A stretch of DNA of 64,000 nucleotides, taken from an uncultured Erysipelotrichaceae bacterium. GTDB taxonomy: Bacteria; Bacillota_I; Bacilli_A; RFN20; CAG-826. The DNA lies in contig CADBXE010000002.1 in assembly GCA_902798595.1 (NCBI GenBank), forward strand, positions 49,531-113,530, written 5' to 3'. Below the pieces are notes generated by a model. It searched no databases and had not been told where the DNA came from. It saw nothing but the letters and a program-made list of their open reading frames with translations. The first letter of the stretch is position 1, and every line of letters starts with the position of its first letter. Positions 1 through 64,000 of this stretch are shown one piece after another. The position numbers and the translations under genes are program-made.

Positions 1-6
1 GCCATT

Positions 7-1395
7 ATGGCGGTCCCAGCCCATGATAGTAGAGACTATGCTTTTGCTAAGAAATATAACTTAGATATTATCCAAGTCTTAGAAGGTGGCGATATTTCTA
101 AAGAAGCTTATGAAGAAGATGGCTTGCACATTAATTCTGGTTTCTTAAACGGCATGAACAAAGAAGATGCCATTAATAAGATGATTGATTTCTTAAAAGA
201 AAAAGGCATCGGTGAAAAGAAAGTTAACTATAAATTCAGAGAATGGATCTTTGCTAGACAAAGATACTGGGGTGAACCAGTTCCTGTTGTCCACCTCGAT
301 AATGGTGAAGTCCACGCTTTAGACGATGATGAATTACCACTCGTTCTTCCAGAACTTGATGACTATAAAGGCCATAACGGTCAAGCGCCATTAGAAAACG
401 CTAAAGAATGGAAAGAATATAACCATAATGGTTTACACGGTAAGCGCGAAACATCTACCATGCCAGGTAGTGCGGGTTCATCTTGGTACTTCCTTAGATA
501 CGTTGATCCACACAACGACAAGATGTTCTGCGATAAGAAATTAGCCGATCACTGGTTACCAGTTGACCTTTATATCGGTGGTCCAGAACATGCGGTTGGT
601 CACCTTATCTATTCCCGTATTTGGACAAAATACTTATGCGATAAAGGCTATATCAGCTTTGATGAACCATTTAAGAAACTCGTTCACCAAGGCATGATTT
701 TAGGCGCTAACAACATTAAGATGGGTAAACGTTATCCAGAATTCGTTGTTAACCCATTAGATGTCTGTGAACAATATGGTGCGGATACTCTCCGTATTTA
801 TGAAATGTTCATGGGACCACTTGAAGCAAGTAAGCCATGGTCTAATCAAGGTGTCGAAGGTGCACATAAATTCTTAGAAAGAGTCTACCGTATCATTATT
901 GAAAACGGCATTGTCTCTGACGAAGACACTCCTGAACTTGATTTGATTTACAATCAAACAGTTAAGAAAGTCACAGAAGACTATGAAAACCTTTCATTCA
1001 ACACCGCAATTAGCCAAATGATGATTTTCATTAATGAAGTCTATAGAGTTAATAAATTAAGCAAGAAATACGCTGAAGGATTTGTCAAACTCATCTCCTG
1101 TATTTGCCCACACATCGGTGAAGAAATGTGGCAGTTACTTGGTCATAACGAGACCATCGCGTTCGCTGAATGGCCAAAGTATGATGAATCCAAATTAGTG
1201 TTAAATACCATCAAGATGGGCGTTTCCGTTAACGGCAAAGTGAGAGGCGAACTTGAAATTGCTAAAGATGAAGATGACGAAGTCGTTAAAGCCGCAGCGT
1301 TAGCCCTTGAAGGTGTGAAACGTAATCTCGAAGGCAAAGAAATCAAAAAGATTATCGTGGTGAAAAACCGTATCGTGAATATCGTGGCCCTTTAA
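7..1395 (+). CDS. leuS: Leucyl-tRNA synthetase, C-terminal ~460 aa (5'-partial, enters window in frame)
   Basis: Translation MAVPAHDSRDYAFAKKYNL...YGADTLRIYEMFMGPLEASKPWS matches the LeuS catalytic and anticodon-binding region; the KMSKS position reads KMGKR. Confidence 0.85.
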   Translation: MAVPAHDSRDYAFAKKYNLDIIQVLEGGDISKEAYEEDGLHINSGFLNGMNKEDAINKMIDFLKEKGIGEKKVNYKFREWIFARQRYWGEPVPVVHLDNGEVHALDDDELPLVLPELDDYKGHNGQAPLENAKEWKEYNHNGLHGKRETSTMPGSAGSSWYFLRYVDPHNDKMFCDKKLADHWLPVDLYIGGPEHAVGHLIYSRIWTKYLCDKGYISFDEPFKKLVHQGMILGANNIKMGKRYPEFVVNPLDVCEQYGADTLRIYEMFMGPLEASKPWSNQGVEGAHKFLERVYRIIIENGIVSDEDTPELDLIYNQTVKKVTEDYENLSFNTAISQMMIFINEVYRVNKLSKKYAEGFVKLISCICPHIGEEMWQLLGHNETIAFAEWPKYDESKLVLNTIKMGVSVNGKVRGELEIAKDEDDEVVKAAALALEGVKRNLEGKEIKKIIVVKNRIVNIVAL

Positions 1396-1396
1396 T

Positions 1397-2170
1397 ATGA
1401 ATATTTGTGTTGATGTTGGTAATTCCACAATTGGAATTGGTGCTTATAAAGATAACGTTCTTCTTGAAAGAATGATCTTTAATACTGATGACCGTTTAAC
1501 GGATGATGAGTTCTATCGTCTCTTTAAAAATAAATTTAACGAATTAAATCTTTCTGCTAACGATGTTGAAAACATCATCTTCTCATCGGTTGTGCCACCA
1601 GTTAATCTCAGTATCATCAGTGCGCTTAAACAGTTATTTAATAAAGAACCAATCCTCATTGGTCCTGGTACTAAAACTGGTTTATCCATTAAAGTTGATA
1701 ATCCAATGGAAATTGGCAACGATCTTATCGCTGACTTGGTGAGCGCTAAAGAAAAATACGAATATCCATGCATTATCGCTGACTTAGGTACTGCGAGTAA
1801 GATTCTTTTACTTGATAAAACAGGTACATTCAGTGCGTGTTTAATTATGCCAGGTCTCACATTAAGCGCGGTCTCTTTATCAAATAAAGCAGCGTTACTT
1901 CCGGAAGTGTCTTTAATTGCCCCTAAGACCGTTTTAGCAAAGAACACACTAAGCGCGATGAACGCGGGCATTGTCTACGGACACGCTGATATGATTAGTG
2001 GTCTTATTGACCGTTTAGAAAAAGAAATCGGCTACCCATGTAAGCATATTCTTACAGGTGGTGGTGCGATTTACGTGAAGGAAATTCTTGGTGAGAGTTT
2101 CATCTATGATCGCAATTTGAACTTAGATGGGCTCAATATCATTATCAATAAAAATTTGAAGAAGGAGTAG
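1397..2170 (+). CDS. coaX: Type III pantothenate kinase (CoaX)
   Basis: N-terminal ICVDVGNSTIGIG acetate/sugar-kinase fold motif; 257 aa; lies 1 nt after the leuS stop. Confidence 0.7.
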   Translation: MNICVDVGNSTIGIGAYKDNVLLERMIFNTDDRLTDDEFYRLFKNKFNELNLSANDVENIIFSSVVPPVNLSIISALKQLFNKEPILIGPGTKTGLSIKVDNPMEIGNDLIADLVSAKEKYEYPCIIADLGTASKILLLDKTGTFSACLIMPGLTLSAVSLSNKAALLPEVSLIAPKTVLAKNTLSAMNAGIVYGHADMISGLIDRLEKEIGYPCKHILTGGGAIYVKEILGESFIYDRNLNLDGLNIIINKNLKKE

Positions 2171-2172
2171 TT

Positions 2173-3540
2173 ATGGAAAAAGAATTTTATAAAAAGCTTA
2201 CTGCTTCCTACGAAGCGGAAATGATGAGCAATCTTAAAGATTTCATCGCTATTGATTCAACATATGATGAATCCACAGTGGATGAAAACAATCCTTTTGG
2301 TAAAGGCGTTAGTAAAGCCTTACAATTCATCGCCGATTTAGCAAAAAAAGATGGTTTCATAGTTAAAAACTATGATAACTACCTTGTCGAAATTTTAACT
2401 AATGAACTTGATAAGAACATTACCATCATGGCTCACGCTGATATTGTTCCGGTTGGAACAGGTTGGCCACAAGACCCACTCCAAATGGTGGAAAAAGATG
2501 GCTTTTTATACGCTCGTGGTGTGGCAGATGATAAAGGTCCATTACTCTCCTGTTACTATGGCTTAAAAGCCTTAAAAGATAATGGCTTACTTGGTAACTA
2601 TCAAGTTAGATTCTTAGTGGGTGGTAATGAAGAAAGAGGTTCCGCTTGTATGGAACACTATTTCAAAACACTTAAAAAGAAACAACCAACATTCGGTTTC
2701 TCTCCTGATAGTGCTTACCCACTTACATACGCTGAAAAAGGTATTATTGGCTTTAAAGTTAAAAAGAAAGTCAATTTCCCAGAAGTTAAATCCATTAAAG
2801 GTGGTGTCGCTAGCAACGCTGTTATTGAAAAATGCGAAGTTCTTCTTAAAGAAGACCTTAACTTTATCGCTTATTTAAACGACCAAGAAGCAGACTATTC
2901 CTACCTCGCTAAAGGCGAAGAAATGCTTTTAACATTTAATGGTGTGGCCGCTCATGGTTCTATCCCATGGATGGGCAAAAACGCAGCGATGGCCCCTGTT
3001 AAGTATTTAGGCGACTATTACAAAAATGCTGACTTTAAGAAGTTATATGAATTATTAAACGATCCTAGAGGTGCTGGTGTTAACGCTGCCGCCAATAGTG
3101 AAAATATGGGTACCAACTCCCTCAATGTTGGTTTATTCTCGTACGAGAATGATGAACTAGAAGTTGTTGTTAATTACCGTCACGTTGAAACCGTCAAAGC
3201 GGAAGATATGATTAACAACATTAAAGAAGCTTCTAGACCATTTGAAATTGAAGTGGAAGGTATTTCCCCATTACTCTACTATCCAAAGGATAGTGATTTA
3301 ATCACCACATTATTAAGAGTTTACCAAGAAGAAACTGGTGACTATGAAACTGAAATCATTGCTTCTGGTGGCGGTACATACGCTAAAGAAGCGGATAATG
3401 TCGTTGCCTTTGGTATGGAATATCCAGGACATGATCCAAAGATGCATGGTGTGAATGAGAATACCAAGAGAGAATATCTCGTTGAATCAATGGGTATCTA
3501 CGCTCATGCTATCGTGGAATTAGGAAAGTTAATCAAGTAA
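2173..3540 (+). CDS. pepV: M20 family dipeptidase (PepV / Xaa-His dipeptidase-like)
   Basis: HADIVPVG and GVADDKGP metal-binding motifs; 455 aa. Confidence 0.7.
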   Translation: MEKEFYKKLTASYEAEMMSNLKDFIAIDSTYDESTVDENNPFGKGVSKALQFIADLAKKDGFIVKNYDNYLVEILTNELDKNITIMAHADIVPVGTGWPQDPLQMVEKDGFLYARGVADDKGPLLSCYYGLKALKDNGLLGNYQVRFLVGGNEERGSACMEHYFKTLKKKQPTFGFSPDSAYPLTYAEKGIIGFKVKKKVNFPEVKSIKGGVASNAVIEKCEVLLKEDLNFIAYLNDQEADYSYLAKGEEMLLTFNGVAAHGSIPWMGKNAAMAPVKYLGDYYKNADFKKLYELLNDPRGAGVNAAANSENMGTNSLNVGLFSYENDELEVVVNYRHVETVKAEDMINNIKEASRPFEIEVEGISPLLYYPKDSDLITTLLRVYQEETGDYETEIIASGGGTYAKEADNVVAFGMEYPGHDPKMHGVNENTKREYLVESMGIYAHAIVELGKLIK

Positions 3541-4148
3541 TGAGAACTAAATATAAACCTTGGGCCAAACCATTCATTGAAGAACACACCGAAGTGATGT
3601 GTCCTTTTGACGCGATTAATAATTATAAAAATTATTATTTAGAAGTTGGTTCTGGTAAAGGTCAATTCTTAGTTAACATGGCGAAGAATCATCCTGATAC
3701 ATTCTTTATTGGCATGGAATGTAACGTCACATGCGCAGGCTTTACCGCAAAGAAACTCGTGGAAAATGAAATTACTAACGCTAAGCTAGTTTATGCTTAC
3801 GCTGAACAAGTTTTACCGCTAATTGATGGGGGTAGTGTGAACGGCATTTTCTTAAATTTCTCTGACCCATGGCCAAAGAAGAGACACGCTAAAAGAAGGT
3901 TAACAAGTGACTCCTTCTTAAATCAATATTTACGCATTCTAAAGAAGGGCGCTAAGCTTATTTTTAAAACCGATAATTATGACCTATTTACTTACTCATT
4001 AGAACTAGTGCAAACTTCACCATTCAAACTCGTGGAAGCGAACTATTCTTATGATGGTAAAGACCCATTTGATGAGACTACTGAATACGAGGCTAGTTTC
4101 CGCGCTGAAGGTCAACCAATCTATCGTTTAATTTTGGAGAAGTTATGA
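3540..4148 (+). CDS. trmB: tRNA (guanine46-N7)-methyltransferase
   Basis: FLNFSDPWPKKRHAKRR motif typical of TrmB; TAATG overlap with pepV. Confidence 0.8.
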   Translation: MRTKYKPWAKPFIEEHTEVMCPFDAINNYKNYYLEVGSGKGQFLVNMAKNHPDTFFIGMECNVTCAGFTAKKLVENEITNAKLVYAYAEQVLPLIDGGSVNGIFLNFSDPWPKKRHAKRRLTSDSFLNQYLRILKKGAKLIFKTDNYDLFTYSLELVQTSPFKLVEANYSYDGKDPFDETTEYEASFRAEGQPIYRLILEKL

Positions 4149-4642
4149 TATCTAAATACGGATTAATTAATCATTTCGATAAGATTAACGCTTACTTAAG
4201 TATTATCTTTGATGATGTTCCAAAAAACCTTCTTCCAAAGCAAGATGAAGATTTATTAATTTATGAAAAAGATGGTAAGATTTACCGCATCGATATCTTT
4301 AATTTAAAGAAATATGTGAAGATTAGATTCCATGGCTTAATCACCTTACCTAACTATGAATTAATTGCTATCTTAAATGGCTATTTAGGTAAGTATGATA
4401 TTATGCTCATGAGTAAAGGTGATTCTGGTTTCTTTATCGTTAAAGATAATGATACTTACAAAGTAAAAGTTACAAAAGATACATTAACCGCTGATGGTAA
4501 ATTTGTAAAAGAAGATCGTTACGCCACATATCAGGATTTAGATGAAAGCGAACCAAATGAAGAGATCGTTTTGAATAATGATGATGTTAACGATAACGAC
4601 ATAAATAAAGATTTTTTCCAAATGGAGGAACGTGAAATATGA
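4145..4642 (+). CDS. Hypothetical protein (165 aa), acidic C-terminus
   Basis: ORF with ATGA overlap to trmB and ATGATG junction to the next gene; no family recognised. Confidence 0.4.
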   Translation: MISKYGLINHFDKINAYLSIIFDDVPKNLLPKQDEDLLIYEKDGKIYRIDIFNLKKYVKIRFHGLITLPNYELIAILNGYLGKYDIMLMSKGDSGFFIVKDNDTYKVKVTKDTLTADGKFVKEDRYATYQDLDESEPNEEIVLNNDDVNDNDINKDFFQMEEREI

Positions 4643-5736
4643 TGGAAGTAGAACTTAAAAAGCAAGGTAAGATTTCTCGTCTCACAAACAAAACATTTAA
4701 TTTCCCTAAAGAATTAGGCGAAGGCTTCTATAGCGCAAACTATTTCTTAAAGAGCCGTAAGATTGTCGCGGAGAACTTAAAAGGTCATATCGTGACCATG
4801 CAGTGGTTCCAAAGAAGAGACAATTCTATGCTCTGTGGTGTTGATGAAGCGATTGCGATTCTTCATACATTCGCAGTTCATCCAGAAGAACTCGTTATTG
4901 AAGCCTTAAATGATGGTGATATTATCCAAGCTAATGAACCAGTTTTAAAGGTCACAGGTACATATGAAAACTTTGGTTTTTTAGAATCCGTTATCGATGG
5001 TGTCTTAGCGCGTAGAAGTAGTGTAGCCACTAATGTCAAAGAAGTGCTTGATGCTGCCGGTGATACACCAGTATTTTCAATGGCCGATAGACAAGATGAT
5101 TTCCTCACCCAAGTTGGCGATGGTTACGCCACATATGTTGCTGGTATTAATAGAGTGAGCACAGACGCTCAAGGCTATTGGTGGGGTGGTAAAGGTATGG
5201 GCACTATGCCACATGCTTTAATCCAAATTTGTGGTGGCGATATTATTAAAGCCGCGGATGCTTACGCTAAAACATTCCCAGAAGAACAAGTAACTGCGTT
5301 AATTGACTATCACAATAACGTTGTTCGTGATTCCTTATTAATCGCTCGTCACTTAGGTCATAAGTTAAGAGGCGTCCGTGTTGATACTTCTAAAGCTCTA
5401 GTGGACCATTATTTTGATGATAAAGATACAAGTGGATTTGACCCACATGGTGTTTGTAAAGAACTCATTATCGCTTTAAGAAAAGCCTTAGATGATGAAG
5501 GCTTCAACTACGTTGGTATTACCGTTTCCTCTTCTTTCAACGCTGAAAAGATTAGAGAATGGAAGAAGTTAGGTGTTCCAGTGACTATGTATGGTGTTGG
5601 TACATCATTTGTTAACAACATGACATGTGGTTTCACTGGTGACTTAGTGATGCTAGATGGTAAAGGTGAAGCTAAAGAAGGTCGCGCTAACTACAATAAC
5701 GATAAACTTCAAAAAGTTCCTTATCCAATTTATTAA
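4639..5736 (+). CDS. Nicotinate phosphoribosyltransferase family protein (short archaeal/Thermoplasma-type NAPRTase)
   Basis: GTMPHAL and VRVDTSK motifs shared with the ~390-aa NAPRTase family; 365 aa. Confidence 0.55.
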   Translation: MMEVELKKQGKISRLTNKTFNFPKELGEGFYSANYFLKSRKIVAENLKGHIVTMQWFQRRDNSMLCGVDEAIAILHTFAVHPEELVIEALNDGDIIQANEPVLKVTGTYENFGFLESVIDGVLARRSSVATNVKEVLDAAGDTPVFSMADRQDDFLTQVGDGYATYVAGINRVSTDAQGYWWGGKGMGTMPHALIQICGGDIIKAADAYAKTFPEEQVTALIDYHNNVVRDSLLIARHLGHKLRGVRVDTSKALVDHYFDDKDTSGFDPHGVCKELIIALRKALDDEGFNYVGITVSSSFNAEKIREWKKLGVPVTMYGVGTSFVNNMTCGFTGDLVMLDGKGEAKEGRANYNNDKLQKVPYPIY

Positions 5737-5743
5737 TTAAAAG

Positions 5744-5770
5744 AAAAAAAGAGGACAAAGTCCTCTTTTA
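5744..5770. terminator. Bidirectional rho-independent terminator between convergent genes
   Basis: AAAAAAAGAGGAC-AAA-GTCCTCTTTTAATTTT hairpin with A-tract and T-tract on either side. Confidence 0.65.
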
Positions 5771-5787
5771 ATTTTGTTTATAATCGT

Positions 5788-7503
5788 TCATTCAACGTCT
5801 TGTAAAGCGTCATAGCCTTCTTCACCAGTTCTAACTTTGACAACGTTTTCAACATCATAGACGAAGATCTTACCGTCACCGATGTTACCGGTATATAAGA
5901 CTTTCTTCGCGGTTTCGATAACAGTTCTTACTGGAATTTTAGAAACAACGATATCGACTTGGACTTTTGGTAAAAGGTCCGCTTCGACTTGAACGCCACG
6001 ATAGAATTCTGGTTTACCTTGTTGTTGACCAAAGCCCATAACGTGAGCAACAGTCATACCCATAATACCGATTTTGCTCATCGCCGCTTTTAAGGCATAC
6101 AATCTTTCTTCTTTAAAGATAATTTCCACTTTAGTGAATTTAACGCCTGTCGTGGTGGTTTTAACTTTCTTAACAGGGATTGCTTCGCTAACTGGCATAT
6201 CTCCAGTCACAACTGATTCACTCTTAATGTAATCAGCATAAGCATTAGCAACGATAGCAAAGTCAGCGTATGCATTTATTAAGCCGTGTTCAGTGCTATC
6301 AAGACCTTTGATTTCTTCTTCTTTACTAACGCGTAAGCCAACGGTTTTCTTAATAATGAAGAATGTGGCAATCATACATACTGTGGTATAAGAAGCCACA
6401 CTAATAAAGCCTAAGCATTGTACGCCTAATTGATAGAAGTTACCGGTATAGAATAAGCCGTTAAGACCCGCTGGGGCTTTAGGATTGGCTAACAAGCCAA
6501 CAGCAATTGTACCCCAAATGCCATTAGCCATATGGACTCCAACCGCACCAACTGGATCATCAATATGGAGTTTGAGGTCAAGGAATTCGACCACAAAGAC
6601 CACTAAGATACCAGAAACCAAACCAACAACTGTGGAGCCAATAGCATCAAATGCTGCACATCCTGCTGTGACACCAACTAAGCCTGCTAAGCAAGCGTTG
6701 ATACACATAGAGACGTCTGGTTTACCGTTTTTAATCCAAGTAAAGATCATCGTTGTAACAGTCGCCACAGCTGGAGCAATGGTGGTATTTAAGAAGATAG
6801 TCGCTAATTCACTAGTGGAAGTAGCGGCAGCACCGTTAAAACCATACCAACCAAACCATAAGATGAACGCACCTAAGGCGCCTAAAGGAATAGAATGACC
6901 TTGAATAGCGTTAACTTTAATAACTTTGCCATTTGCATCTCTTTCGTATTTACCAATACGTGGACCAAGGATAATCGCACCAATAAGAGCAGCGATACCA
7001 CCAACCATATGAATAGCGGTGCTACCAGCGTAATCGTGGAAGCCAAGACTCGCTAACCAACCACCACCCCAAATCCAGTGGGCTTCAATTGGATAAATAA
7101 TTAAGGATATAACCGCGGAATAAATACAATATGATAAGAACTTTGTTCTTTCTGCCATAGAGCCAGAAACGATTGTCGCTGCAGTAGCGCAAAACACAAG
7201 ATTAAACACAAATGTTGAAGCAGCGGTAAATCCTTCCGCAGGACTTTCAATAAACGCTGCAAATTTAGCGAATAAATCAAGATTAGGTACACCAATAAGA
7301 CCGAAGAATGCGTCTTCGCCCATCATTAAGCCAAAACCTAATAACATGAAGACTACTGTACCAATACAGAAGTCCATTAAATTCTTCATGATAATGTTGC
7401 CAGCGTTCTTTGCACGTGTGAAACCAGTTTCAACCATCGCGAAACCCGCTTGCATAAAGAAGACAAGAGCCGCACCAATTAAGTACCAGAATTCAATTGT
7501 CAT
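5788..7503 (-). CDS. amt: Ammonium transporter Amt fused in-frame to a C-terminal P-II (GlnK/GlnB) nitrogen-regulatory domain
   Basis: N-terminal FMQAGFAMVETG Amt signature; last ~115 aa read EIIFKEERLYALKAAMSKIGIMGMTVAHVMGFGQQQG...GDGKIFVYDVENVVKVRTGEEG, a full-length P-II; RBS GGAGG ahead of the ATG. Confidence 0.8.
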   Translation of the reverse strand: MTIEFWYLIGAALVFFMQAGFAMVETGFTRAKNAGNIIMKNLMDFCIGTVVFMLLGFGLMMGEDAFFGLIGVPNLDLFAKFAAFIESPAEGFTAASTFVFNLVFCATAATIVSGSMAERTKFLSYCIYSAVISLIIYPIEAHWIWGGGWLASLGFHDYAGSTAIHMVGGIAALIGAIILGPRIGKYERDANGKVIKVNAIQGHSIPLGALGAFILWFGWYGFNGAAATSTSELATIFLNTTIAPAVATVTTMIFTWIKNGKPDVSMCINACLAGLVGVTAGCAAFDAIGSTVVGLVSGILVVFVVEFLDLKLHIDDPVGAVGVHMANGIWGTIAVGLLANPKAPAGLNGLFYTGNFYQLGVQCLGFISVASYTTVCMIATFFIIKKTVGLRVSKEEEIKGLDSTEHGLINAYADFAIVANAYADYIKSESVVTGDMPVSEAIPVKKVKTTTTGVKFTKVEIIFKEERLYALKAAMSKIGIMGMTVAHVMGFGQQQGKPEFYRGVQVEADLLPKVQVDIVVSKIPVRTVIETAKKVLYTGNIGDGKIFVYDVENVVKVRTGEEGYDALQDVE

Positions 7504-7670
7504 AATAATTCCTCCTAACTATCAAAAAATAGTTCATGAGGGGATTTTAAGGTTTTACGATATATTAATCAAATACGTATAAAGTTATAGTTACGATACG
7601 GAAAAAGTATGTAAAGAAAGTTTAACGTATCGTATATAATAACTTCGTATCTCACTCTTTTATATAAAAG

Positions 7671-7697
7671 AAAAAGCAGAATCAATTACGACTCTGC
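7671..7697 (-). terminator. Rho-independent terminator of the Ser-rich lipoprotein gene
   Basis: GCAGAGTCGTAATTGATTCTGC stem on the minus strand followed by a T-run. Confidence 0.4.
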
Positions 7698-7720
7698 ATT
7701 ATTTTTAGTTTACCTATTTA

Positions 7721-10177
7721 TTAGCCCCAAATAATTTCAATTGATGAAATATAGATAGCGCCATAGTTACTTCTAATACCAATATAGGCATAGGAATCAG
7801 TGAATGTATATGCTGTATTGGTGTCAGTTTTAGCAATACTACCAACCTTTGTCACACTTGAACCATACATATCTGCGATTTCGAATGGTTCATTAGAAGC
7901 ATAGATATCAATGACTCTGGAATTGTTTGTACCGCCATCAAAGTTGATAGTGATTGATTGACATGTCATACCATCCATATGACCAATGATACCAGAGCAA
8001 TCATCTTTACTCTTTAATTGAATGCCTGTGCCGTTGGAGCAGAAAGCTTCATAAGTTGCACCGTCATCAGTGGTCACAGTGTGTTCTTTGTATGGAGTGG
8101 TGCCATCTAAACCAAGAAAATCAGGTGTTAATGTGTGAGTCACTGTAGAAGCGGCCACTTTGATTGTGGCTGTAGAGGTGAATTGACTGCTATATGTAAG
8201 AGTAAGAGTCGCTTCTGCACCTGGAATGGCAGTTTCAGCAACTGTCACTTTACCGTTTTGGTCAACACTGATACCGACATTATCTGGATTAACAGTGTAA
8301 TCAAGTGTAAAGAAGATATCGGTCACACCATATGGTAATAAATCAAAGTGAGTGTTGACTGATTCACCTGGTTTAACGCTGTATGTGTCTTGACTAAACT
8401 TAATACCTGAAACAACAGGGTCTTTAACTGTAAATTTACATGAGGCAGATACACCGTTAACCGCTTTAACAGTAATGGTGACTTCTGAATCTGCCGCAGC
8501 TTCACTATTAATAGTGACTAAACCAGTTTGATCAACTGTGGCGATATCTTCATTGCTTGAACTCCAAGTGAAGTTATTATTCGCGTCAGCTGGTTCGTAA
8601 CTAACTTCTAATTTATAGTTTTCGCCTTTAACGATTTCTAATTCGGTAGTGTTTAATGTAAGACTCTTTACTTGTGGAACGCTTGATTCGGAGAAGTAAA
8701 CCCATAAACAGTTACCATTTTCATAGCCCACAGCGACTTCAATAAGAGCAGCGCCATTATCTTTAACATAGTATGTTTCACCTTCGTATGTGGTGCTATC
8801 TTCTTTGTAACCATTAGCGAGTAACACTTTAATGTAATCGTTTGTTAAATCCTTATAATAATAATCTCCAAGGAATAACAAATCATAACCCATCATGTCG
8901 ACTGTTTGTTCAATCGTGTAGTCATCACCGAATTGCATGAATGGTAACACTTCAAAGAGAGTATCATTCATTAATTCTTTTTCGGCATCTGTCCAATCTG
9001 TGTTTTCGGTTAATGTATCTGTTAAGACATCTTCGAACCTATAGACACCGATAATAGTGTTGTAACTATCATCATCAAGAGCAAAGTTTAAATAGACTGT
9101 ATGATCAGTGTCATAAGCGGTCGCGGTGTAATAAACATACTCTTCATAGTATTCGTCATAATCAACGTTTCTAGTTAATGTGGCTTCAAAACCAGATTGA
9201 TTTAATAAATCTACATATTCTTCGATTTTATTGCCTTCTAAGAAGGTATAAGCACAATCTGGATAGTAATAACCATCATCAGTGTGTTCTTCCACAAATA
9301 AGAATGGGAATTTACCTTCACCAATATGTGGAATAGTAACGTTTGTGCCTAAGGCAGCGTTGATTTCGGCATTTGGGAATTGGTTAACAATGTCATATTG
9401 ACCATAGTTAACAAAATCAACATACCAGTTTGTGTCAATCTTACTAATATCTAAGGAACCCGCGCCCTCAATACGTGCGACTTCAAGGCAGAAATAATCT
9501 TCCACTGCGAAGAAGTTGAAGAAGAATTCTGAGCCATATTCATCGTTGCCGAATAAATAGCCATATTCTTCATAAGTGTTATATTCTTCATGGTTCATGC
9601 ATTCTAAACCATTGAAGTTTGAAAAGACGTTATATAAATCCGCTTCTAATTCAGAACCACCGTTTTCTGATGTACCACGGACAACGTATTCTTCAACGGA
9701 ATAGTGATAGAACACTTCATAATCTAAGTTATAAGAATTTAATGATGGCACTTTAGCGTTTAAACCATCAAGGAGTTTAGCAATTGTGCTATCTAATGTT
9801 TCGGTTTCAACGATAGTGCCACCGCTTGAAGAAGTGGAACTGCTTGAACTTGAACTTGAAGAAGTTGATGAACTACTTGAAGAGCTTGAACTGCTAGAAG
9901 TACTGCTGAACGAGTTACTTGAAGAGCTTGAACTGGAACTACTAGAAGAAGAACTGCTAGATGTTTGTGTTTGGCTGGAAGAGCTGGTACTAGAAATACT
10001 AGTAGTGGAACTTTCAACGCTATTACTTGTTGTAGATGAAACTACAGGTTGTTCACTAAATTGACTTGTTTTATCTTCTGAACTACTTGTACCGATATTA
10101 CAAGAGGCTAAGGAGACACTAAGCAATAATGTGAACATTTTAATTATGCTTTTTTTCATGTTGTAATTTTCCTCCAA
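7721..10177 (-). CDS. Large surface lipoprotein with poly-Ser/Thr linker and tandem bacterial Ig-like (Big_2) domains
   Basis: Signal plus lipobox LLSVSLASC; ~70-residue Ser tract; Big_2-like segments (ATVDQTGLVTINS...VTITVKAVNGVSASCKFTV). Confidence 0.6.
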   Translation of the reverse strand: MEENYNMKKSIIKMFTLLLSVSLASCNIGTSSSEDKTSQFSEQPVVSSTTSNSVESSTTSISSTSSSSQTQTSSSSSSSSSSSSSSSNSFSSTSSSSSSSSSSSTSSSSSSSSSTSSSGGTIVETETLDSTIAKLLDGLNAKVPSLNSYNLDYEVFYHYSVEEYVVRGTSENGGSELEADLYNVFSNFNGLECMNHEEYNTYEEYGYLFGNDEYGSEFFFNFFAVEDYFCLEVARIEGAGSLDISKIDTNWYVDFVNYGQYDIVNQFPNAEINAALGTNVTIPHIGEGKFPFLFVEEHTDDGYYYPDCAYTFLEGNKIEEYVDLLNQSGFEATLTRNVDYDEYYEEYVYYTATAYDTDHTVYLNFALDDDSYNTIIGVYRFEDVLTDTLTENTDWTDAEKELMNDTLFEVLPFMQFGDDYTIEQTVDMMGYDLLFLGDYYYKDLTNDYIKVLLANGYKEDSTTYEGETYYVKDNGAALIEVAVGYENGNCLWVYFSESSVPQVKSLTLNTTELEIVKGENYKLEVSYEPADANNNFTWSSSNEDIATVDQTGLVTINSEAAADSEVTITVKAVNGVSASCKFTVKDPVVSGIKFSQDTYSVKPGESVNTHFDLLPYGVTDIFFTLDYTVNPDNVGISVDQNGKVTVAETAIPGAEATLTLTYSSQFTSTATIKVAASTVTHTLTPDFLGLDGTTPYKEHTVTTDDGATYEAFCSNGTGIQLKSKDDCSGIIGHMDGMTCQSITINFDGGTNNSRVIDIYASNEPFEIADMYGSSVTKVGSIAKTDTNTAYTFTDSYAYIGIRSNYGAIYISSIEIIWG
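9826..9965 (-). repeat. Low-complexity tandem Ser-codon repeat (AGC/TCT/AGT and GAAGAGCTTGAACT-like units) inside the lipoprotein gene
   Basis: Visible reiterated units on the plus strand (cttgaacttgaacttgaagaag... gaagagcttgaact x2). Confidence 0.6.
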
Positions 10178-10332
10178 GTGGAAATTATATATCTTTTAAT
10201 AATACTTTATAAAGTATTAATATTAAGAAATCACTTTTATCTAGCCGTTATCTAAAAAATATTTTTAAATAGGTAGTATTTTTCTAGCGATTTCTCTTCT
10301 TTGAGGCGTCTTATTAATAGAGGCAAACAAGT

Positions 10333-10920
10333 ATGAAACGTTTATTACTTATTCCGCTTATTGCATTTATGATCTCTGGCTGTAAACAAACATTTGAATA
10401 TGGACGTAGCTATGAATCAGCGCCAATGTCTACTATCACTCAACAATCAGAATCTACAACTAGCCAAGTGCCAGAATTTACTATTCCACTTGAAGAATTT
10501 AAGTTTTCTCTAGGATTTGGTGTGTCCGCAGACTTTGCTTATGATAGCGAATCACAAAAACTAGTCAGAACTAGAATACGTTACGGAGTAAGAAACCCTG
10601 AAGACTATATAACAACTTATTCTTTCCCTTATGTTGAGGAATTGTACAACATGGTAAAAGAGATGAATCCATATTCATACCCTGAAGATTTTAAGCCACA
10701 TATATCTTCCAATCCGCCAATGTCTAACCCTTATCTAACTTATAAACTTGTTATTAATAATAAGGAAATAAACGTTGAAAAATACGCCATTGGGACGAGC
10801 AAGGAAAGCCTTACGGAACAAGGTAAAAAGTTCATTGAAGTGGTGGATTTCATTGCCGATACTGTGATGAGTTCCGATGAATGGAAAGCTTTGCCTGAAC
10901 CAGCATGGGATTTTATGTAA
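10333..10920 (+). CDS. Hypothetical lipoprotein (195 aa)
   Basis: Signal peptide with lipobox MISGC; no family recognised. Confidence 0.45.
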   Translation: MKRLLLIPLIAFMISGCKQTFEYGRSYESAPMSTITQQSESTTSQVPEFTIPLEEFKFSLGFGVSADFAYDSESQKLVRTRIRYGVRNPEDYITTYSFPYVEELYNMVKEMNPYSYPEDFKPHISSNPPMSNPYLTYKLVINNKEINVEKYAIGTSKESLTEQGKKFIEVVDFIADTVMSSDEWKALPEPAWDFM

Positions 10921-10931
10921 TTTAAAACATG

Positions 10932-10966
10932 AAAAAAACCGTCCCAATAGTTGAGACGGTTTTTGT
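10932..10966. terminator. Bidirectional terminator between the lipoprotein gene and rpsD
   Basis: AAAAAAACCGTC-CCAATAGTTGA-GACGGTTTTTGTTT. Confidence 0.65.
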
Positions 10967-10980
10967 TTGCTTCTTGAATA

Positions 10981-11586
10981 TTAGAGCTTGCGGTTGTAGT
11001 ATTCGACGATTTGTGATTCTGTGATATCTTGTGGTAATTCTTTACGTTCGACTTCGCGGACATATTTACCAGATAACTTTTCAGCATCCACTTCAACCCA
11101 GCCAACTTTTGTGCCTAAGGTTTCTAAGGATTCTTTAATCACTTTGAGGTCTTTGCTGTTTTCTCTGACGCTCACGACATCACCGACATTTAATAATGCG
11201 GATGGGATGTCTAACTTTTTGCCATTAACTTCGATGTGGCCGTGGTTGACTAATTGTCTGGCACCTCTTCTTGTTCTAGCAAAACCCATTCTGTAGACTA
11301 AGTTGTCTAAACGGGATTCGAGCAACTTCATGAAAGCAACACCGGTAACTTCTTTACTTGTTAAAGCAATCATGAATAAGCGACGGAATTGTCTTTCGTT
11401 AACACCGTACATTTGTCTTAATTTTTGTTTTTCAATTAATTGTTTGCCGTATTCGGAATTCTTTTTACGACGGGTGTTACCATGTTGGCCTGGGCCATAA
11501 GGACGTTTCGCTAATTCTTTGCTTGTTTCTAATGTGGAAAAGCCTAAGCGACGGGATCTTTTCCAATCTGAACCTGTGTATCTCAT
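10981..11586 (-). CDS. rpsD: 30S ribosomal protein S4
   Basis: MRYTGSDWKRSRRLG...GPGQHG... canonical S4. Confidence 0.9.
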   Translation of the reverse strand: MRYTGSDWKRSRRLGFSTLETSKELAKRPYGPGQHGNTRRKKNSEYGKQLIEKQKLRQMYGVNERQFRRLFMIALTSKEVTGVAFMKLLESRLDNLVYRMGFARTRRGARQLVNHGHIEVNGKKLDIPSALLNVGDVVSVRENSKDLKVIKESLETLGTKVGWVEVDAEKLSGKYVREVERKELPQDITESQIVEYYNRKL

Positions 11587-11775
11587 GTTCGTTTTCCTTT
11601 CTTTATTTCTTCTTGCAAAATAATGAATAGGTGTGAATTCCTCATCCCGGATGTTTGATTAATCGTTTCACCTTTGAGCTTCGGTTACTTCGTCACAGCC
11701 GTATCAAACGTCGGTCGGATTGTATTCACATGCTGCATTACATGCAGTAAATAATATATAGAAATAATCCCAATC
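11587..11775 (-). promoter_or_regulatory. rpsD promoter plus structured 5' leader (putative S4 autoregulatory RNA)
   Basis: Minus-strand TTGACT-17-TATATT promoter, then a ~170-nt GC-enriched leader with local hairpin CTGCATgtaATGCAG and a long-range GTGAAT/ATTCAC pairing enclosing ~100 nt. Confidence 0.35.
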
Positions 11776-11807
11776 AGTCAATTAAAAAATTAATAAATTT
11801 TATAATC

Positions 11808-12140
11808 CTAGCAAAATAGGAGGCTACTAGCTATTTGAGAGGAGCTAGTACTGCTAGTTGCAAGAGATGGATTTGTTATATAAACGACAAGTGCCACAAT
11901 TAAAAAGATCGTGATTGCAAGAAGGAACAATATAGAAATTGGGCCAGTAATCGCAAGAGGAATTACATTTCTTTTCGGCCACTTATTCTTAGCGCCCTTC
12001 ACTAAATTGATAATAGCGATGATCAAGCATGGAATAAAAATAAATAAGATTGCACAAATAATTAAAGCTACTGCAATCCATATAAAGATTCCAAATATGC
12101 CTATCAGGATGGTAACAAAGAACGCTCCGATAAATGCCAT
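11808..12140 (-). CDS. Hypothetical small two-TM membrane protein (110 aa)
   Basis: Two long hydrophobic segments separated by KGAKNKWPKRN; weak RBS; could be spurious. Confidence 0.3.
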   Translation of the reverse strand: MAFIGAFFVTILIGIFGIFIWIAVALIICAILFIFIPCLIIAIINLVKGAKNKWPKRNVIPLAITGPISILFLLAITIFLIVALVVYITNPSLATSSTSSSQIASSLLFC

Positions 12141-12494
12141 GCTAATACTCTACGTTTTTTACGTGTTAATCGCAACTATTTTATTAAGAATATCGCAATT
12201 TCTAGGTAGTGGTGTGATCAAAACAATATTAGTTCTTTATACTAGCTTTTTGATTAACTTAAATTCACAAAAATAGGTTAAAGAAAAACAGATAAAATAG
12301 GCAGAATAGATACTCGTTTTTCTTGATTGGCTTCTGATTGAATTGGTAAATCACCAACAAAATGAGTAATAGGGGATTACTTTTATGAAATAACGTTTCG
12401 TAAAAAGTCTTTTATATTATGGCTAAAAGTCGTTAAAATAATAGTGTGGCTATTGCCATTAGTTTTATATTCGCATCTAACAGGAGGTTTCCTC

Positions 12495-14231
12495 ATGATT
12501 TTATTACTCAGTACTGGCCAAAAAGTTGGCCTCATATTCGCTATCGTTGGTGGTGTGATCATCCTTGGCGTTTTAGCGTTCCTTCTTTATCACTTTGTGA
12601 TTTCTAGAAATAGAATCAAACACCAAGTCCGTGAACTCCAAAAGAAATATTCTTATTTAGATGCTTTATTAATCGGTCAAGATTCCCAATACATCCATCG
12701 TCTTGAAATTATTTCCCGTACCAATTTACTCTATGTTGATAAACACGAGAAATTCTCTCGTAGATTTAAAGAAATCTATGAAAACGATGATAAATTTGCC
12801 GAATCAATGCTTAAACAATTAAACGCTCTTATTAATAATAAGCAATTCAAAAATATTAAGACCGTTATCAGTGATTCTAAAAAAGCGATGAAGACTTTTG
12901 AAGATAAAGTAAACGCTCTAGATAACGACTTATACACATTAATCAAGCCTGAAGAGGATTCTCGTCAATCTATTCTCAAGCTCAAAGAAAACTATAGACG
13001 TGTTAAACAAACATTCTACGCTAATAGTTCTGATTTAGATCTTGTCAGTTCTTCTATTAACCAAGTTTTTGATAAACTTGATCAAATGTTTGTTGAATTT
13101 GAAACACACATCGAAAGCGCGGAATACGATGACGCTCAAGCTTTATTACCAACAATTGGTAAAGTGGTGTCCGCTTTGGAATCTGCTTTAAGCCAATTAC
13201 CAAATCTCTGTATCTTGGTAAATACAGTAATTCCAGAAAAAATCGTTGATATTAAAAGAGATTATGACGAATTAGAACAAAAAGGTTTACCTTTATATAA
13301 TCTTGCTTTCCAAACTAAGTTAGGTGAATGGAACAATGATTTAACTATCCTCCGTACACGTTTAACTAAGTTACAAATCGGTAATATTATGGAATCTCTA
13401 GATGGTCTTCAATCTGAAATCGAAGAAACTAGAGATTTGTTAAACAAAGAAAAATCTGACAAAGAATTTTTCGAAGAAAATAATCAAAGCATTTATCAAA
13501 ATGTCATTGATTTAGAGAAAGCTTTCTTAAAGATCTGCGCTCTTCTTCCAGAAATCTATCGCACTTATGTGGTGACCGATGAAAGAAAAGAAAAAGTGGA
13601 ACAATTAAAGCAAACAATGAATGCTCTAGGCACCACAAAGCAATCACTTGATAATTACGTCCATTCTTCTTTAAAGCAACCATTCTCTACCCTTAAGGGT
13701 AAGTTGGATGAATTAAGTACCCAATACACTGTTGCTAAAGAAGGCATTGAAGAATTCAAACAATACATTGAGTTCTTAAAGACTTCTAGTGAAGAAGCCT
13801 ACACTTTAGTGTTTGTTTACTATTATCGTCTAAAACAAGTCGAAGGCTTACTTAGAGAAATTGCTATTCCAGACTTCTCTGAACCATACAATGTGCGCAT
13901 TGAAGACTGCTATGAACTATTGAATCAAATCGATAAAGCTATTAAGATTCAACCAATCGCTGTTGATGAAATCAACGATATGGTCTCAACTCTTAAAAAC
14001 AACGCCAATGCGGTGTTTGAAGAAATTGAAAACAAATTCCGTGAAATGCAGCTTGCTGAATCCGCAGTGGTCTACGCTAATAGAGACAGAAATCATCAAG
14101 ATGATGTCCATCAACAGCTCACTGCTTTAGAAGGCGAATTCTATCAAGGTGAATTCGTGAAAGTTTATCATGAGGCGAATGCAATATTTAAACGCATGCA
14201 CGTCGAAGACACAGGTACAGCGAATGGCTAA
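12495..14231 (+). CDS. ezrA: Septation ring formation regulator EzrA (N-terminal TM plus long coiled coils)
   Basis: Start taken at the ATG 7 nt after GGAGG (12483-12487), not the upstream ORF-track start; single N-terminal TM then ~550 aa coiled-coil; Bacillus-like synteny ezrA-nifZ-thiI. Confidence 0.65.
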   Translation: MILLLSTGQKVGLIFAIVGGVIILGVLAFLLYHFVISRNRIKHQVRELQKKYSYLDALLIGQDSQYIHRLEIISRTNLLYVDKHEKFSRRFKEIYENDDKFAESMLKQLNALINNKQFKNIKTVISDSKKAMKTFEDKVNALDNDLYTLIKPEEDSRQSILKLKENYRRVKQTFYANSSDLDLVSSSINQVFDKLDQMFVEFETHIESAEYDDAQALLPTIGKVVSALESALSQLPNLCILVNTVIPEKIVDIKRDYDELEQKGLPLYNLAFQTKLGEWNNDLTILRTRLTKLQIGNIMESLDGLQSEIEETRDLLNKEKSDKEFFEENNQSIYQNVIDLEKAFLKICALLPEIYRTYVVTDERKEKVEQLKQTMNALGTTKQSLDNYVHSSLKQPFSTLKGKLDELSTQYTVAKEGIEEFKQYIEFLKTSSEEAYTLVFVYYYRLKQVEGLLREIAIPDFSEPYNVRIEDCYELLNQIDKAIKIQPIAVDEINDMVSTLKNNANAVFEEIENKFREMQLAESAVVYANRDRNHQDDVHQQLTALEGEFYQGEFVKVYHEANAIFKRMHVEDTGTANG

Positions 14232-15360
14232 TATCATCTATCTTGATAACGCTGCTACCGCCAAAGTTGATCCAGAAGTTTTAGATTCATACAACCAAAT
14301 CACACTCAAATACTTTGCCAATCCAAGCAGCATACATTCTCTTGGACAAGAAGCTTCACGCTTATTAGATAAAAGCCGTGAGCAAATTTTAAACGTTCTT
14401 AAACTAACTCATCACGAGGTGATTTATACCAGTGGTGCGACCGAGGCTAATAACCTAGCCATCAAGGGATATTGCTTTGCCAATCGTACACGCGGCAATC
14501 ACATCATCACCAGCGTGAGCGAACATCCTTCCGTTTTAAACACCGTTTTAGAACTCAAAGATTTTGGTTATGAAGTGACCATTCTTCCAGTCAATGAAAA
14601 AGGCGCAATAGAGGTTAATTCTTTAAAGGCTGCTATCAAGGAAAATACCATCTTAGTTTCCCTTATGATGGTCAACAATGAAACTGGAGCGATTAATCCA
14701 ATTAAAGAGATTGGCAAATACCTCAAAAAGTTCCCGAAAATTGCTTTCCATGTTGATATGGTTCAAGCGATGGGAAAACTTCCATTAGATTTAGAAAATA
14801 TCGATATGTTCTCTATTGCTGGTCACAAGATCCATGGTCTATTAGGTTCTGGCTTATTAGTTAAGGAAAAGAAAATTATTCTTAAAGCCATCAATAATGG
14901 TGGTGGGCAAGAAAACAACTTAAGAAGTGGCACAAATGCATTGGCCCTTTCTGCTTCATTAGCCAAAGCTGTTAGAATCGCTATTTCTAACCAGGCTAAA
15001 GATTATGAACATGTTAAAGCGTTAAGCAAAAAATTACTCGATTATCTTAAAGATAACCAAGATAAATATCTCATTAACTCACATTTTGAAGAGAATCCAT
15101 ATATCGTTAATTTCTCTCTTCGTAATCATAAAGCCAGTGTTGTCGTTGAGGCTTTATCAAATAGAGGTATTATGGTCTCATCCTTATCTGCCTGTCACGC
15201 TAAGCACGAGGACTACAGTGCAGTCGTCTATGCGATGACTAATGATCTCAACATCGCTCACAATACAATCCGTGTTTCCTTTGGAAGAGATAACACACTA
15301 GAAGAAGTTGACGAACTCGTCAAAAACCTTGAACAAATTATTAAGGAGATTAAACAATGA
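14224..15360 (+). CDS. iscS: Cysteine desulfurase (NifS/IscS class V aminotransferase)
   Basis: MANIIYLDNAATAKVD start, PLP-lysine region SIAGHKIHG, and SLSACHAK active-site Cys region; start moved to the in-frame ATG at 14224, overlapping the ezrA stop. Confidence 0.8.
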   Translation: MANIIYLDNAATAKVDPEVLDSYNQITLKYFANPSSIHSLGQEASRLLDKSREQILNVLKLTHHEVIYTSGATEANNLAIKGYCFANRTRGNHIITSVSEHPSVLNTVLELKDFGYEVTILPVNEKGAIEVNSLKAAIKENTILVSLMMVNNETGAINPIKEIGKYLKKFPKIAFHVDMVQAMGKLPLDLENIDMFSIAGHKIHGLLGSGLLVKEKKIILKAINNGGGQENNLRSGTNALALSASLAKAVRIAISNQAKDYEHVKALSKKLLDYLKDNQDKYLINSHFEENPYIVNFSLRNHKASVVVEALSNRGIMVSSLSACHAKHEDYSAVVYAMTNDLNIAHNTIRVSFGRDNTLEEVDELVKNLEQIIKEIKQ

Positions 15361-16547
15361 TCACCTATGACCACATCATGATTCGCTTTGGTGAATTATC
15401 CACTAAAGGCAAAAACAAAAAAGATTTCATCCGCACTCTTGCGGATAATATTAAAAACGCGCTCAAGGATTGGCCAGAACTATCTTTTGAGACTAGATAT
15501 GACCATATCTATGTAGGTTTAAATAATCTCCCATACGAACCAGTTATTGAAAGACTTCAAGATGTCTCTGGTATTCACGCTCTTTCTTTAGTGTATCGCG
15601 CTAGTAAAGACATCGAAGATATCAAAAATAGTGCTTTAGCACTAATGAGAGAAGAACAAGGTAAAACCTTCAAAGTCAAAGTCAAAAGAGGCGATAAGAC
15701 ATATCCAATAATTTCTGATGAAATAACCCGTATTGTCGCCAGTCATGTTTTGAGAAATACACCTGATTTAAAAGTCGATGTCCACAATCCGGAAATATTG
15801 CTTTCCATCGAAGTGAGACAAGAAGCGGCTTATATCTTTTCTAAAACATTTTTAGGCGCTGGTGGGTATCCATTAGGCGTTGGTGGTAAGAGTATGCATA
15901 TGCTCAGTGGTGGTATTGATTCCCCGGTTGCAGCCTACTTGATGATGAAAAGAGGTGTGAGCATTGAATGTATTCACTTTGCTTCCCCACCATATACTCA
16001 AATGGGTGTTATCTATAAGCTAGAAGACTTGCTCCATGTCTTAAATAGATATCAAACACGCATTAGATTGCATATTGTTCCATTTACTAAAATTCAAGAA
16101 GCTATCTATGATAACGCTCCAGAAAGCTATTGCATCACCCTTATGAGAAGAATGATGTTTAGATTAGCGGATGGTCTTGCAAAACGTCGAAAATGTCCAG
16201 TCATCAGCAGTGGTGAATCTATTGGTCAAGTTGCATCGCAAACTTTGCAATCAATGCATGTCATTAACGCGGTCACAAATACACCAGTAATCCGTCCACT
16301 TGCGACTACCGATAAATTAGAAATTATTAAGATTAGTAAGAAGATCGGTACATATGATATCTCAATTAGACCTTATGAAGATTGCTGTACGATCTTTACA
16401 CCAAAGGCTCCTAAGACCATGCCTCACCAGGACGAAGTTGAAGCCTTTGAGAAGAAATTTGATTACGAGACAATGATTAAAGAAGCCTTGAATAATATTG
16501 AGGTCAAAATCATCTCCTTAGATCAACAAGAGGATAATTTACTTTAA
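15357..16547 (+). CDS. thiI: tRNA 4-thiouridine synthase ThiI
   Basis: MIRFGELSTKGKN THUMP start, PP-loop SGGIDS; ATGA overlap with the desulfurase. Confidence 0.85.
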   Translation: MITYDHIMIRFGELSTKGKNKKDFIRTLADNIKNALKDWPELSFETRYDHIYVGLNNLPYEPVIERLQDVSGIHALSLVYRASKDIEDIKNSALALMREEQGKTFKVKVKRGDKTYPIISDEITRIVASHVLRNTPDLKVDVHNPEILLSIEVRQEAAYIFSKTFLGAGGYPLGVGGKSMHMLSGGIDSPVAAYLMMKRGVSIECIHFASPPYTQMGVIYKLEDLLHVLNRYQTRIRLHIVPFTKIQEAIYDNAPESYCITLMRRMMFRLADGLAKRRKCPVISSGESIGQVASQTLQSMHVINAVTNTPVIRPLATTDKLEIIKISKKIGTYDISIRPYEDCCTIFTPKAPKTMPHQDEVEAFEKKFDYETMIKEALNNIEVKIISLDQQEDNLL

Positions 16548-16552
16548 CTAAG

Positions 16553-16578
16553 ACGCCACTCGGTGGCGTTTTATTTTT
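16553..16578 (+). terminator. Rho-independent terminator after thiI
   Basis: ACGCCAC-TCG-GTGGCGT followed by TTTATTTTT. Confidence 0.7.
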
Positions 16579-16588
16579 CGTAAAAAGT

Positions 16589-16616
16589 TTGATTTCACCT
16601 CAATAATCTTTATAAT
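16589..16616 (+). promoter_or_regulatory. Sigma-70-type promoter of the TM-AAA cassette
   Basis: TTGATT -16 nt- TATAAT located 40 nt ahead of the ATG at 16656; GAGG RBS at 16644. Confidence 0.45.
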
Positions 16617-16655
16617 AGTTAAAGTACTATTATCACAAGTGATGAGGCTATAATT

Positions 16656-19367
16656 ATGAAACTATTCACAGACTTCAAAATAAGACGCATTGTTGCCTTA
16701 GTGGCATTTTCGTTGGAAACCCTTTTGCTCCTACTATTCTTCTTCTTTGGCGTGAGAGATGGTAATGCATTCACTCTTTTTGCTGCTGATTCAGAAATAG
16801 TAGCAACGGGAACCAAGATTATTCATATCCTAGTGCTCCTAGTGACTGCAGTAAACATTATCTTATCTATCCGTGGCTTGGCTTTGGAAATCTATAAAAA
16901 GCGCAGTCTTGGTAATGAGATTAGTTGTGCTGTATTGAACTTAATGCTCATGATTGTTGCTGCGGCGAATAAAATCTATAATCTCGTTTTCCCAATACTT
17001 GTCTTTATCATCGCTTTAGCACTATTGGCTTATAATCTTTATTTCTATTACAGAAACAAAGGTCAAGAAACAACCGCTAAGTTAACTCCTAAAAAGGAAG
17101 AACTTAGAGCCTCATATATCACTTTTGCCGTTTTAGCGGCTTCATTAATTGCCTCATTCTTAGTCTTTGTTATTCCAGTTTGTTATTACAATAAACAACC
17201 ATATTTCAAGCTATTTGATGCTTTCGGTGAGGATGCAACCCTAGCAAACGTTTTCTCTTTCATGGGATTCTTTGTTCTCTTCCTTGCCCTAATCGTTTAT
17301 ATTTCTCACGTTATTTCCTACTTCAAAAACGATTCACAAAAACTCTTTAAAAAATCACGTAAAGCTTTATATTTCTCATTTGCTTTCACTGTTGCGTTCT
17401 ATATCTTCGCAGTTGTTATTCAACACGTCTTCATGAAAAGCGTGAAGAATAATTTAGTTATGGAAGGCGAAATCTTTGATGATGAAGCTTTATCAACATA
17501 TAGTACCGCCTTTGTTCCAATCATTGTTAACGCTCTTGTTGTTATTGCTAATGCTGTTTTTGTGGCGAGATATATCGAAAACAAAGAAAAGAAGAAAGAT
17601 CCAAAGTTCTTAAACAGAACAGTTGCGTTAGGCTTCACCCTTGCTTTTATCGGTTTATTAATTGCCGCTATCTTATCTAACATCATCGTTATTAGATTTG
17701 AATCAGACCTTGAACTCACGACTGTGAGAATTAATGGTTTCTCTATGCTTAAGAACTTCCATGATATCAATAAAGCGGAATATCAAGCTTTTGCTTTAAT
17801 CATTTATTTCTTGCTCGTTGGTATCGTGATTATGGTAACAACTTCTATATCCTTATATATAAGAAGATCCAAATTCTTCTACAAGGCTTCCTTAATTTCT
17901 ATTATTGCTTCCTTCACCGCGATTGTTTGTGTGGCTATGTTTGGTAAATACTATCAAATCGCTGAAAGAATCAACAATGCGACATTAATGGAAATTCTTG
18001 ATTACTATGGTGCAGATATTAACTTTGAATTTACAACAAAAGTCACATCACAAACTATTTACTTTGCTGGTGCTGCATTAGTACTTATGGTGGCTTTAAT
18101 CTTTGCCAGACCATTCTCAAAACAAATCAAGGACGAAGGTATTGATGTCAACATTAATAGCGTTGATGATTATGGTGCCCTTGCCCCTGCTGGTGGTAGT
18201 GGTTCCCCATTAGGTAGAGAAGATGTTTCTGATGCTAGAAGTAGAGACTTTGATGCTTGCCCAGCCTTCAGTGAAATCGATGGTGAAGAAGAAGAAATTC
18301 TTCTTGATGTTGAACAAAGAAGACAACAAGCTTTCAAGAGCCCATCCTTACCAACCATCGTTAGATTCATTGTTGAATACGCCAAAGAATCGAGATTGCA
18401 TCTTTCATATAAAGAAAGTGAAATTGCACAATTTATCGCTGGCCTAGGTTCTTCTAAATTAAGCATCCTTCAAGGTATGTCTGGTACAGGTAAAACATCC
18501 TTACCAAAAATCTTCTCTGAAGCCATTTTTGGCGATGCTTATATCGTTGAAGTTGAATCTTCCTGGAAAGATAAAAACGAATTGATCGGTTACTATAATG
18601 AATTCAGTGGTAAGTTTACGCCTAAGAAATTTGCCCAATCCTTATACCGCGCTAAATTCTCTCCAGATGTTATTACATTTATCGTTCTTGATGAAATGAA
18701 CTTATCTCGTATTGAATACTACTTCAGTGATTTCCTTTCCTTAATGGAAAACGAAGAAGATAAGCGCGACTTTAAGTTACTTAATGTCCAACTTAAGAAT
18801 ATTAAACATGGTCAAAACCTTTCTTATAAACAGCTCATTAAAGGTCACACCTTAAAAGTTCCAGCAAACGTTTGGTTTATTGGTACAGCGAATAGAGACG
18901 AATCCACATTTGAAATCTCTGATAAAGTTTATGACCGTGCGATGACTATGAACTTCTCCGCAAGAGCGGACAAAATCAAAGCGTTTAATGAACCAATTGA
19001 TAAACGTTTCTTAGATTACAATGTCTTCAAACAATTAATGGATGAAGCCACTAAATCATTCTATTTTGATGCTTCAACAAGCCCAACAATCAAAGAAGTT
19101 GAAGCGCTCTTAAGACCATACAACATTTCCTTTGGTAACCGTGTCGAAAAGCAAATTGAAACATTCGTTTCCATTTACTGTTCATGTTTCACAGAACCAA
19201 GAAAAATGGTGGACGAAGCAATTGAAAAAATCTTATTAAGTAAGGTTGTTGCTAAACTTGAATTCAAGAGTGTGGAAAACAAAGAAGAACTTGCTCACGC
19301 TTTTGAAAAGCTTGGCTTAATGGAATGCGCATCCTTTGTCATTAATAAATTAAACGAGGACTTCTAG
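16656..19367 (+). CDS. 903-aa fusion protein: polytopic membrane domain (~12 TM, residues ~1-490) plus acidic Gly/Pro linker plus McrB-type AAA+ (AAA_5) NTPase domain
   Basis: Walker A LQGMSGTGKTS, Walker B FIVLDEMNL, FIGTANRDES (McrB IIGTMN-like sensor) and VYDRAM (Arg finger region); N-terminal half entirely hydrophobic helices. Confidence 0.6.
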   Translation: MKLFTDFKIRRIVALVAFSLETLLLLLFFFFGVRDGNAFTLFAADSEIVATGTKIIHILVLLVTAVNIILSIRGLALEIYKKRSLGNEISCAVLNLMLMIVAAANKIYNLVFPILVFIIALALLAYNLYFYYRNKGQETTAKLTPKKEELRASYITFAVLAASLIASFLVFVIPVCYYNKQPYFKLFDAFGEDATLANVFSFMGFFVLFLALIVYISHVISYFKNDSQKLFKKSRKALYFSFAFTVAFYIFAVVIQHVFMKSVKNNLVMEGEIFDDEALSTYSTAFVPIIVNALVVIANAVFVARYIENKEKKKDPKFLNRTVALGFTLAFIGLLIAAILSNIIVIRFESDLELTTVRINGFSMLKNFHDINKAEYQAFALIIYFLLVGIVIMVTTSISLYIRRSKFFYKASLISIIASFTAIVCVAMFGKYYQIAERINNATLMEILDYYGADINFEFTTKVTSQTIYFAGAALVLMVALIFARPFSKQIKDEGIDVNINSVDDYGALAPAGGSGSPLGREDVSDARSRDFDACPAFSEIDGEEEEILLDVEQRRQQAFKSPSLPTIVRFIVEYAKESRLHLSYKESEIAQFIAGLGSSKLSILQGMSGTGKTSLPKIFSEAIFGDAYIVEVESSWKDKNELIGYYNEFSGKFTPKKFAQSLYRAKFSPDVITFIVLDEMNLSRIEYYFSDFLSLMENEEDKRDFKLLNVQLKNIKHGQNLSYKQLIKGHTLKVPANVWFIGTANRDESTFEISDKVYDRAMTMNFSARADKIKAFNEPIDKRFLDYNVFKQLMDEATKSFYFDASTSPTIKEVEALLRPYNISFGNRVEKQIETFVSIYCSCFTEPRKMVDEAIEKILLSKVVAKLEFKSVENKEELAHAFEKLGLMECASFVINKLNEDF

Positions 19368-19368
19368 A

Positions 19369-20859
19369 ATGACCAAATCTTTAGGATATAAAGATGCCAT
19401 TAGGTTTTTAAACCAATTCGACAATATCACATATCCTGAGTTTGATTATTATTCCGTTACTAACATCAATCTCTTTACTTCTTTAGAAGCGGTTGATTTC
19501 AAAGAAATCGATGGACATATCACAGAGATTGAAAAAACTCTTGGGGCCATTAAAAGAATATTTGCCACCCCAATCATCCATCTTATTGACGAAGACGTTC
19601 TTGCTCCAGTGGAAGCGGTGAGACTCATTAATACCAAAACAATGAGTTATGCTTCTAATCATTCAGAGTTATGGGAAGACCTCACTGAAGATGGCATCAA
19701 ACCCAGAAAATTATTAACTAATAATTATCGTGATAACTACGCAATCTACGAAAACATTGTCTTCGCTAGATGTGTTTCTTATTGCTTAAATTATGCCCGC
19801 CATTACAATCGTCTTCTGTCTGATATAGTTTTTGCGAATAATAAGCTTGAAATTGACCTCTTACAGAGGGAAAACCATCTTTCATATTATTTGGCCTTAG
19901 GCAAACTTGAAACTGGCTATATTCGTTCGTTTGCGGACTATTCTGACATTGCTTTAAAACTTATCGCGAGAATGGAATTTATTATTTCTGTTTTAGAAGC
20001 GAGATTAAAACGACCAGTCTATGTTCAAGCCCGTAAATACAAAGGCAAAATCAAATTAAGAAAAACCAACATTTTAGCGATGCATAAGGATTATCAAAAA
20101 ATCTATCGCTTTATGAAAAAGATATATGGTAATGATGTCGAAGAGATTAGAGAGGACATTGATCCTAAAGAATATCTTTATTACTGCAAATTACTCACAA
20201 TCTTCTCAATTGGTCATTTCAACTTCCAAATGCCAAAAGACGATAAGATTTCTTTTAAGAAACTCAATCTGAAATTTAGCTTTAAAGAATATCAACTCAC
20301 TGTGAAGGACACAAAAGTGGATGGTCATCCTGCGCTCGAATTAACATTCTTTAAAGATAAAGAGTACAAAATGCTCTTGGTGCCTTCCGTGGATAATATC
20401 AAATTCACTTCGTCAGAAGTGGAAACCCACGTTCTTTCCCCAGAATTTGAAACTGACGATATTCTCGTATCCATCAATAATATTGATTCCTTCAGACGTA
20501 TCCAACAATTGCTTCTAAAAGGCATGGTGTATTCTAGTGATGATTTTGATAACTGCCCATTCTGTGGCGGAAAGATGATTAAAGAAAACAATATCTATTC
20601 CTGTGATGTTTGTCGTACAGAAATCATTAAGACACACTGCGAAGAAGAAAATAAAGATTACTTCATCACCGGTATTAAAAACTACAAGTTAAAGCCATAT
20701 GAAGAAGAACTCGCGAAGAACAAACGTTTCCAAAAGAGAATGGTGGAAGGTTTAATGCATTATCGTAATATCACTAAAATCACTAATGATTTATCATGTG
20801 TATGTCCGTACTGCAAAAAGGTGCACAAGATAGAAAAAAATGAGAAACAAAAAAGCTGA
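19369..20859 (+). CDS. 496-aa partner protein of the TM-AAA gene, C-terminal double zinc ribbon (possible McrC-like or novel effector subunit)
   Basis: Starts 1 nt after the upstream stop with GAGGA RBS; C-terminus CPFCGG-x13-CDVC and CVCPYC; no PD-(D/E)xK motif recognisable by eye. Confidence 0.5.
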   Translation: MTKSLGYKDAIRFLNQFDNITYPEFDYYSVTNINLFTSLEAVDFKEIDGHITEIEKTLGAIKRIFATPIIHLIDEDVLAPVEAVRLINTKTMSYASNHSELWEDLTEDGIKPRKLLTNNYRDNYAIYENIVFARCVSYCLNYARHYNRLLSDIVFANNKLEIDLLQRENHLSYYLALGKLETGYIRSFADYSDIALKLIARMEFIISVLEARLKRPVYVQARKYKGKIKLRKTNILAMHKDYQKIYRFMKKIYGNDVEEIREDIDPKEYLYYCKLLTIFSIGHFNFQMPKDDKISFKKLNLKFSFKEYQLTVKDTKVDGHPALELTFFKDKEYKMLLVPSVDNIKFTSSEVETHVLSPEFETDDILVSINNIDSFRRIQQLLLKGMVYSSDDFDNCPFCGGKMIKENNIYSCDVCRTEIIKTHCEEENKDYFITGIKNYKLKPYEEELAKNKRFQKRMVEGLMHYRNITKITNDLSCVCPYCKKVHKIEKNEKQKS

Positions 20860-20880
20860 GCAGATGCTCAGCATTTTTAT
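20855..20880. terminator. Bidirectional terminator (cassette end / rplT end)
   Basis: GCTGAGC-AGAT-GCTCAGC with AAAA upstream and TTTTT downstream; overlaps the TGA stop. Confidence 0.65.
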
Positions 20881-20893
20881 TTGATTAACTTAA

Positions 20894-21244
20894 TTAAGCT
20901 TTTTTAGCAGTTTTCACTAAATCAGCGAAAGCTTTTGGATCATTGATGGCTAATTCAGATAACATCTTACGGTTGATGTTGATGTTAGCTTGTTTTAAAC
21001 CGAACATGAATTTGCTATAAGAGATATCGTTTAATCTGCAAGCGGCGTTGATACGTCTGATCCATAATTTACGGAAATCTCTCTTTCTGTCTCTACGGGA
21101 GATGTATGCATAGCGTAAGCTGTGCATGACTTGTTCTTTCGCAGTTTTGAATAATAAGTGTTTGCTACCGAAATAACCAGAGGCTCTTTTTAAAACTCTT
21201 TTACGACGGGCGTGTGTGACTGTGCCACCTTTAACTCTTGCCAT
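20894..21244 (-). CDS. rplT: 50S ribosomal protein L20
   Basis: [19 protein letters not shown]... Confidence 0.9.
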
Positions 21245-21259
21245 ATTCTAGTGTCCTCC

Positions 21260-21454
21260 TTATTTAACGATGAGAAATTTAATTCTCTTGTAGTCTGTCT
21301 TATGTAAGACAGCAGACTTCATTAAGTGTCTCTTTTGTTTTGTGGTTTTGTGTGGGGCTAAATGTGAAACATAGGCGTGATGTCTGACGACTTTGCCTGT
21401 GCCTGTGAGCTTAATTCTTTTCATTAAAGCTCTTTTGCTTTTCATTTTTGGCAT
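21260..21454 (-). CDS. rpmI: 50S ribosomal protein L35
   Basis: MPKMKSKRALMKRIK... Confidence 0.9.
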   Translation of the reverse strand: MPKMKSKRALMKRIKLTGTGKVVRHHAYVSHLAPHKTTKQKRHLMKSAVLHKTDYKRIKFLIVK

Positions 21455-21466
21455 AAAATTTTCCTC

Positions 21467-22027
21467 CTACTTCTTCTTTGGTGCGAGTATTGCGTACATC
21501 CAACGGCCTTCCATGGCTGATGGCTTTTCAACATTCGCGAATTCACTTAATTGAGCAATGAACTTATCCATGACTTCCTGACCGACTTCGATGTGAGTCA
21601 TTTGACGGCCACGGAAACGCACACCAACTTTAACTTTGTTACCGGCTTCTAAGAATTTTTGAGCCGCTCTGGCTTTGGTATCCATATCATGTCCACCAAT
21701 TTGTGGTGTTAATTGGACTTCCTTAACTTCAACAACGTGTTGATTTTTCTTGGCTTCTTTGGCTTTCTTTTGTTGTTCAAAGCGATATTTGCTGTAATTG
21801 ATAATCTTGCAAACTGGAGGTTTGGCGTTAGGCGCCACACAAAGAAGGTCCATATCATATTCATTGGCCTTGAATTGTGCCTCGCGAGAAGACATTGTAC
21901 CGATTTGTTCACCATTTGGTCCGATTAAAAGGACTTCTGGAAAACGAACGTTTTCATTAACTAAATCTTTGTTTTGGTTGTTGCCAGGTTTTTTGTTATT
22001 GGCGTAGCGATTGTCGATGATAAGTAT
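21467..22027 (-). CDS. infC: Translation initiation factor IF-3, non-AUG start (ATA at 22027 or ATC at 22021 after AAAGGAG)
   Basis: IF3 homology begins around NKDLVNENVRFPEVLLIGPNGEQ; the 242-aa ORF-track version has a non-homologous N-terminus, and a GGAG RBS sits at 22032-22035. Confidence 0.75.
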   Translation of the reverse strand: MLIIDNRYANNKKPGNNQNKDLVNENVRFPEVLLIGPNGEQIGTMSSREAQFKANEYDMDLLCVAPNAKPPVCKIINYSKYRFEQQKKAKEAKKNQHVVEVKEVQLTPQIGGHDMDTKARAAQKFLEAGNKVKVGVRFRGRQMTHIEVGQEVMDKFIAQLSEFANVEKPSAMEGRWMYAILAPKKK

Positions 22028-22034
22028 CACACTC

Positions 22035-22170
22035 CTTTTTGTTAAAAAACGGATGCATATCGCACCCGTTAACATTCTTAGCCCATAAGAAGTAGCGTTA
22101 GCCAACCAATATTTTATCAGTCTGGCGAGAAGCGGGTGCCTCTGCTTTCTACGTTTTAGCGATAAGATAT
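22035..22170 (-). promoter_or_regulatory. infC-rpmI-rplT leader, putative L20-binding autoregulatory RNA
   Basis: GC-enriched leader with long-range complementary GCACCCG ... CGGGTGC segments ~70 nt apart, as in Firmicute L20 leaders. Confidence 0.4.
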
Positions 22171-22204
22171 TATCATTATTAATATAATGTGTCAAATAGT
22201 TTTG

Positions 22205-24124
22205 TTAATTCGTTTTTGATAAAAAGTTCTGCAATTCTTCAATTGGAATTGGTCTAGAGTATTTGAAGCCTTGAAGGTAGTCCGCTGATAAACTTAAGCA
22301 GCGTTCCTCATCAACATCGGTTTCAATACCCTCATACAAAACACGGTAGTTGAAATTACTGAAGATTTTTGCGAGATTTTCAACAAGCTTTTCAGAACGT
22401 TCATCTTCTCCAGAAGCAATGATCATCGATCTATCAAATTTGATGATATCAAATGGTAGTTCGAAAATACGTTCAATATTAGAATAACCAGTGCCAAAAT
22501 CATCAAGGTAGAATTTGATACCTTTTTGGTGAAGAGTAATAATTCTTTCTTTCATAATCATGAAGTCTTCAAGATTCTGAGATTCGGTTAATTCAATAGC
22601 AATAAGTTCTGGGGAAATGTCGTTACTTTCAATGATGTTAAGGATATCATCACAGAATAGTGGACTCTTGAGTTCTAATGATGAAACGTTGATACTAATT
22701 CTCTTAAAAGAGAATCCTTCTTTTTTATATTGACGAATCATTTGACATGTTTTGTTGAGAACAATTTTGGTGATGACATGAATGCAATCAATTTCTTCGG
22801 CGACAGGAATAAATAAACCAGGATTGATTAGACCGCGTTTTTCTAACTTTAATCTTGTCAACGCCTCTGCAGTATCAAATCGTTTTGTGGAGATGTTATA
22901 AACAGGTTGAGTAAACACCAAAACGCGTGGATCATTAAGATCGCATTTTTTGGCAATATCTGTTAATTCATCAACGATATAACGAAGTTCCTTATATTGA
23001 TTGAGATCACTATCTTTGACGCGATGAATGACATTAAGAGGAATATCTTTAAAAATGTGTTCGATAAACGCTGCATATTCGTTATAAGCGATTTTGCCTT
23101 TGAGCGATTCACCATAGACAACCTTATAAGGAATTCTTAAAGCTGTGTATTGTTCTCTAAAAGCTTTAATGATTGTTGCCATCCATTCTTCATAGTCTGG
23201 ATTTCTATCTTTTCTAGCAATCATAATGACTTCGCCATTATTGATTTGGAACATAATAGCGTCTCTAAATAGCTCTAACGCAAAACGACGAATTTGTGTT
23301 TTGATTGATTCTGGCAACGATTTGCCCTCACCAACATAATCTGGTAAAACCATGCACATAAAGATAAATTCTTTATCTCTGATATAAAGATTTTTTACCA
23401 TGTTACGCATAGCGTATTTATCTAAAGTACCAGTTGAAACATTGTATGGGTTGGAGTGCATCGTGTAAAGCATAACAACGACCGGAAGAACAAAAGTAAA
23501 TGTTGTTAACGAAGACTCATGAATAAATAACTGTGCGGTTCTGATAAACACGGAAAGCGCCATTGTAGCAAAGAAACTATACACAACTCTCTTAAAGAGA
23601 AGTTTTCTAATTCTCACAATGACAATAGCGAGGAATATTACGTATATGTAATAACCCGCGATAAAGATATCATATGAACCGAGATATGCCGTTCCATCTT
23701 CAGCAATATAAAAACCAAGACCAATCGCGGTAAACCATATATCGACAGCGACCATTAATAAGAATAGGCCTAAGGATGTAAAGGCAATGATTCTTGCTTG
23801 CTTAATATGTAATTCCGAAATAGTAATCGCGTAAAGCGTGAATAAGAAAAAGACAATAAACAAAGACGAATGGAACGCAATACGGAGAACATAAATGAGA
23901 TATTTTAATTCTTCGCTATAGACACGCAGTAATTCGTGATAGCCAATATTAACAATTGCAGCTAAAACGATAAAGCCGATAATACCAGAGAAAATTTGAT
24001 ATCCTCGCGTCTTGTTAACGTACGAAAAAGTTAACAAGATGAAAACCACACAGCAGAGAGCGATGACACCAACATCACCCATACGTGAATATGTTCTAAT
24101 TAATTCAGATCCAAAAACAGGCAT
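22205..24124 (-). CDS. Membrane-anchored c-di-GMP phosphodiesterase: ~7-TM sensor domain plus degenerate GGDEF plus EAL domain
   Basis: EAL-domain motifs ELTESQN, DDFGTGYSN, KFDRSMI; mid-region aligns to GGDEF but reads ARKDRNPDYEE in place of GGDEF. Confidence 0.65.
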   Translation of the reverse strand: MPVFGSELIRTYSRMGDVGVIALCCVVFILLTFSYVNKTRGYQIFSGIIGFIVLAAIVNIGYHELLRVYSEELKYLIYVLRIAFHSSLFIVFFLFTLYAITISELHIKQARIIAFTSLGLFLLMVAVDIWFTAIGLGFYIAEDGTAYLGSYDIFIAGYYIYVIFLAIVIVRIRKLLFKRVVYSFFATMALSVFIRTAQLFIHESSLTTFTFVLPVVVMLYTMHSNPYNVSTGTLDKYAMRNMVKNLYIRDKEFIFMCMVLPDYVGEGKSLPESIKTQIRRFALELFRDAIMFQINNGEVIMIARKDRNPDYEEWMATIIKAFREQYTALRIPYKVVYGESLKGKIAYNEYAAFIEHIFKDIPLNVIHRVKDSDLNQYKELRYIVDELTDIAKKCDLNDPRVLVFTQPVYNISTKRFDTAEALTRLKLEKRGLINPGLFIPVAEEIDCIHVITKIVLNKTCQMIRQYKKEGFSFKRISINVSSLELKSPLFCDDILNIIESNDISPELIAIELTESQNLEDFMIMKERIITLHQKGIKFYLDDFGTGYSNIERIFELPFDIIKFDRSMIIASGEDERSEKLVENLAKIFSNFNYRVLYEGIETDVDEERCLSLSADYLQGFKYSRPIPIEELQNFLSKTN

Positions 24125-24264
24125 AATGACATGCTCAAAGTGCCGAATCTCGATTATGAAGGGGTGCGAAAAAGATCTCCCTAAATTCTTTATCTATGCA
24201 CCTTGATTAATTTTATTATAGCAAGCCATTTAAACTTGTATGTATATTTTTAATATTCATACAT

Positions 24265-24298
24265 CAAAAAAGGACACACCTAGATATGATATGTCCTT
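24265..24298 (-). terminator. Rho-independent terminator after thrS
   Basis: Minus strand AAGGACAtatcatatctaggtgTGTCCTTTTTT. Confidence 0.55.
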
Positions 24299-24328
24299 AA
24301 TTTTGTTTAGATTAAATCAAATAATTTC

Positions 24329-26128
24329 TTATTTGTTTTCAGGATTGAAAAATGTTTTGTTTTTGATTTCGTCTTCAACGAGCTTTAAGAATTCTTCGAC
24401 ACTAACAGTGATTTGTTCTTGCACACCGAAGCGACGATAAGTGACAGTTTTGTTGTCTCTTTCTTGATCGCCTAACACGAGTGTGTAAGGAATCTTTTTC
24501 ATTTGTGAGCTTCTCATACGATAACCAAGTTTGTCGTTGGAATCATCTAGAGCTACTCTAATACCATGTTCTTTGAATTTGGCTAATAATTCGTTAGCGT
24601 ATTCTAAATGATAATCGTTATTAACAGGTAATAGGTTAACTTGAACTGGGGCTAACCATGTTGGGAAAGCACCCTTTGTTTCTTCGATTAAGAAGGCGAT
24701 AAAACGATCTAAGGAACCCAAGATAGCGCGGTGGACAACGACTGGTCTTGCCTTTTCGCCTTTTTCATCGACGTAGGTGAGTTCAAATCTTTCTGGTAAT
24801 TGATAGTCGAGTTGGATGGTACTCAATGTCACATCGTGACCAATCGCACTCTTAACTTGAACGTCTAATTTTGGGCCATAGAATGCTGCTTCGCCAATAG
24901 CTTCATAGTATTCAACACCTAATTCTTTTAAAACTTCACGTAATTGGTTTTCACTCTTTTCCCAGAGTTCATCGTTACCGAAATATTTTTCGGTATCGTT
25001 AGGATCTCTTAAGGATAAACGGAATTCGTAGTTTTGGAATCCGAAGTCGTGATAGACATCAAGAATGAGTTGTGTAACTTCTTTGAAGACGTCACCAATT
25101 TGAGTTGGCATACAGAAGATGTGGGAGTCGTTTTGATAGAACGCTCTTGTTCTTTCGATACCTGTTAATGCACCAGAGGCTTCAAAACGGAAGTCAGCGG
25201 CGATTTCCGCAATCTTTAATGGCAATTCACGATATGAGTGTAAAGCGCTTCTATACATCACCATGTGATGTGGGCAGTTCATTGGTCTTAAAACATAGGA
25301 TTCGTTATCGACATCCATTTTTGGGAACATATCTTTTTGATAGTGGGCCCAGTGGCCAGATGTCTTATATAATTCAACGTTGCCTAAACATGGAGTTAAA
25401 ACGTGTTTATAGCCTAAGGCTATTTCTTTATCCATGATGTAGTCACTCAATAAACGTCTAACAAGGAAACCATTAGGTAACCACATTGGCAAGCCTTTAC
25501 CGACGAGGTCATCGTACATAAAGATACCTAATTGTTTACCTAAAACACGGTGGTCTCTTCTCTTTCTTTCTTCAAGAATTTCTAAGTATTTATTCAAATC
25601 TTCAGCGGTATACCAAGAGGTACCGTAGATTCTAGTTAATTGTTTGTTTTTGCTGTTGCCTCTCCAATAGGCGCCTGCAAGTGAAAGTAGTTTAAAATGT
25701 TTGATTAAGCCTGTGGACATAATATGTGGGCCACGGCATAAGTCAGTGAAATCACCTTGCTTGAATGTGGTGATGTCTTCATTAATACCTTCAATTAATT
25801 CAATCTTATAAGGATTGTTTTTGAAAACTTCAAGAGCTTGTTCTTTTGTGAGTTCTTCACGAACAATTCTTAAATCTTTTCCTGCCAATTCCTTCATCTT
25901 CTTTTCGATGATTGGAAGATCGTTTTCAGTGATTGTTGTTTCACCAAAGTCGATATCATAGTAGAAGCCATTTTCAATGGCAGGTCCAAAACCAAATAAG
26001 GCTTTTGGATAGAGTTCTGTAATAGCTTGCGCTAATAAGTGAGAAGTAGAATGGTTCAATACTTCTAATGCTTCTGCACTTGCTTTGTCCATTTCAACAA
26101 TGGAACCATCATGTTGTTGTACTTTCAT
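24329..26128 (-). CDS. thrS: Threonyl-tRNA synthetase
   Basis: TGS domain start MKVQQHDGS after GGAGGGAAAG RBS; class II motifs; RDHRVLG. Confidence 0.85.
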   Translation of the reverse strand: MKVQQHDGSIVEMDKASAEALEVLNHSTSHLLAQAITELYPKALFGFGPAIENGFYYDIDFGETTITENDLPIIEKKMKELAGKDLRIVREELTKEQALEVFKNNPYKIELIEGINEDITTFKQGDFTDLCRGPHIMSTGLIKHFKLLSLAGAYWRGNSKNKQLTRIYGTSWYTAEDLNKYLEILEERKRRDHRVLGKQLGIFMYDDLVGKGLPMWLPNGFLVRRLLSDYIMDKEIALGYKHVLTPCLGNVELYKTSGHWAHYQKDMFPKMDVDNESYVLRPMNCPHHMVMYRSALHSYRELPLKIAEIAADFRFEASGALTGIERTRAFYQNDSHIFCMPTQIGDVFKEVTQLILDVYHDFGFQNYEFRLSLRDPNDTEKYFGNDELWEKSENQLREVLKELGVEYYEAIGEAAFYGPKLDVQVKSAIGHDVTLSTIQLDYQLPERFELTYVDEKGEKARPVVVHRAILGSLDRFIAFLIEETKGAFPTWLAPVQVNLLPVNNDYHLEYANELLAKFKEHGIRVALDDSNDKLGYRMRSSQMKKIPYTLVLGDQERDNKTVTYRRFGVQEQITVSVEEFLKLVEDEIKNKTFFNPENK

Positions 26129-26197
26129 AAAATTAATTCTTTCCCTCCGCAATACAATAGCGGGCTTATCCTTTGGCTTGTTAGCCTAATTTATTAT

Positions 26198-26217
26198 AGT
26201 CTTATTATAATAAGACT
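26198..26217. repeat. Perfect 20-bp palindrome AGTCTTATTATAATAAGACT overlapping the pfkA stop, between pfkA and thrS
   Basis: Read directly in the sequence; weak terminator or attenuator-like hairpin with no clean U-tract. Confidence 0.4.
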
Positions 26218-27178
26218 ACTGCAACATATCGATTAAGTCTCTTAATCCATGTGTATGCCTATGTTTCATTTCAACGGCTTCATCGATTGGGTAATCAACG
26301 ATTTCGTTTTGTTTGATACCAACGATACGACTGGTTGGCTCTTTATCGCATAAGAGTTCAACAGCTTTAGCGCCAAATCTTGCGGCTAAGATTCTATCGT
26401 GAGCGGTTGGGGAGCCACCTCTTTGCAACCTACCAAGAACTTCAGTTCTTGTATCGAAGCCAGTTTCTTTAGCAATTTCGACTGCTAAGTCGTTGATATT
26501 TAATAAGTTTTCACTGACGATAATAATCGCGTGGCTCTTGTTTTGAGCTTTCATCTTACGTAACTTACGGAATAAGACATCTTTCTTTAATGGGTGTTCG
26601 ACACAGATGACACCTTCAGCACCTTCTGCTAAAGCAGCAAACATTGCTAAGTCACCACAGTGACGACCCATAACTTCGATTAAGGAGCAACGTTGGTGTG
26701 AACCAGATGTGTCTTTAAGTTTATCGACACATTCACAAATTGTATTTAACGCTGTGGCAAAGCCAATTGTTTCATCAGTGCTACCGACGTCATTATCAAT
26801 GGTGCCTGGAATACCAATGCAGATAACGCCGTGTTTAGATAAAGCTTGTAAACCTTTGAATGTGCCATCGCCACCGATACCGATTAAAGCATCGATTTCG
26901 AAGTCTCTTAAGTTATCAGCAGCTTTCTTGCTAACCGCTTCTTCTTTGAATTCTGGAATACGAGCACTTCTAATAATTGTGCCACCGCGGTTGATGATGT
27001 CTTGAGTGAAATCTTTGTTAACTTGTTTGATGTCACCTTCGACTAATCCACGTAAGCCATCATAGACGACATACATCTCTTTACCTTGGTACAAGCCTGC
27101 ACGAATACAGGCACGTAAACAGGCATTCATACCTGGGGCATCGCCACCGCTTGTTAATATTGCAATTTTTCTAATCAT
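26216..27178 (-). CDS. pfkA: ATP-dependent 6-phosphofructokinase
   Basis: ILTSGGDAPGMNA, GGDGT, MGR motifs. Confidence 0.85.
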   Translation of the reverse strand: MIRKIAILTSGGDAPGMNACLRACIRAGLYQGKEMYVVYDGLRGLVEGDIKQVNKDFTQDIINRGGTIIRSARIPEFKEEAVSKKAADNLRDFEIDALIGIGGDGTFKGLQALSKHGVICIGIPGTIDNDVGSTDETIGFATALNTICECVDKLKDTSGSHQRCSLIEVMGRHCGDLAMFAALAEGAEGVICVEHPLKKDVLFRKLRKMKAQNKSHAIIIVSENLLNINDLAVEIAKETGFDTRTEVLGRLQRGGSPTAHDRILAARFGAKAVELLCDKEPTSRIVGIKQNEIVDYPIDEAVEMKHRHTHGLRDLIDMLQ

Positions 27179-27260
27179 ACGAGTTTTCTCCCTAATAATA
27201 AATTATTATTACGGCAACATTATACACTCATAATTTAGATTTGGTTGTCAAAAACTATTT

Positions 27261-27358
27261 TTTCCACAACTTTTAATGTGGATAAGTGGCTATTTTATAA
27301 TTTTTCTTGACTTATTTATATATAAATATATAAATGTCTAAACACCCTATGTGGATAA
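27261..27358 (+). promoter_or_regulatory. dnaB-dnaI promoter region with two perfect DnaA boxes (TGTGGATAA at 27278-27286 and 27350-27358), one near-box (TTTCCACAA at 27261-27269), and a TTGACT-17-ATAAAT promoter at 27306-27334
   Basis: 9-mers identical to the TTATCCACA consensus read in the sequence; AT-rich TATATAAATATATAAAT stretch between them. Confidence 0.45.
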
Positions 27359-27448
27359 ATTTTTCTTCGAAAGTGTGTATATCTTTTTTATTTTACATTT
27401 GTTTTTTCTCTATGTGATAATAGCGTCACTGACAGGCAAAAACTCCCT

Positions 27449-28750
27449 ATGAAAGTATTAGCACACCAAGATTTCTTAGAAGTACGTTTAGCATCGATGA
27501 TCGCCGATTACGATCGCGATACTTTAAGCAACTTATACCAACCAATGATTGGCTTTGAAGCCTTGTCTTTATACATGACTTTGTGGAGTGAAGCAAACAA
27601 CGAAAAGGTCTCTCCTTTATGTACACACGAACAAGTGTTCCTACGTATGAGAATGCCTGCTAGTGCGTTCGTAGATGCCCGCAAATATCTCGAAGCCACA
27701 GGTCTGTTAAAGACCTTTGTCAGTGAAGGTAACGACTTTAAAATCTATCATTACGAGCTATATGCTCCTAAATCCCCAAGTGGATTCTTCGATGATACGC
27801 TCCTATACGGCATGCTCATTAGAAGCATTGGTGAAAGTAATGCTAATCGGCTCAAAAAGATTTACGTATTAGACACTAACCAAGACTATGGAAAAGAAAT
27901 CACCGCTTCGTTCGCCGAAGTCTTCCATCCAGAACTAAACGACAGTTCCTTCCTAGAAGCCGCGGAAAGCAAAGGTGGAGTCAAAGGGCGTAACAGAGGC
28001 AAGATCAAAGGTGCCTTCTCGTATGAACAATTCTTCAATTCTCTAAAAGAGATTTCCCAATTAAAAGAATCAGCATTTAGAAAAGAAGAAATGAAAGAAA
28101 TTGAAAGATTATCAACACTTAATGGTGTTGATGAGATAGAAGCGGCAAATCTCGTCAATCAAGTCTACGACTTGGAAAAACCAAAAGGTCAACGACTTGA
28201 CTTCGAAACTCTCGCTTCATTAATGCAAGAAAAGACGAATTACAAATATCGTTATAAAGGAAAGGCCAATGCTGATGGACCAAACCTTAATAACGGCACA
28301 AGTGATTTGGCGAGAAAGATTAATCTCATGGAAACCAAATCTCCAAAAGATTATCTGGCTTACTTGCAAGATGGTACGAAACCAGCGGACGCTGATATTA
28401 GATTAATCAACGATTTATCTAAGAACTACCATCTACCTAACCCAGTCATTAACGCAGTTGTAGATTACGTGCTCGCGAAAGCGGATAACGTACTCTCCCG
28501 CGCTTACGCAGAAAAGGTGGCCGCGTCATTAGTAAGAGAGAATGCGCGTACAGCCGTAGATGCGATGAACTACCTCAGAAAAGTCGATAAGAAGACAAGA
28601 GGTAAAAAGCAAATTAAGAAGATCGTTCTTCCAGTTGAAGAAAACATTGAACCAGTAAAGAAGAAAGAAAAAGATTCGTCTGACTGGGAAAGTGACTGGG
28701 ACAGAATGATGGATGAATTAAATGGAGGTGACGACGGTGGAAAAGCTTAA
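27449..28750 (+). CDS. dnaB: Replication initiation/membrane attachment protein DnaB (Gram-positive DnaB/DnaD-like, not the helicase)
   Basis: N-terminal DnaB_2/DDBH2-like region; position immediately upstream of dnaI as in Bacillus. Confidence 0.55.
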   Translation: MKVLAHQDFLEVRLASMIADYDRDTLSNLYQPMIGFEALSLYMTLWSEANNEKVSPLCTHEQVFLRMRMPASAFVDARKYLEATGLLKTFVSEGNDFKIYHYELYAPKSPSGFFDDTLLYGMLIRSIGESNANRLKKIYVLDTNQDYGKEITASFAEVFHPELNDSSFLEAAESKGGVKGRNRGKIKGAFSYEQFFNSLKEISQLKESAFRKEEMKEIERLSTLNGVDEIEAANLVNQVYDLEKPKGQRLDFETLASLMQEKTNYKYRYKGKANADGPNLNNGTSDLARKINLMETKSPKDYLAYLQDGTKPADADIRLINDLSKNYHLPNPVINAVVDYVLAKADNVLSRAYAEKVAASLVRENARTAVDAMNYLRKVDKKTRGKKQIKKIVLPVEENIEPVKKKEKDSSDWESDWDRMMDELNGGDDGGKA

Positions 28751-29645
28751 AGTCAATAATCTTAAAATCCAAACAGATGATTCTCTTCTCGATCAAATGA
28801 AGGAAGCCTTACACGCATGTCCAGCCGCAGTGAAATACTGTAAGGAACTTGGTATGAGTGATGAAGTGATGGAAAGTAACATTACCAAAATCTATGATTT
28901 TGTGAGAGATATTAATTACTGTAGGAATTGTCCGGGCTTAAAGAAATGTAAGAAGGACAACGCCTATCTCAATAGTAAGGTTACTTACTCAAATGGTGTG
29001 GTGGAAACACAGCTCATTCCATGTCGTGCCTTACTTAAACGTGTCAGTTTTGAAAGACAATTCTTAACACAAGACTTCTCTGATGATTGGCTTGATGTCA
29101 CATTAGGGGATATCGATAAAAGTGAAGCAAAGGCAGAAGCTGTTAAGACTTATATGACTTATGTCAAAAACGAAGAAACCAAATGGATCTATCTCTATGG
29201 TGGCATCGGTTCTGGTAAGTCATACTTAGCCGCGGCCATGGCAATTGATTTAGCGAAACGTGGTCTTAAAGGCAAAGTCCCAATTTGCTTCATGAATGCT
29301 TCTAAACGAATCCTTGAGCTCAGTGAATTAAGTAAACAAAAAAATACTGATGAATTCAAGAAAAAACTAGAACAATATAGCACTGTTCCAGTCTTAATCA
29401 TTGATGACTTTGGTCATGAGTTCAAGAGCGATTTCATCCGTGACGCAATTGTTAATGAAATTATCTCCTCGCGTTGCAATAAGAAGTTATTTACCATCTT
29501 TACTAGTAACTTTACGTTAGATGAAATCAAAGTCTTGTATTCTACATCCAACGCTGGTGCGATTATGTCAAAACAAATTGTTAAGACAATCAAAGCTATG
29601 TGCGGGGAAGAAGTGGATTTAGGCGATCTTCAACTTTACAAATAA
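28722..29645 (+). CDS. dnaI: Primosomal helicase loader DnaI
   Basis: N-terminal Zn-binding CRNCPGLKKC, AAA+ Walker A YLYGGIGSGKSYL and Walker B LIIDDFG; alternative start GTG 28737 after GGAGGTG. Confidence 0.75.
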   Translation: MEVTTVEKLKVNNLKIQTDDSLLDQMKEALHACPAAVKYCKELGMSDEVMESNITKIYDFVRDINYCRNCPGLKKCKKDNAYLNSKVTYSNGVVETQLIPCRALLKRVSFERQFLTQDFSDDWLDVTLGDIDKSEAKAEAVKTYMTYVKNEETKWIYLYGGIGSGKSYLAAAMAIDLAKRGLKGKVPICFMNASKRILELSELSKQKNTDEFKKKLEQYSTVPVLIIDDFGHEFKSDFIRDAIVNEIISSRCNKKLFTIFTSNFTLDEIKVLYSTSNAGAIMSKQIVKTIKAMCGEEVDLGDLQLYK

Positions 29646-31020
29646 TTGAACGGACTTCTTTACGTAGACATGCTAGATTATCGTTATTATTAACGATAAA
29701 GTCTATTTCAGAGAGATGTTCGTTAAACAAATTTTTCTCATCATTAAGGCGCTTTAACAAAGCGCTTTTTTCTTTGTCTCTAAGTTGTAGTCTTTCGATT
29801 TGAATCTTTTCATCAATATCAACGCCCACAATGATATCAAACATGTTTTGCATATTGGCTTTGAACAATAGTGGAACTTCGGCCACTAAGAGTTTGGCCT
29901 TTGATTTCTTGAATGCTGCTTCGATTTCTTTTTTGACTAATGGATGAACGATCTTTTCTAATTTATCCAAGTCTTTTGAATTATTAGCGATATGGTTTCT
30001 AAGCGCTTCGACGAACTCGCCTTCTTCTTTGACTTTGAGTTTCTTGATGATGAGTTCTTGAATAGCTTTTTGAGCATAAAGTTCATGAACAATTTGATCG
30101 GAAGAAACGCAACAAGAATTGGCCTTTCTGAACTCTTCTAAAACAGTGGATTTACCAGAGGCAATCTTACCCACAATAGCGATTTTTAAAGGGGCTCCAC
30201 GCTTGATTTGGCAACGTGGGCAGAAGGTTGTTCCACGGCCATTTACCTTAATAAACCGCATAAAAGCGTGACGTAAGACACAAATTTGCCTATTTCGACC
30301 ATAGGCAAGCAATCTTGTTTGGAATTCACCGTTAATGTCTTTGCCTGGGTGATAACTCTTGATTGTGGAGCCGCCTAATTCGATGGCTTCAGCAAGGATT
30401 CTTTTTGATTCACTAATGATCTTTTCCCACTCATTTTTGTTAATTAATTTAGCGGGAGTTAAAGGATGAATCTTACTAGCAAATAAGACCTCGTCAACAT
30501 AGATATTTCCTAAGCCAGTAATGAGCTCTTGGGAAAGTAAGGCGGTCTTAATTGGAAGAGAGATTCTTTTAGCTTTCTCTAGTAGTGGATTAACATCATC
30601 CACATCAAATGGTTCTGGTCCTAATTTAGCAATTTCTTTTTCATTTAAATAATCTTTCTCGTTAGACATAATCATGCGGCCAAAAGATCTTGAATCGTCG
30701 TAGCAAAGTTTATGACCGTTATCTAAATGAAAAACTACACGTGCATATTTCGTGCTATCTTCATTTTCCAAAAGTTCAATGTATTTGCCTTCCATACGAA
30801 GGTGAGAAATTAAAACTTTATCATTCGTTAAATGGAAGATTAAGAACTTACCAATTCTAGACATATCTAAAACAGTTTCATTCTTTATGAATGAAATGAA
30901 TTCATTCTCAAGGTTATTAACAATTGTTTTTCTTAAGACTTCGACATCTTTAATCGTACGTCCTTTAACAATTGGTAATAGCACTCTTTTAACTGTTTCT
31001 ACTTCTGGTAATTCTGGCAT
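29596..31020 (-). CDS. mutM-coaE: In-frame fusion: formamidopyrimidine-DNA glycosylase (Fpg/MutM, N-terminal ~275 aa) plus dephospho-CoA kinase (CoaE, C-terminal ~195 aa)
   Basis: Start MPELPEVETV (catalytic Pro2), H2TH and a C-terminal FCPRCQ zinc finger, then after a ~6-aa spacer KIAIVGKIASGKSTV (CoaE P-loop) with no stop between. Confidence 0.7.
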   Translation of the reverse strand: MPELPEVETVKRVLLPIVKGRTIKDVEVLRKTIVNNLENEFISFIKNETVLDMSRIGKFLIFHLTNDKVLISHLRMEGKYIELLENEDSTKYARVVFHLDNGHKLCYDDSRSFGRMIMSNEKDYLNEKEIAKLGPEPFDVDDVNPLLEKAKRISLPIKTALLSQELITGLGNIYVDEVLFASKIHPLTPAKLINKNEWEKIISESKRILAEAIELGGSTIKSYHPGKDINGEFQTRLLAYGRNRQICVLRHAFMRFIKVNGRGTTFCPRCQIKRGAPLKIAIVGKIASGKSTVLEEFRKANSCCVSSDQIVHELYAQKAIQELIIKKLKVKEEGEFVEALRNHIANNSKDLDKLEKIVHPLVKKEIEAAFKKSKAKLLVAEVPLLFKANMQNMFDIIVGVDIDEKIQIERLQLRDKEKSALLKRLNDEKNLFNEHLSEIDFIVNNNDNLACLRKEVRSIICKVEDRLNPLLPRT

Positions 31021-31029
31021 ATTCAATTC

Positions 31030-33627
31030 CTATTTAGCGTCGTACCAAGTGCGACCAAAGCCTCCATCAACTTCTAAAGGAACATCGATGGTTAAGGCAT
31101 TTTCCATTATATCTTTAATTAATTTATAAGCAGTTTCTTTTTCTTTCTTAGGCACTCTGAAGATAAGTTCGTCGTGGATTTGACAAATCATACGAGTTTC
31201 TAAGTTATTATCAAGCAAAGCTTGATGGACTTTGTTCATTGCATATTTAATCAAGTCCGCAGCGGTACCTTGAACAGGAGCGTTCATCGCCGCGCGTTTC
31301 GCAGATTCTCTTACTTGATAATTTGCGTCATGTAATTCTCTAAGATATCTTCTTCTACCAAGCAAGGTGGAGACATATCCGTCTCTTACAGCGTCGTTAA
31401 CAATATTTCTAAAGAATGTTGCGACTTCTGGGAATGATTGATAGAAGGAAGAGATGATTGTTCCAGCTTCTTTTGGGTTGATACCAAGTTGATCGGCTAA
31501 ACCCCAATCGGAGATACCGTATACAACACCAAAGTTAACGGTTTTAGCCTTCCTTCTTTGTAATGAAGTTGGTTCTTCTTGAAGGTTAAAAATCTTTTTG
31601 GCGGTAGCGGCGTGAATATCTTCACCTGAAAGGAAGATTTCTTTAAGCGCTGGACAGTTAGAAAGAGCCGCTAAAACACGGAGTTCAATCTGTGAATAGT
31701 CAAGGGAAAGAATCTCATAGTTTTCATCTTGATAATAGAAGGCTTTTCTGATGAGTTTACCTTCTTCGTCACGGACACTGATATTTTGTAAGTTTGGTTC
31801 ACTGCTAGATAAGCGGCCAGTAGTGGTCAAAGCCTGATTGAATTTTGCGTAAATCTTACCATCTGGATAGACGTGATTTTTAATACCTTCGACATAGGTA
31901 GTAATGAGTTTATAGTACTTACGATATTCAAGGATTTTGCCGACGATTGGATGCTCGTTTTCAATCTCTTTTAAATAGTCAACAGAGGTGGACAATTTCT
32001 TGTTAGAGGAAAGACCTAATTTATCGAATAAAACTTCACCAATTTGTTTAGGGGAAGCAAGATTAAATTTCATACCCGCTAAGGCATAGATTTCTTCCGC
32101 TAATTCGTTAGCTTTCTTTTTATATTCATCACCGAATTCATCTAAGACTTTTACGTCAATTGGGAAGCCTTCAATTTCCATATCCGCTAGTGTATCAATA
32201 AGAGGAATTTCTAATTCTTCATACAGTTTTAAGGATTCGGTTTTCTTAAGCTCACCAGTGATTCTTTCGTATAATTTATAAGCAAAAAACGCGATTTTTC
32301 CCGTTTTTTGGCTATCTTCATTGGAAAATAGTGATAAAGATTCGCTGGAACTAGAAAGATCTACACCGTAAATATTCATGACGGCTTCAACGTCATTTTT
32401 AAGTGAACTATCCACTAAATAGGAAGCAACCAATAAGTCAAAGTATAGACCTTTAATTTCAATGTTGTTTTTGGCTAATGCAACCTTAATAGCTTTATAG
32501 TCATAGCAGTACTTTTTAATGTCTTTATCTTTGAGTAAATCGAGTGTGGATTTATCGTTCTTTAAATCGTCAAGTCCGATATAGAAATTACCTTCGTTTG
32601 AGGCAATAGCTAAACCATATATTTGGCCTAAAGAATAGTTATCATCTTCATAGTCTAAAGCTAGACCGATTTCCTTACTTTTGATAAGGCCTTTTAAAGA
32701 ACTAACTTTGTCAACTTTTATCTCGGTTTGTTCAAGGGCAACTTTCTTCCATTTTGAAACAATTTTAGACATGAATTGTTTGAGTTCATATTTCTGGCAG
32801 AACTCACTAACGGAAGCAAAATCATAGCCCTGATAAATGGTGTCTTTAATATCAAATGGAAGTGGTACATCAGTCTTAATAATGGCTAAATCACGAGAGA
32901 GTCGACCGCTATCTTGATCAGCGATAATCTTCTCGCCAAGTTTGCCTTTAATATCACCTGCATGAGCGATAATATTATCAAAACTTCCATATTGTTGGAT
33001 GAGCTGAACTGCGGTTTTTTCACCAATACCTTTAATGCCTGGTAGGTTATCACTCGCGTCGCCTCTTAGGCCTTTATAGTCGATAATTTGAAGTGGCTCA
33101 AAGCCATACATTTCTTTAACGGTTTCTGGTGTCATCATAACGATGTCCGACATACCTTTACGGATGATATTAACTGTGATATTGGAGTCCACTAATTGGA
33201 GGAAGTCTCTATCAGAAGTATAAACAGTTACTTGATAGCCTTGTTTAGCGGCCATCTTTGCGACAGTACCAGCGATATCATCGCCTTCAAAACCATGTTG
33301 TTCAAATTGGAAAATGCCTAAAGAACGTAAGAAGTCTCTAGCAATAGGGAACTGCTTCACTAAATCTTCAGGTGTTGGTTTTCTATTAGCTTTGTAGGAT
33401 TCTAATTGCTCTTTTCTAAATGTATCTTTACCTGCATCAAAAGCGACCATGATGCCTTCATCATTTTTTAGACCGCTGAGTATTTTATTAATCATGCTTG
33501 AGAAAGCAAAAATCGCGTTAGTAGGAGTGCCGTTTTGTGTACGCATAATCTCCACACCTGGATACGCTGTTGCGAAGTATGCTCTAAAGAGCAAGGAGTT
33601 TCCATCAATGATTGTAATCTTTGGCAT
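31030..33627 (-). CDS. polA: DNA polymerase I
   Basis: 5'-nuclease N-terminus (MPKITIIDGNSLLFRAYFA); Pol A motifs RRxAKxxNFGxxYG and QIHDELIF. Confidence 0.9.
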   Translation of the reverse strand: MPKITIIDGNSLLFRAYFATAYPGVEIMRTQNGTPTNAIFAFSSMINKILSGLKNDEGIMVAFDAGKDTFRKEQLESYKANRKPTPEDLVKQFPIARDFLRSLGIFQFEQHGFEGDDIAGTVAKMAAKQGYQVTVYTSDRDFLQLVDSNITVNIIRKGMSDIVMMTPETVKEMYGFEPLQIIDYKGLRGDASDNLPGIKGIGEKTAVQLIQQYGSFDNIIAHAGDIKGKLGEKIIADQDSGRLSRDLAIIKTDVPLPFDIKDTIYQGYDFASVSEFCQKYELKQFMSKIVSKWKKVALEQTEIKVDKVSSLKGLIKSKEIGLALDYEDDNYSLGQIYGLAIASNEGNFYIGLDDLKNDKSTLDLLKDKDIKKYCYDYKAIKVALAKNNIEIKGLYFDLLVASYLVDSSLKNDVEAVMNIYGVDLSSSSESLSLFSNEDSQKTGKIAFFAYKLYERITGELKKTESLKLYEELEIPLIDTLADMEIEGFPIDVKVLDEFGDEYKKKANELAEEIYALAGMKFNLASPKQIGEVLFDKLGLSSNKKLSTSVDYLKEIENEHPIVGKILEYRKYYKLITTYVEGIKNHVYPDGKIYAKFNQALTTTGRLSSSEPNLQNISVRDEEGKLIRKAFYYQDENYEILSLDYSQIELRVLAALSNCPALKEIFLSGEDIHAATAKKIFNLQEEPTSLQRRKAKTVNFGVVYGISDWGLADQLGINPKEAGTIISSFYQSFPEVATFFRNIVNDAVRDGYVSTLLGRRRYLRELHDANYQVRESAKRAAMNAPVQGTAADLIKYAMNKVHQALLDNNLETRMICQIHDELIFRVPKKEKETAYKLIKDIMENALTIDVPLEVDGGFGRTWYDAK

Positions 33628-33630
33628 AAT

Positions 33631-36600
33631 CTATTCCTCAAGTGGTTCTAATTTATTACAAATAAAGTCATAGTTTTCTTCACGTTTTTCACGTTTGATT
33701 TCAGCGATAACTAGACTATTCTTTTCTAGTAGTGGTAATCCCTCAACATAAGTTTCTGGGAAGAGAGTTAATTCAATTTCACCTGTTTCATCAACAAGTT
33801 TAACAAAAGCCATCGTGGAGCCTTTCTTCGTGGAAATGGTCTTAACACTTCTCACTAAGCCTGCGACTTTAGAAGAGAATTCTTCCTTTGCGGTGACAAT
33901 TGGAGTGACGTTCTTACTTCTTAAGATGTCAGTCTTATAGTGAAGTGGATTATTGGAAAGCATAATTCCGAGAACATCATATTCTTTATCTAAATTTTCT
34001 AATGGATCATCATGATCCTCGATTAAATATGGGGTGATTAAATCACTAAAGCCAATATTTAATTGATCGTTTTCTTTATAAGAAAGTTCGGCGAATTGTA
34101 AGGCGCTTTTCACGCTTGCTCTGAAGGACGCTCTAGAAGGATTGAATGTATCAAAGCACCCAGCGTCAATGAGTTTAATGATTTGTTGCTCACTAATCTT
34201 GAAACGGTACATTCTTGAAACAAAATCAAAGAAGTCTTTAAACTCACCGTTATTTCTTTCTTCTAAAATTGAGTTAACAAATAATTCGTTAATACCTTTA
34301 ATCGCACTAAGTGGGAATAATAGTCCCTCTTTTTGGACGATAAAGCTTTTCTTAGATTTATTGATATTAGGGGAAATGATAGCAATATTTCTTTGTTTCA
34401 TTTCACTCACATATTCATTGAATTTAGTGTCGCTAGTAGAACTGCTTGTTTCTAAAATAGCCGCATAGAATTCAAGTGGATAATAGTACTTTAAATACGC
34501 CATTTGGCAAGCAATTACAGAGTAAGCAACGGAGTGGGATTTATTGAAACCATAGTTAGCGAATTTCTTAATAAAGTCAAAGACTTTCTTCGCGATTTTT
34601 TCTTCGTGTCCTTGCTTAATTGCCCCTTCAATAAAGGCCTTTTCGTTTTCTAAAAGTTTATCGATATCCTTTTTAGAAATCGCTCTTCTAAACATATCAG
34701 CTTCGCCCATTGAGAAACCCGCCATTGTGGTGGCAATTTGGTTAACTTGTTCCTGATAGACGATAATGCCATATGTTTCTTTTAAAATTGGCTCTAAACA
34801 TGGATCATCGTAAATAATCTTTTGTTTGCCTTCTTTACGTTTCGCATAAGTATTAATCGAATCCATTGGACCTGGTCTAAAAAGCGCTAATAGGGCAACG
34901 ATATCATTAAAACAGTTTGGTTTAAGGATTGATATCGCTCTTTTCATACCGGAGCTCTCAAGTTGGAAAACACCCATTGTTTGTCCAGAAGCGATAAGCG
35001 AGAAGACATTCTCATCATCGTATGGGATGTTTCTAACATCGATATTAGAATCAGGATTGTTCTTCTTGATCAAATCAACACAATAATCAATCGTGGTTAA
35101 GTTTCTTAAACCTAAGAAGTCCATCTTTAAGAAGCCTTGTTCTTCAAGATAGCCCATTTCATATTGTGAAATATAATGACCGTTAAAATCAGTCAAGATT
35201 GGTAAAGCCTCTTCGAGGCTATTGTTGTTCAAAATAATACCAGCGGCGTGCAAACCACTTTGTCTAATTAAACCTTCAATCTTACTCGCTAATGAGACGA
35301 TTTGCAGGAAGTAAGCATCGCTATCAACGAGTTTCTTAAACTCTGGAAGTAACTTATATGCTTCTCTAAGAGAATACTTTGGATTGGTGATACGTTTACT
35401 GAGTAAATCGATATGGTTATTAGGGAAGCCGTATACTCTACCAATATCTCTAAGAGATTGCTTGGCTTGGATAGTTTGGAAAGTCACAATGTTAGCCACT
35501 CTATCGTTACCATATCTTTCTCTCATATATTCGACGACTTTGTCTCTTTGTATATCCATAAAGTCAACGTCAATATCAGGCATTGTCTTACGATATGGGT
35601 TTAAGAATCTTTCAAATTGTAAGCCGTTTTTAAGTGGATCAATTTCCGTGATATTTAATAAATATGACACTAAGCTACCAGCAGCGCTACCTCTACCAGG
35701 ACCAACAACAATGCCATGACTTTTAGCATAGCTAACATAGTCTTGAACGATTAAGAAATAATCAGCGTACCCTAAAGAAATAATAGTTTCTAATTCATAG
35801 TCTAAACGCTTCTTATAATCTTCGTTATCAAGACCGAGTTTATCTAACGCTTGATAGCAGTTATCTTTTAATGTTTGAACGGAATCGCTCACTGGATAGT
35901 GGAGTATCTCACCTCTTTTTTGATGGAAGTCAAAAGTGGATGTCTCCAAAATCTTTCTAGTGTTATTGATTTCTTTCGCGGTATAAATCTTTTGATAGTC
36001 ACTAATACTCATAAAGTATTCTTGACCATTTAGTTTCTTTTCCGTGATATTTTCTTCGTTAGCGATAGCTTCTGCGATTCTTAAAACAATCGCATCATCC
36101 TTTTTAAGATATCTCACTTGTGGGAAAGCAACGCAATCATAAGAATGTTCGTTAGCGAACTTTCTAATCTTATTAGCATAGCTAACATCTTCTTTTTTAG
36201 TGACTTCAATACCTAAATAGAAACCATCTTTGAATAAATTATTTAAGTCTAATAAATAACGATTAAAACCTTCGTCCTCGTTAGTGAATAACGTTTTGAA
36301 GTTCTCACCATTCGTATCTAACACCGCGAGTAAACCTTCGGTGTTGGCAACGAGTAGTTTCTTATTGAACTCGTTCTTTTGAATCGCAGAGGAGATGATT
36401 AATAAATGTCTATAGCCAGTTTCATTAATTGCATATAGACACAAGGTGTCATTATCAAGATGTGCTTCAATACCAATAATAGTGAGTTTCTTAATCGCTT
36501 CCATGGTCTTGATGAAAGAAGGAACACCATACATCACACCCTTATCGCATAAGCCCACGCCAAAGTATTCGTTTTTACTAACGCCTGAAGCAATTCTTTC

Positions 36601-36666
36601 CATAGTTAATCCACTTTGAAGAAAAGAATAGCAAGATACAACACGTAGTGGGACGAAATTATTCAT
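33631..36666 (-). CDS. dnaE: DNA polymerase III alpha subunit DnaE
   Basis: PHP-domain start FVPLRVVSCYSF, Pol III alpha core; start taken at the ATG 36666 (MNNFVPL); the ORF-track start at 36684 is GTG. Confidence 0.85.
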   Translation of the reverse strand: MNNFVPLRVVSCYSFLQSGLTMERIASGVSKNEYFGVGLCDKGVMYGVPSFIKTMEAIKKLTIIGIEAHLDNDTLCLYAINETGYRHLLIISSAIQKNEFNKKLLVANTEGLLAVLDTNGENFKTLFTNEDEGFNRYLLDLNNLFKDGFYLGIEVTKKEDVSYANKIRKFANEHSYDCVAFPQVRYLKKDDAIVLRIAEAIANEENITEKKLNGQEYFMSISDYQKIYTAKEINNTRKILETSTFDFHQKRGEILHYPVSDSVQTLKDNCYQALDKLGLDNEDYKKRLDYELETIISLGYADYFLIVQDYVSYAKSHGIVVGPGRGSAAGSLVSYLLNITEIDPLKNGLQFERFLNPYRKTMPDIDVDFMDIQRDKVVEYMRERYGNDRVANIVTFQTIQAKQSLRDIGRVYGFPNNHIDLLSKRITNPKYSLREAYKLLPEFKKLVDSDAYFLQIVSLASKIEGLIRQSGLHAAGIILNNNSLEEALPILTDFNGHYISQYEMGYLEEQGFLKMDFLGLRNLTTIDYCVDLIKKNNPDSNIDVRNIPYDDENVFSLIASGQTMGVFQLESSGMKRAISILKPNCFNDIVALLALFRPGPMDSINTYAKRKEGKQKIIYDDPCLEPILKETYGIIVYQEQVNQIATTMAGFSMGEADMFRRAISKKDIDKLLENEKAFIEGAIKQGHEEKIAKKVFDFIKKFANYGFNKSHSVAYSVIACQMAYLKYYYPLEFYAAILETSSSTSDTKFNEYVSEMKQRNIAIISPNINKSKKSFIVQKEGLLFPLSAIKGINELFVNSILEERNNGEFKDFFDFVSRMYRFKISEQQIIKLIDAGCFDTFNPSRASFRASVKSALQFAELSYKENDQLNIGFSDLITPYLIEDHDDPLENLDKEYDVLGIMLSNNPLHYKTDILRSKNVTPIVTAKEEFSSKVAGLVRSVKTISTKKGSTMAFVKLVDETGEIELTLFPETYVEGLPLLEKNSLVIAEIKREKREENYDFICNKLEPLEE

Positions 36667-36702
36667 GCCTCTATTGTAGCGCACTTACGCGTAAAGACAA
36701 AC

Positions 36703-36731
36703 AAAAAAGGTACCATAATTGGCACCTTTTT
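36703..36731 (-). terminator. Hairpin terminator downstream of nrnA (probably partial)
   Basis: AAAAAAGGTACC-ATAATT-GGCACCTTTTT; stem has 1 mismatch. Confidence 0.4.
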
Positions 36732-36746
36732 AACTCAATATTTTGC

Positions 36747-37742
36747 TTATTCTAAGAACAAGTCGTCCAAGTCTTTAATGAAGGCTGGAAGTAAGTCGAG
36801 ATTCTTAATTTTCGCGCCACTCGCTTGAGCGTGACCGCCACCTTCCCATTTCGCAGCAACACCATTAATGGCTTTTCCTTTACTTCTAATGGAGACTCTC
36901 CAACAGTTATCTTTTGGATCCTCTGTGATGGAGCACCAAGCGTTAACACCTTCAATGTTAGAAAATAGGTTAACGTTTTCTTTGCCTCTTTCAGTGGTGA
37001 TGTTGAGTTCTTTTTGGATCTTATCATCAAGAACGTAATAGGCAACACCATGTTCAGAAACAGAGAAGTGGTTGAGAATATAAGCGGTGACTTTTAAGTC
37101 ATCAAGCTTCTTTTGATACATCTTGTTATAGACTTCACTTAAATCAATACCAGCTTCTAATAAGTACGAAGCAGTAATGAAACTAGCCTTTGATGTGGAA
37201 GAATATTGGAATCTACCTGAATCACCAGCAATACCAGAATATAAATAAGAAGCGGCTTGCTTACTTAAAACATAGTTTCCTTTAAATGAAAGCAAGATGT
37301 CGGTAACGATTTCCGCTGCAGCACAAGCATCGGTTCTAACAACTTGGACTTTGCCATATTTTTCCACTTCTGGGTGGTGATCAATTTTGATTTTGAATTT
37401 AGCTTTTTTCCATCTTGGATCGGAAATTCTAGACGTGTTCGCAGTGTCTAAGACGATGGCTAAAAATGGTTTTTTAAACCATTCTTCGTCTAATCTATCC
37501 ATCTCTGGATATAAACGTGGAGTAAATGTCACGTGGTTATCACCAAGAACGTGGATTTCCTTTTCTAGGAAATTATCTTTTAACCAAGTTGCTAAACCCA
37601 TTTGAGAACCAAGGGCATCAAAATCAGGCATAGCATGTCTAAAGACAGCAATTCTGTCATAGCGTTTAATCGCACTTAAAATACGAGTAATGTCTCTTTT
37701 GTTTGGTTTTAAAAAGTTAGCAATTGTGGAATCAAGTTTCAT
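36747..37742 (-). CDS. nrnA: DHH/DHHA1 phosphoesterase (NrnA-like nanoRNase / pAp phosphatase)
   Basis: DHH motif KIDHHPEV; GGGH in DHHA1; start ATG 1 nt after the ackA stop. Confidence 0.7.
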   Translation of the reverse strand: MKLDSTIANFLKPNKRDITRILSAIKRYDRIAVFRHAMPDFDALGSQMGLATWLKDNFLEKEIHVLGDNHVTFTPRLYPEMDRLDEEWFKKPFLAIVLDTANTSRISDPRWKKAKFKIKIDHHPEVEKYGKVQVVRTDACAAAEIVTDILLSFKGNYVLSKQAASYLYSGIAGDSGRFQYSSTSKASFITASYLLEAGIDLSEVYNKMYQKKLDDLKVTAYILNHFSVSEHGVAYYVLDDKIQKELNITTERGKENVNLFSNIEGVNAWCSITEDPKDNCWRVSIRSKGKAINGVAAKWEGGGHAQASGAKIKNLDLLPAFIKDLDDLFLE

Positions 37743-37743
37743 G

Positions 37744-38943
37744 TTATTTTCCTTTAACGCACATATCGTAAGCGTCACGAGCAATCATCACTTCTTCGTC
37801 AGTTGGGATGATGGCCACTTTAATTTTGCTATCAGGAGTGGAGATTAAAGCTTCTTTACCATGGATTGGCATATTGATTTCGTTATCAATCTTCACACCT
37901 AAAGCTTCTTCTAATAATTTGCAAACATCTCTACGAGTTCTTGGTTCGTTTTCACCAATACCAGCGGAGAAGATGATTAAGTCACAGCCACCTAATCTCA
38001 CATAGTATTGACCGATGAAATCAGCAATTCTTCTGTTGAAGATTTCGTTAGCTAAGATGGCGTGTTTATCACCAGCTTCAGCAGCGGCAAGCACGTCTCT
38101 AGAGTCGTTAGAAATACCAGACACACCTAAGAAACCTGATTTCTTATTGAACATTTGGTAAACTTCTTCAGCGCTCTTGCCTGTGACAGAAACAACATAG
38201 TTAAAAACGGATGGATCCATATCACCTGTACGGGTACCCATCATGATGCCACCTAAAGGTGTTAAGCCCATTGATGTTGCAACACACTTACCATCTTTAA
38301 TCGCGGTAATGGAAGCACCAGAACCAATGTGGCAGGAGATAATGCGTGGGTGTTCAACGCCTGGTAAATATTTGAGACCTTCTTGGGCTAAATACTTATG
38401 GCTTGTACCATGAGCGCCATATCTTCTAATGTCATATTTTTCTGTTAATTCAAATGGAATTGGGAATGTATAATCCGCTGGAGCCATTGTTTGGTGGAAA
38501 GCTGTATCAAATGTTGCGATTGCTGGGCAGTTTGGTAAAGCTTCTTTGAAGGCTCTAAAACATGTTAAGTGAGCGGCGTTATGAAGTGGGGCAAGTGGAA
38601 TCAAAGATTCAATCTTCTTTTCTGTGTCTTCGTTAAATAAAGCAGAAGCGGAGAAGTATTTACCGCCTTGAACGATACGGTGACCGATTGCCTTAATTTC
38701 ATTAAAATCTTTAATAATACCTTTTTCGATAAAAGACTTAACCACTAATTGAGCAGCAACACCATGATTTGGGAATGCTGGAGTGGTAACATCCTTTTTA
38801 TCGCCATATTTAATTGTGAAAATACCGTCTGGTAAACCAATTCTTTCACAGTTACCAGAACATAAAACTTTTTCTTCTGGCATTTCATAAAGCTTAAACT
38901 TCAATGAAGAGCTACCAGAGTTAATTGTCATTACTTTAGCCAT
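37744..38943 (-). CDS. ackA: Acetate kinase
   Basis: MAKVMTINSGSSSLKFKLYEM...; acetate/propionate kinase signatures. Confidence 0.9.
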   Translation of the reverse strand: MAKVMTINSGSSSLKFKLYEMPEEKVLCSGNCERIGLPDGIFTIKYGDKKDVTTPAFPNHGVAAQLVVKSFIEKGIIKDFNEIKAIGHRIVQGGKYFSASALFNEDTEKKIESLIPLAPLHNAAHLTCFRAFKEALPNCPAIATFDTAFHQTMAPADYTFPIPFELTEKYDIRRYGAHGTSHKYLAQEGLKYLPGVEHPRIISCHIGSGASITAIKDGKCVATSMGLTPLGGIMMGTRTGDMDPSVFNYVVSVTGKSAEEVYQMFNKKSGFLGVSGISNDSRDVLAAAEAGDKHAILANEIFNRRIADFIGQYYVRLGGCDLIIFSAGIGENEPRTRRDVCKLLEEALGVKIDNEINMPIHGKEALISTPDSKIKVAIIPTDEEVMIARDAYDMCVKGK

Positions 38944-39103
38944 AATAATATCCTTTCAAAGTACACCATATTATTGCATAGTTATCTTTTTCTTTCAATT
39001 CATTATATGAATTAATTGTTTTTGCTCATCCAAACAACTCTTAGCAGATTATTTATCTTATTTTTAACTTGCTTTTGTGAGCGCTTATCATAAAAATATT
39101 CTT

Positions 39104-39616
39104 ATGAAACATTCATTACTTTTTCTCTCATTACCAATATTCTTGCTCTCATCGTGTGGTCCATTAAAAGGTGGCACAGATGAAAAATTCATGACTAAGA
39201 ATGTTGAGACATTAATTGACAACATGAACAATAAAGACGTTGACGCTATCTACGAGACTTTTTCTAATAATAGAAAGAACGCCATACCAACTCTTAAAGA
39301 TGATATAAGATCGCTGTGCGATTATTACCAAGGTGGAAAGTTAAAAAAGTGGATTAAATATGGTGGAAGCGGTAGTAAAACATATTATGAAAACCATAAA
39401 AAAAGGCTTACGATCCACGATAGTTTTCAAGTTGAATGTGAAAATCAAAGCTATACCATCGCTATTAGTTGGCGAAGATATGATTCTTGGGAAAAAGACA
39501 ACGTTGGTTTATGGCTTATCGAAATGTCTGAATATGAAGAAGGCGTAAACTGGCCAAATAAAGACACAAAAATCACCGTTGGAGAAGAAGAAAAATCAAC
39601 TAGTGAAAATCAATAA
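39104..39616 (+). CDS. Hypothetical lipoprotein (~170 aa)
   Basis: MKHSLLFLSLPIFLLSSCG signal plus lipobox; ORF-track start 39077 is GTG, so the start is uncertain. Confidence 0.4.
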   Translation: MKHSLLFLSLPIFLLSSCGPLKGGTDEKFMTKNVETLIDNMNNKDVDAIYETFSNNRKNAIPTLKDDIRSLCDYYQGGKLKKWIKYGGSGSKTYYENHKKRLTIHDSFQVECENQSYTIAISWRRYDSWEKDNVGLWLIEMSEYEEGVNWPNKDTKITVGEEEKSTSENQ

Positions 39617-39636
39617 AAATAGGTTAAAAAATTATA

Positions 39637-39668
39637 GAACCATGGTAAAACGTGGTTCTTTTCTTTGA
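39637..39668 (+). terminator. Rho-independent terminator
   Basis: AGAACCA-TGGTAAAACG-TGGTTCT followed by TTTCTTT. Confidence 0.55.
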
Positions 39669-39739
39669 AAAGTTTTTCATTCTTCAATTCAAATTATCAA
39701 TAAGTTAAATTATAATTTAATATTATGAGGTAACTCTTT

Positions 39740-41572
39740 ATGGCTTTTGGATTACTTTACGACTTCCTCAACGGACAATGCATTGACGCTCATAACTACT
39801 TCGGTGCCCACTTTAATGAAAAAGATGGAAAGGGCTATGTCACCTTCCGCTTATACGCTCCTATGGCGGATGATGTCTCTGTCATCGGTGAATGGAACAA
39901 CTGGGATGTCACCAAAGACAAGATGCAAAAAATCGATCTTGCGGGTGTTTGGGAAGTTACTATTGAAGGCCTAAAGAATTACCAATGCTATAAGTATCAT
40001 TTTAAAAACGCTAAAGGTGAATATGTCGATAAAATCGACCCATTCGCTTTTTATAGTGAATTAAGACCTGGCACATGTTCGCGTTTGTTTGATAATCGTA
40101 ACTTTGCTTGGCACGATGATTCTTGGCTTAAAGCGAGAACCAGAAACTTTGACACACCAATGTCCATCTATGAAATGCATTTAGGTTCGTGGAAAGGCAT
40201 TGCTCCTGATGGCCATACATATTCATACGAAGAAATTGCTGACTTCCTTATTCCTTATATAAAGGAAATGGGCTATACCCATGTGGAATTCATGCCATTA
40301 ATCCAATATCCATTTGATGGTTCTTGGGGCTATCAAGGAACAGGCTTCTTCTCTATTGATTCAAGATACGGAAATCCTTTCCAACTCATGTCTTTAATCG
40401 ACAGACTTCACCAAGCGGGAATCGGTGCAATTATCGATTTCGCGCCTGTGCACTTCGCTAATGACGAATGGGCGCTTGCTGAATACGATGGCAGCTGTTT
40501 GTTTGAATACTCCAATGAATGGAGAGTTTCTCCTTGGGGTTCTTTGCAATTTGATTTGGGCAAAGACCCAGTGAGAAGCTTCTTAATGAGTGCGATGAAT
40601 TACTTCGTCGACTATTTCCATTTCGATGGTGTCCGTGTGGACGCTGTTAGTAACATTGTTTACTACAATGGTGATAGCTCAATCGGTCAAAACGATGGTG
40701 CGGTTGAATTCATTAAGAGATTAAACGCTAAGATTCACATCGCTCACGATAGTGTGATGATGATTGCAGAAGATAGTACTGCCTTCTCAGGCACAACTAG
40801 ACCAACAGAACATGGTGGTCTTGGCTTTGACTATAAATGGGACCTTGGTTGGATGAACGATACTTTGAAGTATTATGCTAAAGATCCAGTCTACAAGAAA
40901 TGGGAACACTACAACATCACATTTAGCATGGCCTATTTCTATAGCGATAACTTCATGCTTCCTTTATCTCACGACGAAGTCGTTCATGGTAAAGGTACCA
41001 TTATCAATAAGATGTGGGGCGACTATTATCAAAAGTTTGCTTTGGTGCGTAACTTATACACTTATCAATTTGCCCATCCAGGTAAGAAATTATTGTTCAT
41101 GGGCAATGAACTGGCTTCGTTTGATGAATGGAATGAAAATAAATCCCTTCCTTGGGTGCTTAAGACATTCCCAGTTCATGATAGCGTGGCGCGTTTGGTG
41201 AGAGATTTAAACTTAATCTACCGTAATCACAAAGCGATGTTCTTTGAAGAACATAATCCAATCCATTACCACTGGTTAATGGTGGACAATTCTAATGACA
41301 GCATTTACGCATTCCAAAGGAATGTTGGTGACGAAACACTCGTTTTCGTCTTTAATATGACCACAAATTACTATGAATCATTTGCCATTCCATTAATGGA
41401 AATGGGTACTTATGAGGAAATATTTAATTCTGATAAAGATGTTTATGGTGGTGATAATCAATACAACGGTTTGCCTGTTGATAGTGAACCAGGTAGTTTT
41501 GAAGGTTTACCAGCCCATATGAACATCAAGATTGCAAGTTTGGGAGCTTGTATTTTTAAGAAAATTAAATAA
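39740..41572 (+). CDS. glgB: 1,4-alpha-glucan (glycogen) branching enzyme
   Basis: GH13 motifs DFAPVHF, GVRVDAV, EDST; 610 aa. Confidence 0.85.
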   Translation: MAFGLLYDFLNGQCIDAHNYFGAHFNEKDGKGYVTFRLYAPMADDVSVIGEWNNWDVTKDKMQKIDLAGVWEVTIEGLKNYQCYKYHFKNAKGEYVDKIDPFAFYSELRPGTCSRLFDNRNFAWHDDSWLKARTRNFDTPMSIYEMHLGSWKGIAPDGHTYSYEEIADFLIPYIKEMGYTHVEFMPLIQYPFDGSWGYQGTGFFSIDSRYGNPFQLMSLIDRLHQAGIGAIIDFAPVHFANDEWALAEYDGSCLFEYSNEWRVSPWGSLQFDLGKDPVRSFLMSAMNYFVDYFHFDGVRVDAVSNIVYYNGDSSIGQNDGAVEFIKRLNAKIHIAHDSVMMIAEDSTAFSGTTRPTEHGGLGFDYKWDLGWMNDTLKYYAKDPVYKKWEHYNITFSMAYFYSDNFMLPLSHDEVVHGKGTIINKMWGDYYQKFALVRNLYTYQFAHPGKKLLFMGNELASFDEWNENKSLPWVLKTFPVHDSVARLVRDLNLIYRNHKAMFFEEHNPIHYHWLMVDNSNDSIYAFQRNVGDETLVFVFNMTTNYYESFAIPLMEMGTYEEIFNSDKDVYGGDNQYNGLPVDSEPGSFEGLPAHMNIKIASLGACIFKKIK

Positions 41573-41586
41573 GGAGAATTTCGTTT

Positions 41587-43989
41587 ATGTTCGATAATAA
41601 ACAACAATTCAAAGAAGAATATGCCCGTCGTCTCCAAGAAAGATACGGCGTGACCATCGAAACAAGTCATATCTCTGAACGATATACAGTTTTAGGGGAA
41701 ATGGTCAGAGACTACGCTAACGTGGACTGGGGCAGAACTCACGATAAAACAATTAAAAAACAAAAAACATTAGTTTACTTCTCCATGGAATTCTTAATTG
41801 GTAGATTGCTTGTTAACAATCTCCAAAACATGGGTATCTATGATGTAGTTAAAGAAGGTTTAGCCGATTACGGCATTAATATTCACGAATTAGAAGAACA
41901 AGAAAGTGATGCCGGCTTAGGCAATGGTGGTCTTGGTCGTCTCGCTGCTTGCTTCTTAGATAGCATCGCTTCACTTGGCTATGTTGGACATGGTAACTGT
42001 ATCCGTTATGGATATGGCTTCTTCCGACAAAAGATTGTTAGAGGCAAGCAAGTGGAATTACCAGATCAATGGCTAACCAATGGTAACGCATGGGAAGTGA
42101 GAAGGGCCAAATACGCTGTTGAAGTGAAATTATATGGTACTCCTGAAACATATTTAAAACCTGATGGTACATATGGCATCCGCACTGCAAATACATTAAA
42201 TGTGCGCGCTGTTCCTTACGACGTGCCTGTTGTAGGCTACCGAAATCATGTAACTAACACATTAAGACTTTGGAACGCTGAACCAACAAATGATCCATTG
42301 CCAAAAGGTGTCACATTCAAAGAATACTGCAACGGCTTAGAAGAATTATGTCATGGTCTTTATCCAGATGATTCCACTGAAGAAGGCCGTATCTTAAGAC
42401 TCAGACAACAATATTTCTTAGTCAGTGCGGGCTTACAAAGTACACTTTGTTCCTATTATAGACATCATGGTACCCTAAAGGGTATTCATGAGCAATACGT
42501 TTTCCAATTAAACGACACTCACCCAATCTTGGCCATTCCAGAAATGATGAGAATTATGATGGATGAATACGATATGGGTTGGGATGAAGCTTGGGAAGAA
42601 GTCACCCAATCAATGGCGTTCACTAACCACACAGTTATGCCTGAAGCCTTAGAAAAGTGGCCAGTTAACTATGTCCAAAACCTCATTCCTCGTGTCTATA
42701 TGATTATCGAAGAAATCAATCGTCGTTTCTCCATAGAAATGGCTAACAATAATGTCCCTAATGACGCTAGATATCAAATGAGCATTATTAAAGACGGACA
42801 AATCCATATGTGTAACCTCGCTATTTATACTTCGTTCTCGGTGAATGGTGTTGCGGCCTTACACACTGAAATCTTAAAGAGCATTACCTTCAAAGATTTC
42901 TATAACTACATGCCACAAAAGTTCAATAACAAGACAAACGGTGTCACTCATCGTAGATGGCTTGTTTACGCAAACCCAAAATTAACTCAGTTAATCAATA
43001 GTTGTATTGGTGAAGATTGGATTACTAATATGGACTTAATCAAGGGCTTTGAAAAATTCAAAGACGATGAGAAAGTCTTAAAGTCTATTGGCAATATTAA
43101 ATACGCTAATAAGGTAGCTTTGGCGAATTACATTAAAGAAAATAACGGTATTGAAGTTGATCCTGATTCCATCTTTGATATTCAAATCAAAAGACTCCAT
43201 GCCTATAAGAGACAACTCTTAAATATTTTCCACGTCATTTACTTATACCAAAGAATGAAGGAAGACCCATCATTTAGAATCTACCCGCACACCTATATCT
43301 TTGGTGCGAAGGCAGCGCCTAGCTACACATATGCGAAAAAGATTATCGAATTAATCCTCGCTGTAGCGGACGTCATCAATAATGATGAAGAAACAAACAA
43401 GTTCCTCAAAGTAGTTTTTATCGAAAACTATGGTGTCACATTAGCCGAACTCATTATTCCGGCAGCGGACGTTAGTGAACAAATCTCTACCGCTGGTAAA
43501 GAAGCGAGTGGTACTTCTAACATGAAACTGATGATGAATGGTGCGATTACTCTTGGCACAATGGATGGTGCAAACATTGAGATCGTCCAACGTGGTGGAG
43601 AAGAAAATAACGTCATCTTTGGTTTAAGAAGTGAAGAAGTTGAAGAACACTATGCTAAACAAGACTACAATCCATGGGATATATATAATAACGATTACCG
43701 CGTAAAGAGTGTTTTAGATTCTTTATTCAATGGTCCATGGTCTGGTTTCCGTCATGATAAGTTTACCATCATCTTTGATGAAATCATGAACAAGCGTGAT
43801 GAATATTTCATTCTCGCAGACTTCGATTCTTACGTTAAAGCGCAAGAAAAGATTCAAGAACTCTATCAAAACAAATCACTTTGGAACAAAATGTGCTTAA
43901 TGAATATCGCAAACTCTGGCTTCTTTACAAGCGATAGAACAATCAAGAGTTACGCTGAAGAAATTTGGCACTTAGAGAAGGTTAAATAA
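41587..43989 (+). CDS. glgP: Glycogen/maltodextrin phosphorylase
   Basis: EASGTSNMK PLP-lysine motif; 800 aa. Confidence 0.85.
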   Translation: MFDNKQQFKEEYARRLQERYGVTIETSHISERYTVLGEMVRDYANVDWGRTHDKTIKKQKTLVYFSMEFLIGRLLVNNLQNMGIYDVVKEGLADYGINIHELEEQESDAGLGNGGLGRLAACFLDSIASLGYVGHGNCIRYGYGFFRQKIVRGKQVELPDQWLTNGNAWEVRRAKYAVEVKLYGTPETYLKPDGTYGIRTANTLNVRAVPYDVPVVGYRNHVTNTLRLWNAEPTNDPLPKGVTFKEYCNGLEELCHGLYPDDSTEEGRILRLRQQYFLVSAGLQSTLCSYYRHHGTLKGIHEQYVFQLNDTHPILAIPEMMRIMMDEYDMGWDEAWEEVTQSMAFTNHTVMPEALEKWPVNYVQNLIPRVYMIIEEINRRFSIEMANNNVPNDARYQMSIIKDGQIHMCNLAIYTSFSVNGVAALHTEILKSITFKDFYNYMPQKFNNKTNGVTHRRWLVYANPKLTQLINSCIGEDWITNMDLIKGFEKFKDDEKVLKSIGNIKYANKVALANYIKENNGIEVDPDSIFDIQIKRLHAYKRQLLNIFHVIYLYQRMKEDPSFRIYPHTYIFGAKAAPSYTYAKKIIELILAVADVINNDEETNKFLKVVFIENYGVTLAELIIPAADVSEQISTAGKEASGTSNMKLMMNGAITLGTMDGANIEIVQRGGEENNVIFGLRSEEVEEHYAKQDYNPWDIYNNDYRVKSVLDSLFNGPWSGFRHDKFTIIFDEIMNKRDEYFILADFDSYVKAQEKIQELYQNKSLWNKMCLMNIANSGFFTSDRTIKSYAEEIWHLEKVK

Positions 43990-43991
43990 TT

Positions 43992-44483
43992 ATGGCAATT
44001 GAACTATCAAATTTGTATCAAAAACAAAGCGAATTAGACGCTCGAATCGCTGAAAATCATGGCGTTACATATGCTTCCACAAGAAGTAGACGCATCTTAG
44101 CGTTGCTTGTTGAATTTGGTGAATTCGCTAACGCTACTAGATGCTTTAAATATTGGTCCAACAAACCAAGTGAAGCGCAAGATGTCGTCTTAGACGAATA
44201 TGTCGATGGTTTACATTTTTTCCTATCTTTAGGCATTGATATCAAAGCTAGTAAAAGAAAATATAACTACACCAAACATAGTGATGATCTCACAGAACAA
44301 ATCTTAGAAGTCTATAGATTAGCCGCTATCTTCTTAAAGAAACAAGATGAAAAGAGCTATATCAAAGCTTTTCAAGCCTTTATCAATATCGTGCCTATCT
44401 TAAAAGTGAGATGGTCCACAATTGAAAAGGCCTATTATAAAAAACTCGGTGAAAACTATCACCGTCAAGACACTAACTATTAA
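43992..44483 (+). CDS. Dimeric all-alpha dUTP diphosphatase family protein (dUTPase_2-like)
   Basis: LALLVEFGEFANATRCFKYWS and VDGLHFFLSLG resemble the Campylobacter-type dimeric dUTPase core motifs. Confidence 0.5.
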   Translation: MAIELSNLYQKQSELDARIAENHGVTYASTRSRRILALLVEFGEFANATRCFKYWSNKPSEAQDVVLDEYVDGLHFFLSLGIDIKASKRKYNYTKHSDDLTEQILEVYRLAAIFLKKQDEKSYIKAFQAFINIVPILKVRWSTIEKAYYKKLGENYHRQDTNY

Positions 44484-44490
44484 AAGTAAG

Positions 44491-44518
44491 GCTGAACGCA
44501 AAAAAGTTCAGCTTTTTT
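44491..44518 (+). terminator. Rho-independent terminator
   Basis: GCTGAAC-GCAAAAAA-GTTCAGC followed by TTTTTT. Confidence 0.65.
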
Positions 44519-44567
44519 AGCGGTTTTCTCTTTTTCTGTCGTCTTATTTGGTGAGAGGAACAAAACT

Positions 44568-45164
44568 ATGAAAAAGACTCCATTATTAATATTCGCTATC
44601 TTGTCCGCTTTAGCGTTATCTGCCTGTGCTAACTCTAACTATATTGAATGTGAAGAAATTAGCTTAGGCGAACAAACTTATTATGGAGAGAAAGAAGATG
44701 GTAGTTATGAACTAGTTTGCCAATATCGCGCTACTAGTGATTGCTCCTCAGAATATCAAGGCCGTGAAGGTTCGTTTGTTAATTTCTTTGTGACGTTAGA
44801 AAAAAATGAAAAAGCGCCAACATTTCCAACAGATTTGAGAATTAATTATTCTTCTTATGATGGTTCTCATGGTTATCAACAACTAGAATATGCAAAGACA
44901 CTTGGCAAGTACCATTCTTACCGTCACTGCTATATCTCAAAAGATGAAAAGAAAATTAAATACAATGAATGCAACTGGGTGCCAATTCATGCTCCACATG
45001 ATGATGAAGCACAAAACCAGCGTGCTTATAGATTTGATTATTACGAAAAGAAGATTGATAGTACCTATAATGCGGGATGTATTGTTTACTTTATCGAGAC
45101 TACTACCTATGAAGATGTTATCGACGTTAACCCTGAACTTACTTTAAGTTATAAAAAGCTTTAG
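44568..45164 (+). CDS. Hypothetical Cys-rich lipoprotein (198 aa)
   Basis: Signal plus lipobox ALSACANS; 9 Cys in the mature part. Confidence 0.45.
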   Translation: MKKTPLLIFAILSALALSACANSNYIECEEISLGEQTYYGEKEDGSYELVCQYRATSDCSSEYQGREGSFVNFFVTLEKNEKAPTFPTDLRINYSSYDGSHGYQQLEYAKTLGKYHSYRHCYISKDEKKIKYNECNWVPIHAPHDDEAQNQRAYRFDYYEKKIDSTYNAGCIVYFIETTTYEDVIDVNPELTLSYKKL

Positions 45165-45592
45165 ATTAAAGAATCAATATCGTTTTCACTATAGACTTCG
45201 ATACCTTTTTCTTTTAAATATTCCGCAGTCACACCCATACCAGAGATTTCTTTATGTGAGAAGCTACCATCATAAATGATCTTGCTACCACATGAAGGAG
45301 ATTTCTCTTTGAGAATGACTTTCTTAATTTTCAAAAACAAACAAATATTGAACGCTAATTCAGCGCCTTTGAGATAGCTATTAGTGACGTCTTCTCCATC
45401 TTGATTAACGACTCTATCACCAATACGTTCCGCTGGTGTACGAGGAATAGATAAACCACCTTCTACTTCAGGGCAGAAAGGAATGAGTTCATATTTCTCT
45501 AATAAAGCGTCAAGTTTAGGCGTGAGATTATTGCCACCGTTATACTTAACGTTATCGCCCACTAGGCACGCTGAGATTAAGATTCTTTCCAT
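45161..45592 (-). CDS. DUF523-family protein (TudS-like Fe-S thiouracil desulfidase fold)
   Basis: N-terminal ILISACLVG...CPEVEGG...CGS Cys ligand pattern typical of DUF523. Confidence 0.5.
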   Translation of the reverse strand: MERILISACLVGDNVKYNGGNNLTPKLDALLEKYELIPFCPEVEGGLSIPRTPAERIGDRVVNQDGEDVTNSYLKGAELAFNICLFLKIKKVILKEKSPSCGSKIIYDGSFSHKEISGMGVTAEYLKEKGIEVYSENDIDSLI

Positions 45593-45653
45593 ATCACCGA
45601 TATTAAATCATAAATGATTATCAATATCTATCTTTTAGTTTTACAATAAGAGC

Positions 45654-46289
45654 ATGAATAAATCTTTTATTTATTGCCTTAACAATCAGGAGTATACAGT
45701 TAATATCACCTACAAAAGAATCAGAAATATCCATTATCGTTTTAAGGATGGTGCTTTTGAAATTAGCTGTCATAGATTAACACCAATGTCCATTATTAAA
45801 AGTGGGTTAGAAAAGTTTGCGCCTAGACTCATCAAAAGAAGCGCTAAAACGCAAGCGGAAACTGATGATTATATCTATATCCTTGGTAACAAGATTCCTC
45901 TTACCTTTCCAGGCAGTATCAACTTCTTAGATGAAGTAATTGATTTTGATAATAAAGAACAGCTAAAGAAGAAACTTAGAAAAGCGTTCCTTAGTTACCT
46001 AACTAATCAAACAGAGAAATGGGCCAAAGTAATGAACGCTCCGATGTATCAAATTAAGATTAGAGAAATGCGTTCTAGATATGGCACAAACAACAGGGCA
46101 AAGAAAACCATTACCTATTCCATGACTCTTCTTTACTATTCGCCAGAAATCATTGATTCCGTTATTATCCACGAATTAACACACTGTTTTGTTTACGATC
46201 ACAGCGATAATTTTTATCGCTTGTTATATAAATATTGTCCTAACTATGATATGTTAAGAAAGAAACTCATAAAGGCGGTCTTTGAATAA
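45654..46289 (+). CDS. YgjP/DUF45-family metal-dependent hydrolase (HExxH)
   Basis: C-terminal IIHELTHCFVYDHS zincin-like motif; 211 aa. Confidence 0.55.
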   Translation: MNKSFIYCLNNQEYTVNITYKRIRNIHYRFKDGAFEISCHRLTPMSIIKSGLEKFAPRLIKRSAKTQAETDDYIYILGNKIPLTFPGSINFLDEVIDFDNKEQLKKKLRKAFLSYLTNQTEKWAKVMNAPMYQIKIREMRSRYGTNNRAKKTITYSMTLLYYSPEIIDSVIIHELTHCFVYDHSDNFYRLLYKYCPNYDMLRKKLIKAVFE

Positions 46290-47008
46290 TGTTAGAAATC
46301 ACTTCCAAAAATAATCAAAAGATTAAAGATGCTGCTAGTTTAAAAATGAAGAAAACTAGACAAGAAAAAGATCTTTTCTTAATGGAAGGAATTAAGAACT
46401 TAGATATGGCCTTAAAGTATGGAAAAGTTAAAACCATCTTTACAAGCATTGGCCTTCCTAAACTTGGTCAAGATATCGAAACTTACAAAGTAAACGATGA
46501 AATCATCGCTAAATTAGCGGCCTCTACAAACCCTGAAGGTGTCGTCTTTATCTGTGAAGCTCTAAAACCTCAAAAAGAAAAGAAAGACTACCATAAAATT
46601 CTTTATTTAGATCACATTAACGATCCAGGTAATTTAGGCACAATGATTAGAACCGCTGCGGCATTTAGTTATGACGCAGTTATCATGAGTGAAGGTACCT
46701 GTGATTTATATAACGAAAAAGTCATCGCGGCTTCTAAAGGCAGTATCTTTTTGATTGACTGCATCTATGATGATATCGCTAATTACGATAAGCCAATTAT
46801 CGTTAGCGTTCTTGATGATGACACAGTTCCTTTAAGTGAGGCTAAACCATTAAAAGATTTCATCTTAGTGATTGGTAATGAATCACATGGTGTATCCGAA
46901 GAAATCATCACTAAAGCTAGCCAAAAAGTGAAAATCGAGATGAGTGATAAAATCGATTCATTAAACGCTGCGATAGCCGCAGGTATTTTAATGAACCATT
47001 ATAAGTAA
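46289..47008 (+). CDS. SpoU/TrmH family RNA 2'-O-methyltransferase
   Basis: LDHINDPGNLGTMIRTAAAF and VIGNESHGVS SPOUT motifs. Confidence 0.7.
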   Translation: MLEITSKNNQKIKDAASLKMKKTRQEKDLFLMEGIKNLDMALKYGKVKTIFTSIGLPKLGQDIETYKVNDEIIAKLAASTNPEGVVFICEALKPQKEKKDYHKILYLDHINDPGNLGTMIRTAAAFSYDAVIMSEGTCDLYNEKVIAASKGSIFLIDCIYDDIANYDKPIIVSVLDDDTVPLSEAKPLKDFILVIGNESHGVSEEIITKASQKVKIEMSDKIDSLNAAIAAGILMNHYK

Positions 47009-47009
47009 T

Positions 47010-47939
47010 ATGGGTATTGTTTCTAAGGTCTACATTGAAAAGTTTGTTTGCCGTTATGATAAAGAAGTCGGTGTGCCTTATTATGTCTACACTGATTTTA
47101 AAGGTTTAAAGCAAGAAGCATATACTTTTACCAATTCCAAAGGAATTGAGATACATTATTTCTTTTATTATTACGATGATTTTAAGGATGATAAAATCAT
47201 TCTCTTTTTACCTGGCTTAGGTCCAGGTCATGCCTCCTATATGGCTGAAATCAATACCTTAGCGAAGCGTGGTTATAAAGTCTTAACTCTTGATTACACT
47301 GGATGTGGTGAATCTAAAGGTCCATATCTTGGTTCACTTAACACTCCAACAAGAGACACAATTGATTTACTTAACTTATTAAGTCTTGATAAACAACTTA
47401 TTGTCATGGGTCATTCTTTAGGTGGATTTACCGCTTTAAAGGTAGCGGCTCTTAAAAAAGAAATAACTAAAGTAGTAGTGATGTCTCCAATCGTTACGAT
47501 TAGACCAATGATTTATAATGCTTCCAAAAGTAAATTCATCACTCACTTTGTTTTGAAATACGAAAGAAAAGTGGAAAAGGAATATGATAAGATTGATTTA
47601 CCTAAGTATTTAGGTACCACTGAAGATAATATCTTATTCATCCAATCCACGGATGACCCAATGGTGCCTTATGAAACTTCCTTAAAAGTCGCAGAAGAGG
47701 CTCATAATCCTCACATCCAAACTGTTAAGTTTAACGACCGTAAGCATAATCCAAACTATACTGAATCAGCGATTCAATATATGAATGAAATCTTTGGGGC
47801 GTTCACTCGTCAGCTTAATGATAAAAAGATTATCAACGACGAAGAAAGAATTGCCTATTTCAAGGATGTATCAATTGATCGATTAACAGAACAGGATGAA
47901 GCGCTATTTAATCGAATCGAAGAGTTTATTAAGCAATAA
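47010..47939 (+). CDS. Alpha/beta hydrolase
   Basis: GHSLGG nucleophile elbow; 309 aa. Confidence 0.55.
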   Translation: MGIVSKVYIEKFVCRYDKEVGVPYYVYTDFKGLKQEAYTFTNSKGIEIHYFFYYYDDFKDDKIILFLPGLGPGHASYMAEINTLAKRGYKVLTLDYTGCGESKGPYLGSLNTPTRDTIDLLNLLSLDKQLIVMGHSLGGFTALKVAALKKEITKVVVMSPIVTIRPMIYNASKSKFITHFVLKYERKVEKEYDKIDLPKYLGTTEDNILFIQSTDDPMVPYETSLKVAEEAHNPHIQTVKFNDRKHNPNYTESAIQYMNEIFGAFTRQLNDKKIINDEERIAYFKDVSIDRLTEQDEALFNRIEEFIKQ

Positions 47940-47954
47940 CCATAAAAAACAAAA

Positions 47955-47990
47955 CAATATTACAAATTATCATATGTAATATGGTTTTTT
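47955..47990 (+). terminator. AT-rich hairpin terminator, followed by an extended -10 (TGCTATAAT at 47992-48000) for pheS
   Basis: CAATATTACA-aattatcata-TGTAATATGG (1 mismatch) plus TTTTTT. Confidence 0.4.
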
Positions 47991-48030
47991 GTGCTATAAT
48001 CTTAAAGCGATTTTATAAGCGAGGGTCTTT

Positions 48031-49068
48031 ATGGAAAATGAAAATTTATTAAAACTAAAGAACGCCGCTCTTAAGGAAATAGAAGAAGCTAACGGTGTTG
48101 ATTCTTTGAATGCTGTTAGAAATACATATTTATCTAAGAAAAGCGAATTATCTTCTTTAACTTCTCAAATCGGTCAATTACCACCAGAAGAAAGAAAATC
48201 CTTTGGTGCAGCTTTAACTGAAGTGAGAGTGGCCATTACTTCCGCCATTGAAGAGAAGATGACTTATTTAAAAAATAAGGAATTAAAAGAAAAGTTAGAA
48301 AAAGAGCAAATCGATATCTCTTTACCAGGCACATCTTATGATGTCGGTGGTCGTAACCCATTCTATGTCATCCGTGATGAAATGATTGATATCTTTTTAG
48401 GTATGGGCTTTGAAGTAGCCGATGGTCCTGAAGTGGAAAAAGATTTGTACAACTTCGAACTTTTAAATATCCCAAAAGATCACCCTGCTAGAGATATGCA
48501 AGACACCTTCTATATTAATGAAAATGAGTTGTTAAGAACTCATACTTCCCCAGTTCAAGCCAGAACCATGGAAGCTAAGAAAGGTGCTCCTATTAGAATT
48601 ATCTGCCCAGGCAAAACATACCGTAGAGACGATGATGATGCGACACACTCACATCAATTCGCGCAAATCGAAGGCTTAGTTATTGATAAGGGCATTAATA
48701 TTGGTCACTTAAAAGCGACCTTAGAACTATTCGCTAAAAAGATGTTTGGCGAAAAACGTGAAATCAGATTAAGAAGTAGCTACTTCCCATTTACTGAACC
48801 AAGTGTTGAAGTTGATATCACCTGCGCTAACTGTGGTGGTAAAGGCTGCAACATGTGTAAAGGTACAGGCTATATTGAAATCTTAGGTGCTGGTATGGTC
48901 CATCCAAATGTTCTTAAGATGAACGGCTATGATCCAGAACAATATAGTGGTTTCGCCTTTGGTGTGGGTATTGAACGTGTCGCCGTCTTAAGATACGGCA
49001 TTGACGACATCCGTAAGATTTATCAAAACGATGTCAGATTCTTGAAACAATTCAAGAAAATGAGCTAA
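48031..49068 (+). CDS. pheS: Phenylalanyl-tRNA synthetase alpha subunit
   Basis: Class II motifs; 345 aa. Confidence 0.9.
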
Positions 49069-49087
49069 TGGTGGGAGGTCTAGAAGT

Positions 49088-51487
49088 ATGTTAGTTAGTT
49101 TAAAAAACGTTAATCAATATGTCTCTTTAGAAGGCTTATCACCAGAAGAAATCGCCAAGAAATTAACATTCGCTGGTGTTGAAGTTGAAGAAATCAGACG
49201 TTTAGCCGGTGGCACAAATCTTGTCATTGGTGAAATTAAAGAATGTGTCGCTCACCCAAATAGCGACCATCTCCATGTCTTACAAGTCAATCTTGGTGAG
49301 AAATATGGCACAACTCAAATTGTCTGTGGTGCCCCTAACGCACGCACGGGTTTAAAAGTTATTGTTGCGCGTGTAGGCGCTAAGCTCCCAGAAATCGAAA
49401 TCAAAGATGGTGTCATCCGTGGTGAAGCTAGCCATGGTATGTGCTGTTCACTTTTGGAACTCGGTGTTGACGCAAAATACTTAAGCGATTACCAAAAAGC
49501 TGGCATTGAAGAATTACCAGCCGATGCTCCTGTGGGTGAAGAAAATGTCTTAGGCTATTTAGGCTTAGACGATGTTGTCTTAAACTTAAACGTTTTAGCC
49601 AATCGTCCAGACTTATTAAGCATTTTCAACGTTGCCCGTGAACTCGGTGCTTTATTTGAAAGAAAAGTTACTTTACCAAAAGTAGAAACCAAAGAAGATT
49701 TCAAAACCAACTTAGTAGTGGGATCTAAAACAAATAGATGCACGCAATTCGCTGGTAAGGAAATTAAAGGTATCGTTACTAAACCATCACCAAAATGGAT
49801 GAGCGATTATCTCATGGCGATGGGCGTTCGTAGCATTAATAACATTGTCGATATTGGTAACTATGTCATGCTCATGACTGGTCAACCATTACATATGTAT
49901 GACGCAGACAAACTCGCGAAAGCGGAATTATACGCTCAAGATGATTATGAAGGTGATTTCGTTGCTCTCGATGAAAAGACCTACAAGATTATCAAAGGCG
50001 ATATCGTTATCTGCTGTGACAATAAACCAATGTGTTTAGGTGGTGTGATGGGCTCCTTAGCGTGCGCTGTTGATGAAAACACCAAGAACATTTACATTGA
50101 AGCTGCTTCTTTCGATGGCGCTTCAATCCGTCATACATCTAACCGTTTAGGTTTAGTCAGCGAATCTTCTCAAAGATTCGTCAAAGGTACAAATCACTTC
50201 CAAAGTGCATTTGTCTTAGACTATGCCGCCGAGTTAATTAATGAATTATGCGACGCTAAAGAAAATAGCAACGCTGTAAACTATCAAAGTGAAAAACCAA
50301 ACGATGAAAGAATCAAAACTTCTATTAAGAAGATTAACGATCGTTTAGGTACAGAATTCTCTAAAGAACAAATCGTTAACGTCTTAGAAAGACTTAACTT
50401 CGGTTTAGAATTTGTTAACGATAATGACTTTTTAGTCGCAGTGCCACAATATCGTTTAGATGTCACTTGTGATGCTGACTTAAGTGAAGAAGTGATTCGC
50501 TTGTTAGGTTTAGAAAATGTCCGTTCTATCTTGCCTTGCTTGGATACCAAAGTCGGTATGTTAACCGTGAGACAAAAACGCTTACAAAACATCCGTTCCT
50601 TCTTACTCGCTCAAGGCTTAGATGAATGTGTCACTTACTCTTTAGTTTCTAAAAAGAGAAAAGATGAATTCTCTTTATTAAATAAAGAAGAACATTACGT
50701 TATCTTGAACCCATTAACTGATGAAAGAGAAGTGTTCAGAACCCATATCTTAGGTTCCTTATTAAGCGTGGCTAGCTATAACGTTGCTAGACAAAATAAG
50801 AACTTAGCTTTATTTGAAACATCTAACATGATTAGTAAGGCTTCAAGAAGTGAACATTTAGCTATCGTCTTAGTTGGTCAAGATATTAGACAGGGTCTTT
50901 TAAGAAAAGAAAACTACACATTCTTCCATATGAAGGGTCTTGTGGAAGGTTTATTCACTGTCCTCGGTATTGAACCAACACGTTATAGATTTGATAGATT
51001 TGTCGATGAAGGCGATGAACTCCATCCAGGCAAAGCTGCTTCTATCGTTTTCCAAAACAAGAAGATTGGTGTTCTTGGTGAACTCCATCCAAACCAAATC
51101 GAAACATTCGATTTAGGTAAAACAAACGGCGTTGTTTTAGAACTCAATTTAGAAGCTTTACTCGAAGCGAAAGTCAGTGAAACAAAGATGGCACAAATCA
51201 GTAGATTCCCAAGCGTTTCTAGAGACTTAGCGTTTGTCTTAGACGCTAATATTGCTGCTGGTGACATCACTAGAGCAGTGAAGAAAGTCGGTGGCTCTTA
51301 TGTTGTCGGCTGTGAAGTCTTTGATATTTATCAAGGTACAGGCATTGCCGAAGGTAAGAAGTCCATGGCTATCTCTGTCACATACCGTAAAGATGAAGGT
51401 ACATTAACAGAAAAAGAAGTTAACGATGCCGAAGAAAAGATTAAGTTTGAATTATCTCGTAACTTCAAAGCGGAGATTCGTGGTTAA
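49088..51487 (+). CDS. pheT: Phenylalanyl-tRNA synthetase beta subunit
   Basis: tRNA-binding N-terminus, B3/4, B5, FDX-ACB domains; 799 aa. Confidence 0.9.
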   Translation: MLVSLKNVNQYVSLEGLSPEEIAKKLTFAGVEVEEIRRLAGGTNLVIGEIKECVAHPNSDHLHVLQVNLGEKYGTTQIVCGAPNARTGLKVIVARVGAKLPEIEIKDGVIRGEASHGMCCSLLELGVDAKYLSDYQKAGIEELPADAPVGEENVLGYLGLDDVVLNLNVLANRPDLLSIFNVARELGALFERKVTLPKVETKEDFKTNLVVGSKTNRCTQFAGKEIKGIVTKPSPKWMSDYLMAMGVRSINNIVDIGNYVMLMTGQPLHMYDADKLAKAELYAQDDYEGDFVALDEKTYKIIKGDIVICCDNKPMCLGGVMGSLACAVDENTKNIYIEAASFDGASIRHTSNRLGLVSESSQRFVKGTNHFQSAFVLDYAAELINELCDAKENSNAVNYQSEKPNDERIKTSIKKINDRLGTEFSKEQIVNVLERLNFGLEFVNDNDFLVAVPQYRLDVTCDADLSEEVIRLLGLENVRSILPCLDTKVGMLTVRQKRLQNIRSFLLAQGLDECVTYSLVSKKRKDEFSLLNKEEHYVILNPLTDEREVFRTHILGSLLSVASYNVARQNKNLALFETSNMISKASRSEHLAIVLVGQDIRQGLLRKENYTFFHMKGLVEGLFTVLGIEPTRYRFDRFVDEGDELHPGKAASIVFQNKKIGVLGELHPNQIETFDLGKTNGVVLELNLEALLEAKVSETKMAQISRFPSVSRDLAFVLDANIAAGDITRAVKKVGGSYVVGCEVFDIYQGTGIAEGKKSMAISVTYRKDEGTLTEKEVNDAEEKIKFELSRNFKAEIRG

Positions 51488-51987
51488 TGAAATTAAATAG
51501 AGCGATATTACCAGAAAGCAAAGCGGAAACTTTTGAAGAAGAAGTTGATTTTTCTAACTACCCATTTGATGAAAATCACGTTAGAAGAATTGATAATTGC
51601 TCCGTCAAAGTAGTGGCCACTGAATATGGTGATGTTCTCCAATGCCAAATCTCTGGTAAAGCCAGTGTCATTGCTTCTTGCTCATACACTTTAGAAGATG
51701 TGCCAATGGAAGTTAAATTCCGTGATTCCTTCTATTTCAGCGATGATGCAGAAGCCGAAAGTGAAGACTGCTACTATGAAGCAGGTGTGGAAATTGATTT
51801 AAATCCATACATTTTAGCCCTTATCCTTGCTGAAGTACCTCACACAATTGTTAAAAAAGGTGCCCAATTACCAAAAAGTGGTGATGGATATCGTGTGATG
51901 AGTGAAGAAGAATTACTTAAAGAAAAAAGCACAAAGAAAAATAGTGCATTCGATATCTTAGACACCATTGAGTTTGATGACAAATAG
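51487..51987 (+). CDS. DUF177/YceD-family protein
   Basis: 166 aa acidic protein with CSVKV...CQISG...SCSY Cys pattern; ATGA overlap with pheT; no rpmF follows. Confidence 0.45.
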   Translation: MKLNRAILPESKAETFEEEVDFSNYPFDENHVRRIDNCSVKVVATEYGDVLQCQISGKASVIASCSYTLEDVPMEVKFRDSFYFSDDAEAESEDCYYEAGVEIDLNPYILALILAEVPHTIVKKGAQLPKSGDGYRVMSEEELLKEKSTKKNSAFDILDTIEFDDK

Positions 51988-52016
51988 ATAAAGTAACTTC
52001 AAAGAAGTTAAAGCAT

Positions 52017-52048
52017 AAATCCCATCCGAAAAATGGGATTTTTTCTTT
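52017..52048 (+). terminator. Rho-independent terminator
   Basis: AAATCCCAT-CCGAAAA-ATGGGATTTTTTCTTT. Confidence 0.7.
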
Positions 52049-52073
52049 ATCTTAATATTTCTTTAAATATGTA

Positions 52074-52102
52074 TTGCATTTACCAATTCGCCGTGAAATA
52101 AT
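52074..52102 (+). promoter_or_regulatory. mraZ promoter (TTGCAT -17- TGaAATAAT extended -10)
   Basis: Hexamers read in the sequence ~40 nt ahead of the mraZ ATG. Confidence 0.4.
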
Positions 52103-52110
52103 ATAGGTAC

Positions 52111-52138
52111 CAGTGGTAATACCGTGGGAGAAAGTGGG
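52111..52138 (+). promoter_or_regulatory. MraZ operator: three direct GTGG(G/T) repeats at 52113, 52124, 52134 (10-11 bp phasing)
   Basis: cagTGGTaataccGTGGGagaaaGTGGGaaataATG; matches the AAAGTG[G/T]-type MraZ boxes described for Mollicutes and Firmicutes. Confidence 0.5.
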
Positions 52139-52143
52139 AAATA

Positions 52144-52575
52144 ATGTATTTCGGAAGTTTTACTCATAATCTTGATGAAAAAGGCCGTTTGATGATACCT
52201 CGCAAAATGCGTGAGGAATTAGGCTATAAGGTCTACATTATGAAGGGTTTTGAAGGCTCTCTCTCTTTATACAACGAAGAAAGATACCAAAAACTTGTCG
52301 AAGAATTCTCTAGACTCTCATTCAACCAATCGAAGGTTCGTGACTATTTACGTCTCCAATTCGCTTCTACATACGAAATGGAAGTCGATAAATTAGGCAG
52401 AGTCCAAATTCCAACCGCTCTACTTACCAAATACAACATCTCTAAAGAAGTTCTCGTTCTCGGCATCGGTGATCACATCGAAGTTTGGGATAAAGCCAAA
52501 TACGAAGAATATGAAAACAACATCAGAGATGAATTCGAAAGCATTGCTGAAAACATCGATGCTAAGAAGGAATAG
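52144..52575 (+). CDS. mraZ: Transcriptional regulator MraZ
   Basis: MYFGSFTHNLDEKGRLMIPRKMR and second DKLGRVQIP repeat. Confidence 0.85.
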   Translation: MYFGSFTHNLDEKGRLMIPRKMREELGYKVYIMKGFEGSLSLYNEERYQKLVEEFSRLSFNQSKVRDYLRLQFASTYEMEVDKLGRVQIPTALLTKYNISKEVLVLGIGDHIEVWDKAKYEEYENNIRDEFESIAENIDAKKE

Positions 52576-52578
52576 GGT

Positions 52579-53526
52579 ATGGCTGAACATATCCCCGTCC
52601 TTCTCAATGAAACAATCCAAGGACTAAACATCAAAGAATCTGGCACATACGTCGACCTCACTGTCGGAAGAGGTGGCCATAGTAGCGAAATATTGGCTCG
52701 CTTAAAAGACGGTCATCTCATCTGTGTTGACCAAGACGAGGAAGCTATCGTCGCTTCCACCGCCAGACTTAGTAAAATTTCAAACAGGTTTGAAATGGTG
52801 AGAGCTAACTTCTCAGAGCTAGAAACAATTCTCGCCAATCTAGGTATTAAAGAAGTTGATGGCATCCTTATGGATCTCGGTGTCTCCTCTCCACAGTTCG
52901 ATAAAGGAGAAAGAGGATTCTCTTATAAAGAAGACGCACGCTTAGATATGCGCATGGATCAAAGACAAGATCTCACAGCGTATCAAATCATTAATAATTA
53001 TGGTTTAGAAGATTTAACAAAAATCTTTCAAATATATGGCGAAGAGAAGTATTCATACTCCATCGCTAAAAACATCATTAAAGCTCGTGAGGCTAAACCA
53101 ATCGAAACAACATTAGAGTTAGTGGAGATTATCAAAAGAAGCAAGCCAATGAAAGAGCTTAAGAAAGTGGGGCATCCCGCTAAGCAAGTATTCCAAGCAT
53201 TAAGAATCGCCGTCAATGACGAACTTAATGTCCTTGAAAAGGCATTAACAGCCGCCTTAAAACATTTAAAACCAGGTGGAAGATTAGCCGTTATCACCTT
53301 CCACAGTGGTGAAGATAGAATAGTTAAAAACTATTTCAAAGAAGCGGCCATTAGCGAAGGCAACCGTATTGACGGCCCAATGCTAGAAAAAGAAAAAGAA
53401 TTCGACCTTATTAATCACAAACCGATTGTCGCTAGCGAAGCAGAATTAGAAATGAATCACAGAAGCGCTAGCGCAAAACTCAGAATTATTGCAAGGAAAG
53501 AAAGGAGGCAACAATCATGGTTATGA
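52579..53526 (+). CDS. rsmH: 16S rRNA (cytosine1402-N4)-methyltransferase
   Basis: HIPVLLNE, VDLTVGRGGHS, FHSGEDR motifs. Confidence 0.9.
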   Translation: MAEHIPVLLNETIQGLNIKESGTYVDLTVGRGGHSSEILARLKDGHLICVDQDEEAIVASTARLSKISNRFEMVRANFSELETILANLGIKEVDGILMDLGVSSPQFDKGERGFSYKEDARLDMRMDQRQDLTAYQIINNYGLEDLTKIFQIYGEEKYSYSIAKNIIKAREAKPIETTLELVEIIKRSKPMKELKKVGHPAKQVFQALRIAVNDELNVLEKALTAALKHLKPGGRLAVITFHSGEDRIVKNYFKEAAISEGNRIDGPMLEKEKEFDLINHKPIVASEAELEMNHRSASAKLRIIARKERRQQSWL

Positions 53527-53735
53527 AAGACAAATTAGTCAAATTCAATCACAAAGGCTTATATTACCAATTCAGAAAATTAGGTTTTATCTTCCTAGCT
53601 GTTATTTCAATTGGAACGATTGTTGCTGTTCCAACCTACATAACTATGCGTGAAATCGCTTCTCAAGCTCAGCACGCCGAGGCCGAAGAACCAGAGTTAT
53701 TAGAAGAAGATAGTATTGACCTATCCTCTTATTAA
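53517..53735 (+). CDS. Small single-TM protein in the FtsL position (72 aa)
   Basis: Basic N-terminus, one TM (IFLAVISIGTIVAV), acidic tail; overlaps the rsmH end. Confidence 0.4.
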   Translation: MVMKDKLVKFNHKGLYYQFRKLGFIFLAVISIGTIVAVPTYITMREIASQAQHAEAEEPELLEEDSIDLSSY

Positions 53736-53774
53736 TAAAAATTTCTCCTTATTTGTCCATTTCCCCATGGACTG

Positions 53775-53805
53775 AAGTCGTAGTGGACCCTATGACTTCT
53801 TTTTA
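53775..53805 (+). terminator. Hairpin terminator between the ftsL-like gene and ftsA
   Basis: GAAGTC-14 nt-GACTTC followed by TTTTT. Confidence 0.4.
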
Positions 53806-53957
53806 GTGTATAGACAAAATTAGTTGTTTTTCAGTATAAAAATAGTAAAAAGTAAGTTAAATATTATCTCAAAAGTCACTTTCTTAACTAATATATAGTT
53901 AATATGTTGTAATGTGAAAAAAAGTTATTTAGAATATAGTAAAGTTGGACTTTTATT

Positions 53958-55169
53958 ATGGATAAACCTATTGCCGCAATTGAACTTGGAAGCAAGAAAT
54001 TGAAATTAGTCGTCGGTTATGAAATCGATGGACAAGTATATGTGTTATACACCTTAACAAAACCTTATGGGTTCTGTATTGAGGGTGGCAACTTTGTGGA
54101 TGCCAATAAAGTGGCAGAGACAATCAAAAGCATCCGTGAATTCACCGATCCAAGCGCTAAGTTGAAACTTAACATTACCGATGTCCTTCTTTGCTTACCG
54201 CCTTATAGTTTAGGTATTTATCAAACCAGACAAGTTACAACTGTCGTGACTGAAGATAGTAAAATTAGTAACCTTGATATTAAAAATATCTATGCATTGA
54301 TTAGAAATAGTGCATATCCACTTAACGATAAAGCTTTAGTTGATGTTGTTCCTGAAAGTTTCACACTCGATCATGGACGTATCTTCGCTCGCCCACCTAT
54401 GGGTGAATCATCAAGCACGCTCACTGTTAGCGCGAAAGTGCAAACTCTTCCAAGCGTGTTGGTGGATAATTATCAAACAGTTCTTGCTAATGGCGGCATG
54501 ATTTCTAAAAGAAACGTTGTCTCTAGTTTAGCTGCTACAGAGCTTGTTTGTTCTTATCCAAATATGCCATCGAGTTTCATTCTCGTGGATATTGGTAGTA
54601 ATATTACAACTGTTTCCTTTGTTGGCAATGGTGCATTATATGGCTCAACATTCTTTGAATGGGGCGGAGATAACATTACTGAACGTATTATTGAGAAATT
54701 TAATATTAATGAAGCGGATGCGGAAAAATATAAAATCATGTACGGTATCGATTACCGCGAAATGAATTTCAAGGCTCCAATCTGCACAACTGATGATGGC
54801 AATGGTCAAGATGTTCACCATTATAACGACGAACTTAACACCATCATCAAAGGCGAACTCGATATCTTTGTTCAACAATTAAATGACGCAATTAATGATA
54901 TCGTCGCCCAACATGATAAATCATATCGCAGCTTCCCAATGATGCTCGTTGGTGGTGGCGCTGAATTAAATGGTTTAGTCCAATACATTACCCCTAAGGT
55001 TTTGAGTGAAACCGTAGAAGTCGTAAGACCTAAGACCTTAGGCGCTCGTAATGCGACATTCACTAATTGCTTAGGTGCAATTCTTACTTATAGTAAATAT
55101 CCAAACTTAAATGATGAATCACACCCACGTGTGGGTGTCCTTAGCCGAAACCCAGCTAACAATAAATAA
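53958..55169 (+). CDS. ftsA: Cell division protein FtsA
   Basis: Actin-fold IAAIELGSKKLKLVVG start; MLVGGGAELNGL. Confidence 0.8.
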   Translation: MDKPIAAIELGSKKLKLVVGYEIDGQVYVLYTLTKPYGFCIEGGNFVDANKVAETIKSIREFTDPSAKLKLNITDVLLCLPPYSLGIYQTRQVTTVVTEDSKISNLDIKNIYALIRNSAYPLNDKALVDVVPESFTLDHGRIFARPPMGESSSTLTVSAKVQTLPSVLVDNYQTVLANGGMISKRNVVSSLAATELVCSYPNMPSSFILVDIGSNITTVSFVGNGALYGSTFFEWGGDNITERIIEKFNINEADAEKYKIMYGIDYREMNFKAPICTTDDGNGQDVHHYNDELNTIIKGELDIFVQQLNDAINDIVAQHDKSYRSFPMMLVGGGAELNGLVQYITPKVLSETVEVVRPKTLGARNATFTNCLGAILTYSKYPNLNDESHPRVGVLSRNPANNK

Positions 55170-55183
55170 AGGAGAGAAAAGAT

Positions 55184-56293
55184 ATGCAAAATTATGATTT
55201 AGATAATTTCGAACCTGCGGCAAAGATTGTCGTAATTGGTGTTGGTGGCGCTGGCAACAACGCTGTCAATAGAATGATTGACGAAGAGATCGCCAATGTT
55301 GATTTCTGGGTGGCTAATACAGATAAACAAGCATTAAGTACAAGTAAATCTCTCCATCGTTTAATTTTGGGTCAAGAAATCACTGGTGGTTTAGGCGCTG
55401 GTGGTGAACCAGAAATCGGTGAAAAAGCCGCTGAAGCTAGTGCGGAAGACATTCGTGAAATCGTCAAAGACGCGAACATGGTCTTCGTTGCCGCTGGTAT
55501 GGGTGGTGGTACAGGTACAGGCGCAGCGCCTGTTGTGGCGCGTATCGCTCGTGATGCTGGTGCACTTGTTATCGCAATTGTCACACGTCCATTTACCTTT
55601 GAAGGCAAGAAGAGAGTCGTCAACTCTATTGCTGGCTTAAATAAACTTAAAGAAAACGTCGATGCAATCATCGTCGTCAGTAATGATAAACTCTTAATGA
55701 CCGCTGGCAATTCTTCTATCAGTTCTGCGTTCAATGAATCTGATAAAGTCTTGGCTCAATCTGTGAAAACTGTTGTTAACTTAATTCTTTTACCAGCCGT
55801 TATTAATCTTGACTTCGCTGATGTCCGTAATACCCTTAAGGATGCTGGTGTTAGTATGATCGGCTTTGGTGTTGGTTCAGGCCAAAACAGAGCTAAAGAC
55901 GCCGCTAACGCAGCCCTCAATTCCCCATTGTTAGAAGCTTCTATAAGTGGGGCTAGAAGAGCGATTGTTGCGGTGACATGCGGTCCTAACGTCTCATTAT
56001 TCGATGCTCAAGACACTGTTAACCTATTAATCAACGCATCTGGTCATGATGTCGATGTTAAATTCGGCGTTGCTATTAATGATCAACTTAACGATGAAAT
56101 CTTAGTGAGCGTCATCGCTAGTGACTTTGAAGAAGATTTTGACTTCTCAAAAACATCTTCTTACCAGGCACCTGTTCGCCCACAAGAAAATACTGTGTTC
56201 ACAACCCTCACCAAAGAAGAGGAAGAACCAAACGAAAAACCATCCGAAGATATGGATACCAATTCCATTCTTCCAGACTTCTTACAAAACTAA
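55184..56293 (+). CDS. ftsZ: Cell division GTPase FtsZ
   Basis: GVGGAGNNAV, GGGTGTGAAP tubulin signature. Confidence 0.9.
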   Translation: MQNYDLDNFEPAAKIVVIGVGGAGNNAVNRMIDEEIANVDFWVANTDKQALSTSKSLHRLILGQEITGGLGAGGEPEIGEKAAEASAEDIREIVKDANMVFVAAGMGGGTGTGAAPVVARIARDAGALVIAIVTRPFTFEGKKRVVNSIAGLNKLKENVDAIIVVSNDKLLMTAGNSSISSAFNESDKVLAQSVKTVVNLILLPAVINLDFADVRNTLKDAGVSMIGFGVGSGQNRAKDAANAALNSPLLEASISGARRAIVAVTCGPNVSLFDAQDTVNLLINASGHDVDVKFGVAINDQLNDEILVSVIASDFEEDFDFSKTSSYQAPVRPQENTVFTTLTKEEEEPNEKPSEDMDTNSILPDFLQN

Positions 56294-58053
56294 TGAAACT
56301 GAGAACTGTCGCATCTTTACTTTTTGCGCTAGCATTGACTGCTTGTGGTGGCCATTCTAGTTCTTTAAGTAGCGAAGTAATTACTTCCTCAAGTAGCGAA
56401 AGTTCTTTTTCTTTTACTACAAGCGATAGCGCAAGTGAAACATCTCTTCCAAGCAGTACTTCGAGTAGTGCCACAAGTTCCATTCTTCCAGAAGTAAAAC
56501 CGTATGAAGGCTATTATAATAGCCTCACTACTTGGACTAACGGAGAAGATTTAAAGCAAAAGCTCTACGATATTTCGCACTCAACATATCATCCGCTTAA
56601 TTACACGAATCCTAATTATCAAACAAATATTAATGCGGATCATTCGTATAATGACTTTGAATTTTTAGACGTTATTTATAGTGAAGATGATGTCTTCAAG
56701 ACTGAAACTAATAAGGGCTGGCAAAGAGAACATGCTTTCTGCGCTTCCTTAATGTGTGGTTCGCTGACCGCTGATGCAGTTAAAAGAGTGGGTAGAGCCA
56801 CAGACTTCCATAACTTATTAGCAGCTTCTGCTTCCGCTAACTCTTCACGCGGAAACAAAAACTATGGTAACGCTGATGAGACAAACTCTTACTATCAAAA
56901 CCGCACAACTGATAACGGACGTGACGGTTATAGCTTTGATCCTGTGAATTTTGAACCAGGTGATAGGGATAAAGGCAGAGTGGCTCGTGCCATATTTTAT
57001 ATGGCAATGATGTACAAAAATGATGAAGTTGACGAAGTTAATGGCATCACCATGAAAGGCTTAAGAGTTGTTGAAGATCCTGTCACTTATGTCCAAGGTG
57101 AAAATGGTGCTTTTGCCATTGGTAATTTATCAACGCTGCTTGAATGGAATAAAAAATATCCTGTTGATTATTTAGAAATGCAACACAACATTTCTGTTTA
57201 CAAAGATATCAACGCAATCGACGGCTATGCTCAAGGCAACCGCAATCCATTTGTTGACTATCCATCATTAGTTGATTATGTATATGGTGAACACAAAGAT
57301 ACAGCTGGCAGTTTATCTTCTTGCACCGCGACGGAAAGTATTATTAATTGTGAAATTTCTAATACTGAATTCTCTCATTACGCATTAAAAGAAGCGAAAA
57401 GAGCGTACGCTCCTGGCGAACAAATCTCTAACAATGACTACAAAATAGTCAAAATCCTAAACAACTATACATATAGCGAAATAAGTGAAGGCTACACCAA
57501 TTCATTAGCCAATCATACATTCTCCACAAATGATGGGGAATCGATTGTCGCTAATATTAGTGTTGGCACACAAAATATCCCATATCGTATCACTCTTAAT
57601 CCTTTAGCCAGTTGTTCGACTGGCGAGGTTACTTTATCGACAACTGGTATCAGTTCAAGCAAACCAAGCGTAGATCAAAACGTTACTTTTGATGGCATTG
57701 ATTTCATCTTCAATTTCAACACAACATATGTACGAAACATCAGTACTGGCGGAATTACCTTTGGTAGTGGCAACAATTCATTGACCAAACTTACCATTAA
57801 GACCAAGAATTCCTATAAGATTGATGCGGCTTACATCAAAGCCTTTGTCGGCAATGTGAATAGTTCCTATCGATTAACCATTAAAGTTGGTGACGAAACA
57901 ATCCTTAATACCACAACAGTGGATAACAAAGATGTCGCTAAAGTTTATGGTGCTTCTAGAAACGTTACATTAGAGGGTCAACTCACTTATATCTTCGAAG
58001 GAAGTTCTTCCTTGAAAATAAATAGTGTTGCCTTTAATATAATTAATGCTTAA
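56293..58053 (+). CDS. Extracellular/membrane nuclease lipoprotein: Ser-rich linker plus Endonuclease I domain plus ~250-aa C-terminal beta-rich domain
   Basis: Lipobox ALALTACGG; QGNRNPFVDYPSLVDY and WQREHAF resemble endonuclease-I (Vvn/EndA) motifs; start overlaps the ftsZ stop (TAATG). Confidence 0.55.
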   Translation: MKLRTVASLLFALALTACGGHSSSLSSEVITSSSSESSFSFTTSDSASETSLPSSTSSSATSSILPEVKPYEGYYNSLTTWTNGEDLKQKLYDISHSTYHPLNYTNPNYQTNINADHSYNDFEFLDVIYSEDDVFKTETNKGWQREHAFCASLMCGSLTADAVKRVGRATDFHNLLAASASANSSRGNKNYGNADETNSYYQNRTTDNGRDGYSFDPVNFEPGDRDKGRVARAIFYMAMMYKNDEVDEVNGITMKGLRVVEDPVTYVQGENGAFAIGNLSTLLEWNKKYPVDYLEMQHNISVYKDINAIDGYAQGNRNPFVDYPSLVDYVYGEHKDTAGSLSSCTATESIINCEISNTEFSHYALKEAKRAYAPGEQISNNDYKIVKILNNYTYSEISEGYTNSLANHTFSTNDGESIVANISVGTQNIPYRITLNPLASCSTGEVTLSTTGISSSKPSVDQNVTFDGIDFIFNFNTTYVRNISTGGITFGSGNNSLTKLTIKTKNSYKIDAAYIKAFVGNVNSSYRLTIKVGDETILNTTTVDNKDVAKVYGASRNVTLEGQLTYIFEGSSSLKINSVAFNIINA

Positions 58054-58069
58054 AATTAAGCGAACCCTT

Positions 58070-58285
58070 GAAGACACGTCTTCATATAAACTACCTCTAG
58101 CGAGTTTGGGATGGTGTAAGCCAAACAGGGAAGAATATGGAGGTATCACTTCATTGTATGAGAGCTGAACTAATAGTAAGCCTCCCTCACTCCTAGGATA
58201 AGGAGAAATCAAGTGCTAAAGATAAATCTTTAGAACTAAGGTGGTACCGCGCACAACAGCGTCCTTAGACGGGACGCTTTTATAT
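58070..58285 (+). promoter_or_regulatory. T-box riboswitch leader of ileS (probable AUC Ile specifier)
   Basis: Conserved T-box sequence AACTAAGGTGGTACCGCG at 58234-58251; terminator GCGTCC-TTAGACG-GGACGC plus TTTTAT at 58259-58283 overlaps the antiterminator 3' arm (CTAAGG/CCTTAG). Confidence 0.75.
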
Positions 58286-58301
58286 TGTTAAGGAGTTAAT
58301 T

Positions 58302-61034
58302 ATGGATTACAAACAAACGCTCTTAATGAACAAGTCAGACTTTGAAATGAGAGGCAACCTCAATCAAAAAGAACCAGTACTTGTTAAAAAATGGGAAGAA
58401 GAAAAAGTTTACGAAAACATGAACCTCAATCGTAAAGAGGCAAAAGAATTCGTTCTTCACGATGGCCCTCCATACGCGAACGGCGATATGCACTGTGGCC
58501 ATATGCTTAATCGTATTCTCAAAGACTTAGTCATTCGTTACAAGAATATGCAAGGCTATAAGACACCATTTGTCTTTGGTTGGGATACACATGGTCTTCC
58601 AATTGAAAACATGGTCACTAAAAGCGGTGTTGATAGAAAAGCTATTCCTCTTACCGAATTCCGTAAGAAATGTGAAGAATACGCTTTAACACAAGTTGCT
58701 AAACAAAAAGAACAAGTCAAACGCTTAGGTTTATTAGGCGATTTTGATAATCCATATTTAACACTTAGAAAAGAATACGAAGCTAGACAAATTGAAGTCT
58801 TTGCTTCCATGGCCTTACAAGGTTTAATTTATAAAGGCTTAAAACCAGTTTACTGGTCACCAAGTAGTGAATCCGCCTTAGCGGAAGCTGAAATCGAATA
58901 CGCAGATGTTTTATCTCATAGTATTTATGTCGCTTTCCCTGTGAGAGATGGTAAGGGTGTTGTTGATGCTGATGCCAGACTCGTCATCTGGACAACCACT
59001 CCATGGACATTACCTGCTAACTTAGCGATTAGCGCCCATCCAGACTTCGTTTATGGCGAGTACGATACAAATCTTGGAAAACTTGTTTTCCTCGCTGAAT
59101 TCGCCGATAAACTTAAAGAAGAACTAGGTTTAGAGAAATGTGAACTCATCAAACGCTTTAAAGGTAGTGAATTAGAGTTCGTCGTGTGCAAACACCCATT
59201 CTACGACCGTGATTCTTTAGTCATCGTTGGTACACATGTTACTGATGACGCTGGTACAGGTTTAGTCCATACCGCTCCTGGACATGGTGTGGAAGACTAT
59301 CAAGTCTGTATGAAATATCCAGGTAGAGGCTTAGACCCATATTGCCCTGTGGATGAACACGGCAAATTAATGAAGGGTACAGGCGAAAGACTCGAAGGGG
59401 TTTTCTACGAAAAAGCTAACGATATCGTCTTAGAAATCCTCACTGAAAATGGTGCTTTATTAAAACACACAACATTTACCCATAGCTATCCACATGACTG
59501 GAGAACACATAAACCAGTAATCTTTAGAGCTACAAAACAATGGTTCTGCTCCATTGAGCCAATTAGAGAAAAACTCTTAAAAGAAATCCATAACGTTAAA
59601 TGGTATCCAGCTTGGGGCGAAACCAGAATGGTCAATATGATTAAAGACCGCGCTGACTGGTGTATCTCTCGTCAAAGAGCGTGGGGTGTCCCAATTCCAA
59701 TCTTCTACGCAGAAGATGAAACCCCAATTATCGATAAAGAAGTATTTGACCATGTTGCTAAACTCTTTAAAGAGTTTGGTAGCAATGTCTGGTACGAAAG
59801 AGATGCAAAAGACTTATTACCAGAAGGCTATAAAAATGAACATTCTCCAAACGGCAAATTCGTTAAAGAAAAAGACATTATGGACGTTTGGTTTGACAGT
59901 GGTTCATCTTGGAATGGTGTCTTAAATGATAGAGGTATCCAATATCCAAGTGATTTATACCTTGAAGGTAGTGACCAATATCGTGGTTGGTTCAACTCTT
60001 CCCTTATCTTAAGTGTCGCTACACATGATGTCGCACCATTTAAGAATGTTGTTTCCCATGGTTGGGTTTTAGACGAACATGGTGAACAAATGCATAAATC
60101 CAAAGGTAATGGTGTTGATCCTACAAAGATTGCTAATGTCTATGGCGCTGATATCTTAAGACTTTGGGTCGCTAGCGTTGATTATCAACAAGACGTTCGT
60201 ATTGGTGAAAACTTAATCAAACAAGTTGCTGACCAATATCGTAAAATCCGTAATACATTAAAGTTCATCTCCTGGAACTTAGTGGACTTTGATCCTCACA
60301 CAAAGGTCAACGAATTCGCTAAACCAGATGAATATATCTTGGAATCTCTTAACTTATTAGTTAAGAATGTCACTGAAGCTTTCGATAAATATAACTTTGG
60401 CGAAGCCACAAGTGACATCATGACCTTCATGTCTACTGACTTAAGTAGTTTCTATTTAGATATTAATAAAGATGTCTTATACTGCGAAGGAAAAGATTCC
60501 TTAAGAAGAAGACAAGTCCAAACCGCTTTATACTTAGTCGGTGAAACATTGTTACGTCTTCTCAATCCAATCCTTCCATTTACAATGGATGAATTCAATC
60601 GTAATATGCCTGGTGAAAGAAAAGCCAATCCTCAATACTACGATTATCCAAAATATCATGAAGTTAACGTTGACTTATTAAAGGAATACGATAATTTCAA
60701 ACTCTTAAGAGATGATGTCTTAAAAGCTTTAGAAGAAGCTAGAAATAACAAGGTTATTGGTTCCGCTCAAGAAGCTTATGTCTCTATTAAATTCAATAAT
60801 GAAGACTTAAGAAAGCTTTTCAATAGTTTTGATAAACACTTAAGAAATCAATTATTCGTTGTTAGTGAAATCAACGAAGAAGATAATGATGGTGTGGAAC
60901 TTAATAATTCTAAAATCAAAGTTATTCATCACCCAGGTCACTTCTGCGAAAGATGCTGGAACTATGAAAGTGATGCAGTTCTCCAAGAAGATGGTACCTA
61001 TTTATGCAAACGCTGCGCTGAGGTTGTCAAATAA
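58302..61034 (+). CDS. ileS: Isoleucyl-tRNA synthetase
   Basis: HMGH (PYANGDMHCGH), KMSKS, C-terminal Zn-binding CERCW...CKRC. Confidence 0.9.
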   Translation: MDYKQTLLMNKSDFEMRGNLNQKEPVLVKKWEEEKVYENMNLNRKEAKEFVLHDGPPYANGDMHCGHMLNRILKDLVIRYKNMQGYKTPFVFGWDTHGLPIENMVTKSGVDRKAIPLTEFRKKCEEYALTQVAKQKEQVKRLGLLGDFDNPYLTLRKEYEARQIEVFASMALQGLIYKGLKPVYWSPSSESALAEAEIEYADVLSHSIYVAFPVRDGKGVVDADARLVIWTTTPWTLPANLAISAHPDFVYGEYDTNLGKLVFLAEFADKLKEELGLEKCELIKRFKGSELEFVVCKHPFYDRDSLVIVGTHVTDDAGTGLVHTAPGHGVEDYQVCMKYPGRGLDPYCPVDEHGKLMKGTGERLEGVFYEKANDIVLEILTENGALLKHTTFTHSYPHDWRTHKPVIFRATKQWFCSIEPIREKLLKEIHNVKWYPAWGETRMVNMIKDRADWCISRQRAWGVPIPIFYAEDETPIIDKEVFDHVAKLFKEFGSNVWYERDAKDLLPEGYKNEHSPNGKFVKEKDIMDVWFDSGSSWNGVLNDRGIQYPSDLYLEGSDQYRGWFNSSLILSVATHDVAPFKNVVSHGWVLDEHGEQMHKSKGNGVDPTKIANVYGADILRLWVASVDYQQDVRIGENLIKQVADQYRKIRNTLKFISWNLVDFDPHTKVNEFAKPDEYILESLNLLVKNVTEAFDKYNFGEATSDIMTFMSTDLSSFYLDINKDVLYCEGKDSLRRRQVQTALYLVGETLLRLLNPILPFTMDEFNRNMPGERKANPQYYDYPKYHEVNVDLLKEYDNFKLLRDDVLKALEEARNNKVIGSAQEAYVSIKFNNEDLRKLFNSFDKHLRNQLFVVSEINEEDNDGVELNNSKIKVIHHPGHFCERCWNYESDAVLQEDGTYLCKRCAEVVK

Positions 61035-61663
61035 TGAAAGAGAAAGTATTAAACGCCTTAAAATGGTTCTTTAAATCATATATTTGGCTTGGTGTATTGC
61101 TTCTAGCAATAGATATTATTACTAAGCAAATCATCTTAGGCTTTCACGCACTTGAAGGTGATTTAATTAGTGACTGGGGATTTGTCAGAATTAGATTCAT
61201 CTTAAATAGAGGTGCTGCTTTCGGTATGGGCACAGGTAACGCTGTAGCTAATCGTGTCCTTTATTTAGTTATTGCTTCGTTAATTAGTATTGGCTTAGTG
61301 ACATACTTAATTATCAAAAGAAAAGATGTTAAAGCTTATGTGAGAGCATCGTTAATTATGGTAGTTACTGGTGCAATTGGTAATATGATAGATCGTATCT
61401 TCTATGCCCCAGAATTTGCCGTTGTTGACTGGATTGATTTCTATTGGGTTCCTGGCTGGGTTTGGGTCTTTAATATTGCTGATAGCTGTATCGTTGTAGC
61501 CGCCTTTATGCTCATCATTTATGTGATAGTGGGAGAGGTTAAAGAATATAAAGCTAAGAACAAGACCACAGTGAAGACTGTTAACGATAATAAAAAGATT
61601 CTTTCTAAGACCGAAAAAGAAAGACTTGAAGCAGAACAAGCTCAGGAAAAAGAAAGTAAATAA
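61034..61663 (+). CDS. lspA: Lipoprotein signal peptidase II with charged C-terminal tail
   Basis: NRGAAFGMG, IGNMIDR, VVDWIDF motifs; overlaps the ileS stop. Confidence 0.8.
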   Translation: MKEKVLNALKWFFKSYIWLGVLLLAIDIITKQIILGFHALEGDLISDWGFVRIRFILNRGAAFGMGTGNAVANRVLYLVIASLISIGLVTYLIIKRKDVKAYVRASLIMVVTGAIGNMIDRIFYAPEFAVVDWIDFYWVPGWVWVFNIADSCIVVAAFMLIIYVIVGEVKEYKAKNKTTVKTVNDNKKILSKTEKERLEAEQAQEKESK

Positions 61664-61685
61664 ATAGTAGTTTTATAGTAAACAT

Positions 61686-62585
61686 ATGAAATACATCGTT
61701 ACTTATAAAGAAAATGGCGAAAGATTTGATAAGGCTGTTAGTCTCCTTAACAGTGAACTTTCACGTTCCTATATCACAAAACTTATTGAGGAAGGAAAAA
61801 TCCTCTTAAATGGTAAACAAGAAAAGCCTTCCTTAAAGGTTAAAGAAAACGATGAGATTTTCATTGAAGAATTAGTGGACCAAAAGAGCGATATCAAAGA
61901 AGAAGATATCCCGTTAGATGTCGTTTATGAAGATGATGATATCCTCATTATCAATAAACCTCAAGGTATGGTGGTTCACCCTGCTAATGGTCATTATTCT
62001 GGAACACTGGTGAACGCTCTTATGTTCATGGAAGATTCACTTTCCTCCATTAATGGTGTCATCCGTCCAGGTATTGTGCATCGTATTGATAAAGACACTA
62101 GTGGCTTATTGTGCGTTGCTAAAAACGATAATGCCCATCATTTCTTAGCGGAACAACTTAAAGACCACACAATGGCTAGAGAATACATGGCTTTAGTCCG
62201 TGGTGTGATTAAAGAAAATAGTGGTACAGTAGAAATGCCTATAGGCAGAGATAAAAAAGACCGTCAAAAAATGGCGGTTACAAAAGAAGGTAAACCTGCG
62301 ATTACTCACTTCGTTGTGGTGGAAAGATTTAAAGACCACACTTTAGTGAAGTGCCAACTCGTCAGTGGACGTACACACCAAATCCGCGTCCATATGTCCG
62401 CGATTGGATACCCAGTTGAAGGGGATCCATTATACGCTGGTAAGAATTTCGATAAGTTATATAAAAACGGTCAGCTCCTTGTAGCGTATAAGTTAAAACT
62501 TATTCATCCAACCACGAAAAAGGAAATGGTCTTCAATATTGACCTTCCAGATTACTTCCAAAAAGTCTTAGAAAGCTTAAGATAA
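61686..62585 (+). CDS. rluD: 23S rRNA pseudouridine synthase, RluA/RluD family with S4 domain
   Basis: HRIDKDTSGLL catalytic Asp motif. Confidence 0.8.
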   Translation: MKYIVTYKENGERFDKAVSLLNSELSRSYITKLIEEGKILLNGKQEKPSLKVKENDEIFIEELVDQKSDIKEEDIPLDVVYEDDDILIINKPQGMVVHPANGHYSGTLVNALMFMEDSLSSINGVIRPGIVHRIDKDTSGLLCVAKNDNAHHFLAEQLKDHTMAREYMALVRGVIKENSGTVEMPIGRDKKDRQKMAVTKEGKPAITHFVVVERFKDHTLVKCQLVSGRTHQIRVHMSAIGYPVEGDPLYAGKNFDKLYKNGQLLVAYKLKLIHPTTKKEMVFNIDLPDYFQKVLESLR

Positions 62586-62589
62586 AAGA

Positions 62590-62616
62590 AAAGACCCAGC
62601 TGTGCTGGGTTTTCTA
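62590..62616. terminator. Bidirectional terminator (rluD / rnhC)
   Basis: AAAAGACCCAGC-TGT-GCTGGGTTTTCT. Confidence 0.6.
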
Positions 62617-63534
62617 TTCTGTTACTTCTTTATAATTAGCGAAGTGCTTTTTAGCAATCTTGTTGAATTCCTCTAAGCCGTATTTCTTAATGAACTTTTT
62701 AGCGAACTCATTAACTTTAGACGACGCTCCAAATGGGAAAGTCATTTTATATTTCTTTTCTAAGGCATCTTTTTCAAGTAAGAAGGCATATCTAGCAATG
62801 CAACTTGCTAAAGCAACACATGGATAATATGATTCGCCTTTGGTTTTAAAAGTGATATTGAATATCTTTTGTTCTTTTGGATCGTTCAAGTAAGCAAAGT
62901 ATTTAGATTCCGCGACGAATTGATCCACGAAGATGTTTTTAGTGTCAGGGAACTTCTTAAACATGTTGAGTAAAGCGCGATTATGCATCTTAGCTTTAAT
63001 ACTGTTTAAGTTTTCACCTTGTTCAATCAATTCGTTGTAGTGGCCATTTGGTAAGCAAAGCTTAGAGACAAAGAATTTCTTTAATAAGCCCGGAGCAATT
63101 TCTCTAATCTTTTCATCTGTGAGCTTCTTGCTATCCTTAACACCGAATGATTCTAATTCTTTTAGATCTCTACCACGAACAAACGCGGCCACGACAATAA
63201 CTGGAAGTAGGAAATCACCGACACCGACTTCGTCGCTACCGATTTGATTGTCTTTACAAAGCCAACCTTTAGGGGCTACTGTGCTTTCTTTTACTTCCGC
63301 TTCAGCATTCCATTTTTGTGCTTCCACTAGGGCAGCGCCACCAGAGAAAACAACTTTGTGTTTGCCCTTTTTATCACAATAAATTGTAATAATGACACCA
63401 GAATACTCCGCTTGAAAGACGACATATTCGCCATTATTAGGCTTTTGATAGGCTAAATAAAAAGCCATCATTTCTTTAGCTTGTTCGTTAGTAATAGCAA
63501 ATGAAACAATCTCTTTGTTCATATAAATAATCAT
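62614..63534 (-). CDS. rnhC: Ribonuclease HIII
   Basis: N-terminal DUF3378-like domain plus RNase HII fold with SDEVGVGD; start may be the internal ATG at 63522. Confidence 0.7.
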   Translation of the reverse strand: MIIYMNKEIVSFAITNEQAKEMMAFYLAYQKPNNGEYVVFQAEYSGVIITIYCDKKGKHKVVFSGGAALVEAQKWNAEAEVKESTVAPKGWLCKDNQIGSDEVGVGDFLLPVIVVAAFVRGRDLKELESFGVKDSKKLTDEKIREIAPGLLKKFFVSKLCLPNGHYNELIEQGENLNSIKAKMHNRALLNMFKKFPDTKNIFVDQFVAESKYFAYLNDPKEQKIFNITFKTKGESYYPCVALASCIARYAFLLEKDALEKKYKMTFPFGASSKVNEFAKKFIKKYGLEEFNKIAKKHFANYKEVTE

Positions 63535-63586
63535 AACACTTTTTTAAGAGTGAAAAATTTATTTTTAACGTGCTAAAATAAACTGT

Positions 63587-64000
63587 ATGCAAAACATTTA
63601 CGAAACATTTGAATTTAATAAAATTAAAGACCATCTCTTAGAATATGCGAAAACAGAACTCGCTAAAGTCTATATCGATGAACTCAAGATGTATGAGAGT
63701 CCTGAAGCTATCAAAAACGCTTTAGAAGATTTAAAAGAAATTAGTTCCATTATCGTGAGATTTGGTCCTTTACCAATCCATACTTCCGCTAACGCGTTAG
63801 TGTTAATTGATTTAGCTAAAAAGACTGGTTTATTAACACCTAGAGATTTATCTCTCATCGCAGAAGATGTTTTAACTATTGGTAAAATCAGTGCGTTCCT
63901 TAAGAAACTTGATAACATGTATCCACGCACTAATGAGATGACCAGTGGTTTTATTGATTTAAGTAACTTAGAAAAAGAAATCCATAGAGTCATCACCAAC
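63587..64000 (+). CDS. mutS2: Endonuclease MutS2, N-terminal 138 codons (3'-partial, runs off window; absent from the ORF table)
   Basis: Open frame from ATG 63587 to the window end translating MQNIYETFEFNKIKDHLLEYAKTELAK..., the typical MutS2 N-terminus; Bacillus-like synteny with rnhC. Confidence 0.55.
   Translation, partial: MQNIYETFEFNKIKDHLLEYAKTELAKVYIDELKMYESPEAIKNALEDLKEISSIIVRFGPLPIHTSANALVLIDLAKKTGLLTPRDLSLIAEDVLTIGKISAFLKKLDNMYPRTNEMTSGFIDLSNLEKEIHRVITN

Follow-up and report, generated by a model that had tools for sequence, protein, structure and literature searches.

The locus between thiI (15357-16547) and the convergent rplT-rpmI-infC operon raises the question of whether an McrB-type NTPase fused to a membrane domain, encoded together with an McrC-like partner, is a conflict system acting at the membrane or a machine with another task. 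The locus lies in a window of 64,000 nucleotides (the whole stretch analysed, to which all coordinates refer) from an uncultured Erysipelotrichaceae bacterium, and the 64 kb around it are core chromosome. Two open reading frames of the forward strand, gene 1 (16656-19367, 903 aa) and gene 2 (19369-20859, 496 aa), were present in the ORF list exactly as claimed in an earlier description made from the sequence alone (the sequence-only reading). Their junction is TAG-a-ATG with a 1-nt gap, and a ribosome-binding site for gene 2 (GAGGA) is located inside the end of gene 1, in agreement with the translational coupling proposed previously. For gene 1, GAGG was read in the sequence at 16644-16647 (forward strand), 8 nt 5' of the ATG; GAGG thus precedes both start codons.

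The same description had presented the pair as a terminator-delimited unit with its own promoter. The upstream border is formed by the intrinsic terminator of thiI (16549-16573, forward strand; an 11-bp stem with five GC pairs followed by a T-run), and the downstream border by a bidirectional terminator (20855-20872, both strands), overlapping the stop codon of gene 2 and serving the rplT operon as well. Terminator-like sites were enriched in the region (13 found vs 6.2 expected), and the terminators on both sides were as described. Promoter-like sites were not enriched (28 found vs 33 expected from shuffled sequence), which leaves the sigma-70-like candidate TTGATT-16-TATAAT (16589-16616, forward strand; 10 of 12 consensus positions, 40 nt 5' of gene 1) as a plausible promoter of the cassette.

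Gene 1 encodes a 12-TM domain, a linker, and an McrB-like AAA+ NTPase domain (aa 536-903, 18261-19364, forward strand as for all parts of both genes given below). The McrB core motifs GMSGTGKT, VLDEMN, and FIGTANRDES named beforehand were all found: Walker A is GMSGTGKT (aa 607-614, 18474-18497), Walker B is IVLDEMN (aa 676-682, 18681-18701), and the signature region GTANRDES (aa 743-750, 18882-18905) contains N746-R-D748-E, an NxD(E) variant of the NxxD motif that is essentially invariant in more than 100 gene 1 homologues. The domain also includes a conserved pre-AAA segment, CPAFSEID, which is found in CoCoNuT-type GTPases as well. The best library match was PADLOC PDC-M26A (E = 1.6e-45), a model that also matches a CoCoNuT-type GTPase (E = 2.3e-54); a match of aa 583-754 to McrB in the PDB was weak (E = 0.04), and the Pfam AAA_5 and DUF2357 scores of the cassette proteins fell under the gathering thresholds. 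The closest TM-less relative (P0233) showed 51% and 38% identity to the gene 1 NTPase in two BLASTP blocks; besides this GTPase, its CoCoNuT-type operon encodes VWA-PP2C-kinase genes, an AAA_11/12 helicase, and a CnuC-like protein. Among McrB GTPases, the NxD variant characterises the CoCoNuT-related branch, a clade defined by Bell et al. (2024, eLife, PMC11090510), according to whom no system of this clade has been characterised so far. Judged from the sequence, the gene 1 NTPase is homologous to the McrB-family GTPases of the NxD/CoCoNuT-related branch, presumably with GTP as its specific substrate. The PDC-M26A match and the identity of 38-51% to a CoCoNuT-type GTPase bear out the assignment of an McrBC-like pair.

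The gene 2 product, for which 679 homologues were found and an AF2 model with a pLDDT of 81.4 was obtained, comprises three regions: a DUF2357-type McrC N-terminal region with a long helical-hairpin insertion and the invariant PVEAVR, HSELW, and DNYxIYEN (aa 1-265, 19369-20163); a nuclease-like alpha/beta domain with an invariant SFRRIQQ helix (aa 266-390, 20164-20538); and a Cys-rich C-terminal region predicted to bind zinc, with CPFC, CDVC, C424, HYRNIT, and CPYC (aa 391-496, 20539-20856). When the gene 2 profile was compared with the protein at the CnuC position of the P0233 operon (L087), a probability of 99.6% (E = 2.5e-24) was obtained, and the two proteins were homologous over about 370 columns, with the nuclease-like domain colinear. 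Both consist of DUF2357 with a helical insertion and a nuclease-like domain without catalytic residues, and both have an S-F/Y-R-R helix and CPxC zinc-ribbon motifs; by sequence comparison, gene 2 is an McrC/CnuC homologue. Two CxxC knuckles had been counted in this protein, but there are in fact three CxxC pairs (396-399, 412-415, and 479-482) plus Cys424. Zinc-ribbon Pfam families match many members of the family, and the best PDB sequence match of the Cys-rich region was a ribosomal eL43-type zinc ribbon.

The earlier statement that gene 2 has no recognisable PD-(D/E)xK nuclease was correct for the catalytic residues. In an alignment of 43 family members, neither an invariant Asp/Glu nor a (D/E)xK motif was found beyond residue 130, and the nuclease-like domain lacks a conserved Lys, from which the domain appears to be nuclease-dead. 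The domain itself is not missing, since the secondary-structure order of aa ~266-390 is consistent with the PD-(D/E)xK fold; with a dN of 0.07-0.10, the domain evolves faster than any other part of gene 2. These results bear on whether the cassette could encode a Type IV (McrBC) restriction enzyme of the conventional kind, with the gene 2 nuclease domain cutting modified DNA. As in canonical McrBC (E. coli and T. gammatolerans; PDB 6HZ4, 6UT6, and 6UT5), an AAA_5-type AAA+ NTPase that has both Walker motifs (A and B) and an Asn/Asp signature is followed directly by a translationally coupled DUF2357 partner, and this canonical gene order argues for such an enzyme. However, where McrB has NxxD and a DNA-reading N-domain, gene 1 has NxD and a membrane domain, and gene 2, unlike canonical McrC, carries zinc ribbons and no D...(D/E)xK conserved in the 43 members. 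On these grounds, a conventional restriction enzyme was considered very improbable.

That a polytopic membrane domain replaces the variable N-domain of McrB (aa 1-490, 16656-18125) was borne out by 12 TM segments in the hydropathy profile, by 12 long helices in the AlphaFold2 model, and by a topology that fits the positive-inside rule with cytoplasmic N- and C-termini. The domain is probably built of 4-TM units, three in tandem, whose predicted outer loops contain beta-hairpins, and is followed by a low-complexity cytoplasmic linker rich in Gly, Ser, and Asp (aa 491-535, 18126-18260), the length of which differs among homologues. It matched no known membrane, transporter, or enzyme fold. Few of its residues are conserved and none of these is a charged or polar intramembrane residue; its dN was 6-7 times that of the remaining cassette. 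Among 1.84 billion representatives searched, the domain was found only in fusion with McrB-type GTPases (105 clusters), and the architecture is retained in 66 divergent full-length clusters. The TM forms make up a single clade separate from the TM-less CoCoNuT-type GTPases; nested inside this clade are members that have 3-4 TM helices.

No description of a membrane-anchored McrBC/CoCoNuT-like pair with a polytopic membrane domain was found in the literature. The sequence-only reading had proposed the whole module as undescribed; its novelty is limited to the polytopic membrane fusion, whereas the soluble parts belong to the NxD/CoCoNuT-related branch (PMC11090510). The likeness to the CoCoNuT-type GTPase extends over the pre-AAA 'CPA..I' segment, although CoCoNuT CnuB has a coiled coil at the position of the 12-TM domain. 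Unlike CoCoNuT, the cassette is a minimal two-gene unit with no linked HEPN or other nuclease, CnuH helicase, or TerY-P triad. In CoCoPALM, an NxD-clade McrB-like GTPase is likewise tethered to the membrane by an N-terminal fusion, but that fusion is a single-pass FtsB-like domain, coiled coils are present on both proteins, and signal-peptidase or pilus-assembly genes are neighbours (PMC11090510); gene 1 has 12 TM helices (3-4 in some variants) and no long coiled coil, and no such neighbours were observed. Of the 724-position PDC-M26A profile, gene 1 matched only the GTPase part (about 284-557), and CoCoNuT-type and 4-TM relatives matched the model equally well. None of the PDC-M26 partner models matched gene 2, and no mention of PDC-M26 was found in the publications searched.

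The locus was compared with those of relatives. In blastn, homology to a relative without the cassette (L098) stopped at 16535 and resumed at 20846; these breakpoints, those against L091-L097, and the slot contents in relatives define a presence/absence polymorphism at 16536-20845. In congeners whose L20 protein is identical and whose synteny is the same, the thiI/rplT slot is empty or occupied by other cargo, including a CDP-alcohol phosphatidyltransferase, a membrane-lipid enzyme. The cassette is therefore accessory among congeners, and gene 2 is not a core gene; a ubiquitous gene 2, or a pair kept at this junction in all relatives, would have counted against the sequence-only reading. Neither a GC anomaly nor flanking repeats were observed for the cassette. 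The dN/dS was 0.02-0.18 in every sub-region, and dS was saturated and similar to that of the flanks, which shows that the cassette is functional, under purifying selection, and co-diverged with the chromosome. Some database homologues are short fragments without Walker A, such as a 220-aa call in Mariniplasma, as would be expected if the cassette were a functionless decaying remnant or an annotation artefact. This explanation has almost no credibility, because both ORFs are intact and the architecture is conserved in the divergent full-length clusters; the dN/dS values effectively refute decay.

Taken together, these findings lead us to favour, by somewhat better than even chances, a nuclease-less membrane-anchored McrBC/CoCoNuT derivative that is probably a conflict system, with the membrane domain as sensor, effector, or both. 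If the solved McrBC complexes are taken as a guide, the NTPase ring in the cytoplasm would consist of six gene 1 subunits, with 72 helices tethering it to the membrane; a single gene 2 subunit would plug the ring and stimulate NTP hydrolysis, and gene 2 would bind nucleic acid through its nuclease-like and Cys-rich domains. Bound invading nucleic acid, or a cue at the membrane level, might trigger hydrolysis that is transmitted to the membrane domain, which is the only effector candidate since no nuclease is present. The output against phages or mobile elements would be exerted at the cell membrane, either as permeabilisation and abortive infection or as an entry block; we infer hexamer formation, nucleic-acid binding, and membrane disruption alike. 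Possible analogues are membrane-anchored defence systems that have TM components, such as Zorya ZorAB and Kiwa KwaA, and the membrane-anchored hexameric motors FtsK/SpoIIIE, in which the sensor or motor is likewise located at the membrane, the site of phage DNA entry. The membrane domain may also be a fast-evolving sensor, a parallel to canonical McrB, in which the specificity domain is variable.

Alternatively, the membrane domain could be an anchor only, with the pair serving as sensor and motor for an effector (e.g., a nuclease) whose gene lies at another place in the genome, much as CoCoNuT CnuB/CnuC act with separate CnuH and CnuE. Its scarcity of conserved residues and its lack of conserved polar intramembrane positions suit an anchor, as do the 3-4 TM variants, which indicate that most helices are dispensable. 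In CoCoNuT, moreover, a CnuC homologue whose nuclease is inactivated always depends on a separate nuclease, HEPN or other (PMC11090510). CoCoNuT effectors are, however, tightly linked, whereas no third gene is conserved beside the pair: even the most frequent neighbour was present at 8 or fewer of the 80 diverse loci. Moreover, 12 helices exceed the need of an anchor, and the fusion is kept exclusively throughout the family. The anchor-only reading was thus regarded as rather improbable.

The distribution of the pair bears on both a conflict role and a physiological one. It was present in 80 species-level genomes, mostly of wall-less or gut Bacilli with some Clostridia, and in every informative locus the gene 1 homologue lies upstream of the gene 2 homologue. 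The sequence-only reading had proposed to check whether homologous pairs lie in defence islands. Defence-model matches among the nearest neighbours (~3-5% after removal of generic ABC-ATPase cross-matches) did not exceed those among genes at least four positions away, so that the context is neutral; most neighbours are housekeeping genes. The cassette was also not found on the viral contigs, sequenced phages, or plasmids searched. The NTPase retains ~60% identity across orders; such conservatism is unusual in a defence gene, and a physiological role would be compatible with it as well. A non-defence machine, in which the McrB/McrC chassis was exapted as a membrane-anchored NTP-driven motor, optional in wall-less and gut Firmicutes and serving, for instance, to remodel membranes, to handle nucleic acids there, or in quality control, would accommodate these observations together with the strong purifying selection, the lack of nuclease residues in gene 2, the membrane-lipid enzyme in the same slot of congeners, and the concentration of matches in Mycoplasmatota-like lineages. 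We consider this explanation unlikely, albeit deserving of serious weight. A counterargument raised beforehand, placement of gene 1 in a known non-defence family, did not materialise, as no characterised family of that kind matched either protein, and the pair showed no conserved partner gene with a metabolic or structural task. Even congeners whose L20 proteins are identical differ in the presence of the cassette, and its fast-evolving N-terminal domain looks like an arms-race specificity module. Furthermore, the nearest relatives all reside in conflict-type operons, either CoCoNuT-type or methylase-associated, and one MAG carries two copies of the cassette (L040 and L051).

The cassette comprised two open reading frames on the forward strand, gene 1 (16656-19367, 903 aa) and gene 2 (19369-20859, 496 aa), each with a GAGG-type ribosome-binding site. 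They were separated by a single nucleotide in a TAG-a-ATG junction, as the sequence-only reading had described. Upstream, a strong terminator (16549-16573) lay just past the end of thiI at 16547, and a TTGATT-16-TATAAT promoter-like site was located at 16589-16616, ahead of gene 1. Downstream, a bidirectional hairpin at 20855-20872 overlapped the stop codon of gene 2 and also served the convergent rplT-rpmI-infC operon. The region held more terminator-like sites than expected (13 against 6.2). Because promoter-like sites showed no such excess (28 found against 33 expected), the promoter at 16589-16616 is regarded only as plausible. Outside the cassette, the window consisted of core chromosome (leuS, amtB-PII, polA, dnaE, glgB, glgP, pheT, and ileS), and neither a GC anomaly nor flanking repeats were found at the cassette as signs of a mobile element.

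The McrB/AAA core motifs previously read from gene 1 were all recovered: Walker A was GMSGTGKT (aa 607-614), Walker B was IVLDEMN (aa 676-682), and the McrB signature region was GTANRDES (aa 743-750). In the last of these, N746-R-D748-E represents the NxD variant, and the canonical NxxD form was absent from gene 1. The NxD variant defines a major, only lately recognised and experimentally uncharacterised McrB branch in the census of Bell et al. (PMC11090510), with CoCoNuT, Hsp70-fused, FtsB-fused 'CoCoPALM', and methylase-associated forms as its members. Curated libraries matched the NTPase weakly (Pfam AAA_5, E = 0.0023, with a score short of the cut-off; PDB McrB, E = 0.04). The PADLOC model PDC-M26A, component A of the candidate system PDC-M26, matched gene 1 with an E-value of 1.6e-45, and the match was limited to the GTPase part of the profile. 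An equally good match (E = 2.3e-54) was obtained with P0233, a relative lacking TM segments and encoded in a CoCoNuT-type operon, indicating that PDC-M26A is a model of this GTPase branch. No PADLOC model matched gene 2 at E <= 1, and a literature search for PDC-M26 and TM-fused McrB-like proteins yielded nothing beyond the CoCoNuT paper.

When the soluble half of gene 1 was used as the query, at least about 8000 relatives were obtained, and GTAN(R/K)DE was essentially invariant among the 120 matches listed. P0233 was the closest TM-less relative among those examined, sharing 51% and 38% identity with gene 1 in two blocks that included the segment preceding the AAA+ core. Its operon (L087) contained VWA-PP2C-kinase genes, an AAA_11/12 helicase, the GTPase, and two more genes. 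In a neighbour-joining tree of the GTPase domain, the TM-fused proteins formed a single clade with short internal branches, within which variants with 3-4 TM segments were nested among the 12-TM forms. Nearest to this clade was the methylase-associated, TM-less P0210, followed by the CoCoNuT-type clade. P0210 (contig L101, 2462-4102) is an NxD GTPase whose gene overlaps a C5 DNA-methylase gene upstream. Its Walker A half resembles ordinary McrB (GLAGSGKT...ADWTNREPLLGY), and the motifs of its C-terminal half are nearly identical to those of the TM family. P0210 may be a natural recombinant or, since the coverage of its contig is 2.4x, an assembly chimera. Many database entries among P0186-P0246 were gene calls of 220-300 aa that start past Walker A and hold the NxD half only, such as P0240 of Mariniplasma anaerobium (220 aa). 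The short entries, one of which belongs to the complete genome of a cultured organism, may result from split genes, pseudogenes, or alternative start calls.

No N-terminal nucleic-acid-binding specificity domain was present in gene 1. Hydropathy analysis indicated 12 TM segments in residues 7-484, followed by a Gly/Ser/Asp-rich linker and the AAA+ core, and the AlphaFold2 model of the membrane domain also contained 12 helices (pLDDT 75.8, pTM 0.65), with beta-hairpins in the predicted outward-facing loops. Both results agree with the initial proposal that a polytopic membrane domain, here residues 1-490, takes the place of the N-domain of McrB. Among solved structures, the membrane fold matched no transporter or enzyme, and the domain gave no reproducible match in Pfam or NCBIfam. 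It was weakly conserved, with a mean column identity of 30% and a single invariant Pro, and no conserved charged intramembrane residues were found in the family alignment. A profile search of 1.84 billion representatives returned 105 clusters with the membrane domain. All 66 long clusters carried the GTPase and the short ones were fragments, and hence the membrane domain exists in this fusion only. Profile comparison of its three 4-TM thirds gave in-register matches with probabilities of 58%, 41%, and 21%, against 2-10% for reversed controls. Together with the existence of the 4-TM variants, these matches suggest that the membrane domain consists of three tandem 4-TM units. Conservation peaked in TM8-TM12, which is the portion kept by the short variants.

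As a candidate for the membrane domain, we also considered MSC_0624 (NF045937), a 12-TM protein encoded in the F1-like ATPase clusters of Mycoplasma, which was appealing as the 12-TM partner of a ring ATPase and shaft. The colinear match (E = 8e-5) recurred in one of 32 members, and gene 1 of the window scored 21 bits against a curated cut-off of 70. The match was consequently rejected as a chance or compositional one.

The gene 2 family comprised at least 679 members, of which 43 sequences were aligned. The motifs PVEAVR, HSELW, DNYxIYEN, LALGKL, RLKRPVY, KTNILxMHKDY, GHFNF, and SFRRIQQ were invariant or nearly so in this alignment, as was the Cys-rich pattern CPFC...CxxC...C...FRNIT...CPxC. 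Pfam DUF2357, the N-terminal domain of McrC, was detected in 22 of the 43 members (best E = 3.4e-5); with gene 2 of the window alone, the E-value was 0.022, and the score did not reach the cut-off. Distant tblastn matches on plasmids were annotated as DUF2357 and adjoined AAA ATPases. Furthermore, hhalign aligned the gene 2 profile with the CnuC-position protein of the P0233 operon over about 370 columns (99.6% probability, E = 2.5e-24), and the N-terminal motifs of gene 2 were also present in the 689-aa CnuC of MT835511.

Residues ~266-390 of gene 2 showed an alpha-beta(5)-alpha order of elements consistent with a PD-(D/E)xK fold. Past position 130, however, neither an invariant acidic residue nor a (D/E)xK motif was found in the 43 sequences. 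The earlier description of gene 2 as a zinc-ribbon partner without a recognisable nuclease thus stands with regard to catalytic residues, none being conserved, but must be amended, because the order of secondary structure expected of the fold remains. In view of the profile match, DUF2357, and the lack of conserved nuclease residues, gene 2 is a McrC/CnuC homologue that is predicted to be nuclease-dead. This state is the same as that described in the census for the Type II CnuC of CoCoNuT, which has an inactivated nuclease and CPxC zinc ribbons (PMC11090510). We also considered an alternative catalytic site formed by the N-terminal invariants E82, H98, E100, D122, and YEN. It was rejected since a CoCoNuT CnuC shares these motifs, which are thus generic DUF2357 features, probably serving in ring engagement. 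A conventional DNA-cleaving McrBC would match the gene order, in which gene 2 lies directly downstream of an McrB homologue like McrC and has DUF2357 at the family level. This explanation is disfavoured, since the gene 2 family is devoid of conserved nuclease residues.

The module is clearly homologous to CoCoNuT, CoCoPALM, and canonical McrBC. With CoCoNuT, it shares an NxD-type McrB GTPase and a CnuC-type McrC homologue, the latter on the basis of the L087 match and the motifs in common with the MT835511 CnuC. It differs from CoCoNuT in that the N-terminus of gene 1 is a membrane domain instead of the long CnuB coiled coil, with no separate coiled-coil gene (CnuA in CoCoNuT) linked, and in that no nuclease, CnuH helicase, or TerY-P triad is linked to the module. 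Indeed, HEPN, helicase, and VWA domains were not recurrent in a Pfam census of 150 module neighbours. Unlike CoCoPALM, which has a single-pass FtsB-like TM/coiled-coil fusion, the module has 12 TM helices and lacks pilus-assembly or signal-peptidase neighbours; unlike canonical McrBC, it lacks NxxD, the DNA-binding N-domain, and an active nuclease. A polytopic membrane fusion of an McrB-like GTPase was not described in the searched text and supplements of PMC11090510 or in the other literature covered, and the same text and supplements do not mention Mollicutes. The proposal of an undescribed McrBC-like module therefore holds for the polytopic fusion, whereas the GTPase itself falls in the already described NxD branch. 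The cassette can be regarded as a minimal two-gene, nuclease-less member of this branch in which the target-reading module has been swapped for a fast-evolving polytopic membrane domain.

The thiI-rplT slot was compared among contigs retrieved by the exact L20 protein, which shared the synteny ezrA-iscS-thiI-[slot]-rplT-rpmI-infC-thrS-pfk. Both the window and the congener contig L094 carried the module in this slot. Its occupant in six congener contigs was a gene for a 197-aa CDP-alcohol phosphatidyltransferase, with a 235-aa gene and an IS each as an optional addition, whereas L098 had only a 112-aa ORF there. L098 was the closest relative across ezrA-thiI (88.6% DNA identity), and its homology with the window ended at 16535 and restarted at 20846. 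Because these breaks enclose the 4.3-kb cassette, it is a clean presence/absence polymorphism among congeners, and close relatives lack it at the thiI/rplT junction. In L091, the IS was of the rve family. A single site therefore takes a membrane-lipid enzyme and a membrane-fused module as alternative cargo.

Substitution rates were calculated between the window and two module-bearing relatives. The dS of the cassette (0.5-1.6) was comparable to that of the flanks (0.4-1.1), giving no sign of a recent arrival, and dN/dS was 0.02-0.18 in every sub-region. These results indicate a functional cassette that has diverged together with the chromosome. A dead remnant is disfavoured by the same low dN/dS. 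The dN was about 0.20 in the membrane domain versus about 0.03 in the NTPase, gene 2, and core genes; within gene 2, the nuclease-like domain was the fastest part (0.07-0.10). From its position and rate, we infer that the membrane domain sits where McrB has its variable target-reading domain, and evolves like one.

The classic restriction system McrBC has been solved as complexes (PDB 6HZ4 and 6UT6) in which McrC is inserted into a hexameric ring and NTP hydrolysis is stimulated. By analogy, gene 1 would form a hexameric cytoplasmic ring, which one gene 2 subunit would enter via its DUF2357 region to stimulate NTP hydrolysis. Gene 2 would bind nucleic acid through its nuclease-like and Cys-rich domains, and either this binding or a membrane cue would be coupled by hydrolysis to the membrane assembly, which would result in permeabilisation and abortive infection or else in a block of entry. 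With no nuclease encoded in cis, the sole candidate effector is the membrane domain. We tentatively propose that it is the working end of the module: a ring plugged by a nuclease-dead, nucleic-acid-reading McrC might gate or rearrange, through NTP hydrolysis, a 72-helix assembly of tetraspan-like units, leading to membrane collapse (abortive infection) or a block of genome entry. An output of this kind is not known to have been described for the McrBC chassis, and it would show that rewiring can turn the chassis from cutting nucleic acid to acting on the membrane.

Of 216 species-representative genomes that matched the search patterns, 80 were taken for a census of the pair. On every sufficiently long contig, a TM-fused gene 1 homologue was located directly upstream of gene 2, adjoining or overlapping it, and the partner of the 4-TM variant was the same as that of the 12-TM form. 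The hosts were rumen or gut 'Bacilli' MAGs, Anaeroplasmataceae, Acholeplasmataceae, Mariniplasma, Haloplasmataceae, and 'Tenericutes MO-XQ', as well as MAGs labelled Christensenellaceae or Clostridia, although MAG labels are not all reliable. The neighbours of the pair were mostly transporters or metabolic enzymes, and no third gene recurred beside it, the commonest neighbour cluster being present at 8 of the 80 loci. That the membrane domain is an anchor only, with the effector acting in trans, appears improbable to us.

In Anaeroplasma-like loci (L030, L036, L050, L058, and related ones; also L005, 9603-10772), two small genes lay directly downstream of the gene 2 homologues. At 5-7 loci of this sub-clade, the +1 and +2 genes encoded a soluble protein of ~169 aa and one of ~220 aa with an N-terminal TM helix. 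Their presence may reflect lineage synteny, or they may be added components in that sub-clade. In addition, two contigs of MAG JAFTKV01 (RGIG3910), L040 and L051, each carried a gene 2 homologue, pointing to a pair of paralogous modules in one genome or to a mixed bin.

We then compared the rate of defence-type matches in 150 genes one or two positions from the module with that in 150 genes at least four positions away, and the two were about the same. The idea that homologous pairs sit in defence islands was thus not supported, the neighbours being no richer in defence genes than the distance control, and genomic context is neutral on a defence role. The genuine defence matches among the neighbours were few (pAgo, SoFic, AAA_14-DUF4143, HipA, and Schlafen/AlbA_2). 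PADLOC matches to mad2/3/8, AriA, Toprim, NsnB, and DndA/SspA were discarded as generic ABC-ATPase/IscS cross-matches, which were equally frequent in the distance control.

On balance, a membrane-anchored conflict system is the reading that we favour as the most likely. Its main rival, a membrane machine unrelated to defence, is compatible with the neutral context and seems to us a good deal less probable. If the module acts in defence, a well-understood AAA+ motor and plug would be tied to a membrane-level sensor or effector. This might be of special relevance to wall-less bacteria, in which the membrane is the sole barrier to phages. If it does not, it would illustrate how the McrBC chassis can be exapted to serve membrane physiology. 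In both cases, the pair offers a tractable entry to NxD-clade function, with two genes, no accessory partners, and conserved residues known from the alignment.

A scan of viral contigs and tblastn searches of sequenced phages and plasmids did not recover the TM-type module and gave only distant CoCoNuT-type operons. One of them, complete, was located at 100-9455 of L099 (MT835511.1, 'UNVERIFIED Bacteriophage sp.', human faeces), beside a LexA/S24-like repressor. It encoded an Upf1-like helicase fragment, a 535-aa protein, an 824-aa coiled-coil CnuB (GTANQDES), and a 689-aa CnuC (SFRR, CPxC), and may be phage- or prophage-borne.

A second variable slot of the same backbone was observed between infC and thrS (window 22205-24124, reverse strand). 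In the window, L094, and L098, it contained a gene for a polytopic EAL-domain protein of 639 aa, which was 70-74% identical between sister species, as against ~95% for core proteins. Elsewhere in the congeners, the slot held a Schlafen/AlbA_2 gene and an HTH protein, HTH_26 and DUF6036, or was empty. The adjacent infC (window 21467-22195, reverse strand) gave a mechanical ORF of 242 aa from a TTG codon, compared with 184-216 aa for IF3 in relatives as called by gene callers. The infC start codon is usually non-canonical, and here too translation probably begins at an internal, non-canonical codon.
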